Shown piece by piece: positions 1 to 33,894 of a DNA stretch of 33,894 nt. Under the pieces are notes generated by a model. The model did no database searches. It worked only from the letters and a program-made list of their open reading frames with translations, and had not been told where the DNA came from. The stretch is from an uncultured Clostridium sp. (GTDB lineage: Bacteria; Bacillota; Clostridia; Oscillospirales; CAG-272), in the NCBI GenBank assembly GCA_964564255.1, contig CAZMAZ010000003.1, forward strand, positions 1 to 33,894, read 5' to 3'. The position numbers and the translations under genes are program-made. Position 1 is the first letter of the stretch. Each line of letters opens with the position of its first letter.

Positions 1-70
1 GTTTTAAAACGCCGAGAATTCGATCGGATGAGATTTTGAAACAAGGGGTGTATTTGATGTTTTAAGATGA

Positions 71-2005
71 TTATTTTGCTTTTGTTGCGATTTCGGTCAA
101 TGCATCTTGCATAAATGCATCCACCGTAACGCCGTTGGTAACTTCGCCCTTACGGGAACGCACCGAAACCGTGCCGCTCTCGACCTCTTTGCCGCCAACT
201 ACCAACATATACGGAATTTTTTCTTGCTGTGCCGCGCGGATCTTGTATCCAATGGTGTTATTACTCTTGTCAACCTCAACTCGCATTCCTGCCGCAGAAT
301 AGCGATCGGCAATCTGCATGCAATATTCCATCTCATTTTCGCCCATGGGCAAAATACGCACCTGAACAGGCGACATCCACATTGGCAGTGCTCCCGCATA
401 TTTCTCAATCAAATATGCCAAGGTACGCTCATAGCAACCAAGAGAGGTGCGATGAATGATATACGGGCGCTTGAGTTGTCCGTCCGAATCTACATAAGAC
501 ATATCGAACTGTTCTGCCAACAGCTGGTCAACCTGAATGGTTACGATGGTATCTTCTTTGCCGAAAACGTTTTTGTACTGAATATCCAACTTAGGACCGT
601 AGAACGCCGCCTCGTCAATACCAATCGTATAGTCCACATGCAAATCGTCCAAAATTTTGCCCATGATAGATTGTGCCTCATCCCATTGTTCGGGAGTACC
701 GATATATTTGGTTCCCGCCTTTGCAGGATCCCACTGTGAAAAGCGGAATGTGCAGTTTTCAAGCATTCCCACCGTATCCAAAACATATTTGGCAAGTTCC
801 AAACATCCGCGGAATTCGTCTTCCAACTGTTCGGGGCGCAAAATATAATGCCCCTCTGAAATTGTAAACTGCCGCACACGAATCAGTCCGTGCATTTCAC
901 CGGAATCCTCATTGCGGAACAATGTCGAAGTTTCGGTTAAACGCATGGGCAAATCTCGATAAGAGCGCTTTTTGTTAAGAAATACTTGATATTGGAACGG
1001 GCAGGTCATGGGACGCAAAGCAAAGCATTCTTTTGTTTCGTCGTCCGGATCTCCCAAAACAAACATGCCGTCAAGATAATGATCCCAGTGTCCGGAAATT
1101 TTATACAGTTCCCTTTTTGCCATATACGGTGTTTTTGTTAACTGACATCCGCGCTTTTGTTCTTCGTCCTCTATCCAACGTTGCAAAATCTGAATAACTC
1201 TTGCGCCCTTGGGAAGTAAGATAGGAAGACCTTGTCCGATCACATCAACCGTTGTAAAATATTCCAATTCCCGTCCCAATTTATTGTGGTCGCGCTTTCT
1301 CGCTTCTTCCTGCTGCGTCAAAAATGCATTCATTTCCTCTTTGTTCGGATATGCAATTCCATAGATGCGTTGCAGCTGTTTGTTCTTCTGATCGCCCTTC
1401 CAATATGCGCCGGTGCACTGTGTCAGCTTTAAAGCCTTGACGGCACCTGTAGAAAAGAGATGAGGACCCGCACAAAGATCTGTAAATTCTCCCTGCTTAT
1501 AGAAACTGATCACGGCATCATCGGGAAGCTCTTCAATCAACTGCACCTTATACGGCTCGTCCTTTTCGCGCATCAAAGCAATTGCTTCCTCACGAGGCAA
1601 TTCAAAACGCTCTATGCGTATATTTTCCTTTACTATCCGCTTCATTTCGTCTTCCAGCTTTTTCAGTACTTCCGGCGTAAAAGGAAGGTCGCTGTCAATG
1701 TCATAGTAAAAACCGTTTTCAATAGCGGGACCTATGGTCAACTTCGCCTGCGGGAACAAACGCTTGACTGCCTGCGCCAAGATATGAGACGCGGTATGCC
1801 GGAACACATGTTTTCCTTCTTCGTCCGCAAAGGTCAGAAGATTGACATCTGCATCTGCCGTCAAAAGAGCGGTCAGCTCACAGACTTTTCCGTCGACCGA
1901 AGCGGCAATTACGGAACGATCAATCAGTTCCGCCTCCTTCGCCGCATCGTAAACTGTCACGGGATTTTCAAAAGTTACCTGTTTTTCTCCGAATTTGATT
2001 ATCAT
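71..2005 (-). CDS. thrS: Threonine--tRNA ligase
   Basis: 644-aa ORF. The N-terminus (MIIKFGEKQVTFENPVTVYDAAKE...) is TGS-like. An editing domain and a class II aaRS core are recognisable (FRNEDSGEMHGLIRVRQF, HRTSLGCYERTLAYLIE), followed by an anticodon-binding tail. A GAGGAGG ribosome-binding site lies 8 nt upstream of the ATG at 2003-2005. A Thr-compatible T-box leader sits directly upstream. Confidence 0.95.
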   Translation of the reverse strand: MIIKFGEKQVTFENPVTVYDAAKEAELIDRSVIAASVDGKVCELTALLTADADVNLLTFADEEGKHVFRHTASHILAQAVKRLFPQAKLTIGPAIENGFYYDIDSDLPFTPEVLKKLEDEMKRIVKENIRIERFELPREEAIALMREKDEPYKVQLIEELPDDAVISFYKQGEFTDLCAGPHLFSTGAVKALKLTQCTGAYWKGDQKNKQLQRIYGIAYPNKEEMNAFLTQQEEARKRDHNKLGRELEYFTTVDVIGQGLPILLPKGARVIQILQRWIEDEEQKRGCQLTKTPYMAKRELYKISGHWDHYLDGMFVLGDPDDETKECFALRPMTCPFQYQVFLNKKRSYRDLPMRLTETSTLFRNEDSGEMHGLIRVRQFTISEGHYILRPEQLEDEFRGCLELAKYVLDTVGMLENCTFRFSQWDPAKAGTKYIGTPEQWDEAQSIMGKILDDLHVDYTIGIDEAAFYGPKLDIQYKNVFGKEDTIVTIQVDQLLAEQFDMSYVDSDGQLKRPYIIHRTSLGCYERTLAYLIEKYAGALPMWMSPVQVRILPMGENEMEYCMQIADRYSAAGMRVEVDKSNNTIGYKIRAAQQEKIPYMLVVGGKEVESGTVSVRSRKGEVTNGVTVDAFMQDALTEIATKAK

Positions 2006-2087
2006 AATTTGATCCTCCTCAAATAATCTTATACCATAATTTTATATCATTAAAATGATTGTCAAAACGATTCTTAAAACAATGAGA

Positions 2088-2350
2088 AAAGCAACAAAAG
2101 AGCACCCCGACACGAAACACGATTTTGCCTGATTAAATCAGTACAAGTCAAATCGTTTATCCATGCCGGGGTGCGCCGCTCTAACGGCACACGGTTCCAC
2201 CCGTGCTTTCACTCATTTATGGGCACCGATAATCGGAGGTGCCTTTATTCGATTTTATAAAATTAATTTTCGAAAGGCGGTACCGTTTTGCCGTCCCCGA
2301 GAACTTCCACCAACCGTTCCCTCTCTGTGCGATTCGATACAAAACGACAT
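2088..2350 (-). promoter_or_regulatory. T-box riboswitch leader of thrS (stem I, T-box core, long terminator)
   Basis: Read on the minus strand. Stem I carries an AGAGAG motif (plus-strand ctctct at 2321-2326). A GGCAAAACGGTACCGCC segment offers Thr codons ACG or ACC as the specifier. The T-box core is GCACGGGTGGAACCGTGTGCC (about 2188-2207), close to the consensus GGGTGGTACCGCG. The terminator pairs GCACCCCG (2167-2174) with CGGGGTGC (2102-2109) and is followed by TCTTTTGTTGCTTTT. Confidence 0.7.
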
Positions 2351-2394
2351 ATTCTTTCGATTTCTTTCGATTTTCAGACTTGATTCTCCGAATC

Positions 2395-2826
2395 TTACCG
2401 CGATTCCTTTCTTCGATTGTACTCCGAACGCGGATTGACAATTTCACGCCAATCCAAGTCACCACGCTCCAGCGCCATAATCAGCACTTCGGCTGTCGCA
2501 ATATTCGTAGCAACGGGGACGTTGTAAAGATCACACATCCGAAGCAATTCATGCTCTTCTCTGCTAATCACATCCGACGGTCTGGTATCACGAAAATCAA
2601 TTAAAATATCAATCTCGTTATAAGCAATGCGCGAAGCGATTTGCTGTTCTCCACCCTGCTCTCCGGTCAGAAGTCGTTCGATTTTCAAGCCGGTCGCATC
2701 CGAAATATATTTCGCAGTAATGCTGGTTGCGAAAAGATTATGCTTGCTGAGTATTCCGCAATACGCGGTACAAAACTGCGTCATCAATTCCTTTTTCATG
2801 TCATGCGCGATGATAGCTATTTCCAT
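2395..2826 (-). CDS. mgsA: Methylglyoxal synthase-like (MGS-like) protein
   Basis: The sequence MEIAIIAHDMKKELM...GGEQQIASRI...YNVPVATNIATAEVL aligns by eye with MgsA (IALIAHDxKK, GGDQQ, IPxATNxxTA). I moved the start to the ATG at 2824-2826, which is preceded by AGGAGAG. The 38-codon upstream extension in the ORF track has no ribosome-binding site. Confidence 0.7.
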   Translation of the reverse strand: MEIAIIAHDMKKELMTQFCTAYCGILSKHNLFATSITAKYISDATGLKIERLLTGEQGGEQQIASRIAYNEIDILIDFRDTRPSDVISREEHELLRMCDLYNVPVATNIATAEVLIMALERGDLDWREIVNPRSEYNRRKESR

Positions 2827-2979
2827 ATTACACTCTCCTGTCCGTATTTTTACGATTTCGGTCTTCAAGCTCATAGGTAATAAAACCCGAGAAAACTCTG
2901 AAACCAGAACCATTATAACACAATCCGAGCAGTCTGTCAAGATGGCGGAAGAACATTTTCACTAAAAAATTATATAAAA

Positions 2980-3573
2980 TTATATTTTTCGCACTTCGGG
3001 ACACGCCGGATAAACAGCACGCTCCCCGCCAATCAGTTTCGGACGGGTTCTTGCAGCCAGCAGTTGCGCTTCTCCTATGCGAGTCACGCTCAAACGGACA
3101 GGTACCGCTACCTCTTTCAAATGCATACCGATAAGGGTCCCGCCAATGTCCATTCCCGCATGGGCTCGAATATGTTCAACCGCAACAGGATCCTGCATGT
3201 GCTTCCAAACAGCAGTAGCAAACGATCCGCCCGCATGCGGTTGTGGCAACACACATACAGGATCATATCCGTATGCTTCCGCCGCCAATCGTTCTATTAT
3301 AATGGCACGATTCAAATGTTCGCAGCACTGTGCGCACAAATAAATCCCGTGTGCACTTAAAGCTTCTTCAATTCCCATACAAACCGCTTCCGCCGCCTCC
3401 GGGCTGGATGATTTCCCTATGCTTTCCCCGATAATTTCCGAAGAAGAGCAACCGACAACAAGCAGCTGCCCTTTACGAATACCGGAAATCTTGATTAGTT
3501 CTTCGGTTGCTTGCTTTGCGGCATAGCGCAATTGCTCCTCAAATGCAAAGAAAATCTGACCTTGATCTGTCAT
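2980..3573 (-). CDS. TIGR01440/UPF0340 (YwlG-like) family protein
   Basis: The sequence ...GQLLVVGCSSSEIIGESIGKSSS...HLNRAIIIER...PHAGGSFATA...AGMDIGGTLIGMH is typical of the UPF0340 family. I set the start at the ATG at 3571-3573 (MTDQGQIFF), which has a GAAAGGA ribosome-binding site and avoids overlap with nagB. Confidence 0.6.
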   Translation of the reverse strand: MTDQGQIFFAFEEQLRYAAKQATEELIKISGIRKGQLLVVGCSSSEIIGESIGKSSSPEAAEAVCMGIEEALSAHGIYLCAQCCEHLNRAIIIERLAAEAYGYDPVCVLPQPHAGGSFATAVWKHMQDPVAVEHIRAHAGMDIGGTLIGMHLKEVAVPVRLSVTRIGEAQLLAARTRPKLIGGERAVYPACPEVRKI

Positions 3574-3628
3574 TTTCTGTCTTGTCCTTTCTTTGTTTCC
3601 TTTTTCGTTTTTTATCCCAAAGAAACAA

Positions 3629-4360
3629 TTATGACTTTGCTTCTCCGACAGCGTCTTTGTCACAAATAAGTGTCACATCGCCATGCAATCGAAGGAAGGT
3701 AGCGGGACAGTCACAACAAACACTGCCCTCAAGCAAACGGCTCACGGCTTGCTGCTTCTCTTTTCCGCTTGCAAGCAAAACAATCTTGCGCGCGGACAAA
3801 ATGGTCCCCATCCCCATGGTCAGTGCAAATCGCGGAACTTCTTCTTCATTCTTGAAAAAACGTGCGTTTGCGTGAATCGTATCGGCTGTCAGGGGCGTAA
3901 TATGTGTTGCCGGGTAAAGCACCTCTCCCGGTTCGTTAAAAGCAATATGTCCGTTCCTGCCAATGCCGAGTAATTGAATATCCACGCCGCCAAGTGATCT
4001 TACAAAGGTTTCATATCGCGCCGCTTCCGCGTCTGCATCGGATGCAGAACCGCTCGGCAAATGCGTGTTTTCCTTTTTGATATTGACACGGTCAAACAAG
4101 TGCTTATTCATAAAATAGCGGTAACTTTGCTCATTTTCGGGTGAAATCGGATAATATTCATCCAAATTAACTGTCGTGATTCTCGAAAAATCAATCTCCC
4201 CGTTTTGATTCATAGCAACCAAACGGTCATAAGTCCCTTCCGGTGTTGATCCTGTCGCCAAGCCCAAAACTGCATGCGGATTGTGATTGATTACCTTTGC
4301 AATCGTTGCGGCGGCAATGGCGGACATTTCGTCGTAATTCTTACATACGATTACCTGCAT
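3629..4360 (-). CDS. nagB: Glucosamine-6-phosphate deaminase
   Basis: Motifs MQVIVCKNYDEMS...LGLATGSTPEGTY...TVNLDEY...LLGIGRNGHIAFNEPG are present. The start is the ATG at 4358-4360, preceded by AGGGAGAAAG. Confidence 0.9.
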   Translation of the reverse strand: MQVIVCKNYDEMSAIAAATIAKVINHNPHAVLGLATGSTPEGTYDRLVAMNQNGEIDFSRITTVNLDEYYPISPENEQSYRYFMNKHLFDRVNIKKENTHLPSGSASDADAEAARYETFVRSLGGVDIQLLGIGRNGHIAFNEPGEVLYPATHITPLTADTIHANARFFKNEEEVPRFALTMGMGTILSARKIVLLASGKEKQQAVSRLLEGSVCCDCPATFLRLHGDVTLICDKDAVGEAKS

Positions 4361-4423
4361 GGTACTTTCTCCCTTCACTATTGCGATTTAGCCGATTATA
4401 TTTTAGAGGTGCCCTTAAAAAAA

Positions 4424-5599
4424 CTATCCGATACGGTCACTGCCGTCATCGGGAATCACTTCCTTAACCGCGGCGATTGCACATTCAATCATGGAATCGT
4501 CCGGTTCATAGACAGTCAGACGTTGCAACCACAGTCCGGGCGTTGAGATAATACGCGTCAACAAATTGTCATGCCGACCCGCAAACTTAATCAATTCATA
4601 GCCGATACCGACTGTAAGCGGAATCAACAGAAGTTTAATGCACCAACGCAACGCCAGCGGCATAGCAACATCAGAGCCACTGATCAAATAATAAAGCGGG
4701 TCTATCAAAAACGAAATAAAAATACCGACAAGCGCCATCAGAACAAGAAAAGATGTGCCGCAACGTGGGTGAAACCGTCTTTGCAGTCGCACATTTTCAA
4801 CCGTAAGCGGAAGACCGTGTTCATAGCAAAAAATGGTTTTATGCTCTGCACCATGATACTGAAAAGTGCGGCGAATGTCTTTCATCAGCGAAACCGCAGC
4901 CATATATCCGACGAGAAGCAAAATTCTTGCCACGCCTTCGATCAGGGATTTATAAAGTGAAGTCAGTGCCACATGTCCTTCCGGTTGCAATGCGGGAATA
5001 AGATGCGCAAGTCCGCTGTAAATCAATGTGGGAACAATGATGAACAAACCGACCGCAAGTCCTACACCGAGAATCACACCGAGCGCCATGACAAGAAAAG
5101 AAAGGAAAGAATCCCCGCTTTTTTGTTCTGCAGAAGCCTGTTTGCAAGGTTCTTCCGACTGTGCCTGTGTTTCCGAGTGCTCCGGCTGTTCACTTGCTTC
5201 GGGCGCTTCTTGAATTTCCGTTTCGGTGATTTCGACGGAAGCATTCTTTCCGGCAGCTTTTTTTGCTTCCTTTTGACGTTTTTTCTCTTCCTTTTCGCGT
5301 GCCAATTCGGCTTCTGCCTCATCCAAGCCCGACAACTGGGCAGAGCGCATTAAATACTTGTATCCGCTCTTCATGGAATCCGCAAAATTAAATATCCCCC
5401 GAACAAACGGAATCCTTGCGACTTTTTTGTGCTTGGAAAATGTGGTTGGTTCTTTCTCAATCACAATTTCTCCGTCCGGATTGCGTACTGCCATCGCGGT
5501 CATTTGCGGACCGCGCATCATAATACCTTCGATCAACGCCTGACCCCCTATGGAAGTCTTGATTGCAGTTTGATTATATGTCTCTTTTCGTCTGCTCAT
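4424..5599 (-). CDS. DUF1385 (YqhQ-like) membrane protein
   Basis: The N-terminus IGGQALIEGIMMRGP...MAVRNPDGEI and the motifs YHGAEHKTI...RFHPRCGTSF are DUF1385 hallmarks. The ribosome-binding site is GAAGGAG. The protein contains an extra block of about 75 aa rich in E, K and A. Confidence 0.8.
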   Translation of the reverse strand: MSRRKETYNQTAIKTSIGGQALIEGIMMRGPQMTAMAVRNPDGEIVIEKEPTTFSKHKKVARIPFVRGIFNFADSMKSGYKYLMRSAQLSGLDEAEAELAREKEEKKRQKEAKKAAGKNASVEITETEIQEAPEASEQPEHSETQAQSEEPCKQASAEQKSGDSFLSFLVMALGVILGVGLAVGLFIIVPTLIYSGLAHLIPALQPEGHVALTSLYKSLIEGVARILLLVGYMAAVSLMKDIRRTFQYHGAEHKTIFCYEHGLPLTVENVRLQRRFHPRCGTSFLVLMALVGIFISFLIDPLYYLISGSDVAMPLALRWCIKLLLIPLTVGIGYELIKFAGRHDNLLTRIISTPGLWLQRLTVYEPDDSMIECAIAAVKEVIPDDGSDRIG

Positions 5600-5755
5600 G
5601 CTCGCTCCTTCTTCTTTGTTTTTTTGCTTTGCGTATTTTTTATTCCTCGCTCAATAGCCTATCACATATGTATGAACACAGTGTGAATGCCGCATGACAG
5701 GCAATTGACAATTGCCACCATTGCCTTTTTTGCCTTACATTTATCGACTCTTTGG

Positions 5756-6466
5756 TCAGTTATCGTCCTCGCGATCATACGGTGTTTTGCGATCTACGGT
5801 TCCGTCGCGGTCGTCATCATAGTACACTGTATCAATTTTACCGTCTCCCGTCGTATCGGCAAAAATAACATCGGGGTGCTGTTTTGCCGACATACGTGCC
5901 GCTTTGGAAAGCGTAACACAGCCGACAATCGCATAAACAACAGAAGCGGCACAACAAACAATACCTGCGATTCGGATAATCCAACACAACGCACCGATTG
6001 CACCGTCCGCCAAGGTTCCCGGAAACAAAACAGCAATAACAATGCCAAGAATCAGGCGAGGCAGTTCGGCACGCAGTTGTGCCTTTCTATCACAGGCTGT
6101 GATCAGCCGTACTATCGGCATAATCAAAAGATAAAGCGCCACAAGCGCAGAAATAATCGGTCCTTGATTGATTAAAAGCAGAATACCGAATACAACACCG
6201 ATTGCCGACAAAATTAAGGTAGGCAGTGCATTATTTTCTCCAATGTGCAAAGCGGAAGTAATCAATCCCGGCAAATGCACCAAAATAATAACGACGCCGA
6301 TAACCAGCATAGTGATATGCAAAACCATAGAAACCACTTCGGGACGAGACAGTATTATCATCAATATTCCGATACAAGCACCGATTGCCGCACTAACCAA
6401 GACACCGGTCATAGCCCTTTTCAAATGAGCGGCATCCATTGATTCCTGATTTTTTTGCTTTTTCAT
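5756..6466 (-). CDS. Polytopic membrane protein (DUF308/HdeD-like) with an acidic C-terminal tail
   Basis: 236 aa with about 6 hydrophobic segments. A GGAGGAA ribosome-binding site precedes the ATG at 6464-6466. The C-terminus is DTTGDGKIDTVYYDDDRDGTVDRKTPYDREDDN. The family assignment is tentative. Confidence 0.55.
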   Translation of the reverse strand: MKKQKNQESMDAAHLKRAMTGVLVSAAIGACIGILMIILSRPEVVSMVLHITMLVIGVVIILVHLPGLITSALHIGENNALPTLILSAIGVVFGILLLINQGPIISALVALYLLIMPIVRLITACDRKAQLRAELPRLILGIVIAVLFPGTLADGAIGALCWIIRIAGIVCCAASVVYAIVGCVTLSKAARMSAKQHPDVIFADTTGDGKIDTVYYDDDRDGTVDRKTPYDREDDN

Positions 6467-6577
6467 AATTTCCTCCGTTCAGCCGCCTTACGGCGGCAAA
6501 ATTTACTATGGGTTCTCCATCTCACACCAAGGAAGCCGATTTTCCGAAGTATCGGCACTCCGAGGTATGCGAAATTT

Positions 6578-7117
6578 TCAAAGGTGCCCTTTATTATTTT
6601 GTGCACCGCCGTGTCGATATACATATTCGGAAAGCAGCGGAAGAATTGCGGATGGGACAAGCTCAGCAACAGAGTCGCCATTGTACAACCGGTTTCTTAC
6701 ACAAGTGGAGCTGAGTTCTGCCCATTTGGCATCTGACGGCATATACAAAGTCTCGGCACGCAGGTCGTGTTCACGATTCCAATACGCCTGCTTTTGTTCA
6801 AACAGAAAATCCGTTTGATTACGAACGCCTTTAACAATGCAATCCGCTCCCGTTTCTTCAAAAAGATGAATCAAAAGCCCGCTTCCCGACAAAACCTGTA
6901 CTCGCTCCAGTGATTGGCAAGCAACGCGCACCAAATCTACACGCTCCTGCCGTGTAAATAAATACTGCTTACATGTTTGTGCGGCTCCGTATTTCGCCGC
7001 ATCGTTATCCATAACCGCCACGATAACACGGTCGAAAATTTGCGCAGTTCTGCAAATCACATCAAGATGCCCAAGCGTAATCGGATCGTAACTGCCCGGA
7101 ATTAACGCAACCTTCAT
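6578..7117 (-). CDS. coaD: Phosphopantetheine adenylyltransferase
   Basis: The N-terminus MKVALIPGSYDPITLGHLDVI... carries the (T/H)xGH nucleotidyltransferase motif, and a SSTxVR-like motif (LSSTCVRNR) is present. The start overlaps the rsmD stop as ATGA. Confidence 0.9.
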   Translation of the reverse strand: MKVALIPGSYDPITLGHLDVICRTAQIFDRVIVAVMDNDAAKYGAAQTCKQYLFTRQERVDLVRVACQSLERVQVLSGSGLLIHLFEETGADCIVKGVRNQTDFLFEQKQAYWNREHDLRAETLYMPSDAKWAELSSTCVRNRLYNGDSVAELVPSAILPLLSEYVYRHGGAQNNKGHL

Positions 7118-7719
7118 AACACTGTCTCTCCCGTATACTCGGCGCCGGTTTCAATATCGGCGCACGGTTCCAAAAGTGTGATATACACCTGCCCATATCG
7201 ATTCTGACGCCGAACCGTATACTGCGCCGAAAGATTCGTATCTCCGCCCCAAATGTCTTCGGGAGCTGCACTTTCACAAATTATTAACGAAGTCGGACGT
7301 AAAACACTGTTTTTTTGCAATGCTCGCAGTACAGCCGGCAGACATTTGTCCGCATAAGGCGGATCAAGGAAAATAAAATCATACTTAACATGTCCTCCGC
7401 GCATGCGCAGAAAATCGCTCCACGACGCACGTACAATCGTGCAAGCATCTGCCAAGCGCGTTTTGGCGGCATTGGCTTCCACTGCACGAATTGCGGTTTT
7501 GGCAGAATCTACAAAGGTAGCATGCGCCGCGCCGCGTGAAAGCGCTTCCAATCCTAATTGCCCCGATCCCGCAAATAAATCCAACACTTCTTTTTCCGCA
7601 AGATCAAATTGAATCATGGAGAAAACCGCCTCTTTGACCTGTGCAAGTGTCGGTCTCGTATCCTCTCCCGCAGGCGCAACAAGCCCGCATCCTTTTGCTT
7701 TTCCCGTAATAATTCTCAT
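7114..7719 (-). CDS. rsmD: 16S rRNA (guanine966-N2)-methyltransferase
   Basis: Motifs MRIITGKAKG...RPTLAQVKEAVFSMI...VLDLFAGSGQLGLEALSRGA...IFLDPPY are present. I chose the start at the ATG at 7717-7719, preceded by GGAGAAACG. The conserved rsmD-coaD pairing supports the call. Confidence 0.85.
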   Translation of the reverse strand: MRIITGKAKGCGLVAPAGEDTRPTLAQVKEAVFSMIQFDLAEKEVLDLFAGSGQLGLEALSRGAAHATFVDSAKTAIRAVEANAAKTRLADACTIVRASWSDFLRMRGGHVKYDFIFLDPPYADKCLPAVLRALQKNSVLRPTSLIICESAAPEDIWGGDTNLSAQYTVRRQNRYGQVYITLLEPCADIETGAEYTGETVL

Positions 7720-7746
7720 TTTTCGTTTCTCCGTTTTCACTTGTTC

Positions 7747-9609
7747 TTATCTGTCTGCTTTATCCTTTTTATCATTTTTACTTTGAAAATAGGCAACAAC
7801 AGCGGCAGCATCTCGTTTACTGATTCCGCGAATTTCCGCTATACGGATCTCCTCTGCTTCCGCCAGGGCGGACATACTGCCAAAGGCGGACAGCAAAATC
7901 TTGGCTTTTGTCGGGCCGATACCGGGAATGGCGGTCAATGCGGAAGAACGCAGTGTTTTTCGTTTCGCCGCTTGCATTCGCTGTAAAGTAAAGCGATGGA
8001 CCTCTTCCTGCAATTTGTACAAAAACACATAAACCGCATTTTCGCGTGCGATGTTTATTTCTTCCCTGTCCGTACACAAAGCGCGCGTCTTATGGTAGGC
8101 ATCCTTCACCATTCCGAAAACAGGAATGTCCTCTCCCTGCTCTTTCAGTACCTGTCGTATTACCGCAACATGATTCATCCCGCCATCCAGCAAAATCAAA
8201 TCGGGACGATGCGAAAAAGAACCGTCTTGATCCTGAAAATGTGCTATTCTGCGAGAAATGGCTTCTTTCATACTGGCGTAGTCATCCGTGCCCTCAACCG
8301 ATGCAATTCGAAAATATCTGTAATCACTTTTGCAAAATTTACCGTTTTCACAAACAATCATGCCTGCCGTTAGATGTTCATCTCCGTAATTGGAAATATC
8401 GTACACTTCAATCCGAACAGGATAGGTATCCAGTAAAAGGAGCTCACACAATCGCGTCAATACACCGTCATCCCGTTCCGCTTCTTTTCGTGCGGATCGA
8501 ACCGCTTCTTCCGCATTTGCTCGCACTGTTTCGCAAAGAGAGCGACTACCGCCTCGCGCAGGTGTTCTTACCTGCACACGGTGTGTTGCGCGCTGTGAAA
8601 GATAATCCGCAAGCAATTCGCGGTCCTCTTCTTCCGGATCGAAAGATAAAAGAACGGTACGCGGTACATCATCACGCCTGCTGTAATATTCGTACAAAAA
8701 GGAAATAACAGCACTTTCGTCCGCAATGGCATCCCGCCCAAACGAAAAACGGTCGGTGTCCGCAACAATCCCCGAACGAATGGAAAAAATCGAAATACAT
8801 GCGCCGAAATCGTCGGTATAAAATCCGATAGCATCTTCTTCGGTATCGGGCGATTCCACTACATGCTGCTTGGAACGCAAACGATCCAATGCCGCAATAG
8901 CATCTCGACACCGTGCCGCCGTTTCGTACCGCTCCTCTTCGGCGGCACGCAACATTTCTTGGTTTAATGCATTTTTAGCTCCGCTGATATTGCCACGCAA
9001 AATGTCCGCCGCGGTATGAATCAACTCTGCATACTCTTGCGCAGAAATCTGTCCCGTACAAACCCCGCAACACTGCTTCATCTGATAGTAAATACAGGGG
9101 CGGGTAGTTCCTATATCACGAGGAAATTGTCGCTTGCAACTCGGTAGCCCCAGCGTCCGCCTAAGCATGCCGATCACAGCATAAACAGTAGATACTCCGG
9201 AATAGGGTCCAAAATACTTCCCTTTGTCATTTTTCCGCTGTCTGGTCATCACAAGTGTTGGATAAGGTCCATCTGTAATTTTGATATAAGGGTAAGACTT
9301 TGCATCCTTAAGACGAATATTGTATTTGGGAGAATATCGTTTGATCAATGTGTTTTCAAGCGTCAGGGCTTCAATTTCGGTTGAACAGATATAATAATCA
9401 AAATCCACAACAGATGCAACCATTCGTTCGGTTTTGATGTTTTTTTCTCCTGCGCGAAAATACTGTGAAACGCGATTTTTTAATTTACGCGACTTTCCTA
9501 CATAAATAACCGTCCCATCTCTTCCGCGCATTACATAAACGCCCGGACAAAGCGGCAAAGTATTTGCTTTTTCCAAAAGCTTTTCTAACTCCTGCGCACG
9601 AATTGCCAT
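7747..9609 (-). CDS. uvrC: Excinuclease ABC subunit C
   Basis: The GIY-YIG N-terminus (PGVYVMRGRDGTVIYVGKSRKLKNRV), the UVR domain, the endonuclease V-like domain and a C-terminal (HhH)2 (LTAIPGIGPTKAKILL) are all visible. I set the start at the ATG at 9607-9609, preceded by GGAAGGAGGAAAG. Confidence 0.95.
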   Translation of the reverse strand: MAIRAQELEKLLEKANTLPLCPGVYVMRGRDGTVIYVGKSRKLKNRVSQYFRAGEKNIKTERMVASVVDFDYYICSTEIEALTLENTLIKRYSPKYNIRLKDAKSYPYIKITDGPYPTLVMTRQRKNDKGKYFGPYSGVSTVYAVIGMLRRTLGLPSCKRQFPRDIGTTRPCIYYQMKQCCGVCTGQISAQEYAELIHTAADILRGNISGAKNALNQEMLRAAEEERYETAARCRDAIAALDRLRSKQHVVESPDTEEDAIGFYTDDFGACISIFSIRSGIVADTDRFSFGRDAIADESAVISFLYEYYSRRDDVPRTVLLSFDPEEEDRELLADYLSQRATHRVQVRTPARGGSRSLCETVRANAEEAVRSARKEAERDDGVLTRLCELLLLDTYPVRIEVYDISNYGDEHLTAGMIVCENGKFCKSDYRYFRIASVEGTDDYASMKEAISRRIAHFQDQDGSFSHRPDLILLDGGMNHVAVIRQVLKEQGEDIPVFGMVKDAYHKTRALCTDREEINIARENAVYVFLYKLQEEVHRFTLQRMQAAKRKTLRSSALTAIPGIGPTKAKILLSAFGSMSALAEAEEIRIAEIRGISKRDAAAVVAYFQSKNDKKDKADR

Positions 9610-9684
9610 ATGCTTTCCTCCTTCCCGATCAATAAACTTTGATCGGTTCCTTTTCCCGGTTGTTTGCTCTTTTGACACATACAG

Positions 9685-9737
9685 CAAAAAGGCGGCACGC
9701 GATGCATCGCAAATGATGCTGTCCGCCATGCCGCCGT
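9685..9737 (-). terminator. Rho-independent terminator after ptsH
   Basis: On the minus strand the stem GGCGGCA...TGCCGCC (plus-strand 9691-9697 / 9729-9735) encloses an inner GCGATGCATCGC palindrome. It is followed by TTTTTG. Confidence 0.55.
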
Positions 9738-9749
9738 CTCGGTGCAATC

Positions 9750-10013
9750 TTATTCCGCAAAACCGGAGTTGACCAATGCCTCCAAACCGTCGATCGCGGC
9801 ATTCTCGTCTTGCCCGTCTGCAATCAAACGAACAGTCATGCCCTTTGCGATTCCTAACGACAAGACTCCAAGAAGGCTCTTCGCATTGACCTTTCTGTCA
9901 TCCTTTTCAATCCAAATGGAACACTTGTAGCAATTCGCCTTTTGAATGAAAAATGTTGCCGGCCTTGCATGTAATCCGCGCGTATTGGTAATAACGATGT
10001 CACGGGTTTTCAT
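9750..10013 (-). CDS. ptsH: HPr family phosphocarrier protein
   Basis: 87 aa: MKTRDIVITNTRGLHARPAT... carries His15, and ...NAKSLLGVLSLG carries Ser46. The ribosome-binding site is GAGGAGAG. The 79-codon upstream extension in the ORF track is not HPr-like. Confidence 0.9.
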   Translation of the reverse strand: MKTRDIVITNTRGLHARPATFFIQKANCYKCSIWIEKDDRKVNAKSLLGVLSLGIAKGMTVRLIADGQDENAAIDGLEALVNSGFAE

Positions 10014-10506
10014 ATAACTCTCCTCTATTCCTCTGTTCGGCTTTACAGGTGCTTTCCCTGCTTTCGTACATACTGTAAATAGTATATCAAAAGGAGGTGG
10101 CAAAATCAAGAGTATTTTTGGAGATTTTACATGGAAATGATTTTTCGAATTTGTGTGTATTGCACAAAAGAAGCTACAGCAAATCCACATTATAACCGAA
10201 ACCTCGTATTTTTTCGCGTTTAAAGTAATATTTTTTACATTTGTTACCAAGTGTCATTCAAAACTCCGCGGTTTGCAAGATTGAGAACCACTCTTCTCTA
10301 TGATCCCTCCTTCCCTCAAAAATTCCTTTCCGCACTGTTTTTTTGCGATTCCTTTCAACGGATTTGCAAAGCAATTGTGGGGTATATCCCTATGCCATAT
10401 ATCATTATATCATCTATAAACCAATATTGCAATAGTAATACCATCCAAAAACAAACATTTTTTCGTCTCTTATGGGTTAAAATATAATAAAGGACGGTGA
10501 TTCATA

Positions 10507-10818
10507 ATGGATGAAAAAGATTTTGCGCTTCGTTTAGCCAAACTAAGGGAGAAAAAAGGCGTATCGGCACGTGATATGAGTCTATCTATTGGGCAAAATC
10601 CGGGCTACATTAACAATATTGAAACAGGAAAATCGCTTCCGTCATTGACCGGTATTTTTTATATCTGTGAATATTTAGGTGTAACCCCCGGACAATTTTT
10701 CGATATGGATGTCTCCAACCCTTCAAAACTTGATGCCATTATTAACGATATGAAAAAATTGAATGACAGACAGCTTGATACCATCGCAACACTCGTCAAA
10801 GATCTGATCAAAAAATAA
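10507..10818 (+). CDS. XRE-family helix-turn-helix transcriptional regulator
   Basis: The sequence FALRLAKLREKKGVSARDMSLSIGQNPGYINNIETGKSLPSLTGIFYICEYLGVTPGQFF is a canonical Cro/C1-type HTH. The protein is 103 aa. Confidence 0.85.
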   Translation: MDEKDFALRLAKLREKKGVSARDMSLSIGQNPGYINNIETGKSLPSLTGIFYICEYLGVTPGQFFDMDVSNPSKLDAIINDMKKLNDRQLDTIATLVKDLIKK

Positions 10819-10832
10819 GGCCCTTTTTCGCC

Positions 10833-10882
10833 AAAACGCAAGCCGCGCTTCGTTCTTCGAACGATGACGCGGCTTGCGTTTT
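10833..10882. terminator. Bidirectional terminator hairpin
   Basis: A 15-bp perfect stem pairs AAAACGCAAGCCGCG with CGCGGCTTGCGTTTT. The loop contains a 5-bp stem (CGTTC/GAACG). A4 and T4 flanks allow it to work on both strands. Confidence 0.6.
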
Positions 10883-10886
10883 ACAA

Positions 10887-10929
10887 CAAACGACATCCGA
10901 CCAAAGTCGGATGTCGTTTGTTTGATTTT
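10887..10929 (+). terminator. Rho-independent terminator (second hairpin of a tandem pair)
   Basis: A 15-bp perfect stem pairs CAAACGACATCCGAC with GTCGGATGTCGTTTG around a 4-nt loop. It is followed by TTTGATTTT. Confidence 0.7.
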
Positions 10930-10999
10930 ATTTTCGTCTGCAGTTACCGATTTCGTAATTTCTTCTCGGGTTACCATTTCGCAGACACACAACCGATCT

Positions 11000-11452
11000 T
11001 TACAGTTTCTTATAAACAATCCAAAGATCGTCCCCGTCTTGCACCTGATACTCACTCATTTTTGCATCTACTTCACTGCCGTTGATCTGCAAAATGAACA
11101 TGTAACGGCTATTGCCGACAGCACCCGCTTTCATATCGCCGATGGTTGAAATACTACCGTTTTCGGTAGCAAATTTGATGGTCGATTTGGCATCGATTGC
11201 ACAGTACCAATCAAGAATTTTGATCGGACTGGTATCTCCGTCCTGAGCAACAAATTCATAATTGTCCTTTTCATATACGACCTTGTCCTCATTTTTGATT
11301 TTCAAATTGATGGTAATCACAGGCGCGCGGGTATATTCACTTGTGTCTACTTCATTGGGATCGCTCTTTCCGCTGCTACCGGAACAGGAAACAGCACATG
11401 CAGTCAGCATCAAAATGACGAGGATCAGGGAAAGCCCTTTTACAAATCTCAT
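11000..11452 (-). CDS. Lipoprotein, DUF4430-like
   Basis: The signal peptide has a lipobox (MRFVKGLSLILVILMLTAC). The C-terminus ...ILQINGSEVDAKMSEYQVQDGDDLWIVYKKL resembles the DUF4430 (transcobalamin-like beta domain) ending. The ribosome-binding site is AAGGAG. Confidence 0.6.
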   Translation of the reverse strand: MRFVKGLSLILVILMLTACAVSCSGSSGKSDPNEVDTSEYTRAPVITINLKIKNEDKVVYEKDNYEFVAQDGDTSPIKILDWYCAIDAKSTIKFATENGSISTIGDMKAGAVGNSRYMFILQINGSEVDAKMSEYQVQDGDDLWIVYKKL

Positions 11453-11487
11453 GTTTCTAACTCCTTACAGAATATATCTATGTATCT

Positions 11488-11516
11488 ATTATACCCTAAT
11501 TTCTTGCATTTGTCAA
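11488..11516 (-). promoter_or_regulatory. Sigma-A-type promoter (TTGACA-17-TATAAT) for the DUF4430 lipoprotein gene
   Basis: The minus strand reads TTGACA aatgcaagaaattaggg TATAAT, a perfect consensus with a 17-nt spacer about 35 nt upstream of the ATG. Confidence 0.5.
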
Positions 11517-11587
11517 CCGCCCCGTCCGCAACTTTATCTTTCGGAATTAACAAAATTTCGGTTGCTTTTTTGTGCATTTTGTCACAA

Positions 11588-12097
11588 TTAAATTCTAAGT
11601 AAAAGATTTAAACCCAAAATCGTCAGGTATAAAAGCCAAACACCGTATCCTCCGATCAGAACGCCGACGCCTTTGCAAATTCGAATCCAATCCGCAACGG
11701 TCATAATGGCAAAAAAGAGCGAAGCTACAAGAAACAGAAATCCGAGCAAACGGGCATTGACCGCAAAAAAGCAAGGATAGAACAAAAAACCGGCTCCCAA
11801 CATCAAAAGAAATCGCATTCCGCCACGGTAGGCATACGGCGTTTTCACTTTGCGTCCGAAAAACAGATAGCCTGCCGATACGCCCAAAAAGAAATGCCAT
11901 AAAAACCAAAGAACGCTTAAAAATTTAAGAGACGGCAGATAATCCGCCATGCCGTAAAGATGAACTGCTTGATACGGATCTCCGCTCAGATACCGAACAA
12001 TCAAACAGCATGCCGCACAAACGGCGCCACAAAGTATCATCGGCACAAGCGAAATCCGTGTTTCGCTGCTAATTCGTCTCACGCCAACCTTTCTCAT
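11588..12097 (-). CDS. Small polytopic membrane protein (about 5 TM), function unknown
   Basis: 169 aa counted from the ATG at 12095-12097, which is preceded by AAAGGAGA. The protein is Trp/Phe-rich and hydrophobic (LSVLWFLWHFFLGVSAGYLFF). A TspO-like or ECF-S-like assignment is only a guess. Confidence 0.6.
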   Translation of the reverse strand: MRKVGVRRISSETRISLVPMILCGAVCAACCLIVRYLSGDPYQAVHLYGMADYLPSLKFLSVLWFLWHFFLGVSAGYLFFGRKVKTPYAYRGGMRFLLMLGAGFLFYPCFFAVNARLLGFLFLVASLFFAIMTVADWIRICKGVGVLIGGYGVWLLYLTILGLNLLLRI

Positions 12098-12225
12098 CTT
12101 CTCCAAATCTCCTTTGCCACTCTTTTCCGCTTTTGCGTTCACCGAGAAAACAATCAATCCTCTGTACCTTGCTTCCTTAGAAAATATGCAAAAGCGGAAT
12201 CGAATATGCAAAACGGCACCCCCCT

Positions 12226-14346
12226 TTACTGTTCGCATTCATGACAAAAAGCACGAGGCTCCGTTCCCGGGACGAAAAAGCCGGTGGAAATATGCCCTGC
12301 ACATGCATCGCTTGCCAATTCCCCGCTCTTTTGGCAGTAGGTCGCCCGTATCAAATTATCGGGAATCGAAAACATCCTTTTTCCTTCGACAATCGAGGAA
12401 GCATAAAAAGATTGCATCAAATCGTTCCACACGTGCAGGCAGGGATTGCCGTTTGTGTCATCCATGGGGCGCGGATATTCGTGTCCTATCCAAACACCTG
12501 CCAACAACTCGGGGGTGTATCCGATAAACCATCTGTCACAGCTGTTTTGGGTCGTTCCGGTTTTCCCTGCACATTCGATTTTTCGATTGAGTGTCAGCTC
12601 TTCTTTGGTTCCGTAACGCGCTACACGGCGTAAAAGCTGTGTCATAATTGCCGCATTTTCTCTTGACAAAACCAAGCATTCGTCCCCGCCCGTATCATAT
12701 TTCAAAAGAAGATTTCCCTGCGCATCAAAAACGCGGTAATACGAGTGCGGTCTGCGATAAATACCATCGTAGAACACGGTATATCCGCCCGTAATCTCTC
12801 GCAAGGTTACTCCGCGTGAAAGCTGACCCAATGCCAATGCCACACTGTTTTTGTCGTCAATTGTATCGCTCCCTGTTCGGTTGCTCCCGCACAGATGCTC
12901 CATTCCCAATCGGTCGTGCAAAAAGGAAAAAGAGCCTTCCACGCCGACACAGGATACAAGCACGCGCACCGCAACCGTATTGGTAGAATTTAAAAGTGCG
13001 GTTGAAATGTCTGTCTCTCCTCTATAGCAATGATTGGCATTCGCCGGCCACGGTTTGCCACCGAGCATACAAATCGGGCTGTCATCAAATACCGACGACC
13101 AGGTAATCTTTCCTAATTCCAATGCCGGTGCATAAACCGAAAGCGGTTTGATTACAGAACCGACAGGATGCAGTGCATCGGTTGCCAAATTTTGAACCCG
13201 ATCTCCCTGTTTTTCCCCGACGCCGCCCGCGACGCCGAGAATTCTTCCGTCCAAGGGATCAATAATCATAACAGCACACTGTGTCTGTTCTCCATCGGTT
13301 TTAGGGAAATGCGAAAGGTCGGAAAAATAGGTTTCTACCGTTTTTTGAACAGTCGGATCCATGCAGGTTTCAATTCGCAATCCACCGTAATATAGCAAAA
13401 AAGATGCGTATGACTCACTGTATCCGTAGGTTACACAAAGATCATGTATCACATCTGCAATCACCATATCGGTATACCAAGAATGCATTTCATCCGCTTT
13501 TCTGCATTTCCCGTTTGCCGTGTCCGGAACCGATGCTTGCGCAAGCGCACAGGCTTGGGCTGTGATATATCCCTGTTCCGCCATTTGCGAAAGAATCAAA
13601 TCTCTCCGTTCTTGATTATGGTCCGGATGAAGAATCGGATCGTAATACGAGGGATTATTGGCAATCGCTATCAGTGACGCCGATTCGGAAAGCGTTAATT
13701 CGCCGACTTCTTTTCCGAAATAACGACGGGCTGCCGCACCCACACCCCGACATCCTTGCGCAAAATTCACCGTGTTCAAATAGGCTTCCAGTATTTCTGT
13801 TTTATCCGCAACCTCTTCAAGACGGTATGCGGTAATCATTTCACGCAGTTTTCGGTCCGGTGTTTGTTCACTGTCACCGGTCAAATTTTTGACCAATTGC
13901 TGTGTCAGCGTGGAAGCGCCGAACCGTCTGTCAAAATGCAAAAAGTAATTCAATCCCGCAAGAAAGGTACGACGGAAATCGACCCCCGTATGCGTAAAAA
14001 ATCGCTTATCTTCAATTGCAATCAGTGCATTGATCATCTCCTGCGGTATCTCTTCATAACTGACCGGAATACACCATCCCGCACCGTGCAAAATACCGTC
14101 TTCTGTGACACACAATACACGTTCCCGATCAATTTCTTCATAGTGATACAGAATGCTCTCCGCATCGGAAATTGCCATGGATAACATGTCCGCTTCTTGC
14201 AAAAGAACGGTTTGATTTTTCAAGTATGTCGCGCCGATTGATACAAGAATCGCAGTCAAAATCGACAAGATCATGCAGAAAATTAAAAAGCCGTGAAACA
14301 GGCGTGCAAAAATATTTCGTTTTGAATCTCTTCGTTTTTCTTTCAT
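12226..14346 (-). CDS. Class A penicillin-binding protein (glycosyltransferase plus transpeptidase, PBP1A family)
   Basis: GT51 motifs EDKRFFTHTGVD and GASTLTQQLVKN are present. The transpeptidase motifs are SVIK (SxxK), STN (SxN) and KTGTT (KTG). The protein has an N-terminal membrane anchor, and the ribosome-binding site is GGAGGGG. Confidence 0.9.
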   Translation of the reverse strand: MKEKRRDSKRNIFARLFHGFLIFCMILSILTAILVSIGATYLKNQTVLLQEADMLSMAISDAESILYHYEEIDRERVLCVTEDGILHGAGWCIPVSYEEIPQEMINALIAIEDKRFFTHTGVDFRRTFLAGLNYFLHFDRRFGASTLTQQLVKNLTGDSEQTPDRKLREMITAYRLEEVADKTEILEAYLNTVNFAQGCRGVGAAARRYFGKEVGELTLSESASLIAIANNPSYYDPILHPDHNQERRDLILSQMAEQGYITAQACALAQASVPDTANGKCRKADEMHSWYTDMVIADVIHDLCVTYGYSESYASFLLYYGGLRIETCMDPTVQKTVETYFSDLSHFPKTDGEQTQCAVMIIDPLDGRILGVAGGVGEKQGDRVQNLATDALHPVGSVIKPLSVYAPALELGKITWSSVFDDSPICMLGGKPWPANANHCYRGETDISTALLNSTNTVAVRVLVSCVGVEGSFSFLHDRLGMEHLCGSNRTGSDTIDDKNSVALALGQLSRGVTLREITGGYTVFYDGIYRRPHSYYRVFDAQGNLLLKYDTGGDECLVLSRENAAIMTQLLRRVARYGTKEELTLNRKIECAGKTGTTQNSCDRWFIGYTPELLAGVWIGHEYPRPMDDTNGNPCLHVWNDLMQSFYASSIVEGKRMFSIPDNLIRATYCQKSGELASDACAGHISTGFFVPGTEPRAFCHECEQ

Positions 14347-14470
14347 AACCCCTCCGGCAGCAAAAACTCAATACTATATTATCGGTCTGCATATTTTTTG
14401 CATTTTCGAGCAAAATAATAGCAGTCATTTATTCACTGCATCAACTAAAAATGAAAAGAGAGGAAACCTT

Positions 14471-14926
14471 ATGTATCACGACCGTTTTTTTCGTATTTTG
14501 CTATGTGTGCTTTGCTCTTTCACTTTGATTCTTATTTTCTGCGTATCCCACGGTATTCGCACTATGGAAGAGGAAAATGCATTGACACGTAAAACGGCAT
14601 ACAGTGCCGCTCTCTCAATCCAGCGAGAGTTAAAAGCCGCGTGTACAACAAATTCCACATCGGAAACAATCGAAAATGCCCAAAATTCCGAAAATATTCC
14701 GACAGAAGAGGATGCCGAAAACAATCCTTCAACAAACACCTCGTTTTGGATTTTGCGCGAGCAGGACGGAATTCTCTGCGTATTTGATCAATTCGGAACA
14801 CTTACACGGAATGTCGGCACCTCTACCGCCCTTCTGCCGCCGGCAGACCGCGAAGCATTACGAAACGGGATTCGGGTTGAAAGCGAACAGGAGCTGGCTG
14901 AAAAAATCGGAGATTTAACGACCTAA
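14471..14926 (+). CDS. Hypothetical N-terminally membrane-anchored protein
   Basis: 151 aa. A GAGAGGAAA ribosome-binding site lies 5 nt before the ATG. There is one N-terminal hydrophobic helix. I recognised no family. Confidence 0.55.
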   Translation: MYHDRFFRILLCVLCSFTLILIFCVSHGIRTMEEENALTRKTAYSAALSIQRELKAACTTNSTSETIENAQNSENIPTEEDAENNPSTNTSFWILREQDGILCVFDQFGTLTRNVGTSTALLPPADREALRNGIRVESEQELAEKIGDLTT

Positions 14927-15010
14927 TTTTAAAAGGACACCTCTCATAATACAATGCTCGTCCGACATGCGGAAAATTTTTAGAGGTGCCCCCAAAAAAG
15001 AAAAAAAACA

Positions 15011-15050
15011 CCGAACAAATCCGCTCTTAAGTCAAAACGGATTTGTTCGG
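15011..15050. terminator. Bidirectional rho-independent terminator (ends the helicase operon and the convergent plus-strand gene)
   Basis: A 13-bp perfect stem pairs CCGAACAAATCCG with CGGATTTGTTCGG. It is flanked by A8 on the 5' side and CATTTTAT on the 3' side. Confidence 0.7.
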
Positions 15051-15097
15051 CATTTTATATGACAGACTTTGGATCCTCTGCAGCAATTGGTTATATG

Positions 15098-17335
15098 TCA
15101 AAAATCGTTTTGCATCTCCAAAACCCGTTTTTCCGCCTCATCTGCGCGCAATCGATCTTCCGCATATGCGTGGCGAAGCAGCTCCGCGGGAATCAGACGG
15201 TCATACTTTTCAAAAACAGGTGTTTCGGCGGCACCGACCAACGTATACGGATCAATTCCGTCGATCTGCACTTTTTGCACCAATGCCTGTATCAGAGAAG
15301 ACGCGTCCCCTCTTTCCATACGAAAAGTCATATAGTAACATCCTTCAAATTCCAATTGACTGATGCGAAAGGAACGCGCATTTGCCAAAAGAAATTTGCG
15401 TAATGTGCGGAAAGAACGCGTTCCAAGCCACGGAAACAGGCAATATGTATATCCACCCAGCCCGACAAGATGCTTTTTGTGCAAGCCGGCATTGCGAAAT
15501 ACATGTCTTGCCGCTTCCAATCGCTTTTGTGCATTCGGTTTGAGATACGGATAAACAATATCTTCTTCCAAAACACGGCGCATCCGTTCCAGGATTTTGG
15601 TGTGAATTTCACCGAAATCTCCCGGCCATGATATTTCCATCTTCCCTTCGACCCTGTGAACATAAACCAACCTTCGCGACAGATCCAATTCCTCCACTTC
15701 CCAAACGCGCCCCGCCAAGGCAAAGCGATCTCCGATCGGAGGTGGCGTTGTAATGGTTCCAATCTGATCCGAACCGCAATTAACGGTAAAATCCTCGCTT
15801 TCCTTGAAAACCGCGTAGAATTTAAAACTTTTGAGAAGCCGTTCTCCCGCAAGTCCAATCAGCACCCCTTTTTCTTCGGTCATCTCCAGGTACTCGTTTT
15901 CAAGCATTGACAGAAGCAATGTTCGATACTCTTCTCGCGGAACATCGACAAAAGGAGGCATAGAAAGAACCGTTTCCGCCAAACGACGCGGCGTCATTTC
16001 CCCCGCAGCGGCAAGTACACTGAGTGTTTGTTGAAACAAAAGACTGTAGGGCCGTTTTTTTCGAACGGGCGGTTCGATAAACCGTTCTTCTATATACAGC
16101 TGAATAATGGCAATTCCCCGTAAAAGCTCCCACGGAATCCGCTGTGGCAACGGCGTATTCGGCAACGGATCTTCCTCGCGAAAAACCATCATCATTTCCG
16201 GCACCTGTCCACGTCTGCCGGAACGTCCGAGCCGTTGCAAAAAACTGCTGACCGAATTGGGCGCTTCCGCCTGCAAAACACGTTCAAGCCTTCCAATGTC
16301 GATACCGAGCTCCATGGTTACGGTGGCGCAAGTCACCGCAAAAACATCCTCGTCCTTCATTTTCAATTCTGCCTCTTCACGTAAAGCGGCAGACAGGTTG
16401 CCATGATGAATCAGAAAGACATCGGGATCACCGCGCATTTTGGCAATCTGTCGAAAGGTGGCGCAAAGATATTCGGTTTCTTCTCTGGAATTGGAAAAAA
16501 CCAAGGATTTTCGATCGCGCACACAGTCATACATATACTCATATCCGGCATCCAGTGTCGCGACTGCAGACTGATTGCTTTTTTCCTGTTTTTCCGGCTC
16601 CTCCGTCTGCTGTGCTTTGGGATTTTGTATGTAAAAATGCTCCATTCCCAAACGCCAATGAATTCGTTCCTGAGAAAGAGTCGGACAATCGGTCAAATTC
16701 CCTGTTCCGGCGCTTAACCAATCGGCGGCAATTTGCGGGTCCCCAACCGTTGCGGAAAGACCGATGCGGCGCGGATGATAACCAATCGCCCGTGCTATTC
16801 GGAAAAGTTGACACATAATTTGGTTGCCGCGATCGGTGCCCGTCAGCGTGTGAATCTCGTCAATCACGACAAAGCGCAAAGAACCGAACAACCGTATCAA
16901 ATCATTTGAGCGATTGATCAGCATGGATTCAAGCGATTCGGGCGTAATTTGCAAAACGCCGCGCGGTTGCTCCAACAGCTTCTTTTTATGCGACATGGTT
17001 ACATCTCCGTGCCAATGTGTCACCGGAATACCGCTTTGTACAAGCAATTCTTCAATTCGAGCAAATTGGTCGTTAATCAAAGATTTCAAAGGTGCGATAT
17101 AGAGAACACCGACCGTTTGCGGCATTTGCTCGCAAAGAAGAGAAAGAATCGGAAAAAAAGCCGCTTCGGTCTTTCCGCTCGCCGTCGATGAGTGTAAAAG
17201 CAAATGATGATCGGTTTCAAAAATCGTCTTTGCCGCAAACAATTGAACTTCACGCAAAGAATCCCACTCATGTGCATAAATGTATTCACGAACAAAGGGC
17301 GGGAATCGCAAGAAAATGCGATCAGCTTCTGTCAT
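15098..17335 (-). CDS. Lhr-like DEAD/DEAH-box SF2 helicase (helicase component of the Shango-type system)
   Basis: Walker A is SSTASGKT (GKT at 17168-17176) and motif II is DEIH (16850-16861). Motif III GLSATV and motif VI QRLGRSGRRG are also present. About 355 aa of C-terminal non-core region follow. A GAGGAA ribosome-binding site lies 7 nt upstream of the ATG, and the start overlaps the upstream gene by 14 nt. Confidence 0.9.
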   Translation of the reverse strand: MTEADRIFLRFPPFVREYIYAHEWDSLREVQLFAAKTIFETDHHLLLHSSTASGKTEAAFFPILSLLCEQMPQTVGVLYIAPLKSLINDQFARIEELLVQSGIPVTHWHGDVTMSHKKKLLEQPRGVLQITPESLESMLINRSNDLIRLFGSLRFVVIDEIHTLTGTDRGNQIMCQLFRIARAIGYHPRRIGLSATVGDPQIAADWLSAGTGNLTDCPTLSQERIHWRLGMEHFYIQNPKAQQTEEPEKQEKSNQSAVATLDAGYEYMYDCVRDRKSLVFSNSREETEYLCATFRQIAKMRGDPDVFLIHHGNLSAALREEAELKMKDEDVFAVTCATVTMELGIDIGRLERVLQAEAPNSVSSFLQRLGRSGRRGQVPEMMMVFREEDPLPNTPLPQRIPWELLRGIAIIQLYIEERFIEPPVRKKRPYSLLFQQTLSVLAAAGEMTPRRLAETVLSMPPFVDVPREEYRTLLLSMLENEYLEMTEEKGVLIGLAGERLLKSFKFYAVFKESEDFTVNCGSDQIGTITTPPPIGDRFALAGRVWEVEELDLSRRLVYVHRVEGKMEISWPGDFGEIHTKILERMRRVLEEDIVYPYLKPNAQKRLEAARHVFRNAGLHKKHLVGLGGYTYCLFPWLGTRSFRTLRKFLLANARSFRISQLEFEGCYYMTFRMERGDASSLIQALVQKVQIDGIDPYTLVGAAETPVFEKYDRLIPAELLRHAYAEDRLRADEAEKRVLEMQNDF

Positions 17336-18026
17336 GCGCAGATTCCTCTGTCAAATAACGATAAACTTCCCCATTTGTCATACATACCACACGATCTTTG
17401 GCGGCGGCAACCGATGCAAAAAACGCTTCTGCACGATCCCATGAGGCATACTTGTCCATTTCAAACGAATGCGTCCACGTATAAAACAGCCGAACACCGT
17501 CCTCGGCGTCGCCGGTTTGGTCCGATTCGGTTAAAAACTGCTCCCAAAGTGCCTCCAGGGCAGGATCTTCCATTTTACATGTGGGGTTCCATAAAAGAAA
17601 CTCATCGGGAGAACCAAACCGATGCGTTGACTCGGTCGAACGTGCCCACAAAATCCCACAATCTCTTGTAAGCGCCACTACACGGCTGTCAACGGCAATA
17701 TGTCCGTAGGGATACGCCATACCTGTAATTGCCTGTCCGGAAAGCGCTTCCAGTCGCACTTTATCCTCGGCAATTTCATACCGTATCCGATCGTCATCGC
17801 AGGTCGTCAGATGCGGGTGCGTCACCGTGTGAACGGCAACTTCATGTCCCGCATACAGCGAACGAATTTCGTCTGCTCGAACATGAGTTCCCTCTTTACC
17901 GGGTTGAACCAAAGAACCGGAATTCAGGTTAAAGGTTCCGCACAGTCCGTATTGATTCAAAAGTGCCACCAAGCGACGGTCTTGGAAGGATCCGTCGTCA
18001 AAGCTAAAGGTAATAATGCGTTTCAT
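17322..18026 (-). CDS. Polysaccharide deacetylase family protein (CE4 / NodB homology domain)
   Basis: Motif 1 is SFDDG (17991-18005) and motif 2 is HTVTH (17817-17831). AYPYG and THS resemble motifs 3 and 5. The protein has no signal peptide. The ribosome-binding site is AAAGGAGAA. Confidence 0.85.
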   Translation of the reverse strand: MKRIITFSFDDGSFQDRRLVALLNQYGLCGTFNLNSGSLVQPGKEGTHVRADEIRSLYAGHEVAVHTVTHPHLTTCDDDRIRYEIAEDKVRLEALSGQAITGMAYPYGHIAVDSRVVALTRDCGILWARSTESTHRFGSPDEFLLWNPTCKMEDPALEALWEQFLTESDQTGDAEDGVRLFYTWTHSFEMDKYASWDRAEAFFASVAAAKDRVVCMTNGEVYRYLTEESAHDRS

Positions 18027-18050
18027 TTTTTGTTCTCCTTTATTGTTTGT

Positions 18051-19481
18051 TCAAAATTGAATATCTTCCGGTGTATATACCTTTTGCGTTCGATCCCCTT
18101 TTGCGCTTGCGGCTTCCGAATCCGCAAAATGATTTGCGCTTTTGTCGTCCTTTTCACTGTCAGACGAACTTGCATGCGGGACGGCGTCGCGCACAACTTC
18201 CGAAAAGACAGCATTCGGATTTTGCATTAAAATATTGAGAACCGTCATATAATCTCTCAACATCTCTCGCGGCGTAATCATACTGTCGGCACCTGCGCGG
18301 GACAGGCAAAGTCGTAAAAATGAAATTTGGTCGTCCGTGCCGATATGTGTGGACGGATCCCATGTATAATACTGCGCATAAAGCATGGTTATGCGCTGAA
18401 TCAAGGCAAGCAATTCATCGTCCGAAAGCCGTCGCAAACGGATGACGGGGCCTATCAAATTTTTAAAGCCGTCCAACGCAAAACGACTGTCACATAAACG
18501 GGAACGCAATGCCTCGTAGCTGAATAATCCCCGCCTTGTGTCTTCCAAAAACTGCGGTGTGCCCGCAAAGAGAATTCCCAGCCCTTGCGCACGCCCTTGC
18601 AAGGTATCATTGAACATCGACAAAATTTTTTCATAATTATTTTCCCGACTGACACGATGACTGATCTTATAGAGATTAACACACTCATCAATAAAAACAA
18701 TCAAGCCGCGATACCCCATACGGCGCGCCAATGCTGCCCAGAGTTTAAGAAAATCATACCAATTATCATCATCGATAATGGTAGAAACAGATATTCCGAT
18801 TTCTCTGCGGGCTTCGGTTTTGGTTGTATATTCGCCGCGGAACCAACGCAAGCATGCACTCATACGCGCGTCCGCTTCTGCGTCCCCTTGCCGATATGCG
18901 CGATAATAGGTAATCATCACCTGCGCAAAATCAAACCCGCCAACCAAAAATTCCATTTCGCGCATTTCCTCGGTCACAAGCCGATTCATTTCGGCGTCAA
19001 ACACGGCACTGTCGGGTGAAAATCCCGCGGAAAGCAATTGGCTTTGCAAAGACGTAATCCATTTGGCAATGATTTTTCGCAATGCACCGCCGTCCGGAGA
19101 GGCTTTGGAAGCCAGATTTTTCATAAGTTCACGGTAGGTCGCCACACCGTTGCCACCGGTTCCGTACAGGCGGCGTTCCGGCGACAGATCACAGTCCGCT
19201 GTCAAAAAATCGCGTTCCAATGCGTATCCGCGAATCAACTGAAGCAAAAAACTCTTCCCGCTTCCGTATCGCCCAATCAAAAAACGCATAGCGCCCCCGC
19301 CCTCATTTACCTGCTCAAGGTCGGAAAGCAATGCACTGATTTCATCTTGCCGTCCGATTGCAATATAGGGCGCGCCTTCCCGCGGTACAACGCCTGCGCT
19401 GACAGAAGCAAGCAAGGAAGCAAGTACCCGACGCGGCACCTGTTTGTATGACGCATTTTGTTGTTTTTCTACATTACTCAT
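18051..19481 (-). CDS. DUF2791 / BrxD-like P-loop ATPase (ATPase component of the Shango-type system)
   Basis: The sequence ...SAGVVPREGAPYIAIGRQDEISALLSDLEQV..GGGAMRFLIGRYGSGKSFLL... is DUF2791-like, with GSGKS at 19251-19265. Also present are DLSPERRLYG...TYRELMKNL and Walker B LIVFIDEC. The start overlaps the upstream stop as ATGA. Confidence 0.8.
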   Translation of the reverse strand: MSNVEKQQNASYKQVPRRVLASLLASVSAGVVPREGAPYIAIGRQDEISALLSDLEQVNEGGGAMRFLIGRYGSGKSFLLQLIRGYALERDFLTADCDLSPERRLYGTGGNGVATYRELMKNLASKASPDGGALRKIIAKWITSLQSQLLSAGFSPDSAVFDAEMNRLVTEEMREMEFLVGGFDFAQVMITYYRAYRQGDAEADARMSACLRWFRGEYTTKTEARREIGISVSTIIDDDNWYDFLKLWAALARRMGYRGLIVFIDECVNLYKISHRVSRENNYEKILSMFNDTLQGRAQGLGILFAGTPQFLEDTRRGLFSYEALRSRLCDSRFALDGFKNLIGPVIRLRRLSDDELLALIQRITMLYAQYYTWDPSTHIGTDDQISFLRLCLSRAGADSMITPREMLRDYMTVLNILMQNPNAVFSEVVRDAVPHASSSDSEKDDKSANHFADSEAASAKGDRTQKVYTPEDIQF

Positions 19482-21274
19482 TTCTCGTCCCCCAATTCCG
19501 TTTTCAATATTTCAATATAATCCGTAATCACCGCATATCCATTCTCTGTTTCTTCCAAAAGAATGTCTCCTATCTGCGGTAAAGAAAGTGCGACATCGTT
19601 AATCTCATCTGCAATCGCATCCTCCATAAAGCCTTGTTGTCGCGCCCACACGCTTGCCTCCTTTTGTCGTCCTTCCAAAAGCAGGTGCAGATACGGCTCC
19701 CACTTTGCAAGCAACGAAGGTTCGGTTTGCTCTGTTTCCTCGGAGCTGTCTGCAACCGCGATCGGTAGGGATTTGGTATCGGATACCGCGATCTGCGGTA
19801 AAAAATCAGGCAATTCTTCTTGCTTTTCGACTGTTTCCGATTGGTCAAATGCGCTTATCAGCTGTCTTGTCGTATCCCATGAATTTTCCTCAATCTGCAC
19901 TGCGTGTTCAACAGAAAGCGCGCGCATTGGCAAATCATACAGTTTTTCGTACGCCGGCGCTTCGGGTTCGCGCTCTTTTACTCGGCTTTTTTCGGGCAAT
20001 GCCTTTTGTAAATAGGCATCTGCCATCTCCTGCATAAAATTCGGCAAATTTCCAATGGAAAGCCGCGCCTTAATCCCGAGCGATATTCGAATTTTGTTCT
20101 CGGTATATTTGATTAAATCCGTTATCAAAAAACGTAATTCGTGAGACCGTGAAAAGGAATACGCATCAATCTCCAAATGTTTTTTGTGCTTCGCAGCACA
20201 GAGAACCCCCACGAAGGTATCGCGCTTATAGGTAATATCTTTTAGTCCTTTGATGGAAAAATGTCCGGTGGCATCGGTCATTTCCCGTATGCATGCGTGC
20301 AAAACGCCCTTAATAACCGTATCAAAAAGCGGTGCCGTATCGCTTGTGTAAAACTTGCTTTTCTTGTAGTTATAATTTGTGCAAAAGAAAAGTAGGGTTT
20401 GCACAAAACTGCCGTCGGGAGAATCTGTATCGGCACAATTCAAATAATATTCTCGCAAAGAAGAACCGGCAATCAATTCCCTGTTTTGTTCCTCCAAAAG
20501 AATCTTCGGAGCGGAAAGCCCGTGCATTAGCCCGAAATCGCAAATCCATTCCCGCATGTAATGAGAGATAAAAGGATGGTCGCGATAATAAGCAAGCCAA
20601 AGTGCGCAAAGTTGTTTTTGCGTCTCGCACGGCGGGATGCGATCGGAAAAATGAATCAATTCAAAAACATACAGCTGAATATAACTACTGTCGGTTTTCG
20701 GATACTGTTGCTTTCTGACACAGTCACGCCAAAACAAGTACCATGCAAGCTGTTTGGCATTCATTTGTGCATATTGAGGAACATAGGAGAAAAACGGTTC
20801 CGGTTCGCAAGGAGAACCGTGCGCTGTTAAAAGCCGTTCGCCGTTTTCACAAAATTGGTCAAAATAAGTGTATTTTGTCGGCCACGGATAAACACGAACC
20901 GTGTGAACCATGCTGCCATTCATTTCCCAAACACGCTCGGGAGGCTGCTTGCGTTTTTCTTCGTTCGCCGTATGTGGCGGAATATACCGAACAAACGCGG
21001 TTTTTTGAGATGCCTGCTCATCTGTTTCTTCTTTTCTTTGCTTTTCGGGAAAAGAGTTTTGTGTAATCGTTTCAAATGAAATTCGACCGCTTTCTGTTGC
21101 AGTGTTTGGATTTTTCTCGGCATCGCCATTCAAAACGGGATCCGCCATAATGTCAATCGCTTCTGTATCCTCTCGGCATACGGTCGTCTTTTTATTACGA
21201 GGCAGAAGGGCGTCAATGGTCCAAAAGGCATCCAGTTCTTCCTCTCTTTTTCTTTGATCGTCTTTCACACGCAT
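19478..21274 (-). CDS. TerB-N / TerB-C domain protein (SngA-like component of the Shango-type system)
   Basis: The TerB-N signature FFSYVPQYAQMNAKQLAWYLFWRDCVRKQQYPKTDSSYIQLYVFELIH falls around 20726-20794. The C-terminus is TerB-C-like (...QGFMEDAIADEINDVALSLPQIGDILLEETENGYAVITDYIEIL). I set the start at the ATG at 21272-21274, because the consensus promoter lies inside the longer ORF-track extension. Confidence 0.8.
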   Translation of the reverse strand: MRVKDDQRKREEELDAFWTIDALLPRNKKTTVCREDTEAIDIMADPVLNGDAEKNPNTATESGRISFETITQNSFPEKQRKEETDEQASQKTAFVRYIPPHTANEEKRKQPPERVWEMNGSMVHTVRVYPWPTKYTYFDQFCENGERLLTAHGSPCEPEPFFSYVPQYAQMNAKQLAWYLFWRDCVRKQQYPKTDSSYIQLYVFELIHFSDRIPPCETQKQLCALWLAYYRDHPFISHYMREWICDFGLMHGLSAPKILLEEQNRELIAGSSLREYYLNCADTDSPDGSFVQTLLFFCTNYNYKKSKFYTSDTAPLFDTVIKGVLHACIREMTDATGHFSIKGLKDITYKRDTFVGVLCAAKHKKHLEIDAYSFSRSHELRFLITDLIKYTENKIRISLGIKARLSIGNLPNFMQEMADAYLQKALPEKSRVKEREPEAPAYEKLYDLPMRALSVEHAVQIEENSWDTTRQLISAFDQSETVEKQEELPDFLPQIAVSDTKSLPIAVADSSEETEQTEPSLLAKWEPYLHLLLEGRQKEASVWARQQGFMEDAIADEINDVALSLPQIGDILLEETENGYAVITDYIEILKTELGDEK

Positions 21275-21307
21275 CCCCCTTTCCCCACAGCGTTTCTTTA
21301 TTATTTC

Positions 21308-21336
21308 ATTATAACACAATCTACGGTTAGTGTCAA
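21308..21336 (-). promoter_or_regulatory. Sigma-A consensus promoter of the TerB/ATPase/CE4/helicase operon
   Basis: The minus strand reads TTGACA ctaaccgtagattgtgt TATAAT. Both hexamers are perfect, the spacer is 17 nt, and there is an extended -10 TG. The -10 element is about 35 nt upstream of the ATG at 21274. Confidence 0.6.
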
Positions 21337-21573
21337 TTGCCTTTTTATTCGTTTTTCGGTTTTTCCCTTCATTTTTTCCTTGTCGACACCGTTTGCACCG
21401 CATATTAAAACCCCGCCCAACGCAAAACGCGTTCGAACGGGGTAATTTTATCATTCTATGAACCCACCGCATCTTTTCAATGCCTTGTCAAGCGTTTTTT
21501 GCGACAAAAAATACGAATCGGATTTGCACTTTTGCTTTTTTTGCATTTTTCGATTGTTTTCTCATTTTTTCTA

Positions 21574-21602
21574 TTGACTTCCGTCGGATAGTATGCTATA
21601 AT
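21574..21602 (+). promoter_or_regulatory. Sigma-A-type promoter of the aconitase-icd operon
   Basis: The sequence is TTGACT tccgtcggatagtatgc TATAAT with a 17-nt spacer, about 64 nt upstream of the ATG at 21666. Confidence 0.6.
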
Positions 21603-21665
21603 AACATATCTTGATTTTGCAGGATTAAAAGTTTAAAATTTCAACACTTATGGCTTGGAGGACGT

Positions 21666-23933
21666 ATGACAGGGATATATCTCACAAATAAACCGATTGT
21701 TTTGCATAACGGAAGACCGGAAATTGCATCTGATTACGCAATCTCCGACATTTTTCGCGGAGAAAGCATTGCCGAACAAATACTGGAAGCACACAATGAG
21801 GGGAAAGATTCATCCAGGCTTTCTCTGCGTTTTGATGCACTTGTTTCACACGACATCACCTATGTCGGTATCATTCAAACCGCCATTGCCAGCGGCATGA
21901 CCTCTTTCCCCGTCCCGTATGTATTGACCAATTGTCACAATTCCCTTTGCGCGGTTGGCGGTACCATTAATGAAGACGATCACGTGTTCGGATTGTCTGC
22001 CGCAAAAAAATTCGGCGGCATCTATGTTCCCGCCAACCAATCGGTGATCCACTCTTTTGCACGGGAAATGCTTGCGGGATGCGGCAAAATGATTCTCGGC
22101 TCCGACTCTCATACCCGTTACGGCGCATTCGGTACCTTGGGGATCGGTGAAGGTGGTCCGGAATTGGTCAAGCAGCTTTTGTGCCGTCCCTATAATATCA
22201 AAAAACCGGAAATTGTTTTGGTATATCTGACAGGAAAACCGCGCGTCGGCATTGGCCCGCATGACGTCGCATTGGCTTTGATCGGTGCTGTCTTCCATTG
22301 CGGCTTTGTGCGCAACTGCATTTTGGAATTTTCGGGACCCGGGCTTGCTTCCCTCCCCATGGAATTCCGCTGTGCCGTGGATACCATGACAACCGAAACT
22401 GCTTGTCTTTCCTCTGTTTGGGAAACCGATGACGAAACCTGTGCATATCTCTCCGTACACGGACGTAAGCATGACTTCCGTCCCCTTCGACCGAGTGAGG
22501 GTGCTGTATATGCACGCATGGTGGAAATTCATCTCGATGAAATCGAATCCATGATCGCCCTGCCGTTCCATCCTTCCAATGTCTATACAATTCACGATTT
22601 TTTGAAAAACGCCTCTATGCTTTTACAGCATGTGGAAGAAGATGCAAAAACACGATTCAAAGGAAAATTCCCCCGTCTGACCGACAAAATACAAGCCGAT
22701 GGCTCGGTTCTCGCTGACCAAGGTATTATTGCGGGATGTGCGGGCGGCATGTTTGACTCAATTGCCGAAGCATCTGCTATCTTGCGCGGCGGGAAAATCG
22801 GTTCCGATGCTTTTTCTCTGTCCATTTATCCGACCAGTGTTCCTGTTTCCATTGCATTGACACGAACGGGCATTACCGAACATTTACTCAGCGAAGGCGT
22901 TTTGATCAAGCCTTCCTTCTGCGGTCCCTGCTTCGGCGCAGGTGATGTCCCCGCAAATAACGGGCTCTCCTTGCGACACACAACACGTAATTTCCCCAAT
23001 CGTGAAGGCTCTAAGCCGGGTGAGGGACAGGTTGCGGCTGTCGCTTTAATGGATGCCTGTTCCATTGCCGCTACGGCACGAAACGGCGGTAAAATCACGG
23101 CGGCAACCGATATTCCCTATACCTACACACCGCATGCATATACCTTTGACCGATCGCCGTACGATCAACGCGTCTATTTCGGATACGGGCGTCCTCTGCC
23201 CGAACAAGAATTAGTTTTTGGCCCAAACATTACTCCTTGGCCGTCACAGCCTGCACTGGGTGAACACCTGCTGATGCGGCTGTGTGCCGTTATTCATGAC
23301 GAGGTTACCACGACCGACGAACTGATTCCTTCCGGAGAAACCTCTTCTTATCGCTCAAATCCGCAACGCCTGGCAGAATTTACACTGTCGCGCCGTGTGC
23401 CGTCCTATGTAGGTGCGGCAAAGGAGGTCATGCGGGAAGAAACGGCGCGACGTTCCAATCTCCCCTCTGCCGCGCTTTTGCAGGTGCTTTCCACATTCGG
23501 CAACCCAGATATGCTCGCCCCGATAACACAGGTCGGTTCCTGTATTTTCGCAAAAAAGCCGGGAGACGGCTCTGCCCGTGAGCAAGCGGCATCCTGCCAA
23601 AAGGTTTTGGGCGGCGTAGGCAATATTTGTTACGAATTCGCTACCAAGCGATACCGCTCCAATTGTATTAACTGGGGTATCCTTCCGTTTACATTGGATT
23701 CGCAAACCGCATTCCCCTATCGGGAAGGAGATTGGGTCTTTGTGCCCAATATCCGTACAAATCTACTCCAACACAAAACAAAATTTTTTGCGCAAATTTT
23801 GCGTGCTGACGGCACAACCGCACAGCTGTCTCTGCAAATACCCGCGTTAACCGAAGAGGAAACGCAAATTTTACTGGACGGATGCCTAATGAACTACTAT
23901 AATAACCATCGTAAACAGGAGAACAAATCATGA
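21666..23933 (+). CDS. Aconitate hydratase (monomeric aconitase-family Fe-S hydratase)
   Basis: 755 aa. GSDSHT is present, the candidate cluster cysteines are in IAGCAGG and FCGPCFG, and the swivel domain is C-terminal. The gene is coupled to icd by an ATGA overlap. Confidence 0.85.
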
Positions 23934-25150
23934 AGCAAAAAATTCAGATGAAAACACCGCTGGTAGAGATGGACGGCGATGAAATGACACGTATCCTTTG
24001 GAAGATGATCAAGGAAGAACTCTTGCTTCCCTATATTGATCTCAAAACACTATACTTTGATTTGGGACTTCCCAAAAGAGATCAAACAGCAGACCAAATT
24101 ACCATGGATGCGGCACTTGCCGCAAAAAAATACGGTGTTTCCGTCAAATGTGCAACCATCACGCCGAATAAACAACGCGTGGAAGAATACGGGTTACACG
24201 ATATGTGGAAATCCCCCAACGCCACAATTCGCGCAGTGCTTGACGGTACGGTATTTCGAACGCCCATTCTGTTTTCGCATGTCAAACCGACCGTGCGTAC
24301 ATGGAAAAAGCCAATCACTGTCGCACGTCACGCATACGGTGATGTGTACAAAGCATCCGAATACCGTGTCCCCACGGGTGGCAAAGCAGAACTGCTTTTT
24401 ACAGATAAGGACGGACGGGAATGCTACCGTCAAACTGTTTTTGACTTTATGGGAGCGGGTGTTTTACAAGCACAATACAACAAAGACGATTCCATCCGTT
24501 CTTTTGCACACGCCTGTTTTGAATATGCCCTTTCTGTCGGACAGGATCTTTGGTTTTCTACCAAAGATACCATTTCCAAGCAATACGATCAAACCTTCAA
24601 ATTGATTTTTGAAGAAATATATGAAAAAGAATATAAGGATGCTTTTGAAAAAGCAAATATCACCTATTTTTACACCCTGATTGACGATGCTGTCGCACGG
24701 GTTGTGCGCAGTGAGGGCGGTTTTGTTTGGGCTTGCAAAAATTATGATGGCGACGTAATGAGCGATATGATTTCCACTGCATTCGGTTCTCTCGCCATGA
24801 TGACCTCGGTTCTGGTGTCCCCCGACGGAAAATATGAATACGAAGCAGCGCACGGGACTGTCACCCGTCACTACTATCGCTATTTGCGCGGCGAAGAGAC
24901 ATCGACCAATCCCATGGCTACCATTTTTGCCTGGACGGGCGCATTGCGCAAGCGCGGTGAGCTGGACGGTTTACCAGCATTGTGCTCTTTTGCAAACAGC
25001 CTTGAGGCGTCCTGCTTGGAAACACTGGAGGACGGTATTATGACATCGGACCTTGCAAATATTGCCGAAGCGGGCAGTGTACGGGAACGCGCCGATTCGC
25101 TTACCTTTATCCGTGCCATTCGCGCCCGACTCGAAACGCATCTTGTCTAA
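23930..25150 (+). CDS. icd: NADP-dependent isocitrate dehydrogenase (eukaryote-like homodimeric type)
   Basis: The sequences [27 protein letters not shown]...CATITPN...NGTVRN-like region...HGTVTRHYR are close to the IDH1/IDH2-type family. The protein is 406 aa. Confidence 0.92.
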
Positions 25151-25171
25151 CCCTATAATTAAGGGCTATCT

Positions 25172-25211
25172 AAAAAACTGCAACCACGAAATGCCGTGAT
25201 TGCAGTTTTTT
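25172..25211. terminator. Bidirectional terminator between icd and the convergent lipoprotein gene
   Basis: An 11-bp stem with one mismatch pairs CTGCAACCACG with CGTGATTGCAG. It is flanked by A6 on the 5' side and T6 on the 3' side. Confidence 0.6.
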
Positions 25212-25247
25212 ATTATCATTTACTTCTCGTTTTCCATTTTACGGCGA

Positions 25248-26066
25248 TCAGCCTAAGTCATCTTCATAATAGCTGACGTCTTCTCCGTTCGGAAGACCTG
25301 GCCAATGCTCCTCCAGCGTGCCGATATATTCATAACGGTAATTTGTATCGCCATCAAGCGATGCGCCCTCATGCATGACATAGTAGCCGGGTGCAAGCCC
25401 CTCGGTAGAGGTCCAAATAAAGATGTGCGTGCCGTCAAGATTGGAAACCGCATCCAATCTGTATAAATCGGAGTAGTAGGCATACCCGTGCGGGTCGTTA
25501 TCGTCATCATAGGTTACGCCGTAATTAAATACAAGATCGATGTTGGCAAGATTGTAGTAAATTCTGTAAAACTCGCCATCGTCGGGAATGGTTACCTTTA
25601 AGCAAAGCCCGATGTCGGGTTGCCCCTTGATGGAAATATCGCCGCCGATTCCTTCAATATCGTCAATGGCTTCTTGCAAACTTCCGTAAGTAACACCGGA
25701 CACCATGAAAATTTCATCAAAGTAGTCCGTAAAATCGAATCTGCCATCGTAGCAATCGGTTTTTCCGTCGGCAGACGTGCCGTCAACCTTAACCAACTTT
25801 TCGTATGGATCAACACCGTCAATCAAATTGTCGCCTGCCGTAACACCATCAATATCTGTCGTAATCTCATCCGTCGTCACCTCTTCCGGTTCTTTTGTAG
25901 TAGCTTCTTCTCCGGTTGTTGTTTCTCTTTCGATTATATCTGTCGTTTTTTCTTCGGCACTCGTGGTCGTTTCTGTCCCTTTGTTCTGTCCGCTGCAGGA
26001 AATGGCGGCAATGCAAAGCAAAGCCGTCAAAAGCAACGAAAGCAGTCGCATTTGCGTCTTCTTCAT
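25248..26066 (-). CDS. Hypothetical lipoprotein with a Thr/Glu-rich linker
   Basis: The signal peptide has a lipobox (LLTALLCIAAISC). A linker rich in T and E of about 55 aa follows. I did not recognise the C-terminal domain of about 190 aa. Confidence 0.6.
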   Translation of the reverse strand: MKKTQMRLLSLLLTALLCIAAISCSGQNKGTETTTSAEEKTTDIIERETTTGEEATTKEPEEVTTDEITTDIDGVTAGDNLIDGVDPYEKLVKVDGTSADGKTDCYDGRFDFTDYFDEIFMVSGVTYGSLQEAIDDIEGIGGDISIKGQPDIGLCLKVTIPDDGEFYRIYYNLANIDLVFNYGVTYDDDNDPHGYAYYSDLYRLDAVSNLDGTHIFIWTSTEGLAPGYYVMHEGASLDGDTNYRYEYIGTLEEHWPGLPNGEDVSYYEDDLG

Positions 26067-26129
26067 GGTGGTATTATCTCCCTATCTGTTTTGTAGAATT
26101 TAGGAAAGAAATTCCTTCCCGATATATCC

Positions 26130-26158
26130 ATTGTAGCATAAAACAAAAATGATGTCAA
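26130..26158 (-). promoter_or_regulatory. Sigma-A-type promoter for the lipoprotein gene
   Basis: The minus strand reads TTGACA tcatttttgttttatgc TACAAT, with a 17-nt spacer and an extended -10 TG. Confidence 0.5.
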
Positions 26159-26234
26159 CCGTTTGCGCGAACAAAAATGTAAATCGTACAAAAGTCACAA
26201 AGAGTCAAGAATTTGTTTGTACAATATGACCGAT

Positions 26235-27203
26235 TTATTTTTCTTCCCGCGTTATCTCTCCGGAAAACAAACAGTCATCCAAATAACAACGTATGGAATT
26301 TTCCAGCCAATAAGCAAAGACCGTCCCGGGACAACGACTTTCATAGGCTTTCATTTTCAAATACAGAGGCTTCCCGTCCCCGACATCGTGCCAAATATCG
26401 GTGAAAACAAATCGATACCTCCCTGCCGTCATTTCATGCTCCGCGAAAGCAAAAGCGTCCCGACAAACAAGTGTAATCTTATCCCGATGCGGAAATTGCG
26501 GCAAAATATGGGTTGCAAACAAATCAATAACCTCGGGACTTCGCTCCACCACGGTTACCGATGTAACTTCCTCCTTTTGTGAAGCAAGATATGCAAAATA
26601 ACCAAGCCCCAAGCCATAGGTCAAAACCCGTCCGTTTGCCAATTTTACCGCTTCGGCAGTGGTTACCATTTCATTGGGCATCAGCGTCATCCACTCTGTC
26701 CCGTTCTCCAGCACAGCGGGAAAAGCAAAGGGCTGTGTAAAAAAACCGATCTGCGGAATCATGCGTCTGTCATCGGTTACCAAAAAATCATCGCAAACAA
26801 ATGCTTCCCCGGGTTGCAGAGTTCGATGCGTTAATTCCCAATTTCCCATTTTCAAATGCGGAATTCGAATTTGGCTGTAGTACGGGTCATTTTGATAACG
26901 GTCAATCGGTTGCTCGCAAATCATGGGCAAAAAATAATTTTGAAAAAAAGCACGGTCCTGCCCCACCGATTCCAGCCCGCAAAGAAGAGCCAGACACTCT
27001 GCGTAGGCGCGCGAAAGACTACTGCCTGTTGATTCTGCAATCTCTCGCACAGATGCAAGATCAATCGCGTCCGGTGCAACATTTAAGAAAAAGCTGACCA
27101 ATCGCAAAATCTCACTGTTATATGACGGAATTGTTTGCGGTAACAACCGTTTCCGCGCACGATATTCCATGGCGGCTCGCGCATCAAAGTCCATCATTTG
27201 CAT
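26235..27203 (-). CDS. Uncharacterised protein with a class I SAM-methyltransferase / spermidine-synthase-like fold
   Basis: VLTYGLGLGYFAYLA...VTVVERSPEVIDL...FVFTDIWHD resembles the GxGxG nucleotide-binding motif plus the acidic motifs of the fold. A GGAGGAG ribosome-binding site lies 7 nt before the ATG at 27201-27203. The gene overlaps the tadA stop by 10 nt. Confidence 0.55.
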   Translation of the reverse strand: MQMMDFDARAAMEYRARKRLLPQTIPSYNSEILRLVSFFLNVAPDAIDLASVREIAESTGSSLSRAYAECLALLCGLESVGQDRAFFQNYFLPMICEQPIDRYQNDPYYSQIRIPHLKMGNWELTHRTLQPGEAFVCDDFLVTDDRRMIPQIGFFTQPFAFPAVLENGTEWMTLMPNEMVTTAEAVKLANGRVLTYGLGLGYFAYLASQKEEVTSVTVVERSPEVIDLFATHILPQFPHRDKITLVCRDAFAFAEHEMTAGRYRFVFTDIWHDVGDGKPLYLKMKAYESRCPGTVFAYWLENSIRCYLDDCLFSGEITREEK

Positions 27204-27712
27204 ATCAAATCTCCTCCGTCAGTTTGATTTGAAGCCCGCTTTTGCGCAAAAAAGCGTTGTAATTGCTCTCTGCATGTCTGTTCAAGCACACCGCTTTCTA
27301 CCGAAATGGCAGGCGTCCCCGGTATTTTTTGCAAATTAAAAACACTGCCAAATGCACCCGCGTTCGGGTCTTTTACCCCAAATACCACGCGTTTGATTCT
27401 TGCCGATGCAACGGCTCCCGCGCACATGGGACAAGGCTCCATGGTTACATAAAGCGTACACCCGTCAAGGCGCCATCTGCCAAGCGCCGTGCAGGCGGCG
27501 CGTATGGCATTGATTTCGGCATGCCCGCTGGCATCGTGCAAGCGCTCCTTGGTATTGTATCCGCTTGCCAAAATACTGCCGTCCGCATCACGCACAATTA
27601 CCGCACCAACCGGAATGTCTCCTTGCGCAGCGGCATTTTCTGCACACGCCAATGCCGCTCGCATGCAGGCCTCGGATTCTGTCACAGACTTTTCTTTTTT
27701 ATGGGTCAACAT
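27194..27712 (-). CDS. tadA: tRNA adenosine(34) deaminase
   Basis: CDA zinc motifs HAEINAI and PCPMCAGA are present, along with DIPVGAVIV. I set the start at the ATG at 27710-27712, one nt after the upstream stop. The Met at 27664 is an alternative start. Confidence 0.88.
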   Translation of the reverse strand: MLTHKKEKSVTESEACMRAALACAENAAAQGDIPVGAVIVRDADGSILASGYNTKERLHDASGHAEINAIRAACTALGRWRLDGCTLYVTMEPCPMCAGAVASARIKRVVFGVKDPNAGAFGSVFNLQKIPGTPAISVESGVLEQTCREQLQRFFAQKRASNQTDGGDLICK

Positions 27713-27713
27713 G

Positions 27714-28691
27714 TCAATATGCCTGCCTGTAGGTATCTTCAAAACAGTTTCGAATGCCGTTTGTACATCCGCTTTCCGGCAATCCATGTCCTATTTCAAA
27801 TGCCTGCAAAATCGCACCGAAAACCGGCGGCGTGCCTTCATCCTTTAGGGTAATCGGCGCAGTTACATACTGTTTGATTGCCTCTTGCCAACACGAACCG
27901 AAGTTCCGGTTGACACCGCCGCCGAGAACAACCGAAAAAGGTTTTTGCAAAATACGGTAAGCCGCATCCAGCATTCGCGCCGCTTCCTTTGCATTGCGCA
28001 TCAAAATCTGTTTACAAACCGCATCTCCGCACCGAACCCCGTCGGAGACAAGCGGCGCAAAAGAAGCAATATAAGGTTTTCCATACGTGTAAATATCGCT
28101 AATCAATTCCCATACCTGCTTTCCCTTCCGCTTGAAAATCAAATCGGTCAAACAGGTTTCTTCTCCACGCCCGTCATATGCCATAAGCGCCGCTTCCAGT
28201 GCGTCACGTCCCAATGTATATCCGTTGCCGCCGTTGTCAAGCAGGTATCCCCATCCGCCGATCCGCATCAATTCTCCGTTTTGACGAACAAAGCAAGAGG
28301 AACCGGTACCGCAAATCAAGCAGGCACCGTCCGCAAATAACACCCCCGCATTTAAAAGATTAACGGCATCGGTATCGACTGCAATAGTAGCTTGCGGCAA
28401 ATATGCACGTAATCCCGCCGTCAATTCTTCCCGATAATTCAACGCACCGGAGATGCCCGCAAACAGACTGATGCGGTCTTCTTCCGGATTTGCATCGCCG
28501 TAACGCAACAAAAGATCAATCAGTTCACGCAGAGTAGCCAACGCATTCTCAATGCCGACATCGTTGGGATTGGTTCCGGGGGCAGTATAGGAAAACAAAA
28601 CCTCCCCCATTCCGTTGCAGATGGCACCTTCGGTTTTGGTTCCGCCGCCGTCAATACCGATATAGTATGTAGAAATAAAATTGTATGACAT
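27714..28691 (-). CDS. BadF/BadG/BcrA/BcrD-type ATPase (N-acetylglucosamine kinase-like)
   Basis: YYIGIDGGGTKTEGAI is the phosphate-1 motif. GTGSSCF and LDNGGNGYTLG are ASKHA-fold motifs. The ribosome-binding site is GGGAGGAA. Confidence 0.8.
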   Translation of the reverse strand: MSYNFISTYYIGIDGGGTKTEGAICNGMGEVLFSYTAPGTNPNDVGIENALATLRELIDLLLRYGDANPEEDRISLFAGISGALNYREELTAGLRAYLPQATIAVDTDAVNLLNAGVLFADGACLICGTGSSCFVRQNGELMRIGGWGYLLDNGGNGYTLGRDALEAALMAYDGRGEETCLTDLIFKRKGKQVWELISDIYTYGKPYIASFAPLVSDGVRCGDAVCKQILMRNAKEAARMLDAAYRILQKPFSVVLGGGVNRNFGSCWQEAIKQYVTAPITLKDEGTPPVFGAILQAFEIGHGLPESGCTNGIRNCFEDTYRQAY

Positions 28692-28726
28692 GAAAAGATT
28701 CCTCCCTCAAGATATTTTTTGTTTTA

Positions 28727-28767
28727 ATCAAAAGGTTCCCACAAGGAAAAAGTACCGTGTGGGAACC
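28727..28767 (-). terminator. Rho-independent terminator
   Basis: A 10-bp perfect stem pairs GGTTCCCACA with TGTGGGAACC. On the minus strand it is followed by TTTTGATT. Confidence 0.65.
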
Positions 28768-28779
28768 GAAAAAGAATAA

Positions 28780-29451
28780 TCAGGAATAATAAAACTGATC
28801 GATATTGGTTTTCACATAACCGAGCATACGGCTCTTGATATACTTGGCATTTTCGGTTACAAGTGCTCGAATGGGTTCAATATCTTCTCCGCAGGTTTCG
28901 CGAATATCCGCAATCTGTGCTCCCATTTCGCTATCACCGTTCATGGCAAGCGCATCTTCCAGCGAGGCAATCACTTCCTTACTCGAATGCGTAAACAGCT
29001 GCCAAACCCCTTGGTTATCCACTGCCGCAAGATCATAAAGCATTTTGTACGCAACAAGCGGCTTGAAAAGCCCTTCATCCCCCAGAATATTTTCGTCACT
29101 GCCAATGATATTCTCCGTCCACATTTGCACGGCATTTTCCGAAATCATCTGCAGAAAAGACGACATTCTCTTATCGATACGTGAGAATTTTAATTCTCCA
29201 ATCGGAATGTTGCGTTCGGTCTCCTGATCATAGAGGAAGAAATTTTTCTCTTCCACAGTCAAGTCCCGCGTCAGTACCATAAGTAACACACCGATTACAA
29301 CCATTAAAATCGCAATCAGAATTTCCATAACCCGATTCAATCCGCCACTGTTGGCAACACCGAAAATAATCAGGCAAATTGCACCAATCATCAGCAATAC
29401 ACCGACACCGAGCATTATAGTCGGCAAATACTTTTTTATTTTGGAATTCAT
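28780..29451 (-). CDS. Hypothetical membrane protein (two N-terminal TM helices plus a soluble domain)
   Basis: 223 aa from the ATG at 29449-29451, which is preceded by AAGGAGGA with a 7-nt spacer. The ORF-track start at 29457 is a TTG. I recognised no family. Confidence 0.6.
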   Translation of the reverse strand: MNSKIKKYLPTIMLGVGVLLMIGAICLIIFGVANSGGLNRVMEILIAILMVVIGVLLMVLTRDLTVEEKNFFLYDQETERNIPIGELKFSRIDKRMSSFLQMISENAVQMWTENIIGSDENILGDEGLFKPLVAYKMLYDLAAVDNQGVWQLFTHSSKEVIASLEDALAMNGDSEMGAQIADIRETCGEDIEPIRALVTENAKYIKSRMLGYVKTNIDQFYYS

Positions 29452-29531
29452 ATACAAATCCTCCTTATCGGAAGCGCAGTCGTCCCGCCTTGTTCGGGCA
29501 CTTACCGGTACGCTGTAAATCTCTTTCTTTT

Positions 29532-29560
29532 ATTATAACACGCCCGATTGAAAATTGCAA
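29532..29560 (-). promoter_or_regulatory. Sigma-A-type promoter
   Basis: The minus strand reads TTGCAA ttttcaatcgggcgtgt TATAAT, with a 17-nt spacer and an extended -10 TG. Confidence 0.5.
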
Positions 29561-29626
29561 GGGATTTGACAAAAAATTATTGCCAAACAAGCATTTTCTT
29601 ATCCCGTTTACTTGCAGGGAGGCTTC

Positions 29627-29663
29627 CAAAAGCAGGCAGAGCGTTTCTGCTCTGCCTGCTTTA
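29627..29663 (-). terminator. Rho-independent terminator after the solute-binding protein gene
   Basis: A 12-bp perfect stem pairs AGCAGGCAGAGC with GCTCTGCCTGCT (29631-29642 / 29649-29660). On the minus strand it is followed by TTTTGG. Confidence 0.6.
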
Positions 29664-29700
29664 TCATTCTTTATACTGTTTTGCGCTCAAAAACTAATAT

Positions 29701-31188
29701 TCATTGTTCAACGCCGTAAGCATGCAGGAATTGCCTGAGTTTGCTTTTCAGTTTGCTGTCATTGCATTTAGACGCCAAACGTCCGCAAGAGGTTTGTTTG
29801 CCGTCCAACGCTACACGGAACATAACAGATGCATTATGATCTAACGGAAAATAATGCACATAGCCGAAATCGTATATACGGTGACGGAAAACAATGTCCA
29901 CCATTTCCGCGGATTCCGGGTCATTGACATTTTTAGCTTTACAAATCTTTTCTACCAAAACATCGGTCACCAGATTGTAAGAAGCATTCCCGAGAGCTTC
30001 CAAAACAGCACCCACCATATCGGGATTTGTTACCGAGAGAGGTACGCACACCATGTCGGCGGCACCGTTTACAAAGCTGAGGTATTCATCGGTTTCTACA
30101 TATTTCGGTTGCGGAAGCACACCGAATTTATCCGGCATATCCTTGAATTTGGTATTGGATACCGTGCTCAAAGAACAAGAGGTGAAAAGCGCACGTCCGT
30201 CCGTGAAAACATCAAACGGGTTGCCTGCAACGTCAACATTGGTTTCATAATAAGAATTATTGGTAATAAACAGTTGGTAAACCTGTTCGTAAACATCCTC
30301 GATTTTCTGAACGTCCGCTTCGTAGTAAGGAATATTATCGTCGTCCTTGGCAAAAACCGTAAGACCGGAACCGTAGAAGAAGTTAAACGGGCTGTCAAGA
30401 TGCCAGCTGGTCAATCCGTAAAAATCGTGTTCCGTATCGATAACACCGTCTCCGTTCTTATCGGTAGTCACATTTTCGGTGTAGGTAATCATTTTGCTGA
30501 TGGTCCATTCGCCGTTTCTTCCCAGGTCATACAAGGTATCGCACCCAATCTGAAGATCGGTAGCCTTTGCCTTGTTGAAAGCAATACAAGAGGAAACCAG
30601 CATGTTTGCGGGGAGCATATCGCCTGCCGTCATGTAGAGCGTATCTCCAATCTGGAAGGCTTTGTCCACATTTTTATCCCACCAAGGAGAATCGGGATTG
30701 TAATACTGCAAATCGTACAGGTTCATCAGTTTACCGTCCATGGCAAGCGCCGATGTACCGAACACCATTTGCGTTAAAACAATCTGATAATCATCCGATC
30801 CGCCGAGTACGGCGGTTTTTACATCGGTATTGACATCATCATACTTTTCTCTGAGAATGCCTTTGATTTCAACGCCGAGACGTTCTTCCACATGCAGATT
30901 GCGATAATACATGGCATCGGAAAGCGGCTCACTGTTGTTTGCATCATCCGGCGCGATGTCTTTACCTGTAAACCCAATCATGGTAATGGATCCTTTCTTG
31001 CCGGACTCTTCAAAATTCAAGCCGCCGGGCAGTTCGTCGCCGGTCCAGCCGTCGGGAAGTTCATTGTTTTGATCGGATGTGGTGTCTTGCGAATTGGGAT
31101 CGTCCCCTTGCGCACAGGAAATGCAGAGGGCGGAAAGCATCAAAATCGCAAGCAGAAGTGCTAAAAACCGTTTCATTGAGCTATGCAT
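29701..31188 (-). CDS. Extracellular solute-binding lipoprotein (ABC-transporter SBP-like)
   Basis: The signal peptide has a lipobox (LLAILMLSALCISC). The size (about 495 aa) and composition are typical of large carbohydrate SBPs of Clostridia. The family call was made by eye only. Confidence 0.55.
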   Translation of the reverse strand: MHSSMKRFLALLLAILMLSALCISCAQGDDPNSQDTTSDQNNELPDGWTGDELPGGLNFEESGKKGSITMIGFTGKDIAPDDANNSEPLSDAMYYRNLHVEERLGVEIKGILREKYDDVNTDVKTAVLGGSDDYQIVLTQMVFGTSALAMDGKLMNLYDLQYYNPDSPWWDKNVDKAFQIGDTLYMTAGDMLPANMLVSSCIAFNKAKATDLQIGCDTLYDLGRNGEWTISKMITYTENVTTDKNGDGVIDTEHDFYGLTSWHLDSPFNFFYGSGLTVFAKDDDNIPYYEADVQKIEDVYEQVYQLFITNNSYYETNVDVAGNPFDVFTDGRALFTSCSLSTVSNTKFKDMPDKFGVLPQPKYVETDEYLSFVNGAADMVCVPLSVTNPDMVGAVLEALGNASYNLVTDVLVEKICKAKNVNDPESAEMVDIVFRHRIYDFGYVHYFPLDHNASVMFRVALDGKQTSCGRLASKCNDSKLKSKLRQFLHAYGVEQ

Positions 31189-31237
31189 GGTAACAGTTTC
31201 CTTTCTTTGCGTATACTTTTACCCCTTGATTATAACA

Positions 31238-31266
31238 TCATTCCCTGCACTTGTCAACAAGAAAAT
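31238..31266 (-). promoter_or_regulatory. Sigma-A consensus promoter for the SBP gene
   Basis: The minus strand reads TTGACA agtgcagggaatgatgt TATAAT, with a 17-nt spacer and an extended -10 TG. Confidence 0.5.
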
Positions 31267-31339
31267 GTCCTGAAACTTGATTTTTGTTGGTGTAAAACAG
31301 TTTCCGTTGTCTTTTTTTGTGCATGTTGCACAATTGCAA

Positions 31340-31645
31340 TTAGATTTTGGTCTGCGCGTCGGGAATATCCTTGTCGTTTGCGGTTTCGTCGGTCAAAACA
31401 ACATCTTCTTCAACCTGCTTGCCTGCGTTTTCGTCGATTCCGAGCGTCTTTGTAACCTTTTTTCTGAGTTTTCTCCACCAAACCACAAAGAACGCACCGC
31501 CCGCAACCACAATGCCGATTAATGCCTGCAAGCCGTAGCTGACAACACTGGGTTCCAAATACGCACTTGCCTGCAGAGTAAACATAATAACAACCGCAGT
31601 TGCAAAATAAAGCAAAAACGAAATCTTTTTCAATCCTTTTTTCAT
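31340..31645 (-). CDS. Small two-TM membrane protein, function unknown
   Basis: 101 aa. The ribosome-binding site is AAAGGAGAAG. Two hydrophobic helices are followed by a charged tail. Confidence 0.55.
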   Translation of the reverse strand: MKKGLKKISFLLYFATAVVIMFTLQASAYLEPSVVSYGLQALIGIVVAGGAFFVVWWRKLRKKVTKTLGIDENAGKQVEEDVVLTDETANDKDIPDAQTKI

Positions 31646-31711
31646 GGTATCTTCTCCTTTGTTATTTTTCTTTTTGGCGATTCTTTAGGGAACCACCGAT
31701 TTATTCGGCAT

Positions 31712-33484
31712 TCACCGATAAAGCTCTCCAATCGGTTCCTCGTCAATCAGTTTCCAATTGTCAAAGTCACTTCCCTTACCCGTAATCTCATAGGTCAGGA
31801 TGCTTTCTTCCCAGGTTATGGGCGAAGTCATTTCAAACATATGAATTCTGGTCCGTGTTTCTCCTTCCGCAATATCGGAATAAGCATCTCCATAGTCATG
31901 CTCTGTTTGGATTTGCGCGGATTTGACCAATTCCGCAAGAAGGTTTTCCTGCGAAACCTGCGCGTTTGAATAGGTAAGCGCACCGGTCTGTCCCCGTTGC
32001 TTGACAAAAAGTGCGGTCTGGCGCGGCTGCCACGGTTTGATGCAATCGTCATATGCGCTTCCATGGTCCCCCGTAATCACAACGGTTGCGTTATCATAAA
32101 GACCGGCTGCCTTTAACTGTTCCAAATATTCCCGAATCAAGAGGAAACATCCTTTTGCTGCGGACACTACGCCGTTATCTTCGGCATTTCCGTTTTCATC
32201 GATGGCATACGGGTTATGGCATCCGTTCAAATGAATAAAACGGAAGGTATTTTCTTCGCCGGAAACGGTCACACCGCTTTCAAGCAGGTCTTGATAAATT
32301 TGCGCATCTGTCGGTTGGTATTGATTATATTCTCCCGAATACTTAACAACACCGTCAAATGATGTCGAACTGATTGAAATATATCTCTTGACCGACAAAG
32401 GCGCATACCGATAGAGTGACAAAAGTATCATATTGCCGACCAGTGCAAACCGATTGTCGATTTCATAGCCTGTCACCGGTGTGTAATTGTCGCAAATGTC
32501 TGCAAAGACACCGGCATTACGGTAGGTATAATAGTCATCGATATAAAGACCGATTTTGTAGCCGTTCGCCTGCAAATCCTGCAAAAACGGAGAAGTTGTA
32601 TAAGCCTTTTGGAAATACGCCTTCGCGCCGGAAGTAAAGTCCTGCCGTACTCCCGTAATGATACTGGCAACCGCGGGATAGGTGCGAGAATACAAGGAAA
32701 TGTTATCTGTGTAGTAGGTAAAGCCATCCAAATCGTCAAAGTAGGTCGGATCCGCAGCAACAATGTCCTGATAAAAAGTGGCATCAAAACGGTCTATGAT
32801 AAAAACAAGAATAATATTCCCTTCCGAAACATCATAAATACCTTTATCGCTCAAAATACCTTGCGCATTCTTTGTGTCCTGCACTTCCGAATCGGAATTT
32901 GTCGGGGGATCGCCAAATGCGTTTTGCGTAATTCCGGTAATCAATGCGCTTCCAATCTGCATGGCAAGAAGGAGACTCAAAACAAATACGCCGCCGGTTT
33001 TGACCCATTCGCGTGTTTTGGGATGCTTGACAACCAATAGGAAAGCGACGCCGATCGCCACCCAAAGGAAAAGGTCAAGAATCACCTGCCAGGTCTTCAT
33101 AGCAGTACCGACATCATCGGAAACCAGCGAATTGACTCCGAAATTCAAAAAATTTCCTTGCAGATATGACATAAAGGTCAAATAGAGCAAAATAGCAAAA
33201 GCAACGGTATAAGCTCGTCCGCGAATAAACGCGGTTGCCGCCGCAATTACCATTGTGGCAAGCAATACAATCAAAAGGAGCGGCAGGAAAAAGTCACCGA
33301 GATAGAACCCCAGCTCTTGACGGTTGGAAATAAAAATCTCATATGCCCCGTGAAAAAGGACGGTATACGAAAGAGCAAATGCCGCAAGAAGCGAAAGCGA
33401 TATGCGCTCACGCAAGGAAAAGCCCTGCGACGATTTTGCTGTCTGTGCGACTTCGCTCTTCGCACATTCGGAATTGTTTTCCAT
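31712..33484 (-). CDS. LTA synthase / sulfatase-family membrane protein (phosphoglycerol- or phosphoethanolamine-transferase-like)
   Basis: An N-terminal polytopic region is followed by an extracytoplasmic sulfatase-fold domain (ILVFIIDRFDATF, LYSRTYPAVASIITG, FIHLNGCHNPY, VVITGDHGS). I chose the start at the ATG at 33482-33484, preceded by GAGGTG with a 6-nt spacer. The ORF-track start at 33493 is a GTG. Confidence 0.8.
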   Translation of the reverse strand: MENNSECAKSEVAQTAKSSQGFSLRERISLSLLAAFALSYTVLFHGAYEIFISNRQELGFYLGDFFLPLLLIVLLATMVIAAATAFIRGRAYTVAFAILLYLTFMSYLQGNFLNFGVNSLVSDDVGTAMKTWQVILDLFLWVAIGVAFLLVVKHPKTREWVKTGGVFVLSLLLAMQIGSALITGITQNAFGDPPTNSDSEVQDTKNAQGILSDKGIYDVSEGNIILVFIIDRFDATFYQDIVAADPTYFDDLDGFTYYTDNISLYSRTYPAVASIITGVRQDFTSGAKAYFQKAYTTSPFLQDLQANGYKIGLYIDDYYTYRNAGVFADICDNYTPVTGYEIDNRFALVGNMILLSLYRYAPLSVKRYISISSTSFDGVVKYSGEYNQYQPTDAQIYQDLLESGVTVSGEENTFRFIHLNGCHNPYAIDENGNAEDNGVVSAAKGCFLLIREYLEQLKAAGLYDNATVVITGDHGSAYDDCIKPWQPRQTALFVKQRGQTGALTYSNAQVSQENLLAELVKSAQIQTEHDYGDAYSDIAEGETRTRIHMFEMTSPITWEESILTYEITGKGSDFDNWKLIDEEPIGELYR

Positions 33485-33499
33485 CAAAAACACCTCATT

Positions 33500-33838
33500 T
33501 CAGCCCATTTGATCGGTCAGCTGCGTTCCTCCAAGCAAATGGAAATGCAAATGCCCGACAGATTGGCAAGCATCCGCACCGCAATTTGTCACCACGCGGT
33601 ACCCGTTTTGCAACCCGCATTCTGCGGCGATTTTGGGAATCGCCTCGAAAATGTGCGCCACTGCCGCACTGTTTCCCGCACAAATCTCATCGGCTGACGA
33701 AATATGCATCTTGGGCACAACCAGAATATGAACGGGCGCCATCGGATGAATGTCCCGAAACGCATATACATTCTCATCCTCATATACTTTCTGCGAAGGA
33801 ATCTCTCCCGCTATAATTTTGCAAAATAAACAATCCAT
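33500..33838 (-). CDS. HIT-family (histidine triad) nucleotide-binding protein
   Basis: MDCLFCKIIAGEIPSQKVYEDENVYAFRDIHPMAPVHILVVPK... is followed by the histidine triad HLHFHLLGG. Confidence 0.9.
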   Translation of the reverse strand: MDCLFCKIIAGEIPSQKVYEDENVYAFRDIHPMAPVHILVVPKMHISSADEICAGNSAAVAHIFEAIPKIAAECGLQNGYRVVTNCGADACQSVGHLHFHLLGGTQLTDQMG

Positions 33839-33894
33839 TTATTCTTTCCCCTCTTTACAAATTCGGTTTTCTGTGATACAATAAACACGCACTC

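Follow-up and report, generated by a model that had tools for sequence, protein, structure and literature searches.

A Shango-type operon from an uncultured Clostridium with a predicted CE4 deacetylase gene, probably cargo, between sngB and sngC

The 33,894-nt stretch of gut Clostridium DNA analysed here (the window) carries a Shango-type operon in which a gene for a predicted cytoplasmic CE4 (NodB-fold) deacetylase/esterase lies between sngB and sngC. We consider it likely, at a probability of roughly 0.6, that this is a Shango operon with an inherited, co-expressed carbohydrate-enzyme cargo gene that is not needed for the core defence. The locus is a rare Shango variant, a curiosity and no new kind of system.

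Operon anatomy and gene identity

An ORF and signal scan of the locus recovered four co-oriented minus-strand genes, the same ORFs from 21274 to 15098 that the earlier note had listed, between a consensus promoter and a strong terminator. The promoter (sigma-70-type, TTGACA-17-TATAAT with an extended -10 TG; 21308..21336, minus strand), the sole 12/12 match in the region, is followed by a ribosome-binding site, GGGGAAAGGGGG, and the sngA ATG. The intrinsic terminator (15007..15054, minus strand) consists of a 13-bp perfect stem core (CCGAACAAATCCG/CGGATTTGTTCGG) and a T-run, so that both signals proposed as the bounds of the unit were found. The three junctions likewise proved to be as described: an ATGA overlap of sngA and sngB at 19478-19481, a 24-nt spacer between sngB and the CE4 gene (18027..18050, minus strand; TGA-acaaacaatAAAGGAGAAcaaaaa-ATG, with the ribosome-binding site AAAGGAGAA), and a 14-nt overlap of the CE4 stop and the sngC start at 17322-17335. 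Inspection for promoters and terminators revealed no strong internal signals within the operon. We infer that sngA-sngB-CE4-sngC form a single transcription unit from promoter to terminator, in which the CE4 enzyme would be co-expressed with the defence genes, in part via translational coupling.

Genes 1, 2 and 4 are identified by homology as those of SngA, SngB and SngC. The first, sngA (19478..21274, minus strand), encodes a 598-aa protein with TerB_N (3.2e-16) and TerB_C (1.6e-8) domains, whose match to the PADLOC SngA model (3.9e-45) spans model positions 45-525 of 528. Its open frame extends to 21472, with a promoter-proximal ATG at 21274; the start was set at 21274 because this position lies downstream of the promoter and the sister-species protein aligns from the same Met. 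A hydropathy scan of SngA detected no transmembrane or hydrophobic segment. The second gene, sngB (18051..19481, minus strand; 476 aa), encodes a BrxC_BrxD (DUF2791) ATPase (BrxC_BrxD 7e-154; SngB 7.5e-161) with the Walker A motif GRYGSGKS and the Walker B motif LIVFIDEC, scoring 534 bits against the PADLOC SngB model versus 164 bits (2e-48) against BrxD. The fourth, sngC (15098..17335, minus strand; 745 aa), encodes an Lhr-like SF2 DEAD/DEAH helicase (DEAD 1e-25, Helicase_C 4e-15, weak WH_Lhr) that matches the PADLOC SngC model at 2.2e-237 (788 bits) versus 2.3e-123 (411 bits) for BrxHI. A Pfam profile search, suggested earlier as a check of the domain calls, agreed with every one of them, the WH_Lhr match in SngC being below threshold, and the motifs listed with those calls (GRYGSGKS, LIVFIDEC, GKT, DEIH, SAT and QRLGRSGRRG) are all present in the translations.

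Shango as described comprises three genes, and experiments in E. coli (Millman et al. 2022, bioRxiv 10.1101/2022.05.11.491447) and P. aeruginosa PA14 (Johnson et al. 2023, PMC10250203) have validated it; homology to these tested systems suggests an anti-phage role for the present locus, the core activity of which would combine TerB-domain sensing with an ATPase and a helicase. In the proposed PADLOC scan of the window, the SngA, SngB and SngC models were the top matches for genes 1, 2 and 4, upholding the assignment to the Shango family, and no other defence gene was detected. The genes stand in the order A-B-C, co-oriented, under one promoter and one terminator, as in Shango. The direct adjoining of sngB and sngC, also a Shango feature, is interrupted by the 705-bp CE4 gene, and the locus is therefore classed as a Shango variant. 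Its flanking genes encode PBP1A (Transgly and Transpeptidase), aconitase and isocitrate dehydrogenase (Iso_dh) by Pfam, the core-gene neighbourhood that had been reported. Pfam and PADLOC scans of the neighbouring ORFs returned only housekeeping genes, with neither PglX nor PglZ of BREX among them, again as reported.

The CE4 gene (17322..18026, minus strand; Polysacc_deac_1 1.9e-18) has an intact reading frame of 234 aa and belongs to an uncharacterised ~230-residue family that is widespread in Clostridia and Paenibacillus. It retains the residues invariant in the family (D10, D11, H66, H70, R129, W184 and H186), with D10, D11, H66, H70 and H186 invariant across 56 family members, and the metal and catalytic motifs are present (the Asp-Asp of TFDDG, an H-x3-H pair and the C-terminal catalytic His). 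Judged by its sequence, the protein is catalytically intact, that is, a predicted active enzyme, and it may act separately on an acetylated sugar substrate. An AlphaFold2 model reached a pLDDT of 93.3, and among the top Foldseek matches listed almost all were CE4 structures (probability 1.00). The non-CE4 exceptions were a viral turret protein (8qpg_TA) and a glucanotransferase (1k1x). Neither a signal peptide nor a transmembrane segment was found in the CE4 protein (the catalytic motif begins at residue 6; maximum 19-residue hydropathy 0.96), and it is thus predicted to be cytoplasmic. The search for a close characterised homologue returned none, the best PDB sequence match having E = 2e-4.

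Conservation of the CE4 gene and variability of its slot

The sister species (L086-L092) carries all four of these genes at the identical chromosomal site, flanked as in the window by IDH-aconitase to one side and orf151-PBP1A to the other. Between the window and the sister species, pN in the CE4 gene is 0.25 versus a saturated pS of 0.74, and the CE4-sngC junction in L086 is an ATGA overlap, versus 14 nt in the window. The slot-embedded CE4s, like SngA, evolve more rapidly than SngB and SngC. The CE4 gene thus appears to be under purifying selection and to have been inherited over a long time; because the same four genes share the same site despite saturated synonymous sites, it does not look like a chance insertion. 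The earlier note had proposed that its absence from close relatives carrying it elsewhere would suggest such an insertion; this objection fails, the gene being intact, co-oriented and, in the closest relatives, conserved.

Beyond these relatives the slot is mostly empty: among 70 related Clostridia Shango loci carrying both genes, sngB directly adjoins sngC in 59, and the other 11 hold a GH39-like gene, a Gmx_para_CXXCG gene with small ORFs, a PHP gene or EutH. Shango loci sampled from plasmids (Paenibacillus, Klebsiella pKPN3 and Sulfitobacter) have the A-B-C order with sngB and sngC adjacent in all three, either overlapping or 5 nt apart. Operons whose SngB proteins are 84-86% identical differ in slot content, indicating that the cargo is exchanged or lost. 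A slot-embedded CE4 was found in only seven protein clusters among 5.8 billion, these coming from different samples. The earlier description of an operon "expanded to four genes" does not hold if it implies an obligatory component, since the slot is variable, is filled by unrelated genes in different lineages and rarely contains a CE4. Counting how often a CE4 gene sits between the ATPase and helicase genes, as had been advised, showed that it is kept in the closest relatives and is otherwise very rare. Taken together, these comparisons identify the sngB-sngC junction as a cargo slot at which one Clostridia Shango sub-lineage appears to capture and exchange unrelated genes.

Two carbohydrate-active enzymes, GH39 and/or CE4, recur in this slot in at least eight lineages. 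A complete five-gene operon, SngA-SngB-GH39-CE4-SngC, is present in L106 (MAG GCA_045640785.1); L097 holds GH39-CE4-SngC, L093 holds SngB-CmpB-GH39-CE4, and GH39 stands alone in the slot of L006, L012 and L029. A tblastn search with the L106 GH39 protein found no GH39-like gene in the window, where only the 24-nt spacer separates sngB from the CE4 gene. The embedded CE4s, of which those of the window and L106 are 48% identical, group together in a neighbour-joining tree, the monophyly of all seven clusters having a bootstrap of 61/100. CE4 relatives that stand alone, at about 40-47% identity, occur as single genes in surroundings unrelated to defence, and in the five contexts examined none lies next to a GH39 gene.

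Cargo gene or component of the system

The CE4 gene most probably entered the operon alongside a GH39-like glycosidase, the two forming a small cassette of carbohydrate enzymes; the window would then represent a reduced, CE4-only form, while the full SngA-SngB-GH39-CE4-SngC form persists elsewhere. Such an origin is suggested by the window CE4, which looks like a reduced version of the GH39-CE4 pair of L106 and L097, although a pre-existing metabolic cassette of this kind is undocumented, given that stand-alone CE4s were never beside GH39 in those five contexts. The CE4 enzyme would be independent of the defence function, with core Shango activity proceeding without it. Against this stands the observation that the gene, translationally coupled to sngC, has remained in the operon in no fewer than two deep lineages, when a dispensable gene should be lost more frequently. 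With a bootstrap of only 61/100, the same enzyme family may also have been recruited twice independently, which would point to a functional link.

The strongest competing interpretation, to which we give perhaps one chance in four, is that the CE4, with the GH39-like enzyme where present, genuinely belongs to a Clostridia-specific Shango subtype as an accessory component, where it would process some glycan or acetylated molecule in a sensing or effector step; candidate substrates include cell-wall precursors or turnover products and a glycosylated or acetylated phage component. Retention of the CE4 in frame across saturated synonymous divergence argues for it, as do the translational coupling to sngC in two lineages, the recurrence of two carbohydrate-active enzymes in one slot, the grouping of the embedded CE4s as their own clade with SngA-like rapid evolution, and the published speculation that ties Shango TerB proteins to membrane surveillance. 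It is weakened by the absence of any slot gene from 59 of the 70 close relatives and from the canonical plasmid loci, by the unrelated cargo (EutH, PHP and CXXCG-type proteins) that turns over among operons with 84-86% identical SngB, and by lineages that keep CE4 alone or GH39 alone, so that no fixed enzyme pair is required. Moreover, the CE4 protein matches none of the PADLOC defence models, and no link between CE4 and Shango was found among the papers searchable. Somewhat more doubtful still is the specific proposal that a gut-Clostridia Shango clade recruited a cytoplasmic GH39-like glycosidase and CE4, alone or together, as working accessory subunits; were it true, Shango activation or its effector step would involve processing of a glycan or acetylated molecule, a first mechanistic handle on sensing.

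We regard as unlikely, at long odds, that the SngABC-like cluster is not primarily anti-phage and serves instead in DNA processing or stress, as a membrane-associated module passed on vertically, with the embedded enzymes reflecting ordinary operon growth. The housekeeping surroundings (ThrRS, UvrC, PBP1A, aconitase, IDH and TadA), in which no tRNA, integrase or other defence gene was found nearby, would fit this proposal, as would the identical position in the sister species, the unusual conservation of SngB and SngC (68-81% identity in at least 80 species) and the lack of relatives found on viral contigs. However, the three proteins are strongly homologous to validated anti-phage systems, none of the other 80 loci shares these flanks, relatives occur on conjugative plasmids, and the divergence of SngA is rapid (27-54% identity), in keeping with a phage-interacting component; defence hotspots in core genomes are, in addition, already documented in the literature. 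A recent chance insertion, or a functionless, decaying pseudogene, is a highly improbable explanation of the CE4 gene: its absence from most relatives and a loop deletion of 8 residues unique to the window CE4 are outweighed by sister-species conservation, pN far below pS, an intact frame with all invariant residues, a confidently predicted fold and conservation in seven clusters from different samples.

Should the embedded CE4 and GH39 enzymes prove to be involved in defence, they would suggest that the signal or target is linked to a glycan and would offer a simple genetic test. Should they be no more than cargo, the locus still marks the sngB-sngC junction as a gene-capture hotspot inside a defence operon and shows that such operons can carry unrelated enzymes and express them constitutively. 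The consequence in practice is small, as annotation tools still label the locus Shango and the variant is rare.

Comparison with known systems

Type 2 BREX has a homologous ATPase (BrxD, 2e-48) and Lhr-like helicase (BrxHI, 2e-123), but these scores are far below those of the Sng models, the NCBIfam BREX_BrxD score is 162 bits versus a cut-off of 350 bits, and the window encodes a TerB protein instead of PglX and PglZ; with no BREX gene in the window, this assignment was rejected. CE4/NodB-fold enzymes (acetylxylan esterases, peptidoglycan and chitin deacetylases, and ArnD) share the fold and the Asp-Asp and His-His motifs of the window CE4, which is, however, only 15-20% identical to any solved structure and, unlike secreted deacetylases of the PgdA, PdaA and IcaB type, has no signal peptide or membrane anchor. 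The anticodon nuclease PrrC, embedded in the EcoprrI type Ic restriction-modification locus, is likewise a foreign gene co-expressed from between defence subunit genes; PrrC, however, acts as a defence effector under the control of its host system, whereas the window CE4 has no known defence role.

With the Shango systems of E. coli and PA14, the window shares the TerB-domain protein, the DUF2791/BrxC_BrxD ATPase and the DEAD/DEAH helicase, together with their gene order and common strand; it differs in the CE4 gene between sngB and sngC, in its Firmicute host and in standing alone in a housekeeping neighbourhood, not in a defence island. Compared with L106, the window lacks the GH39-like gene and its CE4 has diverged to only 48% identity, yet with L106 and the GH39-only relatives (L006, L012 and L029) it has in common the slot, the CE4 clade and the operon orientation.

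Gene content, anatomy and setting of the operon

The four minus-strand genes of the locus, sngA (19478–21274), sngB (18051–19481), the CE4 gene (17322–18026) and sngC (15098–17335), were identified with Pfam as TerB_N plus TerB_C, BrxC_BrxD (DUF2791; E = 7e-154), Polysacc_deac_1 (CE4) and DEAD plus Helicase_C (WH_Lhr sub-threshold), respectively. The assignment to the Shango family made in the earlier note was borne out by PADLOC, whose best matching models were SngA (3.9e-45), SngB (7.5e-161) and SngC (2.2e-237); the CE4 protein matched none of the PADLOC defence models. A BREX reading was rejected because the Sng models outscored their BREX counterparts (SngB vs BrxD, 534 vs 164 bits for gene 2; SngC vs BrxHI, 788 vs 411 bits for gene 4), SngB reached 162 bits with NCBIfam BREX_BrxD against a cut-off of 350, and the window holds no other defence gene. 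By homology and architecture, the locus is a Shango operon, and by extension from the systems tested in E. coli and P. aeruginosa it would act against phage. A September 2025 preprint still described as unclear the way in which TerB-domain defence proteins, SngA among them, give protection.

Every element of the anatomy described in the earlier note (ORFs, junctions, promoter and terminator) was recovered in the window sequence. The genes are joined by an ATGA overlap (sngA/sngB), a 24-nt spacer with AAAGGAGAA (sngB/CE4) and a 14-nt overlap (CE4/sngC); upstream lies a TTGACA-17-TATAAT promoter with a TG upstream (21336–21308, minus strand), the sole 12/12 match in 7.5 kb, and downstream a terminator with a perfect 13-bp stem core and then a T-run. 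Within the operon, neither a strong promoter (internal matches are weak, 9/12) nor a strong terminator was found (13 terminator-like structures vs a shuffled expectation of 10.3). Because of the promoter position, the usable sngA start is the ATG at 21274, though the frame is open to 21472; this ATG is preceded by GGGGAAAGGGGG, and the SngA alignment with the sister species (the closest relative with the same four genes at the same chromosomal site) begins at that Met. Upstream of the promoter this frame has no stop for 66 codons (21275–21472), and the corresponding extension is likewise open in the sister species, where similarity begins only at the promoter-proximal Met, so the extension is probably non-coding. 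Hydropathy analysis gave no transmembrane segment or signal peptide in any of the four proteins.

The aconitase gene is faced by an 11/12 promoter (TTGACT-17-TATAAT with TG; 21574–21602, plus strand), which diverges from the Shango promoter across 390 bp of AT-rich intergenic DNA. Converging on the Shango terminator is orf151 (14471–14926, plus strand), an ORF of 151 aa whose N-terminus is hydrophobic and which matches no family; the sister species has a counterpart (50% identity) at the equivalent position. Housekeeping genes make up the rest of the window (ThrRS, NagB-like, CoaD, RsmD, UvrC, HPr, PBP1A, aconitase, IDH, a TadA-like deaminase and a sulfatase-family protein), no tRNA, integrase or further defence gene was found in it, and GC content across the locus is unremarkable; the operon does sit, as had been noted, among core genes (PBP1A, aconitase/IDH) and not in a defence island. 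For a 322-aa protein (26235–27203, minus strand), Pfam and NCBIfam gave no match and PADLOC only a weak one to mad2 (1.2e-5). Homologues (39–43% identity) are encoded no more than a few kb upstream of sngA in four of the related loci fetched for comparison (L035:2712–3563, L044:946–1842, L059:1315–2145 and L066:793–1671), directly adjoining sngA in divergent orientation in L066, an arrangement that may be fortuitous or may reflect a loose association.

Retention and integrity of the CE4 gene

In the closest lineage, recovered from human-gut metagenomes (L086–L089, L091, L092 and L003), all four genes are present in unchanged order, CE4 and sngC sharing an ATGA overlap, and long sister-species contigs carry the flanks of the window, with IDH and aconitase on one side and orf151 and PBP1A on the other. 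A metagenome scan with the CE4 query returned sister-species contigs only. Full protein alignments between the sister species and the window gave identities of 81% for SngB, 80% for SngC, 76% for aconitase, 63% for CE4 and 54% for SngA. Since synonymous sites are saturated (pS 0.71–0.82), we give pN vs pS and no dN/dS; pN was 0.25 for CE4, 0.13 for SngB and SngC, and 0.31 for SngA. The CE4 value lies well under the saturated pS, and the gene has therefore been kept by purifying selection at this site since before the two species diverged. Chance insertion, raised in the earlier note as one reading that would undo its claim, does not fit a gene kept in the same operon at the same site by the sister species, and on this synteny, pN vs pS and the retained invariant residues we rejected both chance insertion and a pseudogene.

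The predicted product, a cytoplasmic NodB-fold protein of 234 aa, keeps all residues invariant across 56 family members, among them D10/D11 (TFDDG motif), H66/H70 (H-x3-H motif), R129, W184 and H186. Its AlphaFold2 model (pLDDT 93.3, pTM 0.90) resembled in Foldseek almost only CE4 enzymes (acetylxylan esterases, peptidoglycan and chitin deacetylases, ArnD), at TM-scores of 0.55–0.7 and 15–20% identity, and the protein is therefore a divergent CE4 whose substrate is not given by its fold. A PDB sequence search returned remote CE4 matches only. The family is large, with >2,000 matches at E <= 1e-5, mostly of ~230 or ~280 residues, in Clostridia and Paenibacillus. A His-rich loop (consensus FGxxHxIxHxGI), present in 55/55 other aligned members, is shorter by about 8 residues in the window CE4 alone (17880–17920, residues about 38–47), where AlphaFold2 confidence is lower. 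Among the best Foldseek matches was also a Haloferax tailed virus 1 turret protein (8qpg chain TA; TM-score 0.71 on query), a CE4-like fold in a virion structure.

Contents of the sngB–sngC slot

We surveyed 80 species-representative loci encoding SngB relatives (68–78% identity), all from gut or rumen Clostridia MAGs. The framing in the earlier note of an operon expanded to four genes is not supported as such: in 59 of the 70 loci with both sngB and sngC the two are adjacent, and none has a CE4 between them. The slot, that is the sngB–sngC junction, holds other genes in the remaining 11: a GH39-like glycosidase of 437–442 aa (L006, L012, L029), a Gmx_para_CXXCG protein, in some with small ORFs (L009, L011, L013, L039), a membrane protein and small ORFs but no CXXCG protein (L014, L022), a PHP-domain phosphoesterase (L044:9373–10245) or a EutH permease (L055:4240–5334). 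On two contigs that end before any sngC, EutH (L016:9136–10248) or a CXXCG protein (L008) lies just downstream of sngB; the PHP and both EutH loci fall outside the CE4/GH39 clade. No insertion of at least 0.5 kb separates sngA and sngB in any locus, and in three distant plasmid loci (Paenibacillus megaplasmid, Klebsiella pKPN3, Sulfitobacter plasmid) B and C overlap or are 5 nt apart. A SngB scan of viral contigs gave no match. With ten window neighbour proteins as queries, the PBP1A/aconitase/IDH context was absent from the other 80 loci, and the site is thus conserved only in the sister species.

SngA changes much more quickly than SngB and SngC: its identity to the window protein is 27–40% over the 80 loci and 54% for the sister species, against 68–81% for its two partners, which would suit a phage-contacting component or sensor. 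The CXXCG-type slots belong to one SngB clade (L009:9612–10983, L011:1752–2828, L013, L039, L014:9449–10422, L022), and their proteins (Gmx_para_CXXCG-like of ~207 aa, 93 aa, 118 aa and a 197-aa membrane protein), with no Pfam match apart from the weak CXXCG one, resemble cargo of the small immunity-protein or toxin-cassette type. In two loci (L007:4280–5131, L009:4924–5832) a CE4 of another subfamily (283–302 aa, 37–39% identity with the window CE4) is encoded ahead of sngA in the same orientation; it comes after valyl-tRNA synthetase and is preceded (L009) or followed (L007) by an unannotated gene. On the Sulfitobacter faviae plasmid (L101:6015–9721), a PD-(D/E)XK nuclease and then a UvrD-type helicase gene directly follow sngC on the same strand and may be another accessory arrangement, downstream of Shango and not inside it.

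Approached from the CE4 side, one CE4 clade proved to be Shango-embedded in all inspectable members: CE4 follows SngB (L094–L096) or its C-terminus (L090), GH39-CE4-SngC is seen in L097, and the MAG GCA_045640785.1 (L106) holds a complete, tightly spaced SngA-SngB-GH39-CE4-SngC operon. The order in L093 is SngA-SngB-CmpB-GH39-CE4, with an ABC_trans_CmpB membrane protein (4723–5475) ahead of GH39 and a 770-aa calcineurin-like metallophosphoesterase (7814–10126) after CE4; no sngC precedes the contig end. Only seven embedded clusters (54 member sequences) scored 370–437 bits with an embedded-CE4 profile vs <= 342 for others, a gap that is partly circular as the profile was built from 6/7 of them, and they group together in a neighbour-joining tree at bootstrap 61/100 (window pair P0001 and P0002, 99; L106-type group, 100). 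Five CE4s from outside this clade were each found as a lone gene in an unrelated setting; none of the five has a GH39 neighbour or a consistent context, and no metabolic GH39-CE4 source locus was found among them. The GH39-like proteins of L093, L106 and the GH39-only loci are 60–63% identical, which fits shared ancestry, and keep the clan GH-A 'WNEP' motif as read from their sequences.

The SngB tree places all cargo-bearing loci in one part, except the PHP and EutH ones; apart from these, the two large remaining clades have short B–C gaps only. SngB of L106 is 84–86% identical to that of loci with CXXCG cargo (L009, L011, L013), without cargo (L007), with CE4 directly after sngB (L094, whose contig ends just past CE4) and with CmpB-GH39-CE4 (L093), and slot content therefore turns over much faster than the core genes.

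Inherited cargo or accessory component

We favour, at a probability of roughly 0.6, the reading that CE4 is inherited cargo, expressed from the consensus promoter of the operon and selected for its own activity. A GH39-CE4 pair, in some cases accompanied by other genes, would have entered the sngB–sngC junction of an ancestral Clostridia operon, and the slot would then have been differentially reduced to CE4 only (window and sister species), GH39 only, other cargo or nothing. The main rival, which we hold as a tentative second choice, is that the slot enzymes are genuine accessory parts of a Shango subtype: CE4 has long been retained inside the operon and is translationally coupled to sngC, two carbohydrate-active enzymes recur in the slot, and a single acquisition is only moderately supported, but the core system does well without these enzymes, the slot is promiscuous, and some lineages keep either enzyme alone. 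That the whole cluster is a non-defence, housekeeping unit is improbable: the core-gene neighbourhood and high conservation of SngB and SngC speak for it, but flanks not common to other loci, relatives borne on plasmids and a fast-evolving SngA weaken it.

The embedded-CE4 variant is rare, and it would become clearly more interesting only if the slot enzymes prove to act in defence, which we consider unlikely. Our literature search turned up neither a CE4 nor a GH39 described as part of Shango, and nothing relevant on the Shango mechanism or on CE4 in defence systems. The locus belongs to the known Shango family and departs, in one tested respect, from the three-gene definition of that family; for extra genes embedded in defence operons, PrrC in EcoprrI is reportedly a precedent.

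Follow-up and report, generated by a model that had tools for sequence, protein, structure and literature searches.

A Shango defence operon in an uncultured Clostridium sp. carries a fourth gene, predicted to encode a CE4 (NodB-fold) deacetylase, in the slot between sngB and sngC. The gene was studied in a window of 33,894 nucleotides, the whole stretch of DNA that was analysed (assembly GCA_964564255.1, contig CAZMAZ010000003.1). We read its product, with about even confidence, as a catalytically competent cytoplasmic carbohydrate deacetylase or esterase whose gene was captured once, became a lineage-specific fourth Shango gene (sngA-sngB-CE4-sngC) and is dispensable cargo outside the core mechanism. 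Judged from sequence comparison, the four-gene arrangement is real and is inherited in a small lineage, and this four-gene variant of the known Shango system is new. Because sister genomes hold unrelated genes at the same slot, a role for the CE4 protein in defence is regarded here only as possible.

The Shango operon and its fourth gene

The first-pass annotation of this DNA had placed the deacetylase gene inside a defence operon without naming the system, and PADLOC now identifies that operon as Shango, with SngA (TerB), SngB (BrxD-like ATPase) and SngC (Lhr-like helicase) encoded in canonical order on one strand, the reverse. The sngA gene (19478–21274) encodes a protein with TerB_N and TerB_C domains (Pfam 1.3e-16 and 2e-8; PADLOC SngA 5.5e-45). 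Its mechanically called reading frame reaches 21472 and would take in the promoter; translation probably begins instead at the ATG of 21274–21272, which follows a GGGGAAAGGGGG ribosome-binding site and gives a protein of 599 aa, the orthologue in Clostridium sp. CAG:448 having 595 aa. The sngB gene (18051–19481), which overlaps sngA by 4 nt, encodes a BrxC/BrxD-family (DUF2791) ATPase (Pfam BrxC_BrxD 7e-154; PADLOC SngB 7.5e-161), and sngC (15098–17335) encodes an Lhr/BrxHI-like DEAD/DEAH helicase (Pfam DEAD and Helicase_C; PADLOC SngC 2.2e-237).

The junction between sngB and sngC, which are expected to be contiguous in Shango, is filled by the 705-bp CE4 gene (17322–18026, reverse strand), which starts with ATG and encodes 234 aa. 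This open reading frame is real rather than a chance occurrence, since it matches Pfam Polysacc_deac_1 (PF01522) over residues 2–124 at 67.1 bits against a cutoff of 23.1 (E=1.9e-18), has 2049 homologues and yields a confident AF2 model (mean pLDDT 93.4, pTM 0.91) with CE4 matches in the PDB. An AAGGAG ribosome-binding site (18035–18040) is located 10 nt past the sngB stop codon (18051–18053) and 8 nt ahead of the CE4 ATG. At the other end the CE4 stop codon (17322–17324) lies beyond the sngC start codon (17333–17335), giving an overlap of 14 nt (17322–17335), and the sngC ribosome-binding site (GAGGAA) falls within the CE4 coding sequence. In the CAG:448 orthologue the CE4/sngC overlap is 4 nt. 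All the coordinates of the first-pass annotation agreed with our reading of the sequence, as did its claims of a 14-nt overlap with the helicase start and of a separate ribosome-binding site after the ATPase stop. Because the 3' end of CE4 bears the sngC ribosome-binding site and start codon, the two genes are probably translationally coupled.

A sigma-70-type promoter-like site precedes sngA on the reverse strand (21308–21336; TTGACA, a 17-nt spacer and TATAAT with a TG extension, matching the consensus at 12/12 hexamer positions), and an intrinsic-terminator-like hairpin with a 20-bp stem followed by a T run (15007–15054, reverse strand) is found 44 nt past the sngC stop. No comparably strong terminator-like site was found between the two, and co-transcription of the four genes is plausible given these flanking sites, the lack of a strong terminator between them and the overlap with sngC. 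The CE4 gene would be expressed from the operon promoter, but the stoichiometric co-expression proposed in the first-pass annotation is an overstatement.

Inheritance of the CE4 gene and cargo at the sngB-sngC junction

In a distance-based neighbour-joining tree without support values, the window CE4 forms a clade with five 90%-identity clusters (P0002, P0003, P0009, P0014 and P0016), to which it is 47–62% identical. In all five of these clusters the CE4 gene lies directly after SngB and/or before SngC, while Shango was found near none of four relatives looked up outside the clade and near none of 80 CE4-centred metagenome loci. The first-pass annotation had named a lack of enrichment beside such genes as grounds for refuting its proposal, and this outcome was not seen: one CE4 sub-clade occurs only in the slot between SngB and SngC, in all five clusters looked up besides the window. 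CE4 proteins that are more alike in pairwise comparison also come with more similar SngB proteins (r=0.94 over 6 pairs), suggesting that there was one capture followed by co-inheritance. Clostridium sp. CAG:448 has the same four-gene operon at the same chromosomal site, after tadA-MTase-IDH-Acn and before PBP1. Between it and the window, identity is 60% for CE4, 50% for SngA, 80–85% for SngB, 81% for SngC and 66–84% for the flanking housekeeping genes. Fast divergence of this kind in CE4 fits an arms race as well as relaxed constraint. SngA, the presumed sensor, shares the pattern.

The CE4 gene is intact and in place down to 47–49% identity, and the clade occupies at least three chromosomal neighbourhoods (acn/PBP1, rplQ and esterase/DHQS), which argues that it is under selection while inside Shango. 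Of the 42 family columns with a conservation of 90% or more, its members keep 37–41. No residues specific to the Shango clade were found beyond one weakly clade-specific substitution, A216M, and the pI of the clade proteins (5.0–5.2) is like that of the rest of the family.

We compared 70 related Shango loci in an SngB-centred sample, each having both SngB and SngC. None of the 70 carried CE4 in the slot, which was empty in 59 (spacers of at most 143 nt) and held 0.9–1.7 kb of unrelated genes in the remaining 11. This cargo included a GH39-like protein, a PHP phosphoesterase, an EutH permease, SitI6-like CXXCG immunity proteins, small ORFs and a membrane protein, and no PADLOC model matched CE4 or any other slot cargo. 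Three Bacillota plasmids have Shango as contiguous A-B-C. At two further loci, L165 and L171, a GH39-like gene and CE4 occur together in the slot, and among the 80 non-Shango CE4 loci the two were never adjacent. The GH39-like protein has no signal peptide, retains the W-N-E-P acid/base motif of clan GH-A and belongs to a family that is very abundant in gut Clostridia (more than 6270 matches, many at 55–61% identity). In L165 a CmpB-like membrane protein accompanies the pair, and the cargo persists beside SngA and SngB; SngC was not found on this 10.3-kb contig.

Outside Shango, the neighbours of the CE4 family include GH2, GH88, GH127, SASA and GDSL esterases and lacto-N-biose phosphorylase, and its members are fused to a second CE4 domain, SGNH/GDSL esterases, an alpha/beta-hydrolase esterase or an AraC regulator. 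No fusion to a helicase, ATPase or TerB protein was seen among the best 150 of 17357 representatives. These neighbours and fusion partners point to carbohydrate metabolism and catabolic esterases. The gene would most likely have been captured a single time from this abundant intracellular carbohydrate-esterase family of gut Clostridia, inserted at the sngB-sngC intergenic position, where this Shango lineage accommodates varying cargo, and afterwards inherited with the Shango genes. Its product could then deacetylate a soluble cytoplasmic acetylated sugar, for example an acetylated oligosaccharide or amino sugar, by the same chemistry as its non-Shango relatives, with a metal bound by D11, H66 and H70 and with D10 as the base, and it may have been retained because this activity is useful to the host. 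Against such cargo stand the selection on CE4 while inside Shango, a rate of divergence compatible with an arms race, and the recruitment to one slot of both a GH39-like and a CE4 protein, which are different carbohydrate-active enzymes and both cytoplasmic.

Genes embedded in defence operons are often defence-related, as is prrC inside the EcoprrI hsd operon, and a less probable alternative is that the CE4 protein, with the GH39-like protein where present, serves a subtype of Shango as a real accessory or effector, acting with SngABC during infection. It could remove acetyl groups or sugars from modified phage DNA and thereby give the helicase and ATPase access to it, or it could destroy acetylated cell-wall precursors (UDP-GlcNAc, lipid II) and arrest growth as in abortive infection. 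A clade that is exclusive to the slot and kept through such divergence would suit this role, as would the probable coupling of CE4 to sngC, the standing of CE4 and SngA as the fast-evolving genes of the operon, the intact W-N-E-P motif of a GH39-like protein without a signal peptide, and a pairing of GH39-like with CE4 that is confined to Shango in the data examined. Since Shango is without a recognised mechanism or effector (10.1101/2025.09.30.679545; 10.1101/2022.05.11.491447), a fourth gene that encodes an enzyme suggests itself as a candidate. However, Shango as published comprises three genes (PMC10250203; 10.1101/2022.05.11.491447) and functions with these alone (PMC10250203), protection against phage having been demonstrated for no systems other than those of E. 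coli and P. aeruginosa (PMC10250203), and most sister loci do not have CE4. EutH, SitI6-like immunity proteins and small ORFs make no coherent effector set. The clade proteins have neither specific residues nor the basic pI shift that DNA binding would predict, and the absence of Shango-domain fusions and of a PADLOC match, together with cargo that persists in L165 where no SngC was found, likewise weighs against this role. That CE4 and the GH39-like protein, which share the slot in L165 and L171, together make up a real accessory or effector module of enzymes in a Shango subtype of gut Clostridia is judged doubtful.

Active site, fold and location of the CE4 protein

The first-pass annotation had listed four motifs, and all four are present on the reverse strand, motifs 1 and 2 at exactly the coordinates it gave. 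Motif 1 is S8-F-D10-D11-G12 (SFDDG, residues 8–12; 17991–18005), in which D10 and D11 are invariant in 65/65 sequences. Motif 2 is H66-T-V-T-H70 (HTVTH, residues 66–70; 17817–17831), which aligns to H-T-W-D-H of 8hfa and has both histidines invariant in the family alignment. As in established CE4 enzymes such as SpPgdA (PDB 2c1g), we take D10 to be the catalytic base and D11, H66 and H70 to be the metal ligands. The motif-3-like A-Y-P-Y-G (AYPYG, residues 104–108; 17703–17717) departs from the canonical form: alignment to 8hfa sets M-A104-Y-P-Y-G against M-R-P-P-Y, so that the window CE4 is without the R(P/x)PY motif whose Arg orients the catalytic base. This change is family-wide, Ala being at least 90% conserved at that position, and the invariant R129 may stand in for the missing residue. 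The fourth motif, THS (residues 185–187; 17466–17474), includes H186 (17469–17471), the invariant His of W-x-H-S-F-E, which the AF2 model places on barrel strand E178–186 and which is by analogy the probable catalytic acid, equivalent to motif 5. All 15 family-invariant residues are kept (T6, S8, D10, D11, D16, T31, F32, E62, H66, H70, R129, W184, H186, E189 and W196). The claim of an intact catalytic metal triad therefore stands, D11, H66 and H70 being invariant in the family, like D10 as the base and H186 as the probable acid, and on its residues the window CE4 looks catalytically competent.

Structure prediction followed by a Foldseek search, which had been proposed in order to place the protein among CE4 subfamilies, returned CE4 enzymes as the best matches. 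The model has the distorted (beta/alpha) barrel of the family, with 73 PDB matches at E<=1e-3, the first 32 of which consist solely of CE4-type deacetylases and esterases (TM 0.5–0.72). The best is BA3943, a CE4 pseudoenzyme, the third-best is ArnD, and acetylxylan esterases (7fbw, 7ax7, 2cc0 and 2c71) are also among them; identity to any solved structure is at most 25%. None of the NCBIfam models for named CE4 equivalogs (NodB, HfsH, PgdA, PdaA and PdaB) scored above its curated cutoff, the best partial matches being to HfsH (49.3 bits vs 400; 4.8e-13) and NodB (37.3 vs 240; 1.9e-9), with others lower.

The window CE4 has no signal peptide: its first barrel strand (E2–10 in the model) already contains the start of motif 1, at residue 8. 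Nor does it have a membrane segment, as Kyte-Doolittle hydropathy over 19 residues reaches at most 0.96. Both observations support the earlier description of a cytoplasmic deacetylase. The accompanying argument, that CE4 enzymes are normally secreted and an intracellular one is unusual, does not apply here, as every inspected member of this family of about 2000 is without an N-terminal signal peptide. Among CE4 enzymes, NodB and HfsH are classical examples from the cytoplasm, and ArnD works on the cytoplasmic side.

Such enzymes suggest a further alternative, which we consider improbable: that the CE4 protein deacetylates a lipid- or nucleotide-linked glycan precursor, like HfsH and ArnD, and so alters a phage-receptor polysaccharide. 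Protection would then act at adsorption, co-located with Shango yet mechanistically apart from it. The partial matches to the cytoplasmic deacetylases HfsH and NodB, the structural match to ArnD, the CmpB-like membrane protein beside GH39-like and CE4 in L165 and the proposal that TerB proteins take part in membrane surveillance (10.1101/2022.05.11.491447) are in its favour. The NCBIfam scores are far under the curated cutoffs, however, the protein is not membrane-anchored, the operon contains neither glycosyltransferase nor flippase genes, and the neighbours and fusion partners of the family point to catabolic esterases.

It is very improbable that the CE4 protein is a non-catalytic pseudoenzyme or scaffold, or its gene a decaying passenger, in spite of the match to BA3943, the missing motif-3 Arg, the replacement of G185 (at least 90% conserved and next to the catalytic His) by T or A in three of the six clade members, and the slightly greater deviation of the clade at conserved columns (mean 2.0 vs 1.1, p=0.04), because the 15 invariant residues are present in all six members (a retention with a chance of ~5e-4 without selection at 60% identity and lower at 49%), the reading frame is intact in every copy seen, and the Arg loss is family-wide with R129 as a possible substitute.

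Significance and comparison with known systems

No paper in the literature searched links Shango, DUF2791 or TerB-N to a polysaccharide deacetylase. If the CE4 and GH39-like proteins do act as accessories or effectors, they would be the first carbohydrate-active enzymes working inside a helicase/ATPase-based anti-phage system, and would provide the first candidate effector chemistry for Shango. The inherited variant, with its extra gene intact and probably coupled to the helicase, could represent either new defence chemistry or stable metabolic cargo in defence operons. More widely, the sngB-sngC junction of gut Clostridia carries varied cargo (glycosidase, deacetylase, PHP phosphoesterase, permease and immunity-like proteins), and Shango loci of this kind may be split or overlooked by annotation pipelines that look for three genes side by side.

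The window operon has all three components of Shango as described (Millman et al. 2022, 10.1101/2022.05.11.491447; Johnson et al. 2023, PMC10250203), in canonical order and with strong PADLOC matches. The published and Bacillota-plasmid versions are three contiguous genes, whereas here the 705-bp CE4 gene lies at the sngB-sngC junction and overlaps sngC. There is also a likeness to BREX, as SngB matches BrxD (PADLOC 2e-48; NCBIfam 2.7e-47) and SngC matches BrxHI (2.3e-123). The differences are that the BrxD match falls below the NCBIfam cutoff (162 bits vs 350), the Shango models score far higher, and no ORF for a large PglX- or PglZ-like protein was found in the window.

The CE4 protein shares with NodB, HfsH and ArnD the NodB-homology fold, the lack of a signal peptide and the Asp-Asp and His-x3-His metal site, but it scores far below the equivalog cutoffs, has Ala in motif 3 and has no nod, hfs or arn gene context. 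There is also a likeness to the acetylxylan esterases of CE4 and to the intracellular multi-esterase proteins found in Firmicutes that degrade glycans, seen in structural matches and in the esterase fusions and GH2, GH88, GH127 and SASA neighbours of its family, although the window copy is in a defence operon and not in a glycan-utilisation locus. The remaining comparison is with prrC, which sits within the EcoprrI type Ic restriction-modification operon and encodes a nuclease functionally coupled to its host system. There, too, an extra gene lies between defence-operon genes and is co-inherited with them, but the window gene comes instead from a metabolic enzyme family. The varied cargo of the sngB-sngC junction bears on "guilt by embedding", the assumption that a gene within a defence operon is a defence gene.

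A deacetylase gene inside a Shango operon

The CE4 gene of the window, which encodes a NodB-fold deacetylase, sits within a Shango anti-phage operon and overlaps the gene that follows it. The surrounding genes match the PADLOC models for SngA (5.5e-45), SngB (7.5e-161) and SngC (2.2e-237), and their Pfam domains are TerB_N/TerB_C, BrxC_BrxD, and DEAD/Helicase_C with a weak Lhr winged-helix match, respectively; CE4 itself matched no PADLOC model. By sequence consensus, a perfect promoter-like TTGACA-17-TATAAT element with a TG extension is located at 21336-21308 (minus strand), and a terminator-like site with a 20-bp stem lies directly past sngC at 15054-15007 (minus strand). As no comparably strong terminator-like site was found between the two, the layout of the operon is promoter, sngA, sngB, CE4, sngC and terminator, and its genes are probably co-transcribed. 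CE4 is probably also translationally coupled to sngC. The mechanical sngA ORF (664 aa) opens at 21472, and its first part (21275-21472, minus strand) contains the promoter. The first 66 codons are therefore probably untranslated, the likely start being the ATG at 21274 (minus strand), which is preceded by a good ribosome-binding site and gives a protein of 599 aa; that of Clostridium sp. CAG:448, a species with the same four-gene operon, has 595 aa. Aconitase and IDH genes flank the operon on one side, a class A PBP gene on the other. Rfam and tRNA scans of the whole window found nothing.

The CE4 ORF (17322..18026, minus strand) begins with ATG and encodes 234 aa, with the motifs SFDDG (residues 8-12; 17991-18005), HTVTH (residues 66-70; 17817-17831), AYPYG (residues 104-108; 17703-17717) and THS (residues 185-187; 17466-17474) on the same strand; the coordinates given in the first-pass annotation all proved correct. 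That the ORF is a real CE4 gene is backed by its match to Pfam Polysacc_deac_1 (67.1 bits, cutoff 23.1), by 2049 homologues, and by a confident barrel in a structure model built from a 65-sequence alignment (mean pLDDT 93.4, pTM 0.91). The best PDB matches of this model are CE4 deacetylases and esterases (E about 3e-9, TM 0.5-0.72, identity at most 25%). An AAGGAG site lies 10 nt past the sngB stop codon and 8 nt ahead of the CE4 ATG, and the 14-nt overlap of the CE4 3' end with the start of the helicase gene, sngC, was borne out.

All 15 residues invariant in the alignment are kept (T6, S8, D10, D11, D16, T31, F32, E62, H66, H70, R129, W184, H186, E189 and W196), and the fold and catalytic residues of the enzyme are intact. 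In the model the barrel begins at residue 2, and the catalytic motif, from residue 8, falls in its first strand. With a maximum 19-residue hydropathy of 0.96, this leaves no room for a signal peptide and gives no membrane segment, as had been claimed from the first reading. The enzyme is cytoplasmic, and an ordinary secreted cell-wall deacetylase is ruled out.

The sngB-sngC junction as a variable slot

A SngB scan of GTDB species representatives gave 80 loci in MAGs of gut Clostridia, Eubacteriales and Oscillospiraceae, their SngB proteins being 68-78% identical; this SngB-centred sample rests on exact peptide patterns and missed CAG:448, and is therefore no census. CE4 was found between sngB and sngC in none of the 80 loci (0/70 of those with both genes), which rules it out as a common component of related Shango systems. 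Among the 70, the spacer is at most 143 nt in 59 and holds an insert of 0.9-1.7 kb in 11. The junction is a variable cargo slot in the Shango loci of gut Clostridia: it holds a GH39-like glycosidase (L004, L010, L027), a CXXCG protein with a weak SitI6-immunity match (L007, L009, L011, L037, and at contig ends L006 and L022), small ORFs and a membrane protein (L007, L012, L020, L037), a PHP phosphoesterase (L042), or an EutH permease (full length in L053, at a contig end in L014). Examples from the junctions of L004-L083 are L004:11405-12778, L007:11411-13089, L042:11373-12245 and L053:4240-5333. A PADLOC search of the cargo proteins gave no match, ruling out a known defence annotation for them in that collection. 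On three Bacillota plasmids the Shango genes A, B and C are contiguous. The cargo-bearing loci cluster in one SngB sub-clade.

Several features of these loci deserve mention in their own right. A double-CXXCG protein of about 207 aa recurs in Shango operons (L007:12066-12689, L011:6659-7279, L009:2205-2825, L037:11430-12050, L006:1793-2413); its similarity to the SitI6 family is weak and under the cutoff (TIGR02264 6.4e-6, Pfam Gmx_para_CXXCG 2.8e-5). Small ORFs of 93, 118 and 139 aa, which belong to no known family, often occur alongside it, and the arrangement resembles an orphan array of immunity genes within a defence operon. In L008, L018, L051 and L055, housekeeping or unrelated genes (valS in L051) come after sngA-sngB, and sngC is missing over several kb; these may be truncated or decaying Shango loci, or a two-gene variant. 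A small palindromic element, AAGGAACTTCTT-TCAA-GAAGTTCCTT followed by a GGCAG...CTGCC hairpin, recurs in 'empty' spacers between sngB and sngC as well as at other sites of these genomes (L015:9650-9725, L011:7339-7372, L065:2142-2189, L008:3591-3622, L050:18154-18191). Similar CTTTTTCAAAAG hairpins are present in the L029 and L033 spacers, and a TTTTTTAAAA variant in L005. Such elements may represent REP-like repeats favouring insertion into the slot.

The GH39-like cargo lacks a signal peptide, and its W-N-E-P acid/base motif is intact. Its family is very common in gut Clostridia (more than 6270 matches, many of them with 55-61% identity and an annotated Acetatifactor GH39 among them). In two Shango loci (L165:4723-7654, L171:2-1126) a cytoplasmic GH39-like glycosidase with NEP intact lies directly upstream of CE4. 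In L165 a CmpB-like membrane protein precedes the pair, the gene past CE4 encodes a Metallophos surface protein with a signal peptide, and SngC was not detected on the 10.3-kb contig. A pre-existing metabolic cassette of the two enzymes is not supported, as the GH39-like gene was never adjacent to a non-Shango CE4 in the loci examined.

A CE4 clade tied to the slot

On the deacetylase side, SngA, SngB or SngC was found near none of the 80 closest CE4-centred loci in metagenome contigs (36-45% identity), whose neighbours vary and in many cases belong to carbohydrate metabolism (Acyl_transf_3, GH2, GDSL and SASA esterases, GH88, GH127, lacto-N-biose phosphorylase). A neighbour-joining tree was built, like our SngB tree without support values, from the 120 best CE4 matches; in it the window protein groups with five homologue clusters (P0002, P0003, P0009, P0014, P0016) that are 47-62% identical to it. 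This clade is exclusive to the slot, a placement seen in all five: SngB-CE4-SngC (P0002), the end of SngB and then CE4 (P0003), SngA-SngB-CE4 (P0014 and its cluster member P0138), SngA-SngB-CmpB-like-GH39-CE4 (P0016) and GH39-CE4-SngC (P0009), the gene downstream of CE4 being unseen on the short contigs L164, L166-L168 and L181. None of four relatives outside the clade was near Shango: P0004 and P0007 lie between a HAD hydrolase gene and ComM, P0057 after a DUF188 gene, and P0010 near VTC, CotH and GH28 genes. A general tie between the whole family and Shango is ruled out by these four look-ups and the 80 loci; only one sub-clade is linked. On the Shango strand of L005 (4416-5267) and L007 (6924-7832), a long-form family member (283-302 aa) does separate valS from sngA. 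The copies are orthologous (84% identical) and so count as one event in 80 loci; in L037 and L021 valS adjoins sngA with no CE4. By our estimate this falls within chance expectation; it is a second adjacency of CE4 and Shango, but probably a chance one.

A CAG:448 protein, listed in 226 index blocks, belongs to the P0002 cluster. On six long CAG:448 contigs the four-gene operon recurs at the chromosomal position that it has in the window (tadA, MTase, IDH, Acn, operon, PBP1), and the operon is therefore older than the split between the two species. Amino-acid identity between them is 84% for IDH, 76% for Acn and 66% for PBP1, and within the operon 80-85% for SngB, 81% for SngC, 60% for CE4 and 50% for SngA. 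At the downstream edge, between sngC and the small ORF preceding PBP1, CAG:448 (L175:12908-15435) carries two additional genes, one for an ApbA ketopantoate reductase and one for a class IV aminotransferase; both are absent from the window (14347-15097), which marks an indel there. Conservation runs SngA < CE4 < SngB in every pair of four loci, with SngC as well conserved as SngB wherever comparable, and the identity of CE4 correlates with that of SngB (r=0.94, n=6 pairs). CE4 thus co-diverges with SngB, a pattern that fits a single capture and co-inheritance from then on. In the SngB tree the CE4-bearing L165 and L166 fall in a sub-clade rich in other cargo and the window stands on its own branch; if the capture was ancestral, CE4 would have been lost or replaced many times since. 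A population pN/pS of 0 for CE4 in CAG:448 was discarded as an artefact, because exact protein identity had been the criterion for retrieving the six loci.

Of the 42 columns with at least 90% conservation in the family, the clade retains 37-41, and every one of the 15 invariant residues is present. The sole clade-specific substitution seen is A216M, which is weakly specific. The pI of 5.0-5.2 is the same as in the rest of the family, which rules out an adaptation to DNA binding.

Possible roles and comparison with known systems

No signal peptide was present in any family sequence inspected, and what sets the forms of about 280 aa apart is an extension at the C-terminus. Searching 1.84 billion representatives with a profile returned 17357 relatives. 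Ten long proteins among the best 150, scanned with Pfam, either carry CE4 in tandem or join it to SGNH/GDSL esterases, an alpha/beta-hydrolase esterase, an AraC-type regulator, Big_2 or a kinase-like AAA_33; fusion to a Shango domain (helicase, ATPase or TerB) was seen in none of those 150. Acetylxylan esterases, deacetylases of chitin and peptidoglycan, and ArnD are among the structural relatives. It is most economical to infer that the family comprises intracellular esterases or deacetylases for acetylated sugars, and the substrate of CE4 is probably a sugar.

Searches with the CE4 clade and the GH39-like protein gave no relevant match in IMG/VR. PHROGs yielded no match. Structural matches in BFVD are virion-associated deacetylase domains, including CE4 domains in phage tail proteins and lysins, at no more than 21% identity; together with the housekeeping flanks, this rules out a phage or prophage origin. 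The PDB match with the top TM-score (0.72), second in rank overall, is 8qpg chain TA, a CE4-like turret protein on the capsid of Haloferax tailed virus 1. The CE4-like fold is commonly displayed on virions, yet identity to the window protein is at most 21%.

We give about an even chance to CE4 being dispensable cargo riding inside the Shango operon, as most sister systems are without it, the slot takes unrelated genes, the enzyme is indistinguishable from metabolic members of its family, and elsewhere three genes suffice for Shango. Against these grounds stands the main rival, tentative and clearly less probable, that CE4 is a true accessory or effector of Shango; this would accord with its long retention in the slot, its tight coupling to sngC, the fast evolution that it shares with SngA, the fact that a single slot has recruited two cytoplasmic carbohydrate-active enzymes, and the lack of a known effector in Shango. 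An independent role in envelope remodelling appears improbable, and a non-catalytic role, with the catalytic residues in place, very improbable. No paper in the literature searched linked a polysaccharide deacetylase with Shango, DUF2791 or TerB-N.

Compared with CE4 enzymes, the window protein fits the profile, the fold and motifs 1 and 2. It differs in the absence of the motif-3 Arg, which is replaced by Ala (M-A-Y-P-Y versus M-R-P-P-Y of 8hfa) throughout the family and for which the invariant R129 could possibly substitute, and in belonging to no named CE4 equivalog, every score (NodB, HfsH, PgdA, Pda) being far under cutoff. In published work Shango consists of three genes, has been shown to be protective in that form, and has no known mechanism (PMC10250203; 10.1101/2022.05.11.491447; 10.1101/2025.09.30.679545). 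All three of its components are recognized in the window, and the operon departs from the published system in the three-gene contiguity that defines it.
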